Notes under the pieces: model-generated
The model's database searches: none
Seen by the model: the letters and a program-made list of their open reading frames with translations, nothing else
What the model was told of the DNA's origin: nothing
Position numbers and translations under genes: made by a program
Source: an uncultured Bacilli bacterium
Lineage (GTDB): Bacteria > Bacillota_I > Bacilli_A > RF39 > UBA660
DNA: 64,000 nucleotides
Reading direction: 5' to 3'
Assembly: GCA_910587325.1 (NCBI GenBank)
Contig: CAJUKB010000002.1
Coordinates: 32,349-96,348 of the forward strand
In this document: piece by piece, positions 1-64,000 of the stretch
How the letters are laid out: every line of letters starts with the position of its first letter
Numbering within the stretch: position 1 is the stretch's first letter

Positions 1-1
1 T

Positions 2-388
2 TTAATTAAAGATAGTATTGATTACACAAGTTTAGTAAGACCACCTCTTGCTCCGCCAAAGATTTTATTTCCTATTTCTTGGACCCTTATTTATTTGTTA
101 ATGGGTATTTCTTATTATCTTTATAAAAAAGAGTATAAAGAAAATGGCATTGTTGATGTAGTTTATTATCTTCAACTTTTTGTAAATGCTTTATGGAGTA
201 TTATTTTCTTTTTGTGGAAAGCAAGATTTATTGCTATTCTATGGATAGTTGCTCTTGATTTCTTAGTTTTATTTCTTATTTATTATTTCTTACAAAGAAA
301 AAAAATAAGTGCTTACCTCAATATCCCTTATTTGTTATGGATACTCTTTGCTACTTATTTAACTATTGGTATTTATGTATTAAATTAA
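2..388 (+). CDS. tspO: TspO/MBR family tryptophan-rich sensory protein (5' end cut by window edge)
   Basis: The frame is open from base 2. Upstream of the tracked Met it reads RPPLAPPKILFPISWTLIYLLMG (TspO PP..FP..W..LY..MG motif). Hydrophobic helices follow (NALWSIIFF, IPYLLWILFATYL). Confidence 0.8.
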   Translation, partial: LIKDSIDYTSLVRPPLAPPKILFPISWTLIYLLMGISYYLYKKEYKENGIVDVVYYLQLFVNALWSIIFFLWKARFIAILWIVALDFLVLFLIYYFLQRKKISAYLNIPYLLWILFATYLTIGIYVLN

Positions 389-410
389 CTTCTTAGGAAG
401 TTTTTTATTT
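387..410 (+). terminator. Intrinsic terminator after tspO
   Basis: AACTTC-TTAG-GAAGTT hairpin (387-402) overlaps the stop codon and runs into TTTTTTATTT. Confidence 0.5.
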
Positions 411-893
411 TAGTAAAGCTTCTACTTCGTTAATAACATATTCTTTTGTTTCTTCATATGTTTTATTTAAAACAATACTAAATTCATTATATAGATATTT
501 TTCTGCTAACTCAAAATAATAGCGGTCTTTATCACTCTGTTTCTTTTTATTTTTTTCTCTTTCTTTATTTCTTAAGTATGCGGTTTTAATAATACGCACA
601 TAATCTTTTAAATCATTTGAATTTAATAATGTCTTATATTCATTTTCTAGCTGTTTATCGTCACAAGAAATAACTTCTATTTTGGGAATTTCCTTAATAA
701 TTTTTTCTACTTCTTCTTTGCTAATTAACTCTCTTAAGTAGGTATTTTCTTCTATTGGAATATCGACATGTAATGTATCATCATCTATTGGTATTAAGCG
801 ATAATAATCCTTTCCATTTGCATATTTTTCTTTCCTTTCTACAATCTTACAGACATCCTTTCGATACACAACATATTCTCCATTTTTTTTCAT
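405..893 (-). CDS. CarD/YdeB-family transcriptional regulator
   Basis: The pattern GEYVVYRKDVCKIV...KDYYRLIPIDDDTLHVDIPIEE..LRELISKEEV resembles CarD_CdnL_TRCF proteins. I place the start at the ATG at 893, preceded by GAGAGGGTG. The tracked longer start lies beyond the upstream terminator U-run. Confidence 0.7.
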   Translation of the reverse strand: MKKNGEYVVYRKDVCKIVERKEKYANGKDYYRLIPIDDDTLHVDIPIEENTYLRELISKEEVEKIIKEIPKIEVISCDDKQLENEYKTLLNSNDLKDYVRIIKTAYLRNKEREKNKKKQSDKDRYYFELAEKYLYNEFSIVLNKTYEETKEYVINEVEALLK

Positions 894-912
894 AAACACA
901 CCCTCTCTATAT

Positions 913-973
913 AAAAAAAAGTAACTATACAACAGGACTTATGCCATATGTATAGCTACACGTTGTTATAGTT
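913..973 (-). terminator. Intrinsic terminator of the ltaS-asnB-PAP2 unit, abutting the next RBS
   Basis: On the minus strand, AACTATAACAAC (973-962) pairs with GTTGTATAGTT (933-923). An inner GCUAU/AUGGC helix is present and U8 follows (920-913). The downstream RBS starts about 8 nt after the U-run. Confidence 0.55.
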
Positions 974-989
974 ATTATACCACATTTTT

Positions 990-1610
990 TTATTTTTCAG
1001 TGCTAAAAAATGACCCCTTTTTTGTTGTTTTAATGTAGAAAAATAGAACAACAAGAGAACACATAAATCCTGTTATGACATCACTAAAGTAATGAACGTA
1101 TATATAAATTCTACTAAAGCAAACTGTAAAAATTAAAAGGGATAATAAGGTAATTCCTGCCAATTTAAGTGGTTTTTTTGCATCACTTTTATAAAGCATA
1201 TAAATTAAGTATCCATAGAATGTTGTAGTTGCCATTGCATGGCCTGAGGGAAAACTATAAGTACTTTCAAATACAGGAACTAAAGAACCCATTAGAGTTG
1301 GTCTTGGTCTTCTAAAAATGAATTTGATTACGTTATTTAAAATAGTAGATAGTATGGTAACTCCATAAAGGTTTACTAACTTTTTTTTAGGTTTATAAAA
1401 AATAAGAAGAAGTATACAAATGACAACGATATATTTAACACTTCCAAAATTAGTGAAAAATAATAAAATTTTGGTTAAGAAGTCATTATGTCCGATATGA
1501 TTATAAACCCAATTATCAAGAGGAAACATATTTCCTGTTGCAATCAAAATCATGTTTAATACTACTAAAAAAATTGGGATAGCAATTAAATAGTCTTTTT
1601 TCCATTTCAT
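990..1610 (-). CDS. PAP2-family phosphatase (undecaprenyl-diphosphatase / phosphatidic acid phosphatase type)
   Basis: PAP2 signature blocks KFIFRRPRP, PSGHA and SRIYIYVHYFSDV in a multi-pass membrane protein. Confidence 0.8.
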   Translation of the reverse strand: MKWKKDYLIAIPIFLVVLNMILIATGNMFPLDNWVYNHIGHNDFLTKILLFFTNFGSVKYIVVICILLLIFYKPKKKLVNLYGVTILSTILNNVIKFIFRRPRPTLMGSLVPVFESTYSFPSGHAMATTTFYGYLIYMLYKSDAKKPLKLAGITLLSLLIFTVCFSRIYIYVHYFSDVITGFMCSLVVLFFYIKTTKKGSFFSTEK

Positions 1611-3439
1611 ATTTCATTATACTCCTTATCTAAGAAAAATATTTCGTACCATTTAAGAAAGCAATAAATAGTCCATACTTTTTTATAGGTATCTTTCTTA
1701 TGATTTTTATGTTCATCGAGTAGTTTTAGGATATAATCTTGGTTGAAGAATTCTCCTGCAAAATCTTGCTCAAAAGTATTTTTTACTTCATTATAGAAAT
1801 CCTCTTCTCTTAGCCATTCACGTAAAGGAACAGGAAACCCTAGTTTTTTCTTTTTATAAGATTCATTGGGGATTTCTTTTTTGGCAGCACTTCTTAAGGC
1901 GACTTTGGTGTTTTCTTTTGTAACTTTGTCTTTTTCCGTTAGTGTACTAGCAATTCCAAAAACTTCTTTATCTATAAAAGGAACTCTTCCTTCTATAGAG
2001 TTTGCCATTGTCATACGATCCGCTTTTTGTAAAATGTCTTTGATTAACCAAAAGTGAATATCAATTGCTTGTTTTTTAGTAATGTTATCTTTATCACTAA
2101 CTGACTCAAAAATCGGTTTTGTAATGTCTTTATTTTTGATAGTATCTACACATGTTAAAACTTTTTTACGCTCTCTTTCACTGAAAACTTTGTTCACCCC
2201 TATATAATCACTCTCTAAATTCGTACCACGTCTTACAATAAAGTTTCGCCCTGGAAATTCCGGTAAAAGGTTAAAGATGAGGGCGGCAAAATGTCTTAAT
2301 GGATATGGAATTTTGTTGTACCATTTTAAATCTACTTCTTCACGATAGTTATTGTATCCTCCAAAAAACTCGTCAGCTCCTTCTCCTGATAAAACAACTT
2401 TGACATCTTTACTTGCTAAATTCGAAACAAAATAAAGCATAATTGCAGCAGGGTCACTTGAAGGTTCGTCCATATGATAAAGGATTTTAGGAACAATATT
2501 CTTATATTCTTCTTTGGTAATTTTTTTGCTCGTATTGTTGATTTTCAATTTATCTGCTAAATCTTTTGCATAAAGAGTTTCATCGTATTTAGGGTTATCA
2601 TATCCTACTGTATAGGTTTTATCCGGTTTTGCAAGACTTACAATATAAGAAGAATCAATTCCACTTGATAAGAAAGAACCTACTTCTACATCACTTAACA
2701 TATGGTAAGAAACAGAATCTTTCATTGTGTTATTAATGGTTTCGACTACTTCTTTAAAATCTTGTTTTTTGGGATTAAATTCTATATCATAATAGCGTTC
2801 TATTTTGATGTCACCATCTTGATAAGTTAAAGAGCAACCCGGGTCTAAGCGATATACTCCTTTAAAGAAAGTTTCAGTAGTAGGAGTAAAACTAAACGAA
2901 AGATAAGGTCCAATTAATTCTTTATTAAGAACTTTATCAAATTTTGGATGTTCTAAAAAAGACTTAATTTCAGATGCAAATAGAAAAGTGCCTTCTGTTT
3001 GGTAATAGTAAAATGGTTTAATACCAAAGTTATCCCTTGCACAAAATAAGGAATTTTTATTCTTATCCCATATAGCAAAAGCAAACATTCCACGTAATTT
3101 TTTAGGTAAGTTGCTGCCCCATTCCTCGTACCCATGGATTAACACTTCGGTATCACAGCTTGTTTTAAATTCATGGTTCTTTTTTAACTCTTCTTTTAAT
3201 TCTATATAGTTGTAAATTTCTCCATTAAAGACAATTACTATTTGTTCGTTTTCATTAAACATAGGTTGACTACCTGTTGCTAAATCGATAATGGATAATC
3301 TTCTATGTCCTAATGCAACATAATCGTCTGTATAAAAACCTTCTCCATCCGGTCCACGATGACGAATCCTATCCGCCATGTTCTTAATGATTTGTTTTTT
3401 ATTTTTTTCTTTACTTACAAATCCGACAATTCCACACAT
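1607..3439 (-). CDS. asnB: Asparagine synthase (glutamine-hydrolysing)
   Basis: N-terminal MCGI nucleophile (Ntn amidotransferase), SGGIDSS-like PP-loop (LSSGIDSS), 610 aa. Confidence 0.9.
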   Translation of the reverse strand: MCGIVGFVSKEKNKKQIIKNMADRIRHRGPDGEGFYTDDYVALGHRRLSIIDLATGSQPMFNENEQIVIVFNGEIYNYIELKEELKKNHEFKTSCDTEVLIHGYEEWGSNLPKKLRGMFAFAIWDKNKNSLFCARDNFGIKPFYYYQTEGTFLFASEIKSFLEHPKFDKVLNKELIGPYLSFSFTPTTETFFKGVYRLDPGCSLTYQDGDIKIERYYDIEFNPKKQDFKEVVETINNTMKDSVSYHMLSDVEVGSFLSSGIDSSYIVSLAKPDKTYTVGYDNPKYDETLYAKDLADKLKINNTSKKITKEEYKNIVPKILYHMDEPSSDPAAIMLYFVSNLASKDVKVVLSGEGADEFFGGYNNYREEVDLKWYNKIPYPLRHFAALIFNLLPEFPGRNFIVRRGTNLESDYIGVNKVFSERERKKVLTCVDTIKNKDITKPIFESVSDKDNITKKQAIDIHFWLIKDILQKADRMTMANSIEGRVPFIDKEVFGIASTLTEKDKVTKENTKVALRSAAKKEIPNESYKKKKLGFPVPLREWLREEDFYNEVKNTFEQDFAGEFFNQDYILKLLDEHKNHKKDTYKKVWTIYCFLKWYEIFFLDKEYNEI

Positions 3440-3441
3440 AC

Positions 3442-5352
3442 TTATTCTCCTTTCGCTTTAGCAAGTTTACTATAAATATCTTTTTCTAACATAAGTTTAC
3501 TAATCGTAAAACTATTGGCAATTCGTTTATTCATATAAGCGATATAATCGTCACTTACTTCAACTCCCTCAAATCCTTTATTAGAAAAATACGTTCCTTT
3601 ATCGCTTCTCCAACTACGACTTGCAAATATAGCTAGACCTTCTTCGTCGCTAAACATATCTTGTCCAATTAATAATCTTGAATCATACTCAATTCCAAAT
3701 AAATTTAAGATAGTAGGCAAAACGTCTATTTGACTAGCTACTTTGTCAATCACTTTATGTTCATTATTAGTATTCCAAACAATTAAATTACTATGATTGA
3801 CTTCGACCATTTCTTCCCGTTTATATGTTGAAACTTCATTGATTTCTTCTTCTGTTAAAGTGTAGGGATAATGGTCTCCTGTTAAAACGACAACAGTATC
3901 ATCAAGAATTCCAACACTATCCAATTTTTCGATTAATGTTCTTAAAGCATATTCAAGTTCCATTTGGGCAGACAAATAAGCCTTAACTGCTGTACTATAG
4001 GGTAAGTCTTTTACAGCGTCTTTGTTTTTTATAGCAATACTATTGCCTCCCATAAAGTTATAAGGAGCATGTCCACTTACTGTAATGTAATAGGTAACAA
4101 AAGGTGTATTATTTGCATAGTCATTAAATGTTGTGTTAAACATATCTACATCACTTGGAAGCCAAGAACAATTGATTCTTTTTTCCATTCCATTTTTACA
4201 TGCGGTGTAGTTATCAAATCCAAGAGTCGGCATCGTCTTATGTCTACTATAGTACGTATATAACCAATTGTGATAACTTTGCGTGTTGTAACCAAGACGA
4301 GCAAAAGCGTTACCTATTGCATAGGAAATAGTTGGAGTTTCATTACGCCATATGCTTAATATTTCTTGGGTAGGAAGTAAACCTGTCATAGCTTGGAATT
4401 CTCCTCCAGTTGTACTTAAAAATTCAGGAGAATAGTAATTCGTAAAATCAAATCCCTCATGAATTAATTTATAAAGAGTTGGGGTTCTTGCTTCATCTAC
4501 CGCAATGGAATTGAATCCCTCTGCTAATATAAAGATTAAATTCTTTCCCTTATACAATCCTGTATATTCATTTTTGTTGGTTGCTTTTTTTGCATTTAAA
4601 TAACGATAGACATTCTTAACACTTTCGTCTTTTTCTTGGGCTATTAATGCATCAAAATCAATGTCTAGTTTATTATAAGAAATTTCTTCTTTATCTTCCT
4701 CTTTTTCTTCTAACATTAACTTTTCTTCAAAACCAAATATGGCTCTTTTAATACTTAATCTTTGGCTTGTAAATACTCCTAAAACTTCTGTAGAAGTTGT
4801 AAGAGCATCTAAATTGTAATATAGATTATAAGGCGAATATAGACTTGTTTTATCCAAGTTTAAAGATAAAATAGAAAACATATAAATGCAGACGCAAAGA
4901 AAAACTTTTTTTATTTTAACTTTCTTATGTTTTTTTGTAAAATCAAAATTATTCTTATATACAAGGAACACAAAGAATGGAATTAGAAAGATTAAAATAT
5001 TTAAAAAATCAGTTTGAATTAAATGAAGACCTATTTCATAAAAACTTAAAGCATTATTGGCAAGTTCTAAATCATTAATTGAAAAAGGCATAGAAAATAA
5101 GGAAAAATATAAAAAGTTAAATAAATAGAAAGCAACAATCAACACTACAAAAAAAGTAGAAATACGCCTGTTAGTTTTTTCTTTAAAAAAATGGGTAAAA
5201 AAACTTAGTAAGCAAGATAAGCTTAAACTAAACAATAGTACAATTAAAAATTCTTTCCCTAATAATTTATTAAACATTAAAATTTTATTTATTGCTTCTA
5301 AATAAATAAAAAGAAATAGATAGAGAATGATTGTAGAATACTTCTTTTTCAT
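3442..5352 (-). CDS. LTA synthase family protein (membrane-anchored sulfatase-fold)
   Basis: Five N-terminal TM segments are followed by a sulfatase-like domain (NLIFILAEGF, TTGGEF, VVLTGDHYPY). I chose the ATG at 5352, 5 nt after AGGTGA. The tracked start at 5361 is a GTG inside that RBS. Confidence 0.8.
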   Translation of the reverse strand: MKKKYSTIILYLFLFIYLEAINKILMFNKLLGKEFLIVLLFSLSLSCLLSFFTHFFKEKTNRRISTFFVVLIVAFYLFNFLYFSLFSMPFSINDLELANNALSFYEIGLHLIQTDFLNILIFLIPFFVFLVYKNNFDFTKKHKKVKIKKVFLCVCIYMFSILSLNLDKTSLYSPYNLYYNLDALTTSTEVLGVFTSQRLSIKRAIFGFEEKLMLEEKEEDKEEISYNKLDIDFDALIAQEKDESVKNVYRYLNAKKATNKNEYTGLYKGKNLIFILAEGFNSIAVDEARTPTLYKLIHEGFDFTNYYSPEFLSTTGGEFQAMTGLLPTQEILSIWRNETPTISYAIGNAFARLGYNTQSYHNWLYTYYSRHKTMPTLGFDNYTACKNGMEKRINCSWLPSDVDMFNTTFNDYANNTPFVTYYITVSGHAPYNFMGGNSIAIKNKDAVKDLPYSTAVKAYLSAQMELEYALRTLIEKLDSVGILDDTVVVLTGDHYPYTLTEEEINEVSTYKREEMVEVNHSNLIVWNTNNEHKVIDKVASQIDVLPTILNLFGIEYDSRLLIGQDMFSDEEGLAIFASRSWRSDKGTYFSNKGFEGVEVSDDYIAYMNKRIANSFTISKLMLEKDIYSKLAKAKGE

Positions 5353-5406
5353 ACTTCTCACCTATTTCTTATTATAGCACAAATTAATGGATAGTTATAG
5401 TTACGT

Positions 5407-6375
5407 CTAATGTTTGATTTGTTCTAGTTGGTTTTCAATTCTTCTGACAAGATTTATGCTTTCTTCGACTTTTTCATTTGAGTATCCGGCATATTTGGCA
5501 ACCTTTTCAATATCATGTTCTTGAGATAAGTCGTATCTACCGCCATAAATAATAGTACTTAATTGAATTAAATTATCTAAATTATTTTTAGTAGATTTTC
5601 TAACAATTTCTCCTACAACTTCAATTTTTCTTTTTTGATGCTCTGCTATTTTGACAGGTTCTTTTATTTTGTTTATTTCTCCTAAAGGAGTAAGCCTATC
5701 TATATCATATTGTAATTGCAAAGAAAGTGGCATTTTATTATCAAGAATAACTTGGTCAAATCCATAATCCAAACTAACATTAAATTGTATTAAAATACAG
5801 AACATTGTTTGCATTTTTATACTAATGTCTTTATCAGTAAAATCCGGATTTTCTCCATAAAATAATTGATAAATTTCACATATTAGTTTATCTTTTTCTG
5901 TTAAATTAATTGAGGAAATATCTTCCAAGTCAGAAATTTGTTGCAATGCATCTTTTATTTTTTCTTTATACATTTCTAAAAGTTCTTCTTTATTCAAGCC
6001 TTTATTTATTACACAAGTATGAAAATTAAATGGTTGTGTATATATTGTATTTAAAGTTTTACCCTTTTCTATTTCTTCATTTGTTTCAAAATAAATTAAC
6101 CTTTTATTTTTGTATTCTACCTTTGTTTCTTTTCCGTTTTTGTCTAACAGCGATAGTTGTAAATAATCATCTTTAAAATCTTTAAGAATGGTTTGTATCC
6201 ATGACATAATTAGATTTATATTTTGATAAAACGGCATTCTTTCAAAGCATTTATCTAGTAATATTTCAATTTTCTCTATAGGTAAATCGTTTTCTTCTAG
6301 ATAGCCATTAAATGTAAATTCTAAAATAGCATTATTTTTTTCATACCATTTTTGAATTCCATAATTTTTTTCCAT
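5407..6375 (-). CDS. Hypothetical protein; C-terminal half weakly resembles the YwgA/DUF4065 (Panacea-like) fold
   Basis: Intact 322-aa ORF with a GGGGGA RBS. The segment IKMQTMFCILIQF..DYGF...KMPLSLQLQYDIDRLTPLGEI resembles the KLQKLLY...GPyS.eL..dl..L..G pattern. Motif level only. Confidence 0.45.
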   Translation of the reverse strand: MEKNYGIQKWYEKNNAILEFTFNGYLEENDLPIEKIEILLDKCFERMPFYQNINLIMSWIQTILKDFKDDYLQLSLLDKNGKETKVEYKNKRLIYFETNEEIEKGKTLNTIYTQPFNFHTCVINKGLNKEELLEMYKEKIKDALQQISDLEDISSINLTEKDKLICEIYQLFYGENPDFTDKDISIKMQTMFCILIQFNVSLDYGFDQVILDNKMPLSLQLQYDIDRLTPLGEINKIKEPVKIAEHQKRKIEVVGEIVRKSTKNNLDNLIQLSTIIYGGRYDLSQEHDIEKVAKYAGYSNEKVEESINLVRRIENQLEQIKH

Positions 6376-6441
6376 TATAATTCCCCCATCTACAATTATA
6401 TTTTATAGTTTTACTTTAACATAAAGATTTTCTTATTGCAA

Positions 6442-8553
6442 TCAAATCAACGTAAGATTTACCTTTTCTTTTTCTTTGTCTATTTTATCAACATGGCAAG
6501 TGATAATGTCTCCCACATGAATTACATCAAGTGGATTACTTACATAGTCTTTACTTAGTTTGGATATGTGGATAAGTCCATCATTATGAAGCCCAATATC
6601 CACAAATGCTCCAAAAGAAACAACGTTACGAACGGTTCCTGTAAGTTCCATTCCAATACTTAAATCGTCGATTGTAAGAATATCACTTTTTAAGAGTACA
6701 TCTTCTAATGCATCTCTTGGGTCAAGCCCTGGAGTAATTAATTCTTTTACAATATCTTCAATTGTATAAATATCTGCATTTAATTCTTTACTTAAGTCTT
6801 CAATATTTGCATTTTCTAGAGTTTTCATAAAATGCTCGTCTTTGTTTGCTAAATCTAATTTTAAATACGCCAAAAGTTTTTCAGTTACTTCATAACTTTC
6901 GGGATGAATTTTGGTTTTATCTAAAGGATTTTCTCCATCATGGATACGTAAAAATCCAATGCATTGTTCGTAAACTTTATCACTAATTCCAGAGATACTT
7001 TTGATTTCTTCTCTATTTTTAAAACTATGTTCTTTTTTAAATTTTTGAATATTTTCAATACACTTTTTATTTAAACCGGAAATGTATTTTAAAATACTAT
7101 CACTAGCGGTATTGATGTTTACTCCTACTTCATTTACGATTTTAGAAACGGTAAAGTCAAGAGCATCTGATAGGTTAGTTTGATTAACATCATGTTGGTA
7201 TTCTCCAACGCCAATGCTTTTCGGGTCAATTTTCACAAGTTCTGATAAAGGGTCTTGTACTCTTCTGCCAATCGATATAGCACTTCTTTTTTCCACTGTT
7301 AAATCAGGAAATTCTGAAATGGCTAGCTTACTTGCAGAATAAACACTTGCTCCTGCTTCACTCACAATATTGTATTTTACATCCATTCCTTTAATCGCTT
7401 CTGCTACAAAAAATTCACTTTCACGAGAAGCTGTTCCGTTTCCAATAGTAATAAGAGAAGCCTTGTACTTGGTAATTAAATCTCTTAGTACTTTAGTTGC
7501 TTCCACCTTTTTGTTATGTGGTTCATGAGGATATATGGTTGCAATTTCTAATACCTCTCCAAAAGGATTTAAAACGGCTAGTTTACAACCTGTACGAAAA
7601 GCGGGGTCAAAACCAATCACTGTTTTATTCTTAATCGGTTTTGTCATTAGGAGTTTTTCTAAGTTATCTTTAAAGGTAATGATTGCTTCCTCACTTGCTT
7701 TATCCGTAAGCATAGTTCGAATTTCTCTTTCGATGCTTGGTAAAATCAAACGCTTTAGGGCATCTTTTATCGCTTCTTCTACAATAGGTACTACAAAGGA
7801 GTTTTGATTCTTTATCACTCTTTCTTTGTAATTTTCTAAAATTTTCGCATTGTCAAAAACTAAACTGACAGAAAGAATTCCTTCTTTTTCTCCACGATTG
7901 ATAGCAAGTGTACGATAATGCTTCATGTATTTAATTCGGTCTTGAAATTCGTAATACATATCGTATACTTTTTTCTCATCTTCGCTATTCTTTTTCTTTT
8001 TTGTAATCAATAAGCCTGTATTATAAATGAAATTACGCGTCCATTTTCTGAAATAAGCATTATCACTTATCCACTCACTTATGATATAGGATGCGTTTTT
8101 AATAGCATCTTCTGTGCTCATATTATAGCCACTTGCAAGTGTTTCAATAGAACCATTAGTTGGAAAAGCCATAATTTTTTTAGCTAAAGGTTCTAGTCCT
8201 AATTTAATGGCTTCGGTTGCTTTCGTTTTTTTCTTTTCTTTAAATGGACGATATAAGTCTTCCACATCAATTAATTTTTCACAAGCACGTATGCTTTTCT
8301 CTAACTCTTCTGTTAATAAATCTTTTTCATCTATTAAACGAATAACATCTTCTTTTCTTTTTTCTAAGTTACATAAATATTTATACTTTTCCGCAATTGT
8401 TCCAATTTGTTCTTCATCTAATGCACCAGTTGCCTCTTTTCTGTAACGTGCAATAAAAGGTATTGTACAATCTTCACTTAATAGTTTTAATACTGCTTCT
8501 ACTTGACTTTCTTTGATATTTAAGATACTAGCTAATTCTTTCGTTATATTCAT
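6442..8553 (-). CDS. tex: Tex-like RNA-binding transcription accessory protein (YqgF + HhH + S1 domains)
   Basis: N-terminal IPFIARYRKE motif, YqgF-like GFDPAFRTGCK, C-terminal S1 domain (GTVRNVVSFGAFVDIG), 703 aa. Confidence 0.9.
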   Translation of the reverse strand: MNITKELASILNIKESQVEAVLKLLSEDCTIPFIARYRKEATGALDEEQIGTIAEKYKYLCNLEKRKEDVIRLIDEKDLLTEELEKSIRACEKLIDVEDLYRPFKEKKKTKATEAIKLGLEPLAKKIMAFPTNGSIETLASGYNMSTEDAIKNASYIISEWISDNAYFRKWTRNFIYNTGLLITKKKKNSEDEKKVYDMYYEFQDRIKYMKHYRTLAINRGEKEGILSVSLVFDNAKILENYKERVIKNQNSFVVPIVEEAIKDALKRLILPSIEREIRTMLTDKASEEAIITFKDNLEKLLMTKPIKNKTVIGFDPAFRTGCKLAVLNPFGEVLEIATIYPHEPHNKKVEATKVLRDLITKYKASLITIGNGTASRESEFFVAEAIKGMDVKYNIVSEAGASVYSASKLAISEFPDLTVEKRSAISIGRRVQDPLSELVKIDPKSIGVGEYQHDVNQTNLSDALDFTVSKIVNEVGVNINTASDSILKYISGLNKKCIENIQKFKKEHSFKNREEIKSISGISDKVYEQCIGFLRIHDGENPLDKTKIHPESYEVTEKLLAYLKLDLANKDEHFMKTLENANIEDLSKELNADIYTIEDIVKELITPGLDPRDALEDVLLKSDILTIDDLSIGMELTGTVRNVVSFGAFVDIGLHNDGLIHISKLSKDYVSNPLDVIHVGDIITCHVDKIDKEKEKVNLTLI

Positions 8554-8567
8554 AATTTACACTCCTT

Positions 8568-8604
8568 TAAAAAAATAAGATATAGAATTATTATTTTCTA
8601 TATC
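8568..8604 (-). terminator. Intrinsic terminator after the TasA-like gene, abutting the tex RBS
   Basis: On the minus strand, GATATAGAA (8604-8596) and TTCTATATC (8587-8579) form a 9-bp stem with an 8-nt loop. UUAUUUUUUU follows, then AAAGGAG and the tex ATG. Confidence 0.6.
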
Positions 8605-8616
8605 CCTTTGTTCTTC

Positions 8617-9132
8617 TTATAATTCTTTTATAAACAATTTACCGCTAATGGTTTTTCCCATATCTTCTCTTTGGTCTACTTCTGTATTGTTGTAAGTAAT
8701 TGTTATCGTATATGTTTTTCTTTCGCCATTTTTTAAAGTTCTAGTTTCACTTAATTCATTTTGGTTGGCATCATTTGGAAATATTTCGTTTTCTTCTAAG
8801 ATTGTATCATTTTCTTTTAACGTATAAGTTATATCTTGATAACTTATAAACTCATTTACTAAATCATTAATTACAATTCGATAACTAATATCTGTACCAT
8901 TGTTCTCTATAGAAAAAGTTTTTGTAATGCTATCTCCTGGAATCATAATTTTGTTAATTTCTTCTCCATCATCAAATGTAGTACTAAACTTGGCCGTAGA
9001 ACCGCTAATTCCACCCGCTCCTTTTTCTTCTATCGTTGTTGTATAAAAAGCATAACTTGCATAGGAAATCACCGCTACAAATATGGCAATAGCTATAACT
9101 GAAATTATAATCGTTTTTTTGTTACTAGACAT
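8617..9132 (-). CDS. TasA/camelysin-like secreted protein with SipW-type signal peptide
   Basis: The N-terminal anchor ends in YASYAFYTTT (compare GGTWAAFND / AYFTD of SipW substrates). MIPGDSITKTFSIENNGTDISY matches the TasA LKPGD..TK.F.feNnGs block. The start is the ATG at 9132, after AGGTGA. Confidence 0.55.
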   Translation of the reverse strand: MSSNKKTIIISVIAIAIFVAVISYASYAFYTTTIEEKGAGGISGSTAKFSTTFDDGEEINKIMIPGDSITKTFSIENNGTDISYRIVINDLVNEFISYQDITYTLKENDTILEENEIFPNDANQNELSETRTLKNGERKTYTITITYNNTEVDQREDMGKTISGKLFIKEL

Positions 9133-9157
9133 GTTAATCACCTATTCTCTTATAATT

Positions 9158-9186
9158 ATTATCTATTATTCTAGGTTTTTTGTCAA
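9158..9186 (-). promoter_or_regulatory. Sigma-A type promoter for the TasA-like gene
   Basis: On the minus strand, TTGACA (9186-9181), 17-nt spacer, GATAAT (9163-9158). Confidence 0.5.
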
Positions 9187-9211
9187 ATTATTTTATTAAA
9201 TTGCCTTTAGT

Positions 9212-10117
9212 TTAACCCTTTTTCTTTACATTTTTTTGTTTTCTTACATTTAACGCTGCTACTGCTCCATCATTTGCTGCTGTAATCAATTGGTATATAT
9301 CTTTTTTAATACAATCTCCTACTGCAAAGATACCTTTTATTTTAGTTTCGTAATTCTTATCTACTTTAATATACCCAAATTTATCCGTAATTTCTAAAGT
9401 CCTTAAAAAATCATGATTTGGTTCAAAACCAATATAAGTAAATAAAGCGGATACTTCTAAATGTTTTTCTTTATTTACTAAAATTTCCTTTAGTTTGTTA
9501 TCTTCTTCTACAACGGCAGTAATTTCACTATCGTATAGTATTTCAACGTTCTTCTGCATTTTTACTTGCTCTACTAAAGAGGCATCTGCTCTAAAGGTGT
9601 CACGTCGATGGATTAAATAAACCTTTTTTACAATATTTGATAAATAAAGTGCCTCTTCTAAAGCACTATTGCCTCCCCCAACTACAGCGACTTCTTTATC
9701 TTTATATAAAGCTCCATCACATAAGGCACAAGTACTAATTCCACGTCCTAGTAACTTTTCTTCATTAGAAAGCCCTAATTTTCTATTTTTTCTACCACTT
9801 GCAATAATCACAAAATCGCTTTCAAAAGTATCAAGAGTTGTTTTCACGATTTTCTTATCCTCTTTTACTTCAATACTCTCTACTTCTGCTATTTTATAAG
9901 GAATACCTAATGTATTCACACTTTCAAATAATGCTAAGGATAAATCAGGGCCTGCAACTTCAGAGTATCCTGGATAGTTATTAATTTTATTGATTTTGTT
10001 TAATAATCCTCCGGGAGTATCTTTCTCAAGCAATAACACATTTAAGCCACTATTTTTTGCATAAATAGCAGCAGATATACCTGAAATTCCCATTCCAATA
10101 ATGATTAAATCGTACAT
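9212..10117 (-). CDS. trxB: Thioredoxin-disulfide reductase family flavoprotein
   Basis: GMGISGISAA FAD motif, redox CALCDG, GGGNSALEEA NAD(P) motif. I chose the ATG at 10117, preceded by AAGGAGAA. The tracked start overlaps lgt. Confidence 0.85.
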   Translation of the reverse strand: MYDLIIIGMGISGISAAIYAKNSGLNVLLLEKDTPGGLLNKINKINNYPGYSEVAGPDLSLALFESVNTLGIPYKIAEVESIEVKEDKKIVKTTLDTFESDFVIIASGRKNRKLGLSNEEKLLGRGISTCALCDGALYKDKEVAVVGGGNSALEEALYLSNIVKKVYLIHRRDTFRADASLVEQVKMQKNVEILYDSEITAVVEEDNKLKEILVNKEKHLEVSALFTYIGFEPNHDFLRTLEITDKFGYIKVDKNYETKIKGIFAVGDCIKKDIYQLITAANDGAVAALNVRKQKNVKKKG

Positions 10118-10127
10118 AATTTTCTCC

Positions 10128-10940
10128 TTAAAATTGTATTTCACTACCTCTAGCTTCGGTGTATAAATCTTCAAATTTTCCTTTACGGCTTAAAATCATA
10201 AATATTAAAAGTCCAATCACAAATAAAGCAATGGATACAATCTGAGCAACTTTAAATCCTCCAAGCATCAAAGAGTCAGTACGTAAGGCTTCAATGAAGA
10301 ATCTTCCTACACTATACCACATTAAGTATATGCTTGATAGTTGACCAACTTTTAAATATTTGTATTTTTTTACAACAAGTAATACGAGTACTCCTAGTAA
10401 ACACCATAAAGATTCGTAGAAAAAAGTGGGATGAAAATAAACTCCATTAATGTTCATTCCTTCAATTATAAATTCTGGAATGTGTTTGTTTTGCAAAGCA
10501 AGTAAGGTTGTGGCACTACCATGTGCTTCTCCATTAAAGAAGTTTCCCCATCTACCAATGGCTTGTCCAAGTAAAAGAGGAATGGTAATCATATCGGTCA
10601 TTTTCGAAATACGAGTATGGTACTTACGACAATAAAGAACGAGTGTAATAAATCCTCCAAGCAAACCACCATGAATAGCTAATCCACCTTCCCATACTTT
10701 TAAAATACTAATGGGGTCATTTAAATAATATTTATAATTAAAAATAACATAATAAATTCTTGCTCCGATAAAACTAAAGACAATTACCCAAAATGCTAAA
10801 TTAAAGATAAAATCTTTTGAATATTCGTAACGTTTCCCCTCTCTAATTAAAATATATAGTCCAAAACCAATGGCAACTAAAAGTAAAAAGGAATACCAAC
10901 GAATTTCTAGTCCAAAAACGCTAATCATAACAGGATTCAT
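10128..10940 (-). CDS. lgt: Prolipoprotein diacylglyceryl transferase
   Basis: Lgt blocks: IRWYSFLLL, GARIYYV, GGLAIHGGLLGG, GRWGNFFNGEAHG. Confidence 0.9.
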   Translation of the reverse strand: MNPVMISVFGLEIRWYSFLLLVAIGFGLYILIREGKRYEYSKDFIFNLAFWVIVFSFIGARIYYVIFNYKYYLNDPISILKVWEGGLAIHGGLLGGFITLVLYCRKYHTRISKMTDMITIPLLLGQAIGRWGNFFNGEAHGSATTLLALQNKHIPEFIIEGMNINGVYFHPTFFYESLWCLLGVLVLLVVKKYKYLKVGQLSSIYLMWYSVGRFFIEALRTDSLMLGGFKVAQIVSIALFVIGLLIFMILSRKGKFEDLYTEARGSEIQF

Positions 10941-10983
10941 AGAACCACCAACTTTCCTTTTTCAATTATAACACTATTTTATA

Positions 10984-11010
10984 CAAAAAACTGCATTTTA
11001 AAGATGCAGT
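10984..11010 (-). terminator. Intrinsic terminator after uvrA
   Basis: On the minus strand, ACTGCAT-CTTTAAA-ATGCAGT followed by TTTTTTG. Confidence 0.65.
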
Positions 11011-11029
11011 CTATTTATTATACATTTTT

Positions 11030-13846
11030 TTACTTTAAATATTTTTTTAAATACTCTCCTGTATAAGAGTCTTTGTTTTTAGCTACTTCTTCCGGAGTTC
11101 CCATTGCTACAATTGTTCCTCCATTATCTCCACCATTCGGTCCTAAATCAATAATGTAATCTGCTACTTTTATCACATCTAAATTATGTTCAATTACGAC
11201 AACTGTATCCCCATTGTCTACTATTCTTTGCAGAATGGTAAGTAATTTTTTTATATCAGCAGAATGTAGTCCCGTTGTGGGTTCATCTAAAATAAATAAA
11301 CTTTTTCCTGTTGGTTTTTTTTGCAGTTCTTTAGCAAGCTTCACACGCCCTGCTTCTCCACCAGATAGAGTAGGAGCTCCTGCTCCAAGTTCTACATAAG
11401 ATAAACCAACATCCATCATAGTATCTAATTTTGTTTTTATTTTCGGAATACTTGCAAAAAACTCTTGTGCTTCTTCTACTCGCATTTTTAAAACTTCCGC
11501 GATATTTTTATCTTTAAATTTAATGTTTAAAGTATCTCTATTGTAACGTGTTCCTTTACAAACGTCACAAGGTACATAAACATCAGGCAAGAAATGCATT
11601 TCTATTTTTTTAACACCATCCCCATAACAAGCTTCACATCTTCCGCCTTTTACGTTAAAAGAAAATCTTGATTTATCAAATCCACGCATTTTACTTTCTT
11701 TCATTTCCGCAAATAAATCACGAATATTATCAAACACGCCTACATATGTTGCCGGATTACTTCTTGGAGTTCTACCAATAGGGTCTTGTGAGATTTGGAC
11801 CACTTTATCAATCTCTTTTAATCCTTTTATTTTTTTGCATTTTCCCGGAATCACCTTAGATTTTGGATATAAGCTTTTAAAAACAGATTTATAAAGAATT
11901 TCATTCACCAATGAGCTTTTTCCTGAACCGGAAACACCTGTTACACAAACAAGTTTTCCTAAAGGAATTTTGACATCTATATTCTTTAGATTGTGTTCAC
12001 TTGCTCCGATAATTTCTAGTGCTTTCCCATTTCCTTTACGTCGCGTTTTTGGGACTTCTATTTTTTCTATTCCTGCTAAGTACCTACCAGTAATGGAATT
12101 TTTGTTTTTCATGACTTCACTAGGAGTTCCCGCTGCTACAATACTTCCACCTTCCCTTCCTGCTCCAGGCCCTACATCAACTAAATAGTCGGCTGCCAAC
12201 ATAGTATCGGTGTCATGTTCTACTACAATCAAAGTATTTCCTAAATCGACCATCTCTTTTAAAGAGGCAATTAATTTATCATTGTCTCTTTGATGAAGGC
12301 CAATAGAAGGTTCATCTAAAACGTATAAAACACCGGATAGTTTACTTCCAATTTGCGTAGCAAGACGAATTCTTTGCAACTCTCCACCGGATAGAGTGCC
12401 TGCCATACGATCTAGCGTAATGTAATCTAATCCTACATTTTTTAAAAACTCCAAACGATTGATAATTTCCTTTATGATAAGGCGACTAATTTCGGTTTGT
12501 TCTTTATTTAGTTTTAAGTTCTTGATAAACTCTAGTAATTTTCCTATACTCATTTGGGTCATTTCATAAATATTTTTCTTGTTTATATAGACATTTAAAA
12601 TGCTTTCTTTTAATCTTGCTCCATGACACATTGGACACTCTATTTCCATCATGTAGTTATCTAGCCACTCTCTTATCCAAGTAGAAGAAGTTTCTAAATA
12701 TCTTCTTTCTAAATTGTTGATAACTCCTTCAAAACGTCTTGTTACATATCTTTTATTTCCATTTTTTGCTGTGTATTCAAAATTAAGTTCTTCAGGAGTT
12801 CCAAAGAATAAAATGTTTTTTTCTTTCTTAGTTAGATTTTTGAAAGGCTTATCCATATCAATTTTATAATGGTCACATGCTGTTTTAACGTCAGTATAAA
12901 AAATGTTTGCATCATCCGACATAGTGGAAATAGCACCCTTATTAATAGACAATTCTTTATCAGGCACCAAAAGTTCTTCTGAAATAGCCGTTTTAAAACC
13001 TAATCCTTTACATTCCGGACAAGCTCCAAATGGGGCATTAAAAGAAAACATTCTTGGTTCTAAATCTGGAATGGAGTAGTTACATTTTACACAAGCAAAC
13101 TTCTCACTCCATAACATTTCTTCTCCACCAATAATGTGAATAAGGACCATACCATCTGCAAGGCGTGTACTTGTTTCGATTGCTTCAAAGATACGACTTC
13201 GTTCTTCTTCCTTTAATACAATTCTATCTACTACCACTTCTATGGTATCTTTGCTATTTTTCTCTAACGTAATTTCTTCGTCTAAAGAACGCATCTCTCC
13301 GTTTAGTCTAATTCTTGTAAATCCTTCTCTTCTTAATTCTTCTAGAAGGTCTTGGTGCATTCCTTTTTCGTCTTTTACAACCGGAGCCATAATCTCTAAC
13401 TTAGAACTCACTTCTAAATTCATGACTTTGTTAGTCATTTCTTCAATGCTTTGATGCGTAATCGCCTCATGATGGTTTGGGCAATAAGGAGTCCCAACTC
13501 TAGCATATAAAAGTTTTAGGTAATCATAAATTTCTGTCACCGTTCCAACAGTACTACGGGGATTGTTATTGGTTGTTTTTTGGTCTATGGCAATAGAAGG
13601 AGAAAGCCCATCAATCGAATCCACATCCGGTTTATCACTGCCACCTAAAAATTGACGTGCATAACTAGATAGACTTTCCACAAATCTTCTTTGCCCTTCA
13701 GCATAAATCGTATCAAAAGCTAGACTACTTTTCCCACTTCCAGATACGCCTGTCATGACAATTAATTTATTTTTTGGTAAATCCAAATCTATATTTTTTA
13801 AATTATTTTCTCTTGCTCCACGTATGATAATCTTATCATTTTTCAA
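11030..13846 (-). CDS. uvrA: Excinuclease ABC subunit A
   Basis: 938 aa with two ABC ATPase modules (GVSGSGKSS twice) and zinc-finger Cys clusters. TTG start 8 nt after AAGGAG. Confidence 0.95.
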   Translation of the reverse strand: MKNDKIIIRGARENNLKNIDLDLPKNKLIVMTGVSGSGKSSLAFDTIYAEGQRRFVESLSSYARQFLGGSDKPDVDSIDGLSPSIAIDQKTTNNNPRSTVGTVTEIYDYLKLLYARVGTPYCPNHHEAITHQSIEEMTNKVMNLEVSSKLEIMAPVVKDEKGMHQDLLEELRREGFTRIRLNGEMRSLDEEITLEKNSKDTIEVVVDRIVLKEEERSRIFEAIETSTRLADGMVLIHIIGGEEMLWSEKFACVKCNYSIPDLEPRMFSFNAPFGACPECKGLGFKTAISEELLVPDKELSINKGAISTMSDDANIFYTDVKTACDHYKIDMDKPFKNLTKKEKNILFFGTPEELNFEYTAKNGNKRYVTRRFEGVINNLERRYLETSSTWIREWLDNYMMEIECPMCHGARLKESILNVYINKKNIYEMTQMSIGKLLEFIKNLKLNKEQTEISRLIIKEIINRLEFLKNVGLDYITLDRMAGTLSGGELQRIRLATQIGSKLSGVLYVLDEPSIGLHQRDNDKLIASLKEMVDLGNTLIVVEHDTDTMLAADYLVDVGPGAGREGGSIVAAGTPSEVMKNKNSITGRYLAGIEKIEVPKTRRKGNGKALEIIGASEHNLKNIDVKIPLGKLVCVTGVSGSGKSSLVNEILYKSVFKSLYPKSKVIPGKCKKIKGLKEIDKVVQISQDPIGRTPRSNPATYVGVFDNIRDLFAEMKESKMRGFDKSRFSFNVKGGRCEACYGDGVKKIEMHFLPDVYVPCDVCKGTRYNRDTLNIKFKDKNIAEVLKMRVEEAQEFFASIPKIKTKLDTMMDVGLSYVELGAGAPTLSGGEAGRVKLAKELQKKPTGKSLFILDEPTTGLHSADIKKLLTILQRIVDNGDTVVVIEHNLDVIKVADYIIDLGPNGGDNGGTIVAMGTPEEVAKNKDSYTGEYLKKYLK

Positions 13847-13974
13847 AACGCATCACTCCTTAGCGTTACTTATTTTACCACAAAATAACACTTTTTATTT
13901 GCAAAATTACTATAGCATATATTTGTTCGCTTCGCAAGTCAAAAGAAAAGAAGATACAACTTCTCTAACTAAGT

Positions 13975-14334
13975 TTATAATAATGGTTTAGTATCTTCAT
14001 CTAAAATAGTTTGTCTATTCATAACTAAATTCATTTGTTCTAAAACATGATTTACTTTTTGAATCCCTTTCATTATATCAGCAGTTTTTAAAGACCCTTC
14101 TTTTGTATCTTGAGCTATCACATAAATACAGCCGACAATTACCTGATTAATATCCTCATAATATTTATTCTTTTCTATTAATAATTGTTCTTTAACATTT
14201 GGATTTTGCATACATAATTGATTTATGAATTCATTGATAGTTTCTTCATATGATGAGCTATTTGTCGGGAAAACATAACTTTTTAAAATATCGACTATAA
14301 GTGCATAAATCGTTTGTCTAATTTCTCCTTCCAC
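13975..14334 (-). CDS. Hypothetical protein (119 aa)
   Basis: Intact ORF with a GTG start 7 nt after AAAGGAA. I recognise no family. Confidence 0.4.
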   Translation of the reverse strand: MEGEIRQTIYALIVDILKSYVFPTNSSSYEETINEFINQLCMQNPNVKEQLLIEKNKYYEDINQVIVGCIYVIAQDTKEGSLKTADIMKGIQKVNHVLEQMNLVMNRQTILDEDTKPLL

Positions 14335-14359
14335 ATCAAAATTCCTTTCTCTACATTTT

Positions 14360-15547
14360 CTAATTCTTTTTTACAATCAGTTCTCTTTTCTCTATCAAAA
14401 TAGAAGCAAATATATAATGGATAATGCCAATAATTAAGGCCGGTATGACAAAGTATCGTAAGTCTAAATGAAATACAAGCCCGCAAAAAAAGGTGCCGAT
14501 TGCTTTTCCTAAAAGAGAACTACAATATTTTAATGTGGTTAAAAACAAAGAATATTTTTCTTCTATATTGTTGATAAAATAGCTGCCAAAAATAAAACTA
14601 TAAGGTAAATCCGTTAAGAACAAGTAAATCAAAGTTCCCAACAAAACCATTTTGCTATTGGTTATAAACACAACTATATAGAGTAATACACGTATTCCAT
14701 ATTTTATCATTAGATTTCCATGGTCATTTTTAAAACGGAAATGTTTTACAACTAACATAGATAATATATTGGAACAAATTCCTAATCCTAATATACAAAA
14801 ACTAGCAAAACTAGAGGAAAAACCTAAATTATCTGTTAATAACAACATGGGCATTCCAAGGATAGCTCCCCATATCATATCACCTAAAAAGTTAACAAAT
14901 AAGAAAAAGTACAAAACTTTATTCTGATTAAAATAGTGTATGGTCTTTTTCATATTAAATCTTTCTTCGGTATTATTTTCGAGTGAAACTGCCATTAAAA
15001 CTACAAAAGCTAAAAAGTTAAAAATAACGGATAGCAGTAAACAAATATTATACTCTACTAAGGTATGAAAAATGGTTTTGCCAAGTAAAACAGCAACTAA
15101 TAAAAAACCTAATTTACTAAATAAAGATTCTACAAAGCTTTTTTTAGTATACAAAATATCATCTTTACTAATATTCATCATTAAAGGATACACACTTGCA
15201 AGAATTAATTGACTAAAGGCTATGTTAAAAAACATTAAAAATTTGATAAGAAATGCATTTTCTGTTCCGTTTAAACAAATTAAAATTGCGCCAGTTATCA
15301 TATTTAGGGCAAGCGTAATACAAATTCCCCACTTTAATTTATTGGTCGATACACGAATTGTAAAATAAAATAAGACAAATACCGTTACAATATAAGAAAC
15401 ACTAATAACATGACTTATAGTTGTTGTAGATAATCCATTCGTATTCATCCAAAGTTCACGATAGTTATCAAATAATCCTATTGAAAAACCAAAAAGTGCT
15501 AAGAAAAATAATAAACAAAAACTTTTATTTTCTTTCAATTTTTGCAT
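14360..15547 (-). CDS. MFS-type transporter
   Basis: About 12 predicted hydrophobic segments in two halves, no soluble domain. ATG at 15547 follows AAGGTGG. Confidence 0.6.
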   Translation of the reverse strand: MQKLKENKSFCLLFFLALFGFSIGLFDNYRELWMNTNGLSTTTISHVISVSYIVTVFVLFYFTIRVSTNKLKWGICITLALNMITGAILICLNGTENAFLIKFLMFFNIAFSQLILASVYPLMMNISKDDILYTKKSFVESLFSKLGFLLVAVLLGKTIFHTLVEYNICLLLSVIFNFLAFVVLMAVSLENNTEERFNMKKTIHYFNQNKVLYFFLFVNFLGDMIWGAILGMPMLLLTDNLGFSSSFASFCILGLGICSNILSMLVVKHFRFKNDHGNLMIKYGIRVLLYIVVFITNSKMVLLGTLIYLFLTDLPYSFIFGSYFINNIEEKYSLFLTTLKYCSSLLGKAIGTFFCGLVFHLDLRYFVIPALIIGIIHYIFASILIEKRELIVKKN

Positions 15548-15583
15548 GCATACCACCTTATAGATAGTATAGCATAAAAAACT

Positions 15584-16345
15584 CTACTTTTCTTCAGGAT
15601 ATTTTCGTTTTTGAATTTTGTAGGTAATGGCCATAGAAAGTTTCCATGGAATTATACGATTGAAAAACAAACCTAGTTTAACACTAAAGCCGGGTACAAT
15701 GATTAATTTATTTTTAAACATCCTATCAATAGCGTATTTTGCTACTTTACGGCTTGGCATTTCTTTTAAACTAAAAACACCATGAGCAACAGAATTAAAC
15801 TCTGTTGCAACAGGCCCAGGGCATAAACAACTAATATGAACATGACTATTTTGGTGTTTTAATTCTTCATAAATTCCCATTGTAAGTTTAGTAATATAGT
15901 TTTTCGTTGCGTAATACGTATTAAGTCTTGGCCCTACCAAGAACCCTGCACTTGAACAAACATTTAAGATATAGCCATTATCTTTTTTTATAAAGTCAAT
16001 TAAAAATAATTTTGTTAGAATATGGTAGGCTTTAATATTTAAATCAATCATTTCAAGTTCACGAGTTAAATCCGTTTTAGAAAACATTCCAAATAATCCA
16101 AATCCGGCATTATTGATTAAAATGTCAATATTCTCTTTTTTCACTTGTTCATGTAATTTAAAAACATTTTCTTCTTTAAGCAAATCTAGAACAAGTATTT
16201 GAACATTGGTTTTCACTTTTTCTTTAATTTCTTCTAAACGTTCTTTTCTTCTTGCTACTAAAATAAGATCATATCCTAAATTTGCTAAGTAGTAAGCCAT
16301 ATCTCTTCCTATTCCACTACTTGCTCCTGTTATTAATGCTTTCAT
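15584..16345 (-). CDS. SDR-family oxidoreductase
   Basis: TGASSGIG cofactor motif, NNAG, and catalytic YxxxK (YYATK). Confidence 0.85.
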   Translation of the reverse strand: MKALITGASSGIGRDMAYYLANLGYDLILVARRKERLEEIKEKVKTNVQILVLDLLKEENVFKLHEQVKKENIDILINNAGFGLFGMFSKTDLTRELEMIDLNIKAYHILTKLFLIDFIKKDNGYILNVCSSAGFLVGPRLNTYYATKNYITKLTMGIYEELKHQNSHVHISCLCPGPVATEFNSVAHGVFSLKEMPSRKVAKYAIDRMFKNKLIIVPGFSVKLGLFFNRIIPWKLSMAITYKIQKRKYPEEK

Positions 16346-16385
16346 ACAATCACCTTTTCTTTTATTATAATGAAAAAAGAAGCTT

Positions 16386-17230
16386 TTATTCTTCTTTTAG
16401 CGTAGTAATTTCTTCTAATGATAAGTTAGTATATTTCATTATTTTATCTAAATCTTCACCCTCAAGTAACATTTTCCTAGCAGTTTTTATTGCATTTTCT
16501 TTTGCTCCTTCTTCTTTGGCAATAGAAATATCCGAATTATAACACTTACGCTTGTCTTCCTCTTCACTCATGTACTCCCGAAATCTTACATCTTTGTTAA
16601 TAATCTCTACATTCATTTTGTAATCCTCCACCCATTTATCTTTTTTGCTTAACTTTTCTATGTCATCAAGTCCTAAATACAACATAATCAAGTATTTGTA
16701 TTTCCCTATTTCTTTTTCATTTTTAGAATACCAAAACTCCATGATTTTGTCCATATTGTATTATAAGATTATAAAATTTTTTACAAACTTATGTTGTCTT
16801 TTATCTTGAATATAATATTTTCTTACAATCTCATTATCTTCTTTTCCTAGTCCATAAGTGAAATTAATTTGAATAATTTGCATGTCTTCTGTATATTTTT
16901 CTCCCACTAAAGTATAATGCGAATAATTATCACATTGGTAAGCTGTATTTCTACTATGTAAATAATCTTTTTTACATGTATTCATTTCTACATCAATTTT
17001 TCCTTGATTGGTGGTAAGGAGAATATCTAGATTTTTTCTTCGGACACTCAAATTGCTTGTATTTCGTTCTACATTTTTCTTACCATTTCTTTTATAGAAA
17101 CACCAAGTGCCATTTCTAAAATCTTTTTTAAAATTTCTTCATTTTTTTCGTTAAGTAAGACTTCTTTAAAAGCTCTATCGTTTCTACAAGTATATAATTT
17201 ATCATTTGTTTCAGTAGTTATTTTTCTCAC
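16386..17230 (-). pseudogene. Rpn/YhgA-like PD-(D/E)XK recombination-promoting nuclease / putative transposase, disrupted
   Basis: The gene survives as three fragments. The N-terminal piece (about 17230-17077, DRAFKEVLLNEKNEEILKKILEMALG) ends in TAG and a frameshift follows. The nuclease core (17051-16761, IDVEMN...IIQINF) ends in an in-frame TAA. The same frame then continues (YN-MDKIMEFWY...) to the typical C-terminal helix repeat (AKEEGAKENAIKTARKML..GEDLDKIMKYTNLSLEEI). Confidence 0.7.
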
Positions 17231-17335
17231 CTCCCTATTCTTATATATAAACTGCGAATTGGTGATTTCCTTTTTTTGAAGGTGAAATAATTTAAAAAAA
17301 CTTTTATTGATTTTCTCTGTTTTTTATAATAACTT

Positions 17336-18202
17336 TTAACTATGTTTGTTTTTTAACTGCCTCTTTAGTTCTTCTCTATCATAGTCGATATATTGTCTTA
17401 AAAAATATATTTTATCTATATCTTTTTCAAATATTAGATTTGCCAATAAACAAGCATCTTCTAAATAAAGAATTGCATATGGTTTATTAGTAAGATAACT
17501 CCTATAATCAAAATATTCTAAATCAAGGAATGGAATTTTTTCTTGTAAATGATAAAACGTATTAATATAATTTTGCCATAGCCATGCATCATCACAACCA
17601 TTAGGAATTCTATATTCAATTATATCTGGAATAAAAGTATTATTTTTTAAACTATTTTTTAAAGCAATACAATATTCTTTATTATTCCTAAAACGGTTTA
17701 TATTAAATTCTTCAACTTTCCTACATTCCCAAATTTTAAAATATTTTTTTAAACTATTGGCATACGTAAGTGGCCTTAAAAATTCATGATTACTTGTGGA
17801 AAACTTAAATAAGATATGTTCAAATTTCATAAAAAATAGACAAAACTTAAAAAAGTCATTTATTGTCTTATAATGGACATCCATATTTATTTGAAATGCT
17901 GCATAATCAAAATTAATTTGACATTTTTTCATTCTTTCACTTAAAAGAAATAATTGATTCCACACTTCTTTTGTACCATATAATTTGGGTGTCTGTATTT
18001 CATATGGAAAGTCTGTTTTTAAACCCACATCTACTTCATAAGTATAACCCTTTTCTTTTAAACCCTCCATAATGTATTTTCTATCCATCTCATTAAAAAG
18101 ACCCATTTCTATTTCAAGACCAAATACGCGAGGAATTTCTAGATTATAACGATAGGGTAAATTGTCATATAATGCCACTTCAATTAATTCTTGATTTTTC
18201 AT
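17336..18202 (-). CDS. Hypothetical protein, possibly a divergent amidoligase (GS-like, Amidoligase_2-type)
   Basis: FGLEIEMG near the N-terminus, EIQTPKLYG, AAFQINMDV and IEYRIPNG near the C-terminus follow the order of amidoligase blocks (GvE.E / E..SP.l / H.H / iEfR), but the His pair is replaced. The start is the ATG at 18202, after GAAGGTG. The tracked start overlaps the promoter. Confidence 0.35.
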   Translation of the reverse strand: MKNQELIEVALYDNLPYRYNLEIPRVFGLEIEMGLFNEMDRKYIMEGLKEKGYTYEVDVGLKTDFPYEIQTPKLYGTKEVWNQLFLLSERMKKCQINFDYAAFQINMDVHYKTINDFFKFCLFFMKFEHILFKFSTSNHEFLRPLTYANSLKKYFKIWECRKVEEFNINRFRNNKEYCIALKNSLKNNTFIPDIIEYRIPNGCDDAWLWQNYINTFYHLQEKIPFLDLEYFDYRSYLTNKPYAILYLEDACLLANLIFEKDIDKIYFLRQYIDYDREELKRQLKNKHS

Positions 18203-18227
18203 AAGAGCACCTTCTGTAGTGAAAAAT

Positions 18228-18256
18228 ATTATATTTTTAAATATATGAAATGTCAA
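18228..18256 (-). promoter_or_regulatory. Perfect-consensus sigma-A promoter for the amidoligase-like gene
   Basis: On the minus strand, TTGACA (18256-18251), exactly 17 nt, TATAAT (18233-18228). The RBS and ATG lie about 25 nt downstream. Confidence 0.65.
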
Positions 18257-18343
18257 ATATTAAAATAGAATCATTAATAAAGTTACTCCTTACTCTTGTT
18301 GCTATTTAAGTAAATCAATTTTTATAATAGAAAAAGAAGGGAC

Positions 18344-19018
18344 CTACCTTCTATTATTGCTATTCGTAAATATTAAAACTAATCTTACAATTTCTAAAGC
18401 ACTTGATAAAACCCCTGCAAGATAAGTAGAGGCTGCAGCAGAAAGCATCTTCGCTACGCCCTTTTGTTCTTCACTATTTGCTAATTCTAAGGCTTTAATT
18501 TCTTTTTTTGCTCTTTTACTTGCATCTATTTCAACCGGTAATGTAACAAGTTGAAATATAAGTCCTGTTCCTACAAGAAGTATACCTAGCCAAATCATAT
18601 TAATTGATTCCATTGCTAAACCTAAAAATATAACAAAATAGGATAGTCCTGTTGCAAAATGTACTACCGGAAATAATAAACTTCTAATACGCATGTAGGT
18701 GTAACCTACTTTATCTTGTATCGCATGTCCGCATTCATGAGCAGCAACGGATAATGCCGCAATACTAGAACCATGAAAAACTTCTTTTGAAAGTCTAACC
18801 ACTTTTCTTTTTGGGTCATAATGGTCAGTTAAATTTCCATTTACTTCTACGATATAAATGTCTTTTAAATCATTTTTATCTAGTATTTTTCTTGCTACTT
18901 CAAATCCCGTAATATTCGCTTCATTCTCGATATTTTTGTACTTACTATAACTTGATGAAACTAAAAATTGGGCAATGGCAGGTATAGCAAGCATAAGTAT
19001 AAAAATTAATAAATCCAT
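18344..19018 (-). CDS. Membrane zinc metallopeptidase (Zn_peptidase_2 family)
   Basis: HECGHAIQD zinc motif between TM helices, 224 aa, AAGAGG RBS. Confidence 0.8.
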   Translation of the reverse strand: MDLLIFILMLAIPAIAQFLVSSSYSKYKNIENEANITGFEVARKILDKNDLKDIYIVEVNGNLTDHYDPKRKVVRLSKEVFHGSSIAALSVAAHECGHAIQDKVGYTYMRIRSLLFPVVHFATGLSYFVIFLGLAMESINMIWLGILLVGTGLIFQLVTLPVEIDASKRAKKEIKALELANSEEQKGVAKMLSAAASTYLAGVLSSALEIVRLVLIFTNSNNRR

Positions 19019-19028
19019 AATCTACCTC

Positions 19029-20339
19029 TTATAATATATTTAGCGCAATCAGTTGCTCTCTTAAACTATCGGCACTCTCAAAGTCTTTATTATTACGTGC
19101 ATCTAACCAACTTTGGTAGAGTTCTTTATCGCTTTCACTAAATTCTTTTAATTCATAATAAAGTCCTAATATAGAATTGATTAGAATAATCTTATCATAA
19201 GTTTGTGAAATCTCTGTGTGGTTTCGAATACTTGTATTTAGTTCTTTTACTAAATCTAAAAGATAAGTAATTAAATTGGGAGTATTAAAATCATTATCCA
19301 TAATTTCATTAATATGTTCGTCTTTTGTTAAGTTGCCAACAGAAATATTTTCTAATTGAATTGTAATATTGGCCTGCTTTAAAGCATTATATACTTTGTC
19401 ATTAATAGCTACACATTCTGTAAAAGTGGTTTTGGTTAAATCTAATGGAGCACGATATTGGTTTTTTAAGAAAGCTAGTCTGATAACATTGCTTGGATAT
19501 TCTTTTCTTAAATCTTTTGCTAGAATAAAGTTATTTAAACTTTTGCTCATTTTTTCGCCTTCTACCATAATGTGACCATTGTGCATCCAATAGTTAGCTA
19601 AGTTATGATTCCAAGCTGCCTTACTTTGAGCCATTTCATTTTCATGATGGGGAAATTTCAAATCCACTCCTCCACCATGGATATCAATTTTTCCTTTAAA
19701 GATATCATGAATCATGACAACACATTCCGTGTGCCATCCAGGTCTTCCTGTTCCAAAAGGAGCATCCCAAATAATGCCTTCCTTTGTTTTTTTCCATAAA
19801 ACAAAGTCAAAAGGATTTTCTTTTTCTTCTGCTACATCAATTCTTTTTCCATAATCTAAGGCTTCTAAATTTTGTTTAGACAAGCATCCATAGTCTTTTA
19901 TCTTAGAAACTCTAAAATAGACATCATCGCCACTTTTATAAGCATACTCTTTTTCAAGTAATAGAGAGATAAAATCTATAATACTATCCATAGTTTCTGT
20001 TACACGAGGACGATAATCAATTGGTAAGCAATTTAGTCCTTCTAATTCTTCTAAATAGGCTTTGATAAACTTATCCGTGATTTCTTTTTCCGTTACAGAT
20101 AATTCAATAGCTGCCTTAATAATTTTGTCGTCTACATCGGTAAAATTAGATGCATAATTCACCTCAAATCCTGCATATTTCAAATAACGATACACCATAT
20201 CAAAAACAATAACCGGATACATATTTCCTACATGGGCGTAGTTATAAACAGTTGGTCCACATACATACATATTCACAACACCTGGTGTAATTGGTGTAAA
20301 CTCTTCTAATTTGTTTGTTAATGTATTAAATATTTTCAT
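19029..20339 (-). CDS. cysS: Cysteine--tRNA ligase
   Basis: CGPTVYNYAHVGN (HIGH region), zinc-site HTEC, and KMSKS are all present. 436 aa. Confidence 0.9.
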   Translation of the reverse strand: MKIFNTLTNKLEEFTPITPGVVNMYVCGPTVYNYAHVGNMYPVIVFDMVYRYLKYAGFEVNYASNFTDVDDKIIKAAIELSVTEKEITDKFIKAYLEELEGLNCLPIDYRPRVTETMDSIIDFISLLLEKEYAYKSGDDVYFRVSKIKDYGCLSKQNLEALDYGKRIDVAEEKENPFDFVLWKKTKEGIIWDAPFGTGRPGWHTECVVMIHDIFKGKIDIHGGGVDLKFPHHENEMAQSKAAWNHNLANYWMHNGHIMVEGEKMSKSLNNFILAKDLRKEYPSNVIRLAFLKNQYRAPLDLTKTTFTECVAINDKVYNALKQANITIQLENISVGNLTKDEHINEIMDNDFNTPNLITYLLDLVKELNTSIRNHTEISQTYDKIILINSILGLYYELKEFSESDKELYQSWLDARNNKDFESADSLREQLIALNIL

Positions 20340-20499
20340 ATAAATAACCTCTCATATAATTCTATTAATTATTTTTGATTTGTATAATCGCTTAATTATT
20401 ATTTGGCCTTATCATAAAAATCACCATATTTCCACCTCTTAATACCATTATATGGTATTTACTAGTGAAAATCGAGTATTAAGTTATATTTTTATAATA

Positions 20500-21897
20500 T
20501 TATTCTCCCAATCTTTCTAAAATAGTTTCTTTCCCTAATAAATAGAGAACATCTAATAAATTAGGTCCACGCATAATCCCCGTTGTCGCAATACGGATTG
20601 GCATATACAGTAGATTTCCTGTAACTCCACTTTGTTCTTCTACTTGCTTAAGTATTTTTGCTACTTCTTCTAAGTTCCAATCGCTTGTACTTTCTATTTC
20701 GTTCTTAAATATTCTTAACGTATTTTCAATACTAACATCACTTTTTAAGAATGCAATACATTCTTCCTCCAATTCTAGATTGCTTATAAAAAACATATGA
20801 GCAGTCAAGGCTATTTCAGAAGCAAAATTCAAACGATTTTTATAAAGTAATAATAAATGGTTTATCCAATCTTCTCCTTTTCCTTCTACATTGTAAAACT
20901 TCTCTAAATAAGGGCGTACAAAGTCAACATACTCATTATCTGTCATTTCTTTTAAATAATGGCGATTAAACCATTCTAACTTTTTAATATCAAAATGACT
21001 AGGACGTTTGTTTATATTTTCTATTTTAAATTCTCTTACAAGTTCTTCCATTGTAAAAAATTCTTTTGTGGATTTAGAACTCCAACCTAAAAGAGCAATA
21101 TAGTTTAAAATAGCCTCTTTTAAAAATCCTTGTGCCAGTAAATCTGTTAAGTTATCAAAGGTATTGGCTATAATTCTAGGAATATGAATAAATTCAGGAG
21201 TTGGAAATCCTAAAGCCTCATATAGTAAAAGATATTTAGGAGTACTGGTTAAAAACTTAGAACTACTTGTAACATGAGTAATATTAAATAAGGCATCATC
21301 TAGAACACTCGCAAAGTTATAAGTAGGTGTTCCATCACTTTTGATTAAGATTTGGTCTTCTAAACAAGCATTTGGAGTTGTAACATCTCCATACACTAAA
21401 TCATGGAAAGTTGTTTGTCCTTCTTTTGAGAATGCTTCACGAATAACATATTTTTCTTCAATTAATATTTTACGACGTGCTTCATCTCTTGGAAAATTCC
21501 TACATGTTCCATCGTACATATAAGAAGTTTTAGCTTCACTTGCTTCTAATCTTTTCCTATTTAACTCTTCTTTTGTACAAAAACAATAATAGGCTTTCCC
21601 TCGTTTAATTAACTTCTCAGCATAGTTTTTATAAATATCTAAACGTTCACTTTGAATATAAGAAGTATTTTCCACTTCTTTTTTAGGTCCTTCATCATAA
21701 ACTAGTCCAAAGGTATTTAATGTATTGTAAATGGATTCTTCTGCTTCTAAATTGTATAGATTTTGGTTGGCGTCGTCTATTCTTAAAAGAAATTCTCCAC
21801 CCTCTTTTTTGGCAATTAAATAGGCAAATAAAGCATTTCGCAAATCTTCTATATCCATTCTATGAACAGGTGTCATAGCAAATCTTGTTCTAGTCAT
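20500..21897 (-). CDS. Glutamate--tRNA ligase homologue with degenerate catalytic motifs
   Basis: Collinear with bacterial GluRS over 465 aa (DGTPTYNFA, LGWS, FD.KKLEWFN, LYMPIRIATTG). The HIGH, RGEDH and KLSKR positions are replaced or deleted (see findings). AAAGAGG RBS. Confidence 0.75.
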   Translation of the reverse strand: MTRTRFAMTPVHRMDIEDLRNALFAYLIAKKEGGEFLLRIDDANQNLYNLEAEESIYNTLNTFGLVYDEGPKKEVENTSYIQSERLDIYKNYAEKLIKRGKAYYCFCTKEELNRKRLEASEAKTSYMYDGTCRNFPRDEARRKILIEEKYVIREAFSKEGQTTFHDLVYGDVTTPNACLEDQILIKSDGTPTYNFASVLDDALFNITHVTSSSKFLTSTPKYLLLYEALGFPTPEFIHIPRIIANTFDNLTDLLAQGFLKEAILNYIALLGWSSKSTKEFFTMEELVREFKIENINKRPSHFDIKKLEWFNRHYLKEMTDNEYVDFVRPYLEKFYNVEGKGEDWINHLLLLYKNRLNFASEIALTAHMFFISNLELEEECIAFLKSDVSIENTLRIFKNEIESTSDWNLEEVAKILKQVEEQSGVTGNLLYMPIRIATTGIMRGPNLLDVLYLLGKETILERLGE

Positions 21898-21970
21898 AAA
21901 AAGGCCTCTTTTCTACTCTTTTTTCTACATTAAGTATACCACAAAGGTGTATTTTTTTCTTTATAAAGAG

Positions 21971-22001
21971 AAAAAAATAGCTTAGAAAGCGTTCTAAACT
22001 A
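21971..22001 (-). terminator. Intrinsic terminator after clpC
   Basis: On the minus strand, TAGTTTAGAA-CGC-TTCTAAGCTA, with one U-G wobble that would be a C-A mismatch on the plus strand. TTTTTTTCTC follows. Confidence 0.6.
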
Positions 22002-22094
22002 TTTTTATAAAATTATTTATGCTTTGACCATAAATAAGAAATTGTAATAATTCTAAATTGCAATCAACTTATTACTAATTCATCATATCATACC

Positions 22095-24251
22095 TTAAAG
22101 TGGAATTTCAATATCAATTTCATTATTGTATTTTAAAATTAAATTTTTTAAATTACGAAGACCAAATTTTTCACACTCTGCTTCTTTTTTGATTTGAGAA
22201 AATTTAATCTTTTTATTAGTTAAATTCTTTTTGGTATATTCTTTTAAGACTGCCTCAGGCAAGTTTTCAAACGTAATAACATCCGTAAATCTTCCTAGAA
22301 ATTCTTTACTAAAAGTTTCAGGCAAGGTGTTATTCTCTTTGTTTGTAAATCCTACACTATTACTTGCTACAACATTGCTAGTCATAAAAAGCATAGTGTT
22401 GGTAAAATCAATTTTTTCTCCCTTAGCACTTGTAACAAAACCTTCATCCATTATTTGTAAAAATAAGTTTAATACACGAGGATGGGCTTTTTCAATCTCA
22501 TCTACTAAGATAATGGAATAAGGATTATCTAATACACTTCTAAAAATATAAGCATCTTCATACCCCACATAACCAGCACTGACTCCAATTAGTTTATTCA
22601 CAGAAGTATCAAGATTGTATTCACTCATATCTAGGCGAATTAATTTGCTTTTTGGAATACTTTTGGAAATTAATTTTACGCTTTCCGTTTTTCCAACTCC
22701 GCTTGGTCCATTTAAAAGTAAGGTCAGTGGTTTTTCTGTATTGTTTAGTTTAAGCCAAACATTTTGTAAAATCTTTGCTATGGCTCTTTCTTGTCCTAAA
22801 ATATTACTAACTAAGTTCTTTTTAATGTTTTTAAATAACTTTTCTTTATTTTCTAACATAGGAATATTGGTTTTCTTTTCAATTGTTTCTAAAATATCTT
22901 GTTTCGTAATGGTATTGCATTTTTTGCTTGCTTTCTTTTCGAGTTGTAATGCTAGTAAATTTTCTTGTTCTTTACATCTCGTTGCTACGTCATAATCATT
23001 TTTCTTTATAGCTTCTTTCTTTTCTTCTTTTATCATTTCTAATTTTTTATTGAGTGCAACAAGTTCTTTAAATGAAATATCTTTTACTTTTTGTCTAGCG
23101 CAAATCATATCAAGTAAATCAATTGACTTATCCGGATTGCTTTTGGTTTTGATGTATTTGTCTGCAAGAGATACTATATCCTCTATATTTTCTTCACTAA
23201 TGACTAAATGATGATGACGTTCGTATTCTTCTTTCACTCCAAGTAAAATACTCTTGGTTTTTTCTAAATCTGGTTCACTAACTTGGATGGCATAGAAACG
23301 TCTTTCTAAGGCTTTGTCTTTATAAATGGAATTATAGTACTCCTCTGTTGTTGTAGCTCCAATACATTTGATTTCTCCTCTAGCAAGATAAGGTTTTAGA
23401 ATATCGGAGGCATTAATAGCACCTTCTGCTCCTCCGGCATTAATCATTGTATGAATTTCATCTATAAATAAAATAATATCCCCATTTTCCATAACTTCTT
23501 TAATGATTTTCGTTAAACGTTCTTCAAATTCTCCACGATATTTTGTTCCAGAAACTAAAGAACCCATTTCTAGCATTACAATCGTTTTATTTAAAAGTTC
23601 ATGTGGGACTAGGCCTTTATTTATTCTTCTTGCAAGTTCTTCCACAATCGCCGTTTTTCCAACTCCAGCACGACCTATAAGCAAAGGATTGCTTTTTTTC
23701 TTTCGAAGAAGAGCTTCAATTACTAAAGCGATTTCCTCTTCTCTTCCAAGCACGCTTTCATGTTCATCCACGCTTTTATTTAAGTTATTGCCAATTTCCA
23801 TAATTTCTAATTTATCATTTTTATTTCTCACTAAACTAAATTTTAGCTCTTCATAAAGACTATCCAAATCAATATCTAAACCAAGCATAATTCTAATGGC
23901 TATTCCTTCGCCTTCTTCTAGCATAGCCAAAAATAAGTGTCTTTCTGTTACTTTGCCTTTATTATTCTCATTAGCATCATTGGTAGCATTCTCTATAATT
24001 CTCTTTAAAAGAGGAGTGTATAAAACAAAATCGGTATCTTTGTTTGATGTGCCAACAACATTGATAAGTTCACTTTTAAAAATTTCAAAAGTAAGTCCAT
24101 AAAACTTTAATTTTTTACTTACTTCGTTTTCTCCATCTAATAAGGCAAGTAATAAGTGTTCACTTCCTACGTAGGGGTGTTTAAGACTTTTGCGTAATTT
24201 TTCTGCTTTTTTAAAAATTCCTGCTATTTCAATTCCATAATTATCAAACAT
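22095..24251 (-). CDS. clpC: ATP-dependent Clp protease ATP-binding subunit (ClpC-type, compact 718 aa)
   Basis: Clp N-domain repeats, two AAA+ modules (GRAGVGKTA, GPSGVGKTE), and a VGF ClpP-docking tripeptide. AGGAGG RBS. Confidence 0.85.
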   Translation of the reverse strand: MFDNYGIEIAGIFKKAEKLRKSLKHPYVGSEHLLLALLDGENEVSKKLKFYGLTFEIFKSELINVVGTSNKDTDFVLYTPLLKRIIENATNDANENNKGKVTERHLFLAMLEEGEGIAIRIMLGLDIDLDSLYEELKFSLVRNKNDKLEIMEIGNNLNKSVDEHESVLGREEEIALVIEALLRKKKSNPLLIGRAGVGKTAIVEELARRINKGLVPHELLNKTIVMLEMGSLVSGTKYRGEFEERLTKIIKEVMENGDIILFIDEIHTMINAGGAEGAINASDILKPYLARGEIKCIGATTTEEYYNSIYKDKALERRFYAIQVSEPDLEKTKSILLGVKEEYERHHHLVISEENIEDIVSLADKYIKTKSNPDKSIDLLDMICARQKVKDISFKELVALNKKLEMIKEEKKEAIKKNDYDVATRCKEQENLLALQLEKKASKKCNTITKQDILETIEKKTNIPMLENKEKLFKNIKKNLVSNILGQERAIAKILQNVWLKLNNTEKPLTLLLNGPSGVGKTESVKLISKSIPKSKLIRLDMSEYNLDTSVNKLIGVSAGYVGYEDAYIFRSVLDNPYSIILVDEIEKAHPRVLNLFLQIMDEGFVTSAKGEKIDFTNTMLFMTSNVVASNSVGFTNKENNTLPETFSKEFLGRFTDVITFENLPEAVLKEYTKKNLTNKKIKFSQIKKEAECEKFGLRNLKNLILKYNNEIDIEIPL

Positions 24252-24320
24252 AATATCCTCCTAATTTATTCTATGTAAATTATGTTTGAAATAGGAGAAT
24301 TTTATGCAAAAGAAAAAAAT

Positions 24321-24683
24321 TTACCTTTTCCTATAACCATTTTCCTTTTTAATTATTTCTCGAATTAGTTCTTTTTCTCCTATTTTATTAATTACTTTAG
24401 TAACATTTTCATAAAGACACATCCATTTTTCTCTTCTTTGAAATTCAAACTCAATTTGTTTTTGTTCTTTTTCTGTAGGTACATAAAAATCTTCTTTTTT
24501 TAAAGTTTCTTCGCTAGCATCATATAAATATCCATCTATATCCCTAAAAACACAATGATAATGTTTAATTTTTTTATCTATTAATAGAATTACATTTGGA
24601 AAATATGTTTGTACTATTTTTACTAATTCATAACAGCCACCATTTAAATACGCTTCCCTTGCTTCTTCTATATTGCCTTTACT
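24321..24683 (-). pseudogene. Start-less 120-codon open frame (probable 5'-decayed gene remnant)
   Basis: The frame is stop-free from the TGA at 24684-24686 to the TAA at 24321-24323, in AT-rich DNA. There is no in-frame ATG, GTG or TTG until codon 86. The upstream frames carry closely spaced stops. Confidence 0.3.
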
Positions 24684-24727
24684 TCATCTATATTAATACT
24701 ATAACAAAAAATATTTTAAGAAAAGCC

Positions 24728-24757
24728 AAAAAAAAATTAGTCTATTTCTAAACTAAT
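24728..24757 (-). terminator. Intrinsic terminator ending the ribosomal supercluster
   Basis: On the minus strand, ATTAGTTTA-GAAA-TAGACTAAT overlaps the rplQ stop codon. T9 follows. Confidence 0.7.
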
Positions 24758-25089
24758 TCTAATCTCACTTCTAAAGCATCGTCGCCGATTCTTTCTTTTA
24801 ATTTAATAATTCTTGTATATCCACCATTACGGGTTTCATACCTACTCGCAAGCTCATTAAATACTTTATCAACACATTCTTTGTTGTTATAAACAAATGC
24901 AAGTGCTTTTCTACGAGATACTAATGTCCCGCGTTTTCCATAAGTAATCATTTTATCAACAAACTTACGAACTTCTTTGGCTTTTGCTTCTGTAGTTGTA
25001 ATTCCCTCATTTAAAATTACATCAACAGTAAGTCCTGCAAAAACACTATGTCTTTGTCTTGTTTCTCTTCCAATTTTTCTATATGCCAT
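24748..25089 (-). CDS. rplQ: 50S ribosomal protein L17
   Basis: The sequence (RHSVFAG..., GGYTRI) and its position after rpoA. Confidence 0.95.
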   Translation of the reverse strand: MAYRKIGRETRQRHSVFAGLTVDVILNEGITTTEAKAKEVRKFVDKMITYGKRGTLVSRRKALAFVYNNKECVDKVFNELASRYETRNGGYTRIIKLKERIGDDALEVRLELV

Positions 25090-25100
25090 AAAAATCCTCC

Positions 25101-26045
25101 TTACTCGTGGAATTTAAGTCCCATTTCTACAACTTTGTCTAAAACTTCTTTTAATGATTTTTTACCTAAGTTGCGAATTTTGGTAACTTCCACTTCTCTT
25201 TTTGAAATTAAATCTTGAACAGTATGAATGCCAGCTCTTTTTAAACAGTTATATGCTCTTACAGAAAATTCAATTTCTTCAATTGGTGTTTCTAATGTTT
25301 TGGTAATGGTATCCACTTTCTTTTCAGCCATTAATCCTGAAATATCACTAATTGCATTTAAGTCTGCTACAATATTAAAATGCTCAATTAAAATCTTAGC
25401 AGATAGTGCCATTGCTTCTTCTGGTGTAATGCTTCCATTCGTATTGATTTTCATAATTAATTTATCGTAATTTTCGTTATGTCCAACACGAGCATTTTCT
25501 GTTTCATAAGCCACTTTTTCAACAGGTGAATATAGAGAGTCAATTGCAATAACACCCACTTTTTTACTGTCAAGTAATGATTGATTCTCTTTAGCGTCTA
25601 CATAACCTTTACCAGTAGATACGGTTAATTCCATATCAATTTTTCCACCTTCTACAAGATTACAAATAACTAAGTCTTTATTAATAATTTCTAAGTCCGC
25701 ATCTACTTCAATATCTCCAGCTAATACTGGCCCTGGAGTAGATTTAGATAAATGTACTACCTTATCTTCTTCTGTGTGATTTTTAAGAACCACACTTTTA
25801 AGAGCTAAAATAATACTTGTAACGTCTTCATATACTCCTTCAATTTTTTGAAATTCATGAAGAACACCTTCAATTTTAACACTTGTAAATGCACATCCAG
25901 GAAGACTTGATAACATCACTCTTCTTAAGGCATTTCCAATTGTCGTTCCAAATCCTCTTTCTAAAGGTTCAAGTGTGAATTCTCCATAATGAGAATCTGT
26001 TGCATACTCTGTTATTTTGTATTCTGGTTTTTCAAATTTAATCAT
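25101..26045 (-). CDS. rpoA: DNA-directed RNA polymerase subunit alpha
   Basis: GFGTTIGNALRRVMLSSLPG and the C-terminal domain SVRAYNCLKRAGI. Confidence 0.95.
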   Translation of the reverse strand: MIKFEKPEYKITEYATDSHYGEFTLEPLERGFGTTIGNALRRVMLSSLPGCAFTSVKIEGVLHEFQKIEGVYEDVTSIILALKSVVLKNHTEEDKVVHLSKSTPGPVLAGDIEVDADLEIINKDLVICNLVEGGKIDMELTVSTGKGYVDAKENQSLLDSKKVGVIAIDSLYSPVEKVAYETENARVGHNENYDKLIMKINTNGSITPEEAMALSAKILIEHFNIVADLNAISDISGLMAEKKVDTITKTLETPIEEIEFSVRAYNCLKRAGIHTVQDLISKREVEVTKIRNLGKKSLKEVLDKVVEMGLKFHE

Positions 26046-26069
26046 TTCTACATTTTTTCCTTTCCAACA

Positions 26070-26456
26070 TTAATTTCTAGGACGTTTTGGTGGACGGCAA
26101 CCATTATGAGGTACTGGAGTTTTATCATTAATACTGATTACTTCTAATCCTGCTGCTTGTAATGAACGGATTGCAGTGTCTTTTCCTGAACCAAGTCCCA
26201 TAACTTCAACATCAACTTTTTTAACCCCCGCATTATCCATTGCAGATTTAGCAGCAGCCTCAGCAGCCATTCCTGCAGCATATGGAGTTTTCTTTTTACT
26301 TCCCTTGTAACCGATTGTTCCAGAAGATGCCCAACTAATTACGTTTCCATCTTTTTCAGCAATGGTAACAATTGTGTTGTTGTATGTACATTGAATGTGT
26401 GCAACAGCCTCAGGAATATTTTTCTTAACTTTTCTTTTTCTTCTGTTATATGCCAT
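26070..26456 (-). CDS. rpsK: 30S ribosomal protein S11
   Basis: [13 protein letters not shown]...[13 protein letters not shown]...[16 protein letters not shown] C-terminus. Confidence 0.95.
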
Positions 26457-26466
26457 GTTTTACCTC

Positions 26467-26841
26467 CTATTTACCTACTTTTTTCTTATTTGCTACTACT
26501 TTACCTTTACCTTTACGAGTACGAGCATTTCTACTTGTTCTTTGGCCTCTTACTGGTAAACCTTTTTTATGTCTAATTCCTTGGTAGCAATTGATTTCCA
26601 TTTTATTTTTAATAGACATTTGAACATCACGACGTAAATCTCCTTCTACATCGTATTTGTCTATTTCTTTACGAAGTCTCGCAATTTCATCGTCCGTTAA
26701 GTCTTTGATTTTTTTTGTTGGATCAACACTCGCTTCTTCACAAAGTGTTTTTGCAAGGCTTCTACCTATACCATAGATAGCAGTTAGTCCAATACAAACG
26801 TGTTTTTCGTTTGGTAATTCAATATTTTTAATTCTTGCCAT
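26467..26841 (-). CDS. rpsM: 30S ribosomal protein S13
   Basis: MARI..IELP..K.V.IGLT.IYGIG and [17 protein letters not shown]. Confidence 0.95.
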
Positions 26842-26850
26842 AAATACCTC

Positions 26851-26967
26851 CTATTTTCCTTGGGTTTGTTTGTGTTTTGGATTTTCACAAATAACCATTA
26901 ATTTTCCTTTTCTTCTTATTTTTTTACACTTATTGCATATCGGTTTTACTGATGGTCTCTTTTTCAT
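26851..26967 (-). CDS. rpmJ: 50S ribosomal protein L36
   Basis: Not in the ORF track because it is under 60 aa. The reverse-strand translation is [38 protein letters not shown], with a C..C..C..H zinc ribbon, between infA and rpsM. Confidence 0.9.
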
Positions 26968-26982
26968 AATTATTTACCTCCA

Positions 26983-27258
26983 TTATCTTTTGTTCCATGT
27001 TATGCGCCCACGTGTTAAGTCGTAAGGCGAAAGTTCTATTGTTACTGTATCACCTGGTAGAATACGTATCATATTAACGCGCATTTTACCAGAAACGTAG
27101 GCCTCTACAGTATGTCCATTTGGTAATTCTACAATGTAGTCTCCACCTTTTACAACATCAACTACTTTACCTTCTACTTCAATTTTATCACTATTTTGAC
27201 CTGCTTTTACGTTTGAAGTATTGTTATTTTTTTTCATTTGATTATTTTTTTTCGCCAT
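26983..27258 (-). CDS. infA: Translation initiation factor IF-1 with N-terminal extension
   Basis: The core IEVEGKVV...PNGH.V.A.VSGKMR...[21 protein letters not shown] is canonical. About 19 extra N/K-rich residues precede it. AGGAGA lies 6 nt before the ATG at 27258. Confidence 0.9.
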
Positions 27259-27260
27259 AT

Positions 27261-28010
27261 TTATTCTCCTGTTAATATTTCATATCCATTTTCTGTTACA
27301 ACTACAGTATGTTCAAAATGTGCAGACGGACTTTCATCCATAGTTACAATCACCCAGTCGTCTTGGTCAGTCAAACAAACTTCTTTTCCTCCAAGTGTTA
27401 GCATGGGTTCAATTGCAATTGTCATGCCACTCTTTAGTGTTACGCCTGTATTAGCTTCTCCAAAATTTGGAACATCGGGTTCTTCGTGCATATTTGTTCC
27501 TATGCCATGTCCCACTAAATCTTCTACAACACCTAAACCTTTACTATGAGCAAATTCTTCAATTGCATGACTTATGTCTCCTATTTTAACACCACTTTTT
27601 ACTTTACTCAAGCCTATGTTTAAGGCTTCACGAGTATTTTCTACTAAGTTTTTTATATCACGAGGTACATCCCCAACAATATAAGTTCTAGCAGAATCGG
27701 ATTCGTATCCTTTGTATCTTACACAGAAATCAATGGATACAATATCACCATTTTTGATTTTCCTTTTTCCGGGAATTCCATGTACTACTTCATCGTTTAT
27801 GGATACACAGATACTTTTAGGGAATCCTTCGTATCCTAAACAAGAAGGGGTACAATCATTTTTTAATATAAAATCATGAGCAATTTTATCTAACTCTTCT
27901 GTTTTGACTCCTGGTTTTAGATATTTTTTGATTTCTTCATGAGTTAAGTAATTAATATGTCCAGCATGTCGCATGAGTTCTATTTCACGTTCACTTTTAA
28001 TACTAATCAT
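27261..28010 (-). CDS. map: Type I methionine aminopeptidase
   Basis: Metal-ligand blocks: [33 protein letters not shown]. Confidence 0.95.
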
Positions 28011-28661
28011 TTACTCACTTCCTAAAATCTTTTCTACATCACTTATAATTTTATCCTTCGTCCCTTTGGCATCGACTCTTTTTAACAAACCTTTTTCTTG
28101 GTAATAGTGAATAAGGGGTTCTGTTTCTTTTGTATATGTTTTTAAACGACTTCTAAATGTCTCTAGTGTATCGTCTTCTCTTTGGATTAGTTCTTTATGA
28201 CATTGGTCACATATACCTAGAACATTTGGTTTGAAGTTATCAAAGTAAATATTGTAACTTGCACCACATTCACATATCCTTCTTCCAACGGCTCTTTTTT
28301 CAAGTACAGCCTCATCAATTACCATGTTAATAACTACATAGTTATTAACATTAAGTTCTTGGAATAAGTTTGTTAAATAATCGGCTTGTTCTATTTTTCT
28401 TGGCATGCCATCGAGAATAAAAGGTTTATCTTTTAATTTCATAAGTTCTTCTTTAAATAAAGGAAGAATAATGTCGTCACCGATAAATTTTCCTTCTTTT
28501 AAAAGTCTCTTTATATTTATGCCCACTTCTGTGTCTAGTTTGGCGACATTTCTTAAGATATCTCCCGTTGAAATATGCTCGTAACCATGGTTTTTAACTA
28601 AATGATCACTAATAGTTCCCTTGCCTGCGGCAGGGGGAGCGATAAAGATAACGTTTTTCAC
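28011..28661 (-). CDS. adk: Adenylate kinase
   Basis: P-loop APPAAGKGT, a zinc lid (CECG...CDQC), and its position after secY. Confidence 0.95.
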   Translation of the reverse strand: MKNVIFIAPPAAGKGTISDHLVKNHGYEHISTGDILRNVAKLDTEVGINIKRLLKEGKFIGDDIILPLFKEELMKLKDKPFILDGMPRKIEQADYLTNLFQELNVNNYVVINMVIDEAVLEKRAVGRRICECGASYNIYFDNFKPNVLGICDQCHKELIQREDDTLETFRSRLKTYTKETEPLIHYYQEKGLLKRVDAKGTKDKIISDVEKILGSE

Positions 28662-29923
28662 TATCCTCTTCGTCTCCTATGCTTGTAACTTCTTGTAACA
28701 AGCCCACTTTCCATTTGTTTATAAGTTTCAATCGCAACTCCTACTACAATTAGGATTCCGGTTCCTCCAATAGTTACAGAACTCGGTAAACTTGATATAT
28801 TCCCCATCAAAATTGGAAGTCCTGATAAAATCACTAAGAATAGGGAACCTACAATGGTTAACTTACTTAATGAGTTTGAAATGTATTTAGAAGTATCAGC
28901 TCCAGGTCTTACTCCTGGAATATAGCCGCCACGTTTATTTAAGTCTTTACTCATTTCTTCAGGATTCATCATCATAAATGTGTATACATATCCAAAGAAT
29001 AAAATTAATAAGACATATAGTACAAATCCTGTTGGAGTTGTATATACAATATATTTATTAATAAATGCAAGTGCTGCATCGCTTTTTAGAAGTCCGGCAA
29101 CCGTTGACGGAATCGTTAGGACAATCGACGCAAATATTACAGGAATAACGCCTGCACTATTAATTTTAATCGGTAAAAATGATGATTTTGCTCCATATGC
29201 GCTTGTTGTATGATTGGCATATTGAATTGGAATTCTTCTTTCGGCAATGGTTACCCAAATAATTCCTACAAGTACTAATAAGTAAATAACTAAGAATAAA
29301 ACGAATAACCCAATACCTAATGCTAAGTTATAAGTACTTGATGCAATAAAGGCATTAAAAGCTCCACTAAATATTCCTGGCATACTTTGGATAATACCTG
29401 CCATGATAAGTAAAGATGAACCATTTCCTATTCCTTTCATGGTAATTTGATCCCCTAACCATAGTAAGAAAGAAGTACCTGCTGTCATAACTAGGGAAGT
29501 TTTTAACATCACCATAACATCATTTGTATTTAAATAAAATATCGAAATGACATAGGCTTGCACAAAGGCAAATATAACTGCCAAATAACGATTGATTTTA
29601 TTAATCTTTTGTCTTCCTACATATCCTTGTTCTTTTAATTCTTTAAAGTAAGGAATGATATCCATTTGCAAAAGTTGCGTAATAATAGATGCGGTTATGT
29701 AAGGACTAACTCCTAAAGCAAAGATTGAAAAACTTCTAAGTCCTCCCCCACTCATTAGGTTAAAGATTTCTAAAAAACCTAACTCTTCGTAAAGAACACT
29801 TGCCCAAGGAATGGTAATTCCTGTTCCTAAACAAAATATTCCTAAAGCAAAAAGTGTAAAGTAAATTCTTTTTCTTAAATCTTTGTTTTCACTAGCAAAT
29901 AATTTTGCAATGTGACGGGTCAT
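28661..29923 (-). CDS. secY: Preprotein translocase subunit SecY
   Basis: A 10-TM protein with the LGVSPYITASII block, in the spc operon position. Confidence 0.95.
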   Translation of the reverse strand: MTRHIAKLFASENKDLRKRIYFTLFALGIFCLGTGITIPWASVLYEELGFLEIFNLMSGGGLRSFSIFALGVSPYITASIITQLLQMDIIPYFKELKEQGYVGRQKINKINRYLAVIFAFVQAYVISIFYLNTNDVMVMLKTSLVMTAGTSFLLWLGDQITMKGIGNGSSLLIMAGIIQSMPGIFSGAFNAFIASSTYNLALGIGLFVLFLVIYLLVLVGIIWVTIAERRIPIQYANHTTSAYGAKSSFLPIKINSAGVIPVIFASIVLTIPSTVAGLLKSDAALAFINKYIVYTTPTGFVLYVLLILFFGYVYTFMMMNPEEMSKDLNKRGGYIPGVRPGADTSKYISNSLSKLTIVGSLFLVILSGLPILMGNISSLPSSVTIGGTGILIVVGVAIETYKQMESGLVTRSYKHRRRRG

Positions 29924-30367
29924 CTAAATCACCTCAGTTTTGCCACCTGCGGTTTCAATAGCACTTACGGCTTTTGTTGAGAAACGATTTGCTTTTACAG
30001 TTATCTTTTTCTCTAATTTTCCGTTTGCAAGCACTTTAATACCGCTTAGTTGTTTTTTAATGATTCCTCTTTCTTTTAAGATTTCAGGTGTTACAATATC
30101 ACCATCATTAAAATAAGTATTTAAATCACTTAAATTGATGCAAGCGTATTTTGTTTCAAACCTTTTATTATTGAATCCTCTTTTTGGTAATCTTCTATAT
30201 AAAGGAGATTGACCTCCTTGGAACCATGCGGATACGCTAACTCCACTTCTTGACTTTTGTCCTTTTTGTCCATGCGTAGAAGTTTTTCCCATACCGGAAC
30301 CTGGTCCTCGTCCAACAATTTTTTTGGCTTTCATTTCTTTAGACTTAGGTAAATTTTCTAATTTCAT
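29924..30367 (-). CDS. rplO: 50S ribosomal protein L15
   Basis: MKLENL...VGRGPGSGMGKTS.HGQKGQKSRSG aligns with the L15 N-terminus. GGAGGAG RBS. This ATG lies 1 nt after the rpsE stop codon. Confidence 0.95.
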   Translation of the reverse strand: MKLENLPKSKEMKAKKIVGRGPGSGMGKTSTHGQKGQKSRSGVSVSAWFQGGQSPLYRRLPKRGFNNKRFETKYACINLSDLNTYFNDGDIVTPEILKERGIIKKQLSGIKVLANGKLEKKITVKANRFSTKAVSAIETAGGKTEVI

Positions 30368-30368
30368 A

Positions 30369-30938
30369 TTATAACTCCTCCACTTTCTTACCACGAAGAG
30401 CAGCTATTTTAGCAGGAGTTCTTTCACTTTTTAATGCTTCTAAAGTTGCTTTAGCAACATTAATTTTTGTGTTAGAACCAAGAGACTTAGAAATAACGTC
30501 TTTAATTCCTGCAAGTTCAAGTACACTACGAGCTGCACCACCGGCGATAACTCCTGTACCTTTTACTGCTGGTTTAATAAGTACGTTTGCTCTTCCTACT
30601 TTTCCTGTTGCTTCATGAGGAATTGTTCTTCCATCCATAATTGCTACTTTTGTAACATTTTTATTGGCCATCATGCTTGCTTTCGCGATTGCAGCAGGAA
30701 CTTCGTTTGCTTTTCCTGTTCCAATTCCAACTAAACCTTTTCTATTTCCCACAACAACTGTTGCTGAAAATCTAAAATGTCTACCACCTTTGGTAACTTT
30801 CGTTACACGTCCAATAGAGATTACTTTTTCTTCTAGTAATTTTTTTCTGTCTTTGTTTTCTCTAGAAAAACGTTTTTCCCCAGTTTTAGTAGTATTTTTT
30901 GCAGTATCTTTTGTAATATTAGTGTTCTCTTTTTCCAT
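30369..30938 (-). CDS. rpsE: 30S ribosomal protein S5
   Basis: [25 protein letters not shown]. 189 aa with a polar N-terminal extension. Confidence 0.95.
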
Positions 30939-30948
30939 GATGACCTCC

Positions 30949-31305
30949 TTAGAATTCTAGTCCGTTTTCACGAGCAGCTTCTGCTAAAGCTTTTACGCGA
31001 CCATGATATAGGTTTCCGCCTCTATCAAATACGACTTTCTTTATTTTTGCTTTTGTACATTTTAGAGCGATATCTTTTCCTACCGCTTCGGCAGCCTCTA
31101 TATTTCCACCATTTTTAATTTTTAGAGCAATAGAGGAAGAAGAAGCTAAAGTACTACCTGTTGTATCATCTATAACTTGTACATAGATGCCACTATTTGA
31201 CCTAAATACATTTAATCTTGGTTGTTCAGGAGTTCCACTTAAATTTTTTCTTATACGGGCATGTCTTCTTTTACGAACATCATTTTTTGATTCTTTCTTT
31301 ATCAT
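30949..31305 (-). CDS. rplR: 50S ribosomal protein L18
   Basis: [10 protein letters not shown]...PRL.VFRSN..IY.Q.IDD and [22 protein letters not shown]. Confidence 0.95.
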
Positions 31306-31317
31306 ACTATACCTCCA

Positions 31318-31854
31318 TTAAGCCGCTTTCTTACCTTCTTTACGACGTACATATTCGCCTTTGTAACGTATACCTTTACCTTTATAAGGCTCTGGCTCAC
31401 GTATCTTACGAACATTCGCCGCAAATTCAGTTACTTTTTGTTTGTCTATACCACTTAACGTAATTTCCGTGTTACTTACAAGTTCTGCTTTAATTCCATC
31501 TGGAATAATTACTTCCACAGGATGTGAGTAACCTGCACTTACTACAATTTTATTTCCTTGTACGTTGAATCTGTATCCTACACCAACAGCTTCTAAACCT
31601 TTAGAAAATCCTTCACTAACTCCGATTAGCATATTATTAATTAGAGAATTTGTTGTTCCTTGCATTACGTTTGCACGAGTGCTTCCATCTACTACTTTTG
31701 TTGTAAGGATAGTATCGTTTACTTCCACACTAACTAAGTTAGAAGTATTAAGCGATAACTCTCCTTTAGGACCTTTCACTGAAACTTTTCCACTTTCAAT
31801 ATTTACTGTAACACCAGTAGGTATTACTAGTTCTCTATTTCCAATTCTACTCAT
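31318..31854 (-). CDS. rplF: 50S ribosomal protein L6
   Basis: MSRIGN..L.IP.GV is the canonical start (ATG at 31854). PEPYKGKGIRY near the C-terminus. Confidence 0.95.
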   Translation of the reverse strand: MSRIGNRELVIPTGVTVNIESGKVSVKGPKGELSLNTSNLVSVEVNDTILTTKVVDGSTRANVMQGTTNSLINNMLIGVSEGFSKGLEAVGVGYRFNVQGNKIVVSAGYSHPVEVIIPDGIKAELVSNTEITLSGIDKQKVTEFAANVRKIREPEPYKGKGIRYKGEYVRRKEGKKAA

Positions 31855-31865
31855 AGGTTCTTTCC

Positions 31866-32261
31866 TTACCAAATATAGGCAAGTACTTCACCTCCAAGTC
31901 TTTCATTTCTTGCTTCTTTGTCTGTCATAAGTCCTTTACTAGTTGAGATGATTGCAATACCAAGTCCATTTAATACACGAGGAATTTCATCGGCTCCAGC
32001 ATAAACACGAAGTCCGGATTTACTAATTCTTTTAAGTCCAGTAATAACTCTTTCTTTCTTTTCTCCGTATTTCAAAGTTAAAGTCAATTTATCTCCCTTA
32101 ACGTTTTTTTCATAAGTATATTCTGCAATATAACCTTCATTTTTTAGGATTTCAGCAATTCCTAAAGTCATTTTTGTCCCAATACACTCAACTGTTTCAT
32201 ATTTTAATTGATTTGCATTACGTATTCTCGTAAGCATATCTGCTATTTTATCTTGTACCAT
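31866..32261 (-). CDS. rpsH: 30S ribosomal protein S8
   Basis: [13 protein letters not shown] and GGEVLAYIW. Confidence 0.95.
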
Positions 32262-32277
32262 TTAAAATTCCTCCTTT

Positions 32278-32463
32278 CTACCAACTTGACTTCTTAACGC
32301 CAGGTATTTGGCCCTTATTTGCTAATTCTCTAAAACAGATACGACATAATTTGTATTTACGAAGTACACCATGAGGACGTCCACATCTTTCACAACGTGT
32401 ATAGGCACGAACTTTAAATTTTGGTGTTCTTTGTTGTTTCACTTTTAAACTTGTTTTTGCCAT
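32278..32463 (-). CDS. rpsN: 30S ribosomal protein S14 type Z (zinc-binding)
   Basis: 61 aa, with CERCGRP...CRICFRE. Confidence 0.95.
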
Positions 32464-32475
32464 TTTAAATCCTCC

Positions 32476-33015
32476 TTAATTTCTAAAAGGCATTCCGAAT
32501 GCTTTTAGTAAACTTTCGGCTTCCTTATTTGTATTTGCTGTTGTTACGAATACAATATCCATTCCTCTAATTTTTAAAACGTTATCGTATTCAATTTCAG
32601 GAAATATTAATTGTTCTTTAATGCCTAGTGTATAGTTTCCATGTCCATCAAATGCATGATTTGATACTCCACGAAAGTCTCTCACACGAGGAAGAGCGAC
32701 TTTGATTAGTTTTTCCATAAAGTCATACATATTTTCATTACGTAACGTAACTTTTGCACCAATCGTTTGTCCTTCTCTCAATTTAAATCCGGCGATTGAT
32801 TTACGTGCTTTTGTTACTACAGGCTTTTGTCCTGTAATGGTTTTTAAATCTTCTACAGCAGCATCGATGAATTTATCTTCACGTGCGCCTTCTCCAACAC
32901 CCATGTTAATTACAATTTTTTCTAATTTTGGAACTTGCATAATAGTTTTGTAGTTGTATTCTTTCATTAGGGAAGGAATGATTTCTTTGTTATATAATTC
33001 TTTTAAAGTACTCAT
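32476..33015 (-). CDS. rplE: 50S ribosomal protein L5
   Basis: L5 blocks: [20 protein letters not shown]. Confidence 0.95.
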
Positions 33016-33017
33016 AT

Positions 33018-33311
33018 CTATTCACCTACTTGTTCTTTCTTTACTTCTTTTTTAGGTTTGTCTTCCTTTTTAGAAGTTTTTTTTGTCGCTTTTTCATCGT
33101 TTAGTTTTACATTTGATACGTGAATTGGGCTAGCCATTTCAATAATGCCACCTTTATCATTGTTATTTGTAGGTTTTTGATGTTTTTTTACGATATTGAT
33201 ACCATCTACAATGACTTTATCAATATTTTTTAAAGTTTTAATAACCGTTCCAGTTTTACCTTTGTCTTTTCCTGCTATTACTTTTACATTATCTCCAACT
33301 TTTATTTTCAT
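33018..33311 (-). CDS. rplX: 50S ribosomal protein L24
   Basis: [24 protein letters not shown] motif. Confidence 0.95.
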
Positions 33312-33320
33312 CTTAACCTC

Positions 33321-33689
33321 CTATAAAACCTCAGGTGCTAGTGAAACAATTTTCGCAAAATCTTTTTCTCTTAATTCTCTAGCAACAGGTCCTAATACTC
33401 TTGTACCAACTGGTGTTTTATCGTCTTTAATGATTACACATGCGTTGTCATCAAATTTAATGAAAGAACCATCTTTTCTTTTTACACCTTGTACACTTCT
33501 AACAATGACTGCTTTTACGACTTTTCCTTTTTTTAGGTTTGAGTTTGGAATTGCTTTTTTAACAGTTCCAACAACTACATCCCCAATGTTTCCAAATTTT
33601 CTTGTAGAACCACCTAGTACACGAATTACAAGTAATTCTCTTGCACCAGTATTGTCTGCAACTTTTAATCTTGATTCTTGTTGTACCAT
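33321..33689 (-). CDS. rplN: 50S ribosomal protein L14
   Basis: [16 protein letters not shown]... Confidence 0.95.
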
Positions 33690-33698
33690 AGTAACCTC

Positions 33699-33953
33699 CT
33701 ACAGAATTACAGCTTCGATTAGAATTTCTACAAGTTCATATCTTTTGGTTTTTGATAGTGGTCTCGTACTTCTAATTCTTACTGTATCTCCAGCTTTTGC
33801 TTTGTTTTCTTCATCATGGGCTGTATATTTTTTACTTGATTTTACTCTTTTTCCATATAATGGATGACTTTTGTAAGTTTCAACTAGCACAGTAATTGTT
33901 TTGTTGTTTTTAGCACTTACTACTTTTCCAACGAATTCTTGTCTTTTTTCCAT
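33699..33953 (-). CDS. rpsQ: 30S ribosomal protein S17
   Basis: [14 protein letters not shown]....HPLYGKR. Confidence 0.95.
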
Positions 33954-34159
33954 TATTCATTCCCTCCTGTGCTTTGTTCTCTTTCTTTTAAGACGGTTAG
34001 CATTCTTGCTACGTCTTTTTTCATTTCCTTTAGCTTTGATGTTTTATCAAGTGAGCCAGTTGCATTTTTAATACGTAAGTTTAATAATTCTTTTTTAGAT
34101 TCTTTTACTTTTTCTAAAATTTCTTCATCTTTTAATTTTCTTATTTCGCTAACTTTCAC
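33953..34159 (-). CDS. rpmC: 50S ribosomal protein L29
   Basis: The GTG at 34159, 6 nt after GAAGGTG, gives MKVSEIRKL..., collinear with the L29 N-terminus. The tracked start at 34168 is a GTG inside the RBS. Confidence 0.9.
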
Positions 34160-34574
34160 TTGAAACACCTTCTCTCATAACGAATTTAGTTTTCACAGCA
34201 AGTTTATGAGAAGCAAGTCTTAATGCTTCACGAGCAACTTCTTCCGATACTCCGCTGATTTCAAACATAATTTTTCCTTCTTTAACTACTGCTACCCATT
34301 CATCTACGTTTCCTTTACCTTTACCTTGACGAGTTTCTAGTGGTTTTTTCGTACGAGGCATATGTGGAAATATATTAATATATACTTTTCCACCACGTTT
34401 CATGTAACGTGTCATAGCAATACGAGCAGCTTCGATTTGACGAGCAGAAATCCAATTTCCTTCTTTGGCCATTAGTCCATAATCTCCAAAATGAAGTTCC
34501 GTATTTCCTTTTGCGTGTCCATCATAAGTCCATCTATGCGTTTTTCTAAATTTAGTTCTTTTTGGCATCAACAT
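34149..34574 (-). CDS. rplP: 50S ribosomal protein L16
   Basis: Canonical start [11 protein letters not shown] at 34574. The tracked start adds 15 residues that overlap rpsC. Confidence 0.95.
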
Positions 34575-35232
34575 TTTGAACACTCTCCTTTTTTGTCCTG
34601 CTGCTAGGAAGAATTTCACCTTTGTAGATCCAAACTTTTACACCAATTTTTCCATAAGTTGTATCTGCTTCACTATGTGCATAATCAATATCAGCTCTAA
34701 GTGTATGAAGTGGAACAGTTCCTTCTGTATATCCTTCGGTTCTTGCCATTTCAGCTCCGGCAAGTCTTCCTGATACAGAAGTTTTGATTCCTTTTGCTCC
34801 TGCTTTCATTGTATTACGTAGCGCCCTTTTTTGTGCACTTCTAAATGGAGCACGATTGGCGATTTGGCTTGCTATATTGTCTGCAACTAACTTTGCAACT
34901 AAATCTGGATTTTTTACTTCTACGATTGAGATGTATACTTCTTCTCCAACGTATTTTGATAAAGCCTTTCTTAACTTTTCAATATCTTCTCCACCACGAC
35001 CAATAATAACGCCTGGTTTTGCAGTATTGATGGTTACTTCGCATTTATCCTTTTTTCTTTCAATAATGACTGAGGCAACAGCGGCATCTTTTAAATTCTT
35101 TGCAATGTATTCACGAATTTTGATATCTTTATTTAAAGTATCACCAAAATCACGTTTTTTTGCATACCACTTAGAATCCCAAGTTTTATTGACTCCAAGT
35201 CTATATCCTATTGGATTTACCTTTTGTCCCAT
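34552..35232 (-). CDS. rpsC: 30S ribosomal protein S3
   Basis: [13 protein letters not shown]... Confidence 0.95.
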
Positions 35233-35577
35233 TTAACTCGCCACCTTCCCATCACTTACTTTAACAGTAATATGACTTGTTCTTTTGTCTCTTCTATCGA
35301 CATTTCCACGACTTGCAAATTTAATTCTTTTGTATACAGGTCCTGGATTGATATAGCATTCACTTACGAATAAATCTGTTTCGCTTGCTCCCTCATTATT
35401 TACAGCATTTGCAATTGCACTTTTTAATACTTTCATAATAAGGCGACTTGCTTTTGTATTGGTTGTTTCTAAAATACCTTCTGCCGTAGCTACATCTTTT
35501 CCTCTTATAAGGTCAAGAGTCATTCTTGCTTTTCTTGGTGCAATCATTGCACTTTTATGTATTGCATAACTTTCCAT
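35233..35577 (-). CDS. rplV: 50S ribosomal protein L22
   Basis: IAPRKARMTLDLIRGK. Confidence 0.95.
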   Translation of the reverse strand: MESYAIHKSAMIAPRKARMTLDLIRGKDVATAEGILETTNTKASRLIMKVLKSAIANAVNNEGASETDLFVSECYINPGPVYKRIKFASRGNVDRRDKRTSHITVKVSDGKVAS

Positions 35578-35589
35578 TTCCAGAGCCTC

Positions 35590-35853
35590 CTACTTTTGTC
35601 CTGCGTGTCCGCCAAATTTACGAGTCCCGGCGAACTCTCCTAATTTGTGTCCAACCATTTCTTCTGTTACATAAACAGGAATAAATTCTTTCCCATTATG
35701 TACTGCAAATGTATGTCCTACAAAATCAGGGAATATCGTTGAACGACGAGAATATGTTTTAATTACTTCTTTTTTATTTACCTTATTTAATTCTTGTACT
35801 TTTTTTAGTAGTCTATCAAATACATAAGGTCCTTTTTTTAAACTTCTTGCCAT
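35590..35853 (-). CDS. rpsS: 30S ribosomal protein S19
   Basis: [11 protein letters not shown]...GHKLGEF..TR.F.GH. Confidence 0.95.
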
Positions 35854-35862
35854 AACAACCTC

Positions 35863-36693
35863 CTACTTTTTCTTTCTACTAACAATAAGTTTGTTAGAAG
35901 CTTTCTTATTTTTTCTTGTTTTATATCCAAGAGCAGGTTTACCCCAAGGAGTAACTGGTGTTTTACGTCCAATAGGAGCACGTCCTTCTCCACCACCATG
36001 AGGGTGGTCATTAGGGTTCATAACAGAACCACGGTTGGTAGGTTTGATTCCCATGTGACGAGTTCTACCTGCTTTTCCAATGTTTACAAGTTCATAGTCT
36101 TCGTTTCCTACTACACCAATTGTAGCTACACAAGTCCCTAGAATTTTTCTTGTTTCACCTGATTGAAGTCTTACCAAAACATATTTTCCTTCACGACCAA
36201 GGATTTGAGCAGAAGCTCCAGCACTACGACATAATTCTGCGCCTTTTCCCGGCTTTAATTCTATACAATGAATGACTGTACCTACTGGAATATTTTCAAG
36301 TGGAAGTGCATTTCCGACTTTGATATCCGCATTTACTCCACTTTCAATAATAGTTCCAACTGTTAAATCTTTTGGAGCAATGATGTATCTTTTTTCGCCA
36401 TCTTTATAATGAATCAAAGCAATGTTTGCACTACGATTTGGATCGTATTCAATTGTTGCAACACGTCCTGGAACACCAACTTTATTTCTTTTAAAATCAA
36501 TTATACGATATCTTTGTTTTGCTCCTCCGCCAATATGACGAACTGTTAATTTACCTTGGTTATTTCTTCCACCGGTTTTTGTCTTTTTGGTAGTTAGAGA
36601 TTTTAGAGGTTTGCTTGCGGTTAACTCATCGTTTGCAAGTGTTGACATTCCCCTACGGCCATTCGTCGTTGGTTTATATTTCTTAATTGCCAT
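35863..36693 (-). CDS. rplB: 50S ribosomal protein L2
   Basis: [14 protein letters not shown]...[13 protein letters not shown]. Confidence 0.95.
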
Positions 36694-36705
36694 AACAATA
36701 CCTCC

Positions 36706-36978
36706 TTACATCTCAATCGTTTCGCCGTCTTTAAGACTTACGATTGCTTTCTTATAAACTTTAGTTTTTCCAGTATATTTTCCTACTCTTCTGTCTTTTG
36801 GTTTTGTAACTAATGTATTAATTTTTTCTACATGTACACCAAATTGAGCTTCAATAGTTTTTTTGATTTGTGTTTTGGTTGCTCTTTTGTCTACTTTGAA
36901 TGTATAAACACCTACTTGAGCGTTCATAGCACTTTTTTCAGTAACTACTGGAGCAATAATAATATCGGGGTTAGTCAT
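36706..36978 (-). CDS. rplW: 50S ribosomal protein L23
   Basis: IIAPVVTEKS..., position between rplD and rplB. Confidence 0.95.
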   Translation of the reverse strand: MTNPDIIIAPVVTEKSAMNAQVGVYTFKVDKRATKTQIKKTIEAQFGVHVEKINTLVTKPKDRRVGKYTGKTKVYKKAIVSLKDGETIEM

Positions 36979-37600
36979 TTTTTAATACCTCCTCCATGTA
37001 ATTAACTGCTGCTTCATCACAAACAAGGTAGTCTGCATTTACTAAGTCTAAGCAATTAATTTCATCTGCAAGTATCGCATAAGCATAACCTAAGTTTCTT
37101 GATGCCATATATAGATTCGGATTATCTTCTTTGGTTACAAATAATACTTTACCTGCTAAATTTAATGTATCAAGTATCGTTTTTACTTCTTTTGTTTTTA
37201 AAGTATCAAGTTTAATGTCATCAATCACGATTAACTCTTTACTTGTGTATTTATAAGTTAGAGCACTCTTAAGAGCAAGTGTTCTTTCTTTTTTATTAAT
37301 TTTAAATGTGTAATCACGTGGAGTAACTCCTAGTGCTACACCTCCACCACGCCATACAGGAGAGCGATTAGATCCAGCTCTTGCACGACCTGTTCCTTTT
37401 TGTTTCCATGGTTTTCTTCCTCCACCAGAAACTTCACTTCTTGTTTTCGTTTTTGCAGTTCCTTGACGAGTCGCATCAAGTTGCAAACGAATCATTTTCT
37501 TTAAACAATCATCATTAGTTTCAATTTTCCATATAGAATCACTTATTGTGATGTCTTTAAGTTTTTCACCTTTAAGGTTTTTAAGTTCAACTTTTGCCAT
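36971..37600 (-). CDS. rplD: 50S ribosomal protein L4
   Basis: RSEVSGGGRKPWKQKGTGRAR.GS.RSP.WRGGG. Confidence 0.95.
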   Translation of the reverse strand: MAKVELKNLKGEKLKDITISDSIWKIETNDDCLKKMIRLQLDATRQGTAKTKTRSEVSGGGRKPWKQKGTGRARAGSNRSPVWRGGGVALGVTPRDYTFKINKKERTLALKSALTYKYTSKELIVIDDIKLDTLKTKEVKTILDTLNLAGKVLFVTKEDNPNLYMASRNLGYAYAILADEINCLDLVNADYLVCDEAAVNYMEEVLKND

Positions 37601-37623
37601 TCTTTATCCCTCCAATAAGTGTC

Positions 37624-38439
37624 CTAATTTTCTTCTACTGCTTCTTTAGCAGTCTCTTCTTTTTCTTCTGTTGTTTCTTCTGTAACTTCAGCAGTTTCTT
37701 CTACTGGAGTTTCTACTGTTTCTTCAACAGTTTCAGAAGTAGTATTTACTTCTTCTACTGCATCAACAACGGTTTCTTCTGTATAAGTAATAACTTCGAA
37801 TTCTGCTTTCTTTTTGTTATTCTTAACAGCGTTCTTAATTAAAACTAATGAATTTTTAGGTCCTGGAATATTTCCACTTACTAAAATGTAGTTTTCTTCT
37901 GCATTTACTTCTACAATTTGCAAATTTTGTATTGTAATGGTTTCATGTCCCATATGACCTGGTAATTTTTTACCCTTTAATACTCTTTTTGGTAACATAG
38001 TACCCATTGAACCTGGTCCTCTATGATAGTGTGAGCCATGTCCCATTGGGCCACGATGTTGATTGTGTCTTTTGATTACACCTTGGAAACCTTTTCCTTT
38101 TGAAGTACCAGTGACATCCACAATCTCTCCTACTTCAAATACATCAGCGCTTAAAGTTTGCCCTTGTGTGTAAGTTCCTTCCACATTTCTTAATTCTTTT
38201 AAGAAGCGCTTAGGTGTAGTACTCGCTTTTTTAGCATGTCCTATTGCTTGCTTAGAAGCATTTTTTTCTTTTTTGTCTACTACGCCAAGTTGGATTGCAC
38301 TATAGCCATCATTTTCTACTGTTTTTACTTGCATTACTACATTAGGAGTAACTTCTACAACAGTAACGGGAATCAATTTTCCATCTTTAGTGAAGACTTG
38401 TGTCATTCCAACTTTACGCCCTAAGATTCCTTTTTTCAT
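37624..38439 (-). CDS. rplC: 50S ribosomal protein L3 with long acidic C-terminal tail
   Basis: Canonical core ([11 protein letters not shown]..., [12 protein letters not shown]). About 65 in-frame E/T/V-rich residues follow the usual end. Confidence 0.95.
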
Positions 38440-38459
38440 ATTACTTTTCCTTCCTTATA

Positions 38460-38768
38460 TTATAATTTAATATCAATGTCTACACCACTTGGTATATCTA
38501 AGTGTGTTAAAGCATCAATAACTTCTTTGCTAGGTTCTAAGATATCAATTAGTCTTTTGTGTGTACGACTTTCAAATTGTTCTCTTGAATCTTTGTATTT
38601 GTGAACTGCTCTTAATACTGTAACACGTTCTATTTCAGTAGGAAGAGGAATTGGTCCACTAATACGTCCTCCTAGTCTTTTTACGGTTTCTACAATCTTT
38701 CCTGCTGCTAAATCTAATATTTTATTATCATAAGCTCTAAGATTGATACGTACTTTGTTTTTTGACAT
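38460..38768 (-). CDS. rpsJ: 30S ribosomal protein S10
   Basis: [10 protein letters not shown]...PLPT...[21 protein letters not shown]. Confidence 0.95.
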
Positions 38769-38901
38769 ATTTTATTGTCTCCTTTCGCCTATATCTAGTA
38801 TAGACTAGCTCCGTACAAATTCCCTGAATTATAGATTTTGTTTTAACAACTCAACCTAGTGTATCAGCAACCTCGCACATCCAAGCCGTCATACATATTT
38901 C

Positions 38902-38930
38902 ATTTTAACACTATATAATATGAAATGCAA
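38902..38930 (-). promoter_or_regulatory. Sigma-A type promoter of the S10 operon (about 125-nt leader)
   Basis: On the minus strand, TTGCAT (38930-38925), 17 nt, TAAAAT (38907-38902), with an A/T-rich upstream tract. The leader contains CTAGT-CTAT-ACTAG and other helices. Confidence 0.55.
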
Positions 38931-39163
38931 GCAGAAATTTTGCCTATTTTCCGTTCCTTTCATTTAGTAACATTCAAAAAGATATACAAGTAAATCTATT
39001 TTTATTAAACATAAAAGGAAGTTAAAGATATATTCACTAGCAAAAAACAATTAAAGTCAGTTATCAAATGCAAGTTTAACTTTTATAAAGTGCTTGCCAA
39101 AATCAAGTTTTGGAAATATTAACTTTTTTTAACAAGCAATTCTTATTACAGAAAAATCACTCA

Positions 39164-39203
39164 TAATAAAAACAACCAATGTTAACTAACGCCATTTTGG
39201 TTG
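39164..39203 (-). terminator. Intrinsic terminator after the 160-aa membrane protein gene
   Basis: On the minus strand, CAACCAAAATG...CATTGGTTG (2-nt bulge) followed by TTTTTATTAT. Confidence 0.55.
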
Positions 39204-39230
39204 CTTATAAAAAATAGTTATGATTATTCT

Positions 39231-39713
39231 TCATATTTCTTTGCAAATGTATCCTAAAATTTCAATGTCCTTAATATAATCGTTTAAAGGTTCATCATTA
39301 TTTACATAATTCTCAAAATTTACAGGAATAAATGTTTTAGAACTATAAGTCTTCATTAATTTTTTTTCATCTATCTCTTCATCAAAATCGTTTTTACTTT
39401 CTCTTTCAAGTGAATCAAATCCTAAAACATTCGTAAATTCATACTTCTCTTGTGTTAAAAAATTAGTCATTTCTATATCATCTTTAATCTTAAAAGAAAT
39501 GCTGTAAATTGATTTATATTTTCCTAAATCTTCATCATCAATGCTTCGGAAATCAAAAGATTCCCAGTCTGTTTTTTTTTCACACAGATATTCTTTTGTC
39601 TTTTTGTCCAATTTGGTTTCATTTTGCTTGTTTATATAGAAATATACACCGATAGCACTAATTAACGCTAATAGAATTAGAATAAATATAATTATTTTCT
39701 TTTTATTTTTCAT
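39231..39713 (-). CDS. Hypothetical N-terminally anchored membrane/secreted protein
   Basis: A single N-terminal TM segment (IIIFILILLALISAIGVYFYI) followed by an acidic domain. Its ATG lies 8 nt downstream of the pilin-like gene's stop codon. Confidence 0.5.
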   Translation of the reverse strand: MKNKKKIIIFILILLALISAIGVYFYINKQNETKLDKKTKEYLCEKKTDWESFDFRSIDDEDLGKYKSIYSISFKIKDDIEMTNFLTQEKYEFTNVLGFDSLERESKNDFDEEIDEKKLMKTYSSKTFIPVNFENYVNNDEPLNDYIKDIEILGYICKEI

Positions 39714-39721
39714 TTTCCCTC

Positions 39722-48383: not shown

Positions 48384-50123
48384 TTATCTTTTCATATCAT
48401 TAGCATATAATCTTTGGTAATATTCATTATTTTTTAATAAATTCTTATGGGTATCTTTTCCTACAACTTTTCCATTTTGCATCACGACAATTTGATTGCT
48501 TTCTTTTATTGTGGATAATCTATGTGCGATAATAATAATTGTATATTCTCCCTGTAAATTGTTTATCGCTTGTGTTATATTTTGTTGCGTTTCATTATCA
48601 AGAGCACTTGTTGCCTCATCAAACAATATGATTTTAGCATCTGTAAGTAAGGCTCTTGCAATTGCAATCCTTTGTCTTTGTCCTCCTGACAAGTTTACAC
48701 CGCCTTCCCCTAACTCCGTTTCGTATTTTTTAGGTAGCGACATAATAAAGTCATGAATACACGCTTTTTTACACACATCCTCAATTTCTTTCATTGTTGC
48801 ATTTTTTTTAACAATTTGAAAGTTTTCCTTAACAGAAAAATTAAATATATACGGATTCTGTGTTATAAAAGAAATATTTCCTCTTAAGCTTTCTTCTGTT
48901 AAATCTTCTATATTATATCCATCGATTGTTATTTTCCCACTATTTATTCTATATAATTTTGTAATAATATTAAAAATAGTTGTTTTTCCAGCACCACTTT
49001 CTCCAACAATAGCAGTTGTTTGGAATGCAGGAATTTCTAGATTTAACTTTTTAAGCACGTTAATCCCTTCAATATATCCAAAATTAACGTTTTCAAATTT
49101 AAAAGTACCATCTAATTTTTTGACTTTTAATGCTCCAAATTGTTCTTTTTGATATTTTCCATCTATAATTTCAAATACTCTCTCTGCAGAAAGATTAAAC
49201 GATTTTAAGACTTCTAGTAACTCTATAATTGTTACTAAAAAATCAAATACTTTATCACTATACATAAACAAAATAACAAAATTGGCAACAAGTAACATAT
49301 CATTCTTTATTAAGTAGATACATAATATTATAAATAATAAGTTAGCAGCATTTTTTAAAAACTCTCGTAATAGTTCATATCGTTTTGTCATTTCAGACAT
49401 TTGGTATTGAATTATATTTGCCTGTTTTAATTTTTTATAGATTTTACTTTCAAAAGCAGAATAACAATTTAGTACTTTGATATCTCTTATTCCTCTAACC
49501 AATTCCGAAACTAACCCGGTGTTGGCTTCTTTTACTTTTTTAAAATATTTTGTTCGTTCATATTGTCTCACTAGGTACATTTTTTCAAAGTAAAAAATAA
49601 TAGTTAAAACAATTATAAAAAAAATAAATACAATTTTATTGATAGTATAAACTGCAAATAAAATTCCCACATTTGTGATAATTACGTTTATTTTCTTAAA
49701 AATAGTTCTAAATATTTCTGCTATATCAGAGGCATCCTGACTTAATCTATCAATAAAAACTCCCGAAGAATTTGCATCGATTTCTTTTGTTTCTAAATCA
49801 ATCATACTTCTAGCCACTTCGACTTGTATATTTAAATAAGTTTCTCTATAAAATACACGTGAAACTTTGCTAGCCAAATAGCTAACAAAGCTTGATAACA
49901 TTCTCATAGAAACAAAACAGATTGCAACTACGATTAATTGTAGCCACAATTCATTTTGGATTTTTAAGATAACTTGGGCTGAAATAAGTGGAATAATAGC
50001 ACCAATTATACCTACTATAATGCTTAAAAAAATATAAGCTATAAATAATTTTTTATTTTCTTCCATATATTTATAGGCTTTTTTCATATATTGTATTGAA
50101 TCTTTTATACCTAATTTTTTCAT
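48384..50123 (-). CDS. ABC exporter, fused permease/ATPase (MsbA/ABCB-type)
   Basis: Six-TM domain plus NBD (GESGAGKTT, LSGGQRQRIAIARAL, ILFDEATSALD). I chose the ATG at 50123, after GAGGAAAA. The tracked start overlaps gap by 65 nt. Confidence 0.85.
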   Translation of the reverse strand: MKKLGIKDSIQYMKKAYKYMEENKKLFIAYIFLSIIVGIIGAIIPLISAQVILKIQNELWLQLIVVAICFVSMRMLSSFVSYLASKVSRVFYRETYLNIQVEVARSMIDLETKEIDANSSGVFIDRLSQDASDIAEIFRTIFKKINVIITNVGILFAVYTINKIVFIFFIIVLTIIFYFEKMYLVRQYERTKYFKKVKEANTGLVSELVRGIRDIKVLNCYSAFESKIYKKLKQANIIQYQMSEMTKRYELLREFLKNAANLLFIILCIYLIKNDMLLVANFVILFMYSDKVFDFLVTIIELLEVLKSFNLSAERVFEIIDGKYQKEQFGALKVKKLDGTFKFENVNFGYIEGINVLKKLNLEIPAFQTTAIVGESGAGKTTIFNIITKLYRINSGKITIDGYNIEDLTEESLRGNISFITQNPYIFNFSVKENFQIVKKNATMKEIEDVCKKACIHDFIMSLPKKYETELGEGGVNLSGGQRQRIAIARALLTDAKIILFDEATSALDNETQQNITQAINNLQGEYTIIIIAHRLSTIKESNQIVVMQNGKVVGKDTHKNLLKNNEYYQRLYANDMKR

Positions 50124-50145
50124 GTTACTTTTCCTCATCTTATAG

Positions 50146-51153
50146 CTATTCTTCAAACATTTTTTTAGCGGTTCGAAGCATTTGTGCCGTGTAGCCCATT
50201 TCATTGTCATACCAACTTGCTATTTTTACAAGTTGTTTGTCTTCTACATCCAATACATTGGTTAGAGAAGCATCTACTAAAGAGCCACACTTTTTACCAA
50301 TAATGTCACTTGATACTACGGGATCAAAGGTTACTTTTAGGGTATCGCTTTGGTTATTTAATAAAGCATTGTTAATATCACTCTCTGTTACTTTTGTTTT
50401 TAGTTCTAAAACCAAGTCTACTAAAGAGCCATCACTTACAGGTACTCGGTAAGCAAGACCATCTAGCTTTCCTGAAAGTTCTGGTATTACTTCTCCAATG
50501 GCTTTCGTTACTCCCGTAGAGGTTGGAATGATATTTTGAGCTGCAGCACGTCCACGTCTTTCTTTAATTCCTTTTTTGTGGGGAATATCAAGAGTTGCTT
50601 GATCATTAGTGTACGCATGAATGGTACTCATAAATCCTTTTTCAATTCCAAAAGTATCATGAATTACTTTTAAAACAGGGGCAAGGCAATTGGTAGTACA
50701 AGACGCTGCTGATAAAATGACATCCTCGTTTGTAATTATAGAATCATTTACACCATACACAATAGTTTTCACTCCACCCTTAGCAGGGGCAGAAATGAGT
50801 ACTTTTTTGGCTCCAGCCTCAATATGTTTATGAGCATCTTCCAAATTAGTAAATAAACCTGTGCATTCTAAAACCAAATCTACCTCTAGTTCTTTCCAAG
50901 GCAAATTGCTTGGGTCACTTTCTTTGTATACTTTAATTCTTTTTCGTGTGTTTATGACTAGCTCATCATTATCAAAGTCAATTAAATCTTCATGAAATGC
51001 GCGATGATTTGTATCGTACTTTAAAAGATAGGCTAGTTGTTCAGGGTCTGTTAAATCGTTTATAGCAACAATATCAAAAGTAGTTCCTGTTATCATTTCA
51101 CGAAAGGCGACTCTTCCAATTCTTCCAAATCCATTAATGGCAACTTTTATCAT
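50146..51153 (-). CDS. gap: Type I glyceraldehyde-3-phosphate dehydrogenase
   Basis: INGFGRIGR and the active site SCTTNCLAP. Confidence 0.95.
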   Translation of the reverse strand: MIKVAINGFGRIGRVAFREMITGTTFDIVAINDLTDPEQLAYLLKYDTNHRAFHEDLIDFDNDELVINTRKRIKVYKESDPSNLPWKELEVDLVLECTGLFTNLEDAHKHIEAGAKKVLISAPAKGGVKTIVYGVNDSIITNEDVILSAASCTTNCLAPVLKVIHDTFGIEKGFMSTIHAYTNDQATLDIPHKKGIKERRGRAAAQNIIPTSTGVTKAIGEVIPELSGKLDGLAYRVPVSDGSLVDLVLELKTKVTESDINNALLNNQSDTLKVTFDPVVSSDIIGKKCGSLVDASLTNVLDVEDKQLVKIASWYDNEMGYTAQMLRTAKKMFEE

Positions 51154-51169
51154 AAAATCAAATCCTTTC

Positions 51170-52807
51170 TTATCCGATAAATTCTCTTAAAATGGAATCT
51201 TTACTTATATATTCACTTGGTATAGGGTAAAAACCTCGTAAGGAATCAATTAGTCTTCTTGCTTCTTCATAATAAGGAGAATCAATTCCTACCGAATACA
51301 AAAGTGGTTCTACAAATACTTTTAGTACACCGACTTCAAAAGCATAAGCAGTATTCACAATAGAGTCAGCTTGATGAATAAAGGGAAAAATATATTTTTC
51401 TTCTCCTTCTCTTACACTTTGCCATAACTCAATTGTTTTTGCAACACTTGTTCCACGAGTACGATTGTCTCTAACTATCCTTCTTAGTAACCTTAAGTCC
51501 ACCGTAGAAACATAATTGTGCCTATCGATTCCTAAAGGAATAAAAGGACTTAAATAAATTTTATACTTGTATTTTTCTTCTATAGCAGATGTTAATTCTT
51601 CATTTAAGCCATGCAAGCCTTCAATTAGTAGAATACTATTTTCCTCTATTTTTACAACATTAGCACTTCTACTTTTCTTTTGAATAACAAAATCATAAAC
51701 AGGAAGATGTACTTCTTTTCCCTCTAGTAAGTCTTTTAAATCTTGGTTAAACATTTCCGTATCAATGGACTCTAAAGATTCAAAATCGTATTCTCCTTTT
51801 GCATTTTTTGGTATGTCTTGTCGTTCTTTATAGTAATCATCAACAGATATTGGAACGGTTTGGTATCCTAAGGATTTTAAATAACTTGCAAGTCGCTTCG
51901 TTGTTGTCGTTTTTCCTGTTGAAGAAGGTCCAGAAATTAAAATCATTTTCTTATCTTTAAGAGAGGCTATTTCACTTGCTAATGCAGTAATACTTTCATT
52001 AAAAACAAGTTCACAAGAGCCAATAAATTCTTGAATACGCCCACTACTTACTTCTTCGTTTAAGTCTGAAAGAAAAGGGATATGCATTTTTTTAAGCCAA
52101 TTCTGTCCTTCTAAGAAGGTATTTATAATTCCTTCATAATGAACGTATTCTGGTACAGACCCTTCGGTACGAGAACTTGGATATAATAAAACAATTCGAT
52201 TATTTTCTAAAAGCTTTAAATCAAATTTGTTAATATTCTTTGTATTATAAGGCATATCCGTATAGTAATAATTGTAGATATTTTTTAATTTATAAAAACT
52301 GACAATGTCATTGTTGGTATTATGAATATTCTTGGCTTTTTCATGCTGATTATGTGCATCAAAATAACGAATGGCCTCTTTTTTCTCAACATTGTATTTC
52401 ATTATTTTTTCGTCATTGTGGATAATACGAGCCATAGCTTCTTTTATTCTATTAATGTCTTCTTTTTCAATATCTTTTCCTTCAATTTCCGTCATGATTC
52501 CCTTAGGAACACTATGTAAAAAATGCACCTCAACTCCTGTGTAGGTTTCTTTTACCGCCACTTCAAATATAAATTTTAATGCTGCTTGGTACATACGATA
52601 GCCATAAGGATTTGTCACATCTAAAAAAGATACACTCGCGTTTTTGATTAACTTCGTGTGCATAGGAAGAATTTCGTTGTTTACTTTAACACCAATTATG
52701 TTATGTTTCATTTTAGGCTGATAACTTTCTGCTATTTCATAAAGTGGTGTTGCATAAGAAAAAGATTTCGTTGTTCCGTCAGGAAACGTAATTGTAATCT
52801 CTTGCAT
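51170..52807 (-). CDS. TGS-domain nucleoside/uridine kinase family protein
   Basis: N-terminal TGS-like ITITFPDGT, a central ThrRS-like region, and a C-terminal P-loop kinase (ISGPSSTGKTTT) of the PRK/uridine kinase type. 545 aa. Confidence 0.7.
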   Translation of the reverse strand: MQEITITFPDGTTKSFSYATPLYEIAESYQPKMKHNIIGVKVNNEILPMHTKLIKNASVSFLDVTNPYGYRMYQAALKFIFEVAVKETYTGVEVHFLHSVPKGIMTEIEGKDIEKEDINRIKEAMARIIHNDEKIMKYNVEKKEAIRYFDAHNQHEKAKNIHNTNNDIVSFYKLKNIYNYYYTDMPYNTKNINKFDLKLLENNRIVLLYPSSRTEGSVPEYVHYEGIINTFLEGQNWLKKMHIPFLSDLNEEVSSGRIQEFIGSCELVFNESITALASEIASLKDKKMILISGPSSTGKTTTTKRLASYLKSLGYQTVPISVDDYYKERQDIPKNAKGEYDFESLESIDTEMFNQDLKDLLEGKEVHLPVYDFVIQKKSRSANVVKIEENSILLIEGLHGLNEELTSAIEEKYKYKIYLSPFIPLGIDRHNYVSTVDLRLLRRIVRDNRTRGTSVAKTIELWQSVREGEEKYIFPFIHQADSIVNTAYAFEVGVLKVFVEPLLYSVGIDSPYYEEARRLIDSLRGFYPIPSEYISKDSILREFIG

Positions 52808-52954
52808 ACTTACCCCTCGTATTCTAATTCATTTTATCACAAATTGAGGAGTTTTGGGTAAAAAGTTTTGTATTTCTTATAGCTAAAATTAGACATCTTT
52901 TTCTCGTATAAAAAATGTATATTTTATCTATGATAGTAGTAGGTGATACTTAAA

Positions 52955-53518
52955 ATGAATATTATACCAACAGTAGTAGAGAAGAGTAGTAACCATGAAT
53001 ATGCATATGATTTGTATTCTAGACTATTAAAGGATAGAATTGTTTTCTTAACCGGAGAAATTAATATGGCTACGGCAAATATTATTATCAGTGAACTTTT
53101 ATATTTAGATTCTTTAAATCACGAAGAAATCTGTTTGTATATCAATAGCCCTGGTGGAGAAGTATGTAGTGGATTTGCTATATTTGATACTATACAATTT
53201 ATAAAAAGTGATGTAAGAACAATTGTTGTAGGTATGGCCGCAAGTATGGCCGCATTCTTGCTTGCTTGTGGCGATAAACGCTCGGCTCTTAAAAACGCCG
53301 AAGTAATGATTCATCAACCTCTTGGTGGTATACAAGGGCAAGCAACCGATATTAAGATTGTTGCGGACCATATTTTAAAAACGAAGAAGAAATTAATTGA
53401 AATATTAGCAAAAAGAACCAAGAAAAAAGCTTCTGTTTTAGAAGCAGATATGGAACGAGATTTTTATATGAACAGTAAAGAAGCTTTAGAGTATGGAATT
53501 ATAGATGAAATTCTATAG
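52955..53518 (+). CDS. clpP: ATP-dependent Clp protease proteolytic subunit
   Basis: Ser-His-Asp blocks (GMAASMAAFLL, MIHQPLGG, ERD). ATG at 52955 follows AGGTGA. Confidence 0.95.
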   Translation: MNIIPTVVEKSSNHEYAYDLYSRLLKDRIVFLTGEINMATANIIISELLYLDSLNHEEICLYINSPGGEVCSGFAIFDTIQFIKSDVRTIVVGMAASMAAFLLACGDKRSALKNAEVMIHQPLGGIQGQATDIKIVADHILKTKKKLIEILAKRTKKKASVLEADMERDFYMNSKEALEYGIIDEIL

Positions 53519-54157
53519 TTCTTTTTTATTTGGATTACAAATTGCGTTTATTTCTTTATCGTTTAAACTTTTAACTCTTTTTATTGCTTCATCACGCGAA
53601 GTTTCTAATAATTGTTTAAAATAATAGAGTTGTAAGCGATTGAAAGGCTCTGTTGCATACCCTTTTGTTATTTTCTCTATACCTTTACTAGAATAAAAAT
53701 AAGTTTCTTTTGAAGGGCATTCTAAAAAGTGATTTGGCATAAATATAATACTATTATTATTGCTTGATAACTCTATTAGTCTAGGCTGATTTGTTTCTAA
53801 ATCACAATATAAATTGTATAATTTTAAAGGTTTAGGAATCCCCAAAACCCCTTTAGACCAATCAATGCTTGTTAATTCAGGTTGTCCATCATTTATACAG
53901 GCATCTTTTCTTTGAATGCAATTGATATAAAATAAAATTTGACTGCTTTCTTTTGTATATTGAAAAGTGGATAAAAAGGCATTTCTTAATATTTCCTCTT
54001 TAGTAATTTTCTTAACATTTTCTTCATTCACATTAGAAAAATATTGGCTTGTAAATGTAGAAACAGCATTGTTGGCTACACTTTCTAATAATATTCTTTG
54101 TCCTTCTAATTGCATTTTATATGTTTCTCTAGCTTGTTTTAACTCTAATTCTGTCAT
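53513..54157 (-). CDS. Hypothetical protein (214 aa)
   Basis: Intact ORF. I chose the ATG at 54157, after GAAGGA. The tracked start overlaps whiA. I recognise no family. Confidence 0.45.
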   Translation of the reverse strand: MTELELKQARETYKMQLEGQRILLESVANNAVSTFTSQYFSNVNEENVKKITKEEILRNAFLSTFQYTKESSQILFYINCIQRKDACINDGQPELTSIDWSKGVLGIPKPLKLYNLYCDLETNQPRLIELSSNNNSIIFMPNHFLECPSKETYFYSSKGIEKITKGYATEPFNRLQLYYFKQLLETSRDEAIKRVKSLNDKEINAICNPNKKEL

Positions 54158-54185
54158 ATAAATCCTTCTTTCTTGTTTGTTTATT

Positions 54186-55121
54186 CTAACATTTATCTTT
54201 ATATTGTTCAATTAGTTTTTTCATTTTAATAAAATGATGATTAATACCAGATTTCCCTATTTTATAATCCGTTTCTAAAGAAATGATTTCAGCAAGTTCT
54301 GCATAAGAAGATTCAGGATATTTATAACGATATTCCAAAACAATTTGTGTATGGTCATCGAGTAGAGACATTAAGTCATTTTCTTTCATAAATTTTATAC
54401 TTTCTATTTGTTTTATACCCGTTTGAGTTGTTTTTTCTTGATTCGCAATTTCACAATTGTTAAGACGATTGACCATATTCTTGTGGTCTCGATAAATCCT
54501 TATATCTTCAAAGTAGAAAAGAGAATTTACTGCGTGAAACATTTTAATTATATCGCTAATCACTTCCGCACTTTTAATGTAGGTCATATAACGATTGCTT
54601 CTTTTTAATACCTTGGCCTCTATTTTAAAACTTTTTAAGATATTCTTGATAAACTCAGCATCAGTTTTGGTTAGAAAAACAAACTCTAAATGATATCCAC
54701 TAGTACTTGGATCATTTATGGAACCAATTGTTAAAAATGTCCCTCTTAAATAAGATACTTTTTCTTCAAAAGCTTCAAAATAATTTTCGTTTGCTTTTAT
54801 TTTTTTACCATTTTCATAAATATATAGAGATTCTAAAATGTAGTTTACTTTTTCTTTGATTTCTAAAATATAAATTTGTTTTATGCGAAATCTTTTTTGA
54901 TTACGCACGATAATCTTGATATTAATTCCAAATACTTCTTTTAAATAAGAGTAAATCCGACGTGCAATTTTAGCATTTTCACTTGTTAAAGTAATTTTAT
55001 CTTTTTCTATTTTAGCATCGTATCTTAGGATGGCAGAAAGTTCTGCTCTTTTTTCCATGAGGTTACTATTGTATTCAGTCATTTCTTCTTTTAAACGTGT
55101 TGAAAAAGTCAAAGTTATCAC
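54186..55121 (-). CDS. whiA: DNA-binding protein WhiA
   Basis: N-terminus (T)FSTRLKEEM like the WhiA SFASEVKKEL, a degenerate LAGLIDADG scaffold, and a C-terminal HTH. The start could instead be the TTG at 55112. Confidence 0.85.
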   Translation of the reverse strand: MITLTFSTRLKEEMTEYNSNLMEKRAELSAILRYDAKIEKDKITLTSENAKIARRIYSYLKEVFGINIKIIVRNQKRFRIKQIYILEIKEKVNYILESLYIYENGKKIKANENYFEAFEEKVSYLRGTFLTIGSINDPSTSGYHLEFVFLTKTDAEFIKNILKSFKIEAKVLKRSNRYMTYIKSAEVISDIIKMFHAVNSLFYFEDIRIYRDHKNMVNRLNNCEIANQEKTTQTGIKQIESIKFMKENDLMSLLDDHTQIVLEYRYKYPESSYAELAEIISLETDYKIGKSGINHHFIKMKKLIEQYKDKC

Positions 55122-55188
55122 TTTCTTTCTTTTTGTTTATTATATCAATAATTGCAAAAGAAAAGAAACTTATTTTTAGTTTCTCACT

Positions 55189-56430
55189 TTATTTTGCATA
55201 AGCAGTACGAGTAGTCCAACTATATCCTTTTTGATTTTTAAATCCTGGAGGAACAATTACTTTAGAAGTTGGTATACTTCCGGAATAATATCCTTTTGCT
55301 ACTCCAAAATGCAAGTGAGCCCCTGTAGTACAGCTATCGTATCCACCATTTTTCTTGGCAGTAGAGCCTCCCCCTACAGTTCCTATAATTGTATTTTGGG
55401 TAACAACTTGTCCAACTTTTACATTGATTTTAAGTAAATGATAATAATAGGTTGTGTATTTTACTCCACCAACATTCACAGTAATATAAACCATATTTCC
55501 ACCGCAACTATAACGATTAACAACACCAGAAACAGTTCCTGCTGCTGCGGCATAAATAGGAGTTCCTTCGGCATTCTTGCCAATATCAATCCCACTATGA
55601 AAACTATATTTTACACCTGTTACGGGATGAGTTCTATATCCTTCTGGACTTGTAACTGTACCTTTATTTAAAGGTTTTAACCATCCGGCATTGTATACTA
55701 AAAATTCATCTATTTTGGCAGTTGCTACTACTTTCCCATATTTTTCTTTACATTTGTTTTCCAAATCTTTCAAGTTCGCTTCAGCTAATTTTATTTTAGT
55801 GTCTATATCGAGTTCAAATTTATCATAAGATTCTAAATCTCCATATAAACTTTCAATCTTTTTTTGATAATCCTCTATCTTTTGCTCTAAATCTTTTTGT
55901 TTTTGTGCTAAATCAATTTTTAGTTGTTCATTTTGTTTAATTAAAACTTTTAAATTTTCTAGATTTTTTTGATTAGAATCTGTAATTTGTTCTACAGCTG
56001 CAATACGCATGACAAGGTCAGTAATCGAAGAAGAATCTGAGATGTATTTTAAGTAGACATTCTGACTTTGTAATTGTTGTAGTACTTTTAAGATTTGTTC
56101 GGTTTGTTCTTTTAATCCTTCTATTCTTTCGTTGGATTCTTCAATCTTAGCTTCGGCTTCATCCATATCCGATTCTGCTTGGGTTATGTCGGCTTCCGCT
56201 TGCGTTATGGCATTTTTCTTATTTTTAATTTCATTTTGAGCACTTTGTTGTTTTCGATCAATTTCAGCTTTTTGTTTTTTTAATTCCGTTAAATTATGTT
56301 GTAAATCTCCAATTGTTTGTGGTTCTTTAATCTCAGCTGCTTTTACAGAAATAGGTGTAAAAGTATAGGTGAATAAAACTGAAATCAACATTATAATGCT
56401 AAATGTTCTTTTCATCCTTTTCTTCATCAT
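55189..56430 (-). CDS. Coiled-coil M23 (LytM) peptidoglycan metalloendopeptidase
   Basis: Signal peptide, about 200 aa of heptad-rich coiled coil, then M23 motifs HSGIDIG and GAHLHFG. Overlaps the ftsX stop by 4 nt. Confidence 0.85.
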   Translation of the reverse strand: MMKKRMKRTFSIIMLISVLFTYTFTPISVKAAEIKEPQTIGDLQHNLTELKKQKAEIDRKQQSAQNEIKNKKNAITQAEADITQAESDMDEAEAKIEESNERIEGLKEQTEQILKVLQQLQSQNVYLKYISDSSSITDLVMRIAAVEQITDSNQKNLENLKVLIKQNEQLKIDLAQKQKDLEQKIEDYQKKIESLYGDLESYDKFELDIDTKIKLAEANLKDLENKCKEKYGKVVATAKIDEFLVYNAGWLKPLNKGTVTSPEGYRTHPVTGVKYSFHSGIDIGKNAEGTPIYAAAAGTVSGVVNRYSCGGNMVYITVNVGGVKYTTYYYHLLKINVKVGQVVTQNTIIGTVGGGSTAKKNGGYDSCTTGAHLHFGVAKGYYSGSIPTSKVIVPPGFKNQKGYSWTTRTAYAK

Positions 56431-57320
56431 ATCTTCAAATACTTCCTTACTGCTCTGTAACTACCTAGCATACCGATAACCGCACCAATAATCACTAATA
56501 TTCCCGAAACATATAAAATGAAATTAAATGGTTCTGCTAAACGTATAATTTGGGTAAATAAGTATCCGTTAAAGTGGTCAAATAATAAAACATAGCCATA
56601 AATAGTTACCAATATTGGAATAATACTTCCAAGAATTCCTAAGAAGAGCCCTTCAAAAAGGAATGGTAAACGGATAGAAACATTACTAGCTCCCACTAAA
56701 CGCATAATTTCAATTTCACTTTTTCTAGAAAATATGGTTAATTTAATGGTATTACCTATTAAAAAAGCGGTAACGAGTACTAAAGCTAAAACAATGATAA
56801 TCGTTACTTTTTCAATAACATCAAAGGCTTTTACTAAGTTTTCTGCCATTCCTTCTCCGTAATCAGCACTAGCAACATAGTCGTATTTTTTGATTTCCTC
56901 TGTAGTATCTTTGAGATGCGTTACATCTTTTACCGTTACTGTAAAGGAATTTAGTAAAGGATTAGTATCTAGAAAATCTAAGGCTGTATTAAATGTATCA
57001 GAATACGTTTTCATTTCTAGTTTCCATTCGTCTTTGCTTTTGTATTTATAGGAAGCAACGTTTTTCATATTATCTAAGCTTGTTTTTAATTCGTTAATAT
57101 TTTCTTCTGTTCCTGTGTCTTTTATATAGACAACAATGGTTAATTCACGTTCCAAGTCACTTGTAACATTTTTTACATTGTAAGAAATCACCATAGCAAC
57201 AGCTACTAAGATTAATGTAATGCTGCTACAAGTAATAGCAGCTGTAGATAAACTAAAGTTACGAATAACACTTTTTAGGGAATCACGTATTCCGCGAGTA
57301 AATATTCTAATTGCTTTCAT
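56427..57320 (-). CDS. ftsX: Cell division permease-like protein FtsX
   Basis: Four TM segments with a large first extracellular loop. Overlaps ftsE. Confidence 0.85.
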   Translation of the reverse strand: MKAIRIFTRGIRDSLKSVIRNFSLSTAAITCSSITLILVAVAMVISYNVKNVTSDLERELTIVVYIKDTGTEENINELKTSLDNMKNVASYKYKSKDEWKLEMKTYSDTFNTALDFLDTNPLLNSFTVTVKDVTHLKDTTEEIKKYDYVASADYGEGMAENLVKAFDVIEKVTIIIVLALVLVTAFLIGNTIKLTIFSRKSEIEIMRLVGASNVSIRLPFLFEGLFLGILGSIIPILVTIYGYVLLFDHFNGYLFTQIIRLAEPFNFILYVSGILVIIGAVIGMLGSYRAVRKYLKI

Positions 57321-58008
57321 GTACTACATAACTTCCTTTCTTATCATCTCCTGCTAAAACACCATTATCTAATAAAAGTACTCTTTTTTTCATTTTATTT
57401 ACAATGTCTCTATCATGGGTAGCCATAATAATAGTCGTTCCTAATTCACGATTAATTTTATCTAATATTCCCACTATTTCTCTTGAAATATCTGGGTCTA
57501 AATTTCCTGTTGGTTCATCACAAATTAAAAGCCTTGGTTCATTTACGATTGCTCTTGCAATACAAACTCTTTGTTGTTCTCCGCCAGATAATTGATTAGG
57601 AAAACTACGCATTTTATCTTTTAAACCAACGTTTTCTAAGGCTTTAATAACTTTTGGCCTTATATCTTTATTATGCATGCCAATTGCTTCTAGAGCAAAA
57701 GCAACATTTTCATACACGGTTAGTTTAGGAAGTAACTTAAAATCTTGAAATACGATTCCTAATTTTCTTCTTAATTTAAATACTTTAGAATTTCTTAGTT
57801 TCGCCACGTTAATACCTCCAACAAAAACACTACCATTTGTTGGTTTTTCTTCACGATATAACATTTTAATAAATGTAGATTTACCACTACCACTTGCTCC
57901 AATAACAAAGACGAATTCTCCTTTTTCAATAGATAAATTTAAATCTGCAATCGCTGTAACGCCATTGTTATATACTTTATAGCAATTTTTTACTTCAATT
58001 AACTTCAC
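57307..58008 (-). CDS. ftsE: Cell division ATP-binding protein FtsE
   Basis: GASGSGKST, LSGGEQQRVCIARA, LICDEPTGNLD. GTG at 58008, 8 nt after GAGGTGG. Confidence 0.9.
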   Translation of the reverse strand: MKLIEVKNCYKVYNNGVTAIADLNLSIEKGEFVFVIGASGSGKSTFIKMLYREEKPTNGSVFVGGINVAKLRNSKVFKLRRKLGIVFQDFKLLPKLTVYENVAFALEAIGMHNKDIRPKVIKALENVGLKDKMRSFPNQLSGGEQQRVCIARAIVNEPRLLICDEPTGNLDPDISREIVGILDKINRELGTTIIMATHDRDIVNKMKKRVLLLDNGVLAGDDKKGSYVVHESN

Positions 58009-58109
58009 TACTATTTCCACCTCATATTATAAGTAATTATATCATTATTTTTACATTTAATAAATGGTAAATTTCTCCGGTTTATAAAGTTGGAGCTTGT
58101 TCTTCCATC

Positions 58110-59030
58110 TTACTCCCCTTTTATACTTCCAATTATTTTTCGTGTCTTTTGAACTCCACCGGTAACTTCATAGCAATCGTTAATGACAAAGAAGGCATTT
58201 TTATCTATTTCTAAAACGGTTTCTTTAAATAAATAATAATCCTTATTCGGCACTACACACATTAAAACATGATTTTCTTCTCCACTAAATCCACCTTTTG
58301 CATTAAAAATGGTTACCCCTGTTTTTAACTCGTCCATGATAAAGTCTTTTACTTTTTCTTCTTCCTTGGTGTAGATAAAGAATAGTTTGCTATTGGATAT
58401 ACCGATAATAATTCTATCAATTAACATGGTATTTAAAAATAAAACAATTAAAGAATAAATAAATTTATTGGCTCCGAAAATAATTAGGCCAAATACCATA
58501 ATAACGATATTAATAGAAAAAACAGCTTTTCCTTCTGGTAATTTTCCGTATTTATTGACAATCTTCATTACTACATCACTACCTCCGGTATTAAATCCGG
58601 TTTTGTAAATCAAGCCATTAGCAACTCCACATAAAACGCCTCCGATTAAGGCAACTATAATGGTAGAATCAAATTCTAAATGAGGAAGTAAATAAATAGC
58701 AAGTGGCTCTGTAATGCTAACAAAAACAGGATACAAAATAGAACCAAGTATACAACGTCTTGTTTCTTTCCAACCTAAAAAGAAAAAGGCAAGTAAAATC
58801 AATATAAAACTAGAAATACCAATAAAAATAGCAGGGTTTAAACCAAAAAGCTCTTTTAAAATAATTGCAAGTCCACTTGTTCCTCCAATAACAAAATTGT
58901 TCGGAGATAAAAATAAATTATAGTTTAAAGCAAGTAGAGCGACACTAAAAATAAGAATAAAACTTCTAATATAAAAATTTTTTTTGGTTACAGCTTCTCT
59001 AATACTTCTTAAATCAAAATTTAAATCCAT
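58110..59030 (-). CDS. YitT-family membrane protein (with C-terminal DUF2179-like domain)
   Basis: Multi-TM region with the GGTSG / GFNTGGSDV motifs, and the C-terminal soluble domain typical of YitT. ATG at 59030 after GGTGA. Confidence 0.75.
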   Translation of the reverse strand: MDLNFDLRSIREAVTKKNFYIRSFILIFSVALLALNYNLFLSPNNFVIGGTSGLAIILKELFGLNPAIFIGISSFILILLAFFFLGWKETRRCILGSILYPVFVSITEPLAIYLLPHLEFDSTIIVALIGGVLCGVANGLIYKTGFNTGGSDVVMKIVNKYGKLPEGKAVFSINIVIMVFGLIIFGANKFIYSLIVLFLNTMLIDRIIIGISNSKLFFIYTKEEEKVKDFIMDELKTGVTIFNAKGGFSGEENHVLMCVVPNKDYYLFKETVLEIDKNAFFVINDCYEVTGGVQKTRKIIGSIKGE

Positions 59031-59111
59031 ATTATTCACCATATCTATTATACTAAAGTTTATCATAATTTGAAACCATAACCATATACATTACTAGAGG
59101 TGAAATTTTAA

Positions 59112-59492
59112 ATGAATGGTAGTTACTATCAAAATCCAACATTTCCAGGAGCAAATGACAATATAGGTTTTAACGGAAATTATACAACACAGAGTACTCC
59201 TCCAGGAAATATAAGCTATAATCCTGATATAGATATGGAACAAAGTTACATTGAAAACATTTTAAGACTAAATAAAGGGCAAAGAGTTAGAGCTTACGTA
59301 TCTTATCCGGATTCTGTAGAATGGCGTGATAGAGTTTATAATGGCATTATTGAAGAAGCAGGAAAAGACCACTTAATTATTAGTGATCCTAATACAGGAA
59401 AATGGTATTTAATTCGTATGATTTACTTAGATTATGTTGAATTTGATGAACGTATTCACTATAGTCATGCTTATTCAGAAAAAACTTTTTAG
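59112..59492 (+). CDS. gerQ: Spore coat protein GerQ family
   Basis: QSYIENILRLNKG..V..YVS......W....Y.GIIEEAGKDHLIISDPNTGKWYLIRMIYLDYVEF matches the GerQ core. Confidence 0.8.
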   Translation: MNGSYYQNPTFPGANDNIGFNGNYTTQSTPPGNISYNPDIDMEQSYIENILRLNKGQRVRAYVSYPDSVEWRDRVYNGIIEEAGKDHLIISDPNTGKWYLIRMIYLDYVEFDERIHYSHAYSEKTF

Positions 59493-59520
59493 ACAAGAAC
59501 AGCGTTTCTTGTTTTTCTTT
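59493..59520 (+). terminator. Intrinsic terminator after gerQ
   Basis: ACAAGAA-CAGCGT-TTCTTGT directly after the TAG stop, followed by TTTTCTTT. Confidence 0.7.
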
Positions 59521-59554
59521 ACTTCTATAAAAAAGTATATTAAACTTATTTTAA

Positions 59555-59791
59555 GCGAGACACATAAATAGTGCTTGCTATTTAGAACATTCACCATCTT
59601 AACAGATGGTGTCTTTTAATGTTTCTCAAGAACCAAAACCCGTCTGAATTTAATCATCTAGTTAAATAGTATCAAGAGAATGATTATAACAATCAAGAGT
59701 AAAATAAGAAATTCTTTTTTGGGAGTCTAGCCGCTACCTCCGTAAAATTATTTTTTAAAGTAGCAAACACAACCTGTTTTTTGCATCTCGC
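59555..59791 (-). ncRNA. Candidate structured small RNA (family unknown; 6S-like topology possible)
   Basis: The predicted transcription start at 59791 opens a 10-bp helix (GCGAGAUGCA with UGUGUCUCGC, 59564-59555). A 13-bp helix follows (GUGUUUGCUA-C-UUU with AAAUAGCAAGCAC). Three G-U pairs would be A-C mismatches on the other strand. An internal extended hairpin spans 59584-59626. No plausible ORF, and no downstream gene on this strand. Confidence 0.4.
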
Positions 59792-59797
59792 AAGAAC

Positions 59798-59826
59798 ACT
59801 ATATAACATGAGAAAATGAAATGCAA
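59798..59826 (-). promoter_or_regulatory. Orphan sigma-A type promoter driving the candidate sRNA
   Basis: On the minus strand, TTGCAT (59826-59821), 17 nt, TATAGT (59803-59798). It shares TTGCATTTCAT and ATATAGTGTT strings with the S10 operon promoter region. Confidence 0.5.
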
Positions 59827-59862
59827 ATCACTAATTTTCCAAATTGGAGTTCCAAAATAACA

Positions 59863-59878
59863 AATTGAAGCTTCAATT
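59863..59878. promoter_or_regulatory. Perfect 16-bp palindrome upstream of the sRNA promoter (possible operator/activator site)
   Basis: AATTGAAG|CTTCAATT, centred about 80 bp upstream of the predicted start. CAAATTG recurs 21 bp away (59840-59846 and 59861-59867). Confidence 0.3.
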
Positions 59879-59921
59879 CCCCAAAAGAAAAGCTAAATTT
59901 ATTAAAATTGAATATAACTTT

Positions 59922-59951
59922 AACAAAATTAGCAAAATTTTAATTTTTGCT
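59922..59951 (-). terminator. Intrinsic terminator after the MBL-fold hydrolase gene
   Basis: On the minus strand, AGCAAAA-ATTAAAA-TTTTGCT followed by AATTTTGTT. Confidence 0.5.
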
Positions 59952-59966
59952 TATTTTTTTATTTTA

Positions 59967-60464
59967 TTAAAAATAATATTTAAATAATCTTTTTTCATTG
60001 CCTAACATAGAAGAAGGTCCATGTCCCGGATAGATTTTTATATCATCTTCGTATTTTTCTATTTTCTCTAAACTCTCTTGCATTTCTTTTTCACTTCCTC
60101 CAGGTAAATCCATTCGTCCAATAGTTCCTTGAAATAAAAAGTCTCCTGTAAACATTATTTTTTCTTGTGGAAAATAAAAGGTTAGAGAATCCTTTGAATG
60201 TCCTGGTGTTTTTATTACTTCATAGAAAAACTCTTTTGTCTTTCCATTATGTTGTAAGCCATATTTTTCTTCAAAATAGGACAAAGATCCTACATGGTCA
60301 AAATGATTATGAGTTAGAAAAATACCAACTAACTCTAAGCCTTTTAACTCATTTTCTATTTTTTCGTATTCATCTCCGGGATCTATTAAAATCCCTTTAC
60401 TTTCCTTGCTTACTATATAACAATTTGCTTGCAAAGCTCCAACAGGAATACATTTGATTTGCAT
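59967..60464 (-). CDS. MBL-fold metallo-hydrolase (glyoxalase II-like)
   Basis: THNHFDHVG metal motif, later TPGHS and a GD...GR block. 165 aa. Confidence 0.8.
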   Translation of the reverse strand: MQIKCIPVGALQANCYIVSKESKGILIDPGDEYEKIENELKGLELVGIFLTHNHFDHVGSLSYFEEKYGLQHNGKTKEFFYEVIKTPGHSKDSLTFYFPQEKIMFTGDFLFQGTIGRMDLPGGSEKEMQESLEKIEKYEDDIKIYPGHGPSSMLGNEKRLFKYYF

Positions 60465-60559
60465 AGAATTTCCTCTTTTCTTTTTTTATTATAACATTCT
60501 TATTAAATAAATTAGAAATTAATGGTATAATGAATTAGTGAAGTATGTAGGTGAAGTAT

Positions 60560-61105
60560 ATGAATTTTTTTACTGTTTTATTAATCTTTATTATATTAAT
60601 TGCTAGTCTTGCTATAGTCTATATTTCTTACTTTAATAAAATGCAATACTTGAAAACGAAACTAGAAAATGCGGAAGGGATTATCGATGAATTGTTAAGA
60701 AAAAGATACGATATGTTAGCAAGAGCCGATAGTATTGTAAAATCTAGTTTAAACGATGGAAAAGAATATTTTAAAGAGTATATACAGTTAAAGACGCAAA
60801 AAATCACAAACTTTGATATGGACAGAAAATTAAAAGAAGCTTTCAATACTCTTGAAAAATTTAAAGACGATTATCCTGAACTTGGGAGCCATAAAGAACT
60901 AAAGGAAATCTTTACTTCTATCAAAGAATCAGACGAAAAAATAGCAGCTATTACAAGCTATTATAATAAGAATACTAATCTATTAAATGGCTATATACGG
61001 AAATTCCCTTCTAATATTATTGCAAAATTTCATCAATTTAAAATCAGTTCTTTCTTTGATGGTAAAGATATGACAGATGAAATTTATGACGATTTTAAGC
61101 TATAA
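60560..61105 (+). CDS. lemA: LemA family protein
   Basis: N-terminal TM, then the LLRKRYDML pattern typical of LemA. ATG at 60560 after AGGTGA. Confidence 0.75.
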   Translation: MNFFTVLLIFIILIASLAIVYISYFNKMQYLKTKLENAEGIIDELLRKRYDMLARADSIVKSSLNDGKEYFKEYIQLKTQKITNFDMDRKLKEAFNTLEKFKDDYPELGSHKELKEIFTSIKESDEKIAAITSYYNKNTNLLNGYIRKFPSNIIAKFHQFKISSFFDGKDMTDEIYDDFKL

Positions 61106-61140
61106 AAAACAACCTTTACAATTTTAATGGTTGTTTTTTA
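61104..61140. terminator. Bidirectional terminator shared by lemA and ung
   Basis: AAAAAACAACC...GGTTGTTTTTT inverted repeat with a 14-nt loop. The U-run is available in both orientations. It overlaps the ung 3' end. Confidence 0.55.
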
Positions 61141-61795
61141 AATCCCAATCAATAGGAGTTATATTATTTTTTATTAAGAAGTTATTTGTTTTAGAAAAAG
61201 GTCTACTACCAAAGAAACCATAACTTGCAGAATAAGGACTTGGATGTGCAGAGGTTAATACCAAATGTTTTGGATTGGTAATTAATACTTTTTTTTCTTT
61301 CGCAAAATTACCCCATAATATAAAAACAACCGGTTCTTCATTATTATTTAATGATTTGATAATATAATCTGTAAGTCGCTCCCACCCTAGTTTTCTATGA
61401 CTTGCCGGTGTATCTTTTACAACCGTTAGTACAGCATTTAATAAAAGCACTCCTTGTTTTGCCCAATAAGTTAAATCTCCTTCATTATAAGGCGTAATTC
61501 CCAAATCACTTTCTAGTTCTTTATAAATATTTTTAAGAGATGGCGGCACTTTAATTCCTTTTTGAACAGAGAAAGATAGTCCATGAGCTTCTCCTTCGCC
61601 ATGATAAGGGTCTTGTCCAACAATTACCACTTTCACATCTTTGTATGGTGTTAACTTTAAAGCATTAAAGATATAATCTTTTGGAGGAAAAATTGTTTTT
61701 GTATTGTATTCATTTTCTACAATACTATAAAACTTTTTAAATCCTTCACTTTCAAATACTATTTTTAGGACTTCATCCCAATCATTATTTAACAT
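61124..61795 (-). CDS. ung: Uracil-DNA glycosylase (family 1)
   Basis: VVIVGQDPYHG water-activating loop, GVLLLN, HPSPYS. Confidence 0.95.
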   Translation of the reverse strand: MLNNDWDEVLKIVFESEGFKKFYSIVENEYNTKTIFPPKDYIFNALKLTPYKDVKVVIVGQDPYHGEGEAHGLSFSVQKGIKVPPSLKNIYKELESDLGITPYNEGDLTYWAKQGVLLLNAVLTVVKDTPASHRKLGWERLTDYIIKSLNNNEEPVVFILWGNFAKEKKVLITNPKHLVLTSAHPSPYSASYGFFGSRPFSKTNNFLIKNNITPIDWDLKNNH

Positions 61796-61796
61796 A

Positions 61797-62549
61797 TTAC
61801 TGCTCCTTTTTTGTTCTTGTTAATTGGTAATCTTTCATTGTTACATAACTATAGCTATGTGTTTGCTCTATAAAACGACCATTAAGAGTTTGAGATACTC
61901 CCCAATCTTTTAAGTCATTACATCCTACTTTTATATTTAAAATATCATGTTCTCGTCCATCAATATATTCATTGATTATTTTTTTATAAATTACTCCAAA
62001 AGGAGCAGTCTGATTTATAATAAAAGTAAAATCTGTAATATTTGGAATCATTGTTTTTATCTCTGGTAGGTAATATTCTAAGAAAACATTGCTTATTTCC
62101 ATTTCTTTTACTAATTTTTGATTGATTTCACTATTTTCAATATAATCTAAATATAAATCTTTACTAATTTCTTGGCAATTTTGTAATACTTTTTGGGCAT
62201 TATCAAATGTTGTAAAAACATCCCCTAATAAAAATGGTAACATATTTTCTAGCTTCTCTAATTCTTCACTTGGTAAATCTTTTGCTAGTTTTTCAAAAAG
62301 TAAAGAAGAAAGTACAAATTCAATATGGTCTCTTTCTAATAAATCTGCTGTTATATCTAAAGGTGTATTTTCATAATCAGGCAGTCCAACGTAATCTGTA
62401 TAAATTATAAAAGGTTGTTCTTTATCCCTATCATACTTATATTCATTTGCTAAATGCATTAAATATTTTATTCGTTCTTGTTCTTCTCCATAAACAAATA
62501 CATGTTGCCAACGTATAATTGCTTCCTTTAACACTTCACTATATTCCAT
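61797..62549 (-). CDS. Hypothetical acidic protein (250 aa), translationally coupled to ung
   Basis: Intact ORF whose stop codon (61797-61799) lies 1 nt before the ung ATG (61795). I recognise no family. Confidence 0.45.
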   Translation of the reverse strand: MEYSEVLKEAIIRWQHVFVYGEEQERIKYLMHLANEYKYDRDKEQPFIIYTDYVGLPDYENTPLDITADLLERDHIEFVLSSLLFEKLAKDLPSEELEKLENMLPFLLGDVFTTFDNAQKVLQNCQEISKDLYLDYIENSEINQKLVKEMEISNVFLEYYLPEIKTMIPNITDFTFIINQTAPFGVIYKKIINEYIDGREHDILNIKVGCNDLKDWGVSQTLNGRFIEQTHSYSYVTMKDYQLTRTKKEQ

Positions 62550-62598
62550 ACACTAACCCTCTTATTTAAAGTTTAACATTAAAATTTTTTATTTTCTA

Positions 62599-63036
62599 CT
62601 ATTTATGATAACTTTCATTGTTTCTAATTTTAAAGGCACGATAGATTTGTTCAAGTAATATCCCTCTGAATAATCCATGAGGAAATGTCATTTTGGAAAA
62701 AGAGAGTGCACATTGGCTTAAGCTTTTAATTTTTTTAGATAAACCTAGCGAACTTCCTATTACAAAGGTAATATTGCTATGGGTAATAAATGTTTTGTCT
62801 ATTACACTTGCAAGCTCTTCACTCGTCATTTCTTTACCTTCTATTTCTAAGGTAATAACAAAATCTTTTACTTCTATGTATTTTAAAATGTTTTCCTCTT
62901 CTTTTTCTAAGGAATCTTCATCTTTTAATTCAATGATTTCTAGTTTATGATAACGATTAATTCTTTTTACATAATCATTTACTAACTCTATTAAATACTT
63001 TTCTTTTAACTTTCCCAAGCAAATAATTTTAATCAT
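62599..63036 (-). CDS. rlmH: 23S rRNA (pseudouridine1915-N3)-methyltransferase RlmH
   Basis: SPOUT C-terminus: FVIGSS.GLS, TFPHGLFRGILLEQIYRAFKI..NESYHK. Confidence 0.9.
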   Translation of the reverse strand: MIKIICLGKLKEKYLIELVNDYVKRINRYHKLEIIELKDEDSLEKEEENILKYIEVKDFVITLEIEGKEMTSEELASVIDKTFITHSNITFVIGSSLGLSKKIKSLSQCALSFSKMTFPHGLFRGILLEQIYRAFKIRNNESYHK

Positions 63037-63791
63037 ACAACCTCCGTTATACTAGAGCGTTTGGCACAAGTTACTTCTTTAAAGTTTATATCATATTCTT
63101 TAAAAGTTTCGCGGACCATTTCTAATGCTTTTTCTTCAGTATTGTTGATATGACTTAAGTGCATCAAAATAATTTTCTTGGTATGAGGTCCAATAAGTTT
63201 ACTTAAATAGAAAGCAGAATCTTTATTGGATAAATGTCCATAACTACCCACTACTCTTGTTTTTAACCATTTAGGATAGGGGCCATTTAGAAGCATTTCT
63301 ATATCATGGTTGCTTTCAAACAAATAAATCTCTTTATCCTTTAGTAGAGAAAAGTATTTACGATTTACGTAACCAGTATCGGTTACATAAACAACAGATT
63401 TTCCTTTATGTTCTACAATAAAGTTTCTTGCATCGGGGGCATCATGAGATGATTTAAAGCTTTTAATTTTTATATCTTTTAGATATATGTCATCTTCATA
63501 AATAATAATGTTTTCATAAGTTTTAATATCTTCCAAGTCATAAAACATTTGCTGACTTAATAAAACAGTAGTTTTGTAACGATTTACAAATGTTTTTAAA
63601 GCACTTGTGTGGTCTTTATGGGTGTGGCTAATCACAATGTAATCAATTTCTTCAGGAGAAGTACCAATTTCTAAAAGTTTTTCTTTAATGTATTTGGCAT
63701 TTCTCCCTAAATCAATTAGCAGTTTGGTTTCATCGGTTTCTATATAAGTAGAATTTCCTTCAGAACCACTTGCTAAAACAACAACTTTCAT
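63033..63791 (-). CDS. MBL-fold metallo-hydrolase, YycJ/WalJ-like
   Basis: LASGSEGNSTYIE, ISHTHKDH. Position upstream of rlmH, as in the Bacillus yycJ-rlmH neighbourhood. Confidence 0.8.
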   Translation of the reverse strand: MKVVVLASGSEGNSTYIETDETKLLIDLGRNAKYIKEKLLEIGTSPEEIDYIVISHTHKDHTSALKTFVNRYKTTVLLSQQMFYDLEDIKTYENIIIYEDDIYLKDIKIKSFKSSHDAPDARNFIVEHKGKSVVYVTDTGYVNRKYFSLLKDKEIYLFESNHDIEMLLNGPYPKWLKTRVVGSYGHLSNKDSAFYLSKLIGPHTKKIILMHLSHINNTEEKALEMVRETFKEYDINFKEVTCAKRSSITEVV

Positions 63792-64000
63792 TATCTATAA
63801 TACTTCATTGGATTTTGCCAAACGCCACCTTTATTTGGCTCTCCAATAGATATTCCATAGTGTAAGTGAACTCCTGTTGAGGAACCACTACTTCCCATAT
63901 ATCCAATAACTTCTCCACGTGTCACTCTATCTCCTACATTTACTTCCACATTTTGCATTAAATGGGCATACATCGTATAGAATCCATCTTGGTGATTAAT
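63791..64000 (-). CDS. M23-family peptidase (C-terminal part; 5' end beyond window)
   Basis: YAHL...V.VGD.V..GEVIGYMGSSGSSTGVHLHYG M23 signature. The frame remains open to the window edge. Confidence 0.8.
   Translation of the reverse strand: MNHQDGFYTMYAHLMQNVEVNVGDRVTRGEVIGYMGSSGSSTGVHLHYGISIGEPNKGGVWQNPMKYYR

Follow-up and report, generated by a model that had tools for sequence, protein, structure and literature searches.

A gltX-derived gene of uncultured gut Bacilli probably encodes a maintained GluRS pseudo-synthetase that has lost its class-I catalytic signatures

Class-I synthetases are defined by two motifs that act at the transition state, HIGH and KMSKS. Catalytically dead relatives of aminoacyl-tRNA synthetases (aaRSs) are known and, to our knowledge, are normally extra paralogs or truncated domains. 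The general concept of aaRS homologs that do not aminoacylate and are kept by selection for another role has been reviewed (PMC9437257), and an inactive GluRS copy of Thermotoga maritima, discussed together with "type 1 GluRS2," has been reported to charge neither tRNA(Glu) nor tRNA(Gln) (Dasgupta & Basu 2014; PMC3927822). In our literature searches we found no published account of a bacterial GluRS that is full-length yet lacks these motifs. Here we describe a candidate for such a protein, encoded in a 64-kb stretch of DNA (the whole of which is referred to below as the window) from an uncultured Bacilli lineage. It has the same five-domain architecture, length and fold as the canonical bacterial GluRSs (B. 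burgdorferi 4GRI, T. thermophilus 1J09/1G59), is encoded at the same Bacillota locus and retains their Zn-knuckle cysteines and anticodon-pocket residues. It differs from them in having D-x-x-D and DDAN motifs, a deleted KMSKS loop, and neither the arginine nor the aromatic residue of the glutamate pocket. The gene and its surroundings are as follows:

20500..21897, (-) strand: gltX-derived ORF, 465 aa, ATG start; full-length bacterial-type GluRS scaffold without catalytic signatures
22095..24251, (-) strand: clpC, the upstream neighbor, a conserved synteny anchor
19029..20339, (-) strand: cysS, the downstream neighbor, a canonical CysRS gene with HVGN, HTEC and KMSKS
18344..19018, (-) strand: Zn_peptidase_2 gene after cysS, a conserved synteny anchor
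21905..21910, (-) strand: Shine-Dalgarno sequence AAGAGG, 7 nt before the ATG of the gltX-derived ORF
21933..21941, (-) strand: TGnTATACT, an extended -10-like element about 40 nt upstream of the ORF, identified by eye

A profile search with the 465-aa product gave a match to TIGR00464 of 427.5 bits (curated cutoff 289.95) that runs end to end, residues 2-464 aligning with profile positions 2-464 of 470, and the Pfam domains PF00749 and PF19269 occupy residues 3-309 and 327-463, respectively. The AF2 model has a pLDDT of 93.6 and a pTM of 0.88, the sole stretch of reduced confidence being residues 241-250 (pLDDT 78), and in Foldseek it aligned with the solved GluRS structures 4gri, 6brl, 2cfo and 1j09 with TM values of 0.88-0.90. 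The predicted fold is that of a complete five-domain GluRS, and on the basis of its profile match, its two Pfam domains and this fold the protein belongs with the GluRSs. An earlier note on this DNA, written from the sequence alone, had described the product as collinear with bacterial GluRS as far as the anticodon-binding C-terminus and had proposed a structure prediction; the end-to-end match with both domains and the confident model agree with that description.

The same note had placed the gene at the canonical gltX-cysS locus, and this is correct: four canonical relatives (P0120, P0051, P0023, and P0025) lie in other MAGs at the same locus, arranged clpC-(Ppx)-gltX-cysS-Zn peptidase, and the window gene sits in the clpC-gltX-cysS arrangement of the Bacillota. 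The window gene is, therefore, the positional ortholog of the housekeeping gltX, degenerated in place. Of the readings offered for it earlier, that of a paralog accordingly does not stand; that of a pseudo-synthetase is supported. The downstream cysS was likewise said to keep its own signatures, and HVGN, HTEC, and KMSKS can indeed be read in its translation, which matches TIGR00435 with 488 bits. A consensus scan for promoters and terminators, which needs a -35 element, found nothing specific and did not call the TGnTATACT element, and no regulatory RNA or T-box was detected around the gene at the Rfam gathering threshold or at E values up to 1. We found no conserved clade-specific neighbor of the gltX-derived gene. 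We weighed as a possible partner a 185-aa ORF that abuts the gene in relatives, and rejected it because this ORF also follows a canonical gltX (L005) and the window does not contain it.

The catalytic signatures were read from HMMER alignments to the solved GluRSs 4gri, 2o5r, and 1g59 and from a second alignment, made with MAFFT and 119 homologs, in which the 91 HIGH-bearing relatives served as the canonical reference set. According to these alignments the altered sites are:

21844..21855, (-) strand: D-I-E-D, residues 15-18, at the HIGH site (H-I/V-G-N in relatives)
21766..21783, (-) strand: RIDDAN, residues 39-44, where relatives have RIEDTD
21253..21279, (-) strand: THVTSSSKF, residues 207-215, where relatives have THVTRGxEY
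21145..21177, (-) strand: site of a 9-residue in-frame deletion, residues 241-251, with the KMSKS (K[LI]SKR) loop gone

The first signature, APSPTGxMHIGNLRSA in relatives, reads AMTPVHRMDIEDLRNA in the window protein, and neither alignment placed a HIGH or KMSKS motif anywhere in its 465 residues. The loss is not alignment noise, since H15, P8, S9, R211, and Y215 are each found in 100% of the 91 HIGH-bearing relatives; K[LIMFY]SKR is present in 79 of them. The residues of the glutamate pocket, in the published T. thermophilus structures R5, S9, E41, Y187, N191, R205, and W209, are also affected: R5 and Y193 (equivalent to Y187) are kept, while five positions are changed (S9 to T, E41 to D, N197 to S, R211 to S, and Y215 to F), so that the equivalent of R205 is now serine and that of the aromatic W209/Y is phenylalanine. 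By its HIGH site, its KMSKS-type loop, and its glutamate pocket, each taken separately, the protein falls outside the GluRSs, and these sequence comparisons lead us to infer that it is catalytically inactive. The earlier note had already recognized the loss of HIGH and the replacement of RVEDTD-type and THVLRGEDH-type motifs by RIDDAN and THVTSSSKF, all of which we recovered. It was also right that the KLSKR loop is absent, although the deletion, counted against the PDB sequences and the closest relatives, amounts to 9 residues rather than about 11.

An identical protein is present in four independent assemblies (GCA_950079075.1, GCA_948716395.1, SRR27143828, and SRR12334846), which rules out the assembly error that had been raised as a possible source of the substitutions. 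Whether related genomes have the same changes had been raised as well, and they do: at least 25 non-redundant relatives (90%-clusters), down to 53% identity, show the same motif loss and form one monophyletic clade. Its members have a newly conserved motif at the HIGH site, D-x-x-D-L-R-[ND]-A, together with N44, F215, and F302. The replacement residues D18 (96%), N44 (92%), D15 (84%), and F215 (80%) are well conserved; the change of D44 to N occurs in 23 of the 25 members, T43 has mostly become A, and position 41 is E or D. Pocket positions 8, 9, 11, and 211 are highly variable within the clade, with S, R, N, M, or K at position 211 and Cys9 in only 10/25. The earliest-branching members still have a degenerate K/R-rich loop at the KMSKS site. 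Partial erosion of KMSKS was also observed in lineages neighboring the clade; the process may, therefore, extend beyond it. Besides GCA_950079075.1 and GCA_948716395.1, the MAGs of the clade include GCA_949025205.1, GCA_951800155.1, the Lapin-021__bin68 assembly (CANRJW01), and the one that contains ERZ14864030 NODE_174; in the sister MAGs GCA_964430695.1 and GCA_948652905.1, gltX is canonical or partly eroded.

The DNA of the four assemblies is essentially the same and thus uninformative about selection, so that more distant clade members were used for the selection estimates. Purifying selection on the gltX-derived gene is clear: dN/dS is 0.08-0.12 at dS of about 0.5-0.66 and about 0.12-0.14 at dS of at least 1.05, and it lies between 0.03 and 0.20 in every domain. 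Of the four regions compared within the clade, the anticodon-binding domain has the highest dN/dS (0.14-0.20); the Rossmann fold has values of 0.09-0.12. For one and the same pair of genomes, the window-type protein is 59% identical and CysRS 89% identical, and the dN/dS of the former is about 3-5 times the CysRS value. Mean pairwise identities in the clade are lower than in the canonical proteins for the Rossmann halves (0.63 vs. 0.71 and 0.67 vs. 0.78), and higher for the acceptor-binding domain (0.70 vs. 0.60) and the anticodon-binding domains (0.60 vs. 0.55 and 0.48 vs. 0.46). Constraint thus appears, as judged from these identities, to have shifted, with the Rossmann halves less conserved than in canonical GluRS and the tRNA-binding parts conserved as well or better. 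The earlier view that an intact ORF with a good ribosome-binding site is no decaying pseudogene is consistent with both the AAGAGG 7 nt upstream of the start and the dN/dS of about 0.1. The gene combines aaRS homology, lost catalytic residues, an intact frame, and purifying selection across lineages, the features by which we define a pseudo-synthetase.

Two features bear on tRNA binding:

21502..21585, (-) strand: C105-x-C107 ... C132, Zn-knuckle cysteines of the acceptor-binding insertion domain, from the alignment
20509..20919, (-) strand: anticodon-binding domain PF19269, residues 327-463, from the Pfam match

C105 and C107 are invariant and C132 is kept in 23/25 clade members; that these positions bind Zn is our assumption, taken from the E. 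coli and B. burgdorferi GluRSs. The anticodon-pocket residues R435, G444, P445, and L447 show the same conservation as their counterparts in canonical GluRS. We infer from these conserved residues that the window protein probably binds tRNA(Glu) or tRNA(Gln). The former ATP/CCA pocket has gained two to three acidic residues that should repel the tRNA 3' end, and binding may therefore involve only the tRNA body and anticodon, or another ligand.

Taken together, we consider it moderately probable that the window protein is a pseudo-synthetase derived from GluRS, catalytically dead yet maintained by selection, that would still bind tRNA(Glu/Gln), with a replacement enzyme charging the tRNA. In this proposal, an uncultured, AT-rich Bacilli lineage of the gut would have converted its ancestral housekeeping gltX in place to a non-catalytic pseudo-synthetase. 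The ATP-binding and transition-state residues (HIGH and the KMSKS loop) are replaced or deleted, as are about half of the residues of the glutamate pocket, and because of these losses the protein would presumably neither form Glu-AMP nor charge tRNA by class-I chemistry. Purifying selection would have kept the five-domain fold, the Zn-knuckle acceptor-binding domain, the stem-contact fold, and the anticodon-pocket residues for a persisting role in binding tRNA(Glu) and/or tRNA(Gln), whether by holding, sequestering, or handing over the tRNA, and this role may represent a moonlighting function already present in the ancestral enzyme. Glu-tRNA would be made by another enzyme, presumably a functional GluRS encoded elsewhere in the genome.

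Several observations count against this proposal. The TIGR00464 score is above the curated GluRS cutoff, and the search for a second GluRS was negative in the material covered. Searches of the window by tblastn with the degenerate and canonical GluRSs recovered one gene only, Pfam scans of 38 further larger ORFs of the window found no other aaRS gene and no gat gene, and the listed matches of a peptide search of a genome collection were mostly Clostridia GluRSs of 38-42% identity along with one clade member (L009), with no second copy among them. The canonical relatives P0025, P0023, P0120, and P0051, considered as co-resident copies, all occupy the orthologous locus in other MAGs. With respect to tRNA binding in particular, the acidic character of the former ATP/CCA pocket and the fact that the anticodon-binding domain has the highest dN/dS within the clade both speak against it.

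The absence of a second gltX from the window and from the listed genome-collection matches would suit a protein that is still the sole GluRS of the cell, charging tRNA(Glu) in a non-canonical manner, for example with acidic residues and Mg2+ in place of HIGH and KMSKS, as would the housekeeping locus, the ORF's own ribosome-binding site and -10 element, and the score above the TIGR00464 cutoff. We nevertheless regard this as very unlikely, based on the loss of motifs that define the class and stabilize its chemistry at the transition state, the additional loss of the glutamate-pocket arginine at a position that varies within the clade, and a rate of evolution far above that of CysRS, which is not what is expected of an essential sole synthetase. 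Equally improbable to us is the broader scenario in which these bacteria have no other GluRS homolog, so that Glu-tRNA(Glu) is either made by the motif-less protein itself, through chemistry other than that of class I, or supplied by a different enzyme. An example of such an alternative source is the GluRS-like side activity reported for bacterial AspRS (PMC6523644); if Glu-tRNA(Glu) does come from a different enzyme, tRNA handling would be the only role left to the old GluRS. A decaying pseudogene, or a sequencing or assembly artefact, would account for the loss of every catalytic signature, as expected of a dead gene, but no stop or frameshift occurs in at least 25 diverged lineages with saturated synonymous sites (dS > 1), dN/dS is about 0.1, the loop was lost in frame, AF2 predicts the fold with confidence, and the DNA is essentially identical in four assemblies. 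The selection and replication data refute this reading, and we assign it a negligible probability.

Two further explanations accept the loss of charging and propose a different reason for the maintenance of the protein, and we consider both unlikely. The fold may have been kept as a protein-binding scaffold, for GatCAB (as in the Thermotoga glutamine transamidosome), another synthetase, or a regulator, with tRNA binding not selected. Constraint throughout the protein, with the Rossmann core no exception, is consistent with this, as are the alignment of the model with the GluRS chain of the transamidosome (3al0_C, TM 0.81) and the acidic pocket substitutions, which argue against binding of the tRNA 3' end. 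However, the conserved anticodon pocket and Zn-knuckle acceptor-binding domain are most simply explained by RNA binding, and neither a gat gene nor any partner was found in the 64-kb window. Alternatively, the old scaffold may house a new enzyme that binds charged Glu-tRNA(Glu) or another ligand and uses the acidic pocket (D15/D18/N44) for a different reaction, such as glutamate transfer to an acceptor, in a manner likened to that of cyclodipeptide synthases. The conservation of the replacement residues themselves and the purifying selection still acting on the Rossmann fold favor this idea, and there is a precedent in aaRS-like enzymes that use aminoacyl-tRNA without HIGH or KMSKS (PMC3105412). 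The high variability of pocket positions 8, 9, 11, and 211 is unlike that of a tuned active site, though, there is no conserved nucleophile (Cys9 being confined to a minority of the clade), and no conserved partner or biosynthetic gene adjoins the locus, the 185-aa neighbor accompanying canonical gltX as well.

If the pseudo-synthetase reading is correct, the origin of the protein is unusual, in that a housekeeping ortholog at a conserved locus would have lost class-I chemistry across a clade and been kept with a new conserved acidic motif. It would then follow that an essential synthetase has been replaced by a non-orthologous or xenologous enzyme, and that the original protein has a second selectable function independent of catalysis. 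The gene would represent a natural separation-of-function allele for the study of non-catalytic GluRS roles. Since its score is above the curated cutoff, annotation pipelines would call the product "glutamate--tRNA ligase," and reconstructions of metabolism or of essential genes from these gut MAGs would then be wrong.

The inactive T. maritima copy resembles the window protein in being a full-length bacterial GluRS homolog reported as unable to charge, but it is one of two paralogs, and both PDB sequences keep the signature motifs (based on alignment to 2o5r). An assignment of the window protein to GluRS2 was rejected, as it is the positional ortholog of a single housekeeping gltX and HIGH and KMSKS are absent. 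GluQRS/YadB is also similar, as a homolog of the GluRS catalytic domain with a non-translational tRNA role. GluQRS has no anticodon-binding domain and is catalytically active; the window protein was rejected as a member, having PF19269 and a TIGR03838 score of 156.3 bits against a cutoff of 276.7. Cyclodipeptide synthases, small enzymes that resemble TyrRS/TrpRS, consist of a single domain, carry a conserved catalytic Ser and are encoded in biosynthetic clusters; the window protein has neither such a Ser nor such a cluster. The likeness lies in a Rossmann-fold, aaRS-like protein that deals with tRNA without HIGH or KMSKS (PMC3105412). HisZ, the HisRS-like regulatory subunit of ATP phosphoribosyltransferase, is comparable as a synthetase homolog that has been kept without aminoacylation chemistry. 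It is a class-II paralog that coexists with HisRS, has no anticodon-binding function and has HisG as its partner. In contrast, the window gene is a degenerated housekeeping ortholog, and all of the tRNA-binding domains of its product are kept.

The gltX-like ORF lies exactly where the earlier note had placed it, and since the call begins at the first start codon after an upstream stop, there is no longer N-terminus in which a HIGH motif could be hidden. The features of the gene, the latter two read from the sequence, are:

20500-21897, minus strand: gltX-like ORF, 465 aa, ATG start
7 nt 5' of the gltX-like ATG, minus strand: Shine-Dalgarno AAGAGG
~40 nt 5' of the gltX-like ATG, minus strand: TGnTATACT, extended -10-like element

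The clpC gene is directly followed by an AT-rich hairpin with a T7 tail (ATAGTTTAGAA-cgct-TTCTAAGCTAT; 21971-22003, minus strand). The hairpin resembles an intrinsic terminator, although a consensus terminator scan did not call it owing to its few G-C pairs; if it is a real terminator, the gltX-like gene is its own transcription unit. The product matches Pfam tRNA-synt_1c (residues 3-309, 244 bits), Anticodon_2 (residues 327-463) and, end to end, the bacterial gltX profile TIGR00464 (427.5 bits, curated cutoff 289.95), and is far below the cutoffs of the GluQRS, archaeal GluRS and GlnRS profiles. The protein is above the GluRS profile cutoff, yet by its catalytic residues it falls outside GluRS.

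Motif columns were read from HMMER alignments to the solved GluRS 4gri (B. burgdorferi), 2o5r (T. maritima) and 1g59 (T. thermophilus), and from a MAFFT alignment with the best 119 database homologues. Canonical relatives and the gltX-like protein compare as follows:

APSPTGxMHIGNLRSA: AMTPVHRMDIEDLRNA
RIEDTD: RIDDAN
THVTRGxEY: THVTSSSKF
K-[LI]-S-K-R loop: absent, 9-residue in-frame deletion

Both alignments confirmed the loss of the HIGH, RVEDTD/RIEDTD, THVxRG and KMSKS signatures claimed in the earlier note; the loop is indeed missing, but by 9 residues relative to the nearest relatives and PDB sequences rather than about 11. In T. thermophilus numbering, H15 and G17 of HIGH are gone and S9, E41, N191, R205 and W209 are replaced, while R5 and Y187 are kept; from published T. 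thermophilus structures we take R5, S9, E41, Y187, N191, R205 and W209 to be the Glu/ATP pocket residues. H15, P8, S9, R211 and Y215, each present in 100% of 91 HIGH-bearing relatives, are all lost. The neighboring cysS (19029-20339; TIGR00435, 488 bits) retains HVGN, HTEC and KMSKS, as had been noticed.

Identical protein and coding DNA were found in two NCBI MAGs (GCA_950079075.1 and GCA_948716395.1) and two independent Logan assemblies (SRR27143828 and SRR12334846), which rules out assembly error; the gene is neither an artefact nor a one-off. The HIGH histidine is missing in 28 of the best 120 90%-identity clusters (25 once near-identical ones are removed), and in a neighbor-joining tree these form one clade nested within canonical GluRS of AT-rich uncultured Bacilli, so the substitutions are common to orthologs in related genomes. 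The clade replacement motif is [MI]-D-[IV]-x-D-L-R-[ND]-A (D18 96%, D15 84%), accompanied by N in place of D at position 44 (92%) and by F in place of Y at positions 215 (80%) and 302 (84%). N18D (fourth HIGH position, window 21844-21846) and D44N (fourth EDTD position, 21766-21768) co-change across the clade, in what looks like a charge swap that would relocate an acidic residue inside the former ATP pocket. A basal subclade (P0020, P0022, P0026 and P0033) has D-I-E-D and keeps a K/R-rich loop that does not match the KMSKS consensus, and all other members carry the loop deletion, implying that HIGH was lost first or together with KMSKS and that the loop was excised later. The K[LIMFY]SKR consensus is also missing in 12/91 HIGH-bearing relatives, all among the closest (P0023, P0029, P0036, P0046, P0051, P0054, P0057-59, P0063, P0064 and P0066; loci L089 and L099-L107), whose loops include TLEKR, LIKNY, LTKTN and KLSKC. 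Catalytic erosion of gltX may therefore be broader than the D-x-x-D clade.

Gene order in the window is r-protein/rpoA/rplQ, clpC, gltX-like, cysS, Zn_peptidase_2 and, farther on, an SDR gene, UvrA and Lgt. The loci of relatives are:

P0120, canonical: clpC-gltX-cysS-Zn peptidase-mrnC-rlmB-sigH
P0051, HIGH intact, loop TLEKR: clpC-gltX-cysS-...-Zn peptidase-...-SDR-UvrA, six MAGs
P0023, HIGH intact, loop KLSKC: clpC-HTH-gltX
P0025, canonical: Ppx-gltX
P0026, degenerate: clpC-HTH-Ppx-gltX-like

The Ppx-gltX arrangement common to the sister proteins P0025 and P0026 implies that the degenerate gene arose in place from the ancestral housekeeping gltX. Of the options raised in the earlier note, the pseudo-synthetase scaffold is supported and the paralog is not, the gene being an ortholog by position.

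Several other features of these loci were observed. In several relatives a 185-aa ORF (HLAIAKKY...WFLHLVTDY) with no Pfam match on record starts 1-3 nt from the gltX(-like) stop (L092:11412-11969, L006:9963-10520, L090:2066-2623; split in L005:4061-4615); it occurs next to both degenerate and canonical gltX, but the window has no copy of it between gltX-like and cysS. At L091:9498-10962 and L005:4766-6209, gltX(-like) has an AbiEi-like/AbiEii toxin-antitoxin insertion on its 3' side, and the 79% identity of the antitoxins between a degenerate-gltX and a canonical-gltX genome shows the two organisms to be closely related. After the Zn peptidase is a 306-aa ORF (17336-18256, minus strand) with only a weak Amidoligase_2 match (E 0.009), whose counterpart in L001-L004 is a 288-aa gene without a Pfam match; PDDEXK_2/Rpn-like fragments (16761-17051, minus strand) adjoin it. 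The window also encodes a Spo0A homolog (Spo0A_C, 139 bits; listed at 45587-46366, minus strand) and two large proteins, which carry a pilin-type N-methylation motif and a cadherin-like domain, respectively (39722-42655, minus strand, is given jointly with the Spo0A coordinates), amid glycolysis, ClpP, WhiA and FtsEX genes, an ordinary Bacillota chromosomal core.

Selection was estimated from codon-aligned pairs (NG86 and YN00). For gltX-like genes dN/dS was 0.08-0.12 for P0001 and P0005 (90% aa identity; dS 0.5-0.66), 0.12 for P0001 and P0129 (78%; dS >1) and 0.05-0.13 for P0026 and P0033 (dS 0.8-1.8); in the same genome pairs it was 0.02-0.05 for cysS, 0.03-0.09 for clpC and 0.03-0.12 for the Zn peptidase. 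Constraint extends to every domain (dN/dS 0.09-0.12 in the Rossmann, 0.03-0.13 in the acceptor-binding insertion, 0.09-0.16 in the stem-contact and 0.14-0.20 in the anticodon-binding domain), and neither stop codons nor frameshifts occur in any clade member despite saturated synonymous sites across the clade. This agrees with the earlier view that the gene is no decaying pseudogene, and a pseudogene or artefact has a negligible probability. The GluRS-like protein evolves much faster than its neighbor (59% identity between the P0001 and P0033 genomes, CysRS 89%). The pattern is that of a protein relieved of one set of constraints and still needed.

Mean pairwise identity is 0.62 overall in both the clade and the canonical comparison set, and is distributed by domain (clade vs. 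canonical) as follows:

Rossmann, first half: 0.63 vs. 0.71
Rossmann, second half: 0.67 vs. 0.78
Acceptor-binding insertion: 0.70 vs. 0.60
Stem-contact fold: 0.65 vs. 0.65
Anticodon-binding, first subdomain: 0.60 vs. 0.55
Anticodon-binding, second subdomain: 0.48 vs. 0.46

The C-x-C...C cysteines persist (C105 and C107 invariant, C132 in 23/25 clade members) and are presumably Zn ligands, as their counterparts are in E. coli and B. burgdorferi GluRS. R435, G444, P445 and L447, which we take from the T. thermophilus complex to line the anticodon pocket, match real GluRS in their degree of conservation, and the position equivalent to T. thermophilus R358 is R or K in 20/25 clade members. AlphaFold2 (63-sequence alignment) gave a confident complete model (pLDDT 93.6, pTM 0.88) whose only soft spot is the deleted loop (block 241-250, pLDDT 78). 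Its Foldseek superposition on GluRS structures (TM 0.88-0.90), with the TIGR00464 match, upholds the collinearity described from first strand to C-terminus.

Class-I adenylation is very probably beyond this protein, because HIGH and KMSKS are both absent, the pocket is acidified and the position of the Glu-pocket Arg varies. Given the retained constraint pattern, tRNA(Glu) and/or tRNA(Gln) would still be recognized via the tRNA body and anticodon, and a non-catalytic tRNA-binding or tRNA-handling role, inactivity included, is probably its function. Given the constraint on the acceptor- and anticodon-binding regions, we consider a purely protein-binding scaffold, e.g., in a transamidosome-like role, unlikely. 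A new aa-tRNA-dependent enzymatic activity, to which the conserved D-x-x-D and N44 might belong, is likewise improbable; these residues may simply fill and stabilize the emptied ATP site.

The non-catalytic reading requires that Glu-tRNA(Glu) come from some other source. Within the 64-kb window there is no second GluRS, GlnRS or gat gene, as would be expected of a still-active sole GluRS, which the missing motifs make very unlikely. Among the matches listed in a genome-collection scan for GluRS there was one clade member (L009, 'uncultured Bacilli bacterium' from rabbit gut), the others being unrelated Clostridia GluRS, and the canonical relatives looked up (P0025, P0023, P0120 and P0051) are each at the orthologous locus of a different MAG. 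Replacement of an aaRS does seem to occur in the lineage: the cysS beside the degenerate gltX of GCA_949025205.1 (L006:12107-13501, 464 aa) shares only 37-41% identity with sibling cysS genes (window 19029-20339, L090/L091/L092), themselves 87-96% identical to one another, and looks like an in-place xenologous replacement. That the 12 HIGH-bearing relatives without consensus KMSKS are all among the closest suggests that redundancy for GluRS catalysis may predate the clade. If there is no second GluRS, the GluRS-like activity reported for bacterial AspRS (PMC6523644) is one candidate, though very doubtful, route.

The sole GluRS-derived paralog listed in a 2022 review of aaRS duplicates is YadB/GluQRS (PMC9437257). 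A GluRS copy of T. maritima is inactive in vitro, and the same was predicted for Acidobacteria (Dasgupta and Basu, 2014; PMC3927822); those copies are paralogs, whereas the gltX-like gene is an ortholog. Both T. maritima PDB GluRS sequences keep HIGH and KLSKR, of which the gltX-like protein keeps neither. No full-length bacterial GluRS without its motifs came up in literature searches. The classic bacterial pseudo-synthetase is HisZ, but it is a class-II paralog with a known partner. The gltX-like protein, real, reproducible and under selection as a gene, is best classed as working like a pseudo-synthetase, a probable case of an ortholog turned pseudoenzyme, in support of the earlier reading.

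Follow-up and report, generated by a model that had tools for sequence, protein, structure and literature searches.

The element described here is best compared with MITEs, which are at most ~400 bp long, end in terminal inverted repeats, carry no transposase, fold stably as RNA, can hold promoters and are often placed at gene 3' ends (PMC3184786). Like bacterial MITEs and small mobile repeats such as the Correia elements, RUP and Chunjie (PMC3184786), it is AT-rich, non-coding, 237-400 nt long and bounded by imperfect terminal inverted repeats, and it further shares with them a very stable fold, promoter-like sites, a position at the 3' ends of convergent genes, a presence that differs between close relatives and an indirect sign of more than one copy. 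It departs from them, however, in that neither a target-site duplication beyond AA nor a cognate IS with matching ends was found, in a fold that is multi-branched and not one long hairpin, and in an inferred repeat that does not match the inverted-repeat unit and whose second copy is unseen.

The element lies between gerQ and a small metallo-beta-lactamase-fold (MBL) gene in the window, i.e., the whole 64-kb stretch of DNA analysed here. An earlier note on this DNA had proposed that it is a candidate structured sRNA preceded by an orphan promoter. The reading that we favour, tentatively and with somewhat less than even confidence, is that of a MITE-like, non-coding insert that was acquired recently, is associated with a repeat and sits at an insertion hotspot; this reading takes in the variant in which the insert would be what is left of one end of some larger mobile element. 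Confidence is kept at this level because the indication of multiple copies is indirect, because neither a target-site duplication nor a cognate IS was found, and because the repeat does not match the inverted-repeat unit.

The gerQ/MBL junction and its insert

In the window, gerQ and the MBL gene converge across a gap of 474 nt, and the sequence features that the earlier note had claimed for this gap were all found at their positions on direct reading of the sequence (Table 1).

Table 1. Features of the gerQ/MBL gap (window coordinates) and loci with other insertions at or near the junction
Feature	Position or loci	Strand	Basis or remark
gerQ	59112-59492	plus	Pfam Spore_GerQ, E = 9e-35
gerQ intrinsic terminator, ACAAGAA-CAGCGT-TTCTTGT, then T run	59493-59520	plus	sequence
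Insert, ~400 nt	59521-59920		between gerQ and MBL terminators; boundaries approximate; relatives lack it
Candidate RNA segment as first defined, 237 nt, inverted-repeat ends	59555-59791	minus	MFE and background windows
Closing-stem 3' arm (as DNA: left terminal inverted repeat)	59555-59590	minus	duplex scan
Extended hairpin, inner 7-bp stem 59592-59611	59584-59626	minus	fold and SNP at 59609
Minimal core with inferred identical second copy	59664-59730		contig end points, k-1 reasoning
Internal TGTTATAAT, perfect extended -10 motif, inside inferred repeated core	59683-59691	minus	read from sequence
Closing-stem 5' arm (as DNA: right terminal inverted repeat)	59755-59791	minus	duplex -27 to -28 kcal/mol
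Promoter-like TTGCAT-17-TATAGT	59798-59826	minus	number of such sites in region equals shuffle expectation
Perfect 16-nt palindrome AATTGAAGCTTCAATT, upstream of promoter-like site	59863-59878		sequence; significance marginal
AT-rich hairpin with U-rich tail, 3' of MBL stop codon; probable MBL terminator	59918-59951	minus	sequence, inverted-repeat pair
Small metallo-beta-lactamase-fold (MBL) gene	59967-60464	minus	convergent to gerQ
Junction inserts in related species	L003, L006, L008, L033, L049, L059, L066, L076, L080, L106		gene content varies
Strains with IS near MBL	L094-L099, L115, L116; IS itself in L097, L110-L114

Relatives of GerQ number in the thousands in uncultured gut Bacilli, and the locus was compared across 80 species-level loci, extended to 95 related loci (512 kb) for the homologue searches. 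More than 45 of the 80 have the MBL gene convergent to gerQ at a distance of only 3-70 nt, usually with one bidirectional terminator between the two. In the closest species, whose GerQ is 94% identical, the gap measures 64 nt, and in a contig with a gerQ of 92% DNA identity the gap is likewise short and the similarity to the window ends at the gerQ stop codon. By blastn (word size 7) and nhmmer, no homologue of the insert was detected in the 95 related loci, and outside the insert the 64-kb window likewise holds no similar sequence and no further copy. The insert was also unmatched by blastn in phage and plasmid collections, and exact-word scans of viral contigs (four) and of JGI metagenome contigs (two) gave no insert match, the species being probably absent from the JGI data since the best GerQ there is 76% identical. 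The motif GCGAGA...TCTCGC occurs at this site only and nowhere else in 627 kb of sequence. Given the short gaps of the relatives and the lack of homologues, the ~400 nt from ~59521 to ~59920 are therefore most simply taken as a recent lineage-specific insertion. Conservation in related genomes, whose absence the earlier note had named as a ground for refutation, is thus not seen at this locus, and the element is young, with all relatives examined lacking it here.

The same junction carries unrelated inserts of 230-2450 nt with various genes in ten related species. Separately, some strains of the window's own species have an IS1595-family element ~4-7 nt after the MBL stop codon (window ~59960), which is ~1.25 kb long and contains two ORFs, one of ~160-207 aa and one of 137-185 aa (PF12762); its ends read AAGTTGTGTTAAAC and AAGTTGTGTTAAACAT. 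The unrelated inserts and the IS1595-family element together therefore mark the junction as a recurrent insertion hotspot. A derivation of the insert from the IS1595-family element was considered and dropped, as the two have no similarity and their ends are unrelated. By way of side observation, amongst the genes in the inserts of the related species are one for an HTH protein and an ATPase-like ORF of ~430 aa, and in the IS1595-family element the first ORF is preceded by a ~150-nt 5' leader with two hairpins that are long and perfectly paired.

With respect to coding potential, the minus strand of the segment has no ORF of at least 8 codons with a Shine-Dalgarno sequence, and the plus strand has one weak 16-codon ORF. 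When the 16 open frames of 59540-59840 were compared as one query with 5.8 billion protein clusters, nothing was found at E <= 10; a tblastn comparison of the ORFs of the other species' junction inserts with the gap gave no match, and for a 38-aa ORF at 59693-59809 no called-gene record was found. On these results the insert is non-coding and holds no recognisable pseudogene.

Several further features of the surroundings may be recorded here. AAATTGRA-like words occur three times, near 59842, 59863 and 59905, with spacings of ~21 and ~42 nt; together with the palindrome AATTGAAGCTTCAATT they look like operator or iteron sites, though their statistics are marginal. A yitT-family gene is divergent from gerQ with only 45 nt between the two (59067-59111), so that at least one of their promoters must be located within the coding sequence next to it; if the insert gave rise to a read-through transcript, this would traverse the interval. 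The window holds large ribosomal-protein operons, yet no Rfam r-protein leader, riboswitch or tRNA at gathering score, and its long gaps of 460-580 nt between ORFs of at least 100 aa (16755-17335, 24252-24747 and 38769-39230) may hold small genes.

Fold, strand preference and transcription signals

The fold of the segment bears on an alternative that we regard as unlikely but still worth weighing, namely that of a lineage-specific minus-strand sRNA gene, possibly paralogous and ~240-300 nt long, which would be transcribed from the promoter-like site at 59826-59798 and act in trans or antisense to the gerQ 3' end. In line with such a gene, the fold exceeds chance in duplex, MFE and background-window comparisons alike. 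The closing stem consists of a 10-bp helix (59791-59782 with 59555-59564), two pairs of which are G-U, and a 13-bp helix (59770-59757 with 59583-59571) with one bulged C and one G-U pair. RNAfold recovers the 10-bp closing helix and the extended hairpin, and gives the 237-nt minus-strand segment an MFE of -61.3 kcal/mol (z = -3.86), with none of 200 shuffles being equally stable. Since the boundaries of the segment had been hand-picked, the gap was also scanned exhaustively for duplexes between all pairs of 40-nt windows lying 150-300 nt apart, and 240 dinucleotide shuffles were treated likewise; the best long-range duplex of the gap has -28.4 kcal/mol, a value reached by no shuffle (mean -19.9, best -28.1). 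By regression of MFE on GC across the 64-kb window, the element lies 3.2 SD below the energy expected for its GC content, and only one of 1276 background 237-nt windows attains its energy. On the minus strand, 59701-59937 is the single strongest fold outlier in all of the window, and it too lies within the gap. The predicted structure of 59555-59791 can hence be regarded as genuine and non-random.

Its shape is less simple than had been supposed. Both the MFE and the centroid structure are multi-branched, with five or six hairpins, and of the central helices CCAAAA/UUUUGG and GAAUUU/AAAUUC put forward in the earlier note, the complementary blocks are present but the helices themselves occur in neither structure. 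When the whole gap is folded, other pairings displace the closing stem, one of them joining the -35 region to the putative 5' end, and this loss of the stem on addition of the flanks counts against an sRNA gene.

As for the strand, the whole gap folds with z = -4.8 on the minus and z = -3.4 on the plus strand, which is in favour of an sRNA gene, and the plus strand of the 237-nt segment folds well too (z = -3.55). However, of the 22 kcal/mol by which the strands of the whole gap differ, 16 are already found in the shuffles (means -86 and -70 kcal/mol), so that most of the strand difference is compositional, and this part of the argument for an sRNA gene is weakened accordingly. As the earlier note had it, all three non-Watson-Crick pairs of the closing helices are G-U on the minus and A-C on the plus strand, which mildly favours pairing on the minus strand. 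Amongst strains that differ by 0.4-1.5% in the flanking genes, the only SNP of the element is G>A at 59609 (in 9 of the 10 contigs shown), by which a C-G pair of the hairpin becomes G-U in a minus-strand RNA and C-A in a plus-strand one. With 33%, the GC content of the element is above that of short intergenic gaps (18-25%) and also above the coding average (31%). Each of these observations speaks for an sRNA gene; the G-U pattern, the SNP and the GC content weakly favour a minus-strand RNA, from four sites on a strand that is G- and U-rich anyway, and the G-U pattern hints at selection on RNA.

The orphan promoter claimed for the minus strand is present as a string of letters, with TTGCAT at 59826-59821, TATAGT at 59803-59798, a spacer of 17 nt and a G at 59791, but the match is no better than chance: in this AT-rich region five promoter-like sites were found where 4.5 are expected from shuffles. 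The promoter tool's own alignment is TTTGCA-18-TATAGT, with 9 of 12 positions matching. That a plausible sigma-A-type promoter lies 7 nt upstream of the first paired base is what an sRNA gene would lead one to expect, and its chance frequency speaks against one. The internal motif TGTTATAAT suggests from its sequence that a shorter minus-strand transcript could begin near 59675. No minus-strand intrinsic terminator was found after the segment in 59300-59555, nor anywhere in the scan of 59300-60200, which is a further point against an sRNA gene; for lack of such a terminator, a transcript from 59791 would, unless processed, continue in antisense orientation through the gerQ terminator and into the gene itself. 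On the plus strand, the inner stem of the hairpin at 59584-59626 together with a T-rich tail scores as terminator-like.

No Rfam family was matched at gathering score in the whole window, and a search of 59400-60050 at E <= 10 with lax filters found no 6S, SRP, RNase P, tmRNA or riboswitch, the gap giving only weak chance matches to models of snoRNAs and miRNAs; with ARAGORN, 59400-60000 proved free of tRNA and tmRNA genes. The earlier failure to match 6S, SRP, RNase P or tmRNA by eye is borne out by these searches. The lack of an Rfam match and the absence of conservation at the locus in relatives both argue against an sRNA gene. Of the original proposal of a candidate structured sRNA, it holds that the segment is non-coding and unusually structured and that pairing on the minus strand is mildly favoured, and it is undercut by the missing terminator, by a locus that in relatives is without the element and by the place of the segment in a recent insert of which part seems to recur elsewhere.

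The layout of the segment had also been likened to 6S RNA, and a 6S-like regulatory RNA binding RNA polymerase is now a highly improbable explanation. In common with 6S RNA (RF00013) the element is non-coding, has a length near 200 nt and has paired 5' and 3' ends in its closing stem; beyond that the likeness was a first impression. In contrast to 6S RNA, it has no match to the covariance model even at E <= 10 with lax filters, its predicted five or six hairpins form no rod with a central bubble, sister lineages are without it at the locus, unlike a housekeeping RNA, and it shows neither a terminator nor a sign of processing. 6S RNA was therefore rejected, since it fails on each of the testable defining features (covariance model, rod fold and conservation at the locus).

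Lineage-specific multicopy sRNA families of Firmicutes such as LhrC have intrinsic terminators and are conserved within a genus. The element shares with them a promoter-like site of its own, an intergenic position and a possible paralogous copy, but differs in having no intrinsic terminator and no conservation that could be seen. That the promoter and a ~240-nt RNA would together form a lineage-restricted, multicopy, mobile structured sRNA whose fold is under selection, as the G-U pattern hints, is given a low probability.

Contig breaks and the inferred second copy

Independent information comes from population contigs. Look-ups of the exact proteins yielded 23 contigs with this GerQ and 21 with this MBL protein from at least 17 samples, and not one of these 44 short-read contigs (23 gerQ-side, 21 MBL-side) spans the element. 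The gerQ-side contigs break off at 59646 (a single contig), 59682 (Logan contigs of six independent samples), 59693, 59696 and 59718, and on the MBL side at 59676, 59701 and 59802, or run into the IS. In MAG GCA_950079075.1, two contigs that are 100% identical to the window over 3.6 and 3.8 kb remain unjoined despite an overlap of 43 nt (59676-59718).

Logan contigs that run into the multicopy IS stop ~k-1 = 30 nt inside it, and this k-1 rule was applied to the contig ends within the element. It places the left start of a repeat at 59653 (six contigs), 59664 (L082) or 59617 (L086), and its right end at 59730 (L093) or 59831 (L092); at an assumed k of 55 the ends of the MAG contigs give 59664 and 59730, in agreement with the values for k = 31. 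A fixed right and a strain-variable left boundary are what near-identical paralogues differing by few SNPs would give. From the contig end points and the k-1 rule, and thus from the behaviour of the assembly graph, we infer a second near-identical copy of part of the element, 67 nt at the least and in some strains 215 nt or more, which would reside in the same genome or in a constant companion. The repeat and the inverted-repeat unit do not coincide: in most strains the repeat covers the centre of the unit, and in one strain it extends 40 nt past the right terminal repeat. In that strain (repeat end at 59831) it takes in the promoter-like site and runs ~5 nt past it, as would be the case for a duplicated sRNA gene, which adds to the evidence for that alternative.

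Searches for the second copy itself in the window, in the 512 kb of related loci and in the viral and JGI metagenome scans retrieved none. Further ideas were tried and set aside, namely the far end of MAG contig 41 as the site of the second copy (its sequence is unrelated), a 13-nt identity between the 5' end of the element and the ribosome-binding region of rplI (chance level, E = 0.49) and a tandem duplication (the repeat boundary varies by strain). As an observation of its own, two MAGs of the species each have a contig whose first base is the same, 129 nt before rplI, and whose opening 55 nt (L117:1-55 and L118:1-55) differ from other strains (L115:4280-4340); by its sequence this appears to be a further systematic structural difference or repeat boundary, beyond the end of the window.

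The contig breaks also bear on whether the window itself is continuous. It is conceivable, but rather improbable, that its path across 59664-59730 joins two contigs via a short repeat and that the arms of the closing stem are the ends of a larger element, such as an island or transposon, with an interior that the window lacks; the 237-nt unit would then not be contiguous in most genomes. This would account for a junction that none of the 44 short-read contigs spans, for window-identical MAG contigs that stop inside the element with their 43-nt overlap, and for arms that are significantly complementary, like transposon ends. However, the hypothetical element would have to carry, near each of its ends, a direct repeat of between 67 and more than 200 nt, the strain-variable left boundary fits diverged paralogues better than the fixed boundary of an att site or a duplication, and the source assembly did bridge the region, for which, even with longer k-mers or read pairs, reads spanning the left flank, the core and the right flank would presumably have been needed.

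Long-distance 5'-3' pairing is typical of the hok-type and AapA1-type toxin mRNAs, and invertible switches typically show inverted repeats by a promoter as well as breaks in assemblies. As the element combines long-range 5'-3' pairing, inverted repeats, a promoter-like site and assembly breaks, one may think of an invertible promoter switch or of a type I toxin whose mRNA is locked by 5'-3' pairing, but both are very far from probable. The coding potential set out above, with no Shine-Dalgarno ORF reaching 8 codons on the minus strand and just the weak 16-codon ORF on the plus strand, argues against the toxin. Against the switch it can be said that contigs end in the middle of the element (59646-59718 and 59676-59802) instead of where the inverted repeats have their inner edges, that the break-point sequences are not inverted repeats of each other, and that a Pfam scan found no recombinase amongst the four neighbouring genes.

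The MITE-like reading and its implications

To return to the MITE-like insert, the element has terminal inverted repeats in the form of imperfect arms of ~35 nt, does not exceed ~400 bp, carries neither a transposase nor another gene, and is present or absent between close relatives. As regards multiple copies, the sign is indirect: none of the 44 contigs spans the element, their ends are those to be expected from an exact repeat 67-215 nt long, and no copy was retrieved. A target-site duplication was not found, the flanks of 59555-59791 sharing only AA; CAAGAAC is present three times (59494, 59627 and 59791), yet no two of these sites flank the unit as a pair. The G-U pattern of the closing helices and of the SNP, with its hint of selection on RNA, and a GC content above that of coding DNA and of short intergenic gaps also count against the MITE-like reading. 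Nor was a cognate IS with matching ends found at this locus, the ends of the IS1595-family element being unrelated.

If the element is a MITE-like insert, it would have arrived at the gerQ/MBL junction by transposition or recombination, and its arrival would have split an ancestral common bidirectional terminator region into two gene-specific terminators. The present gerQ terminator (59493-59520) is similar to the common bidirectional terminator of relatives (L002 and L007). The inverted repeats would then primarily be features of the DNA, and the stable RNA fold would be the by-product usual for palindromic elements of this kind. The promoter-like site, if active, would give rise to a transcript antisense toward the gerQ 3' end.

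The element ties to no known RNA family and is of modest interest unless a second copy and a transcript are found. The consistent contig breaks flag a structural feature that the current MAGs of this species leave unresolved. If the MITE reading is true, the element would add another case of a small non-coding insert to a recombination hotspot of an uncultured gut Bacilli lineage, and it would call for caution in that strong folding and paired ends in AT-rich intergenic DNA may stem from mobile inverted repeats. Should the second copy and a transcript be found, in turn, the locus, as a structured RNA module that bears a promoter and duplicates, would offer a compact example of sRNA genes arising from mobile DNA.
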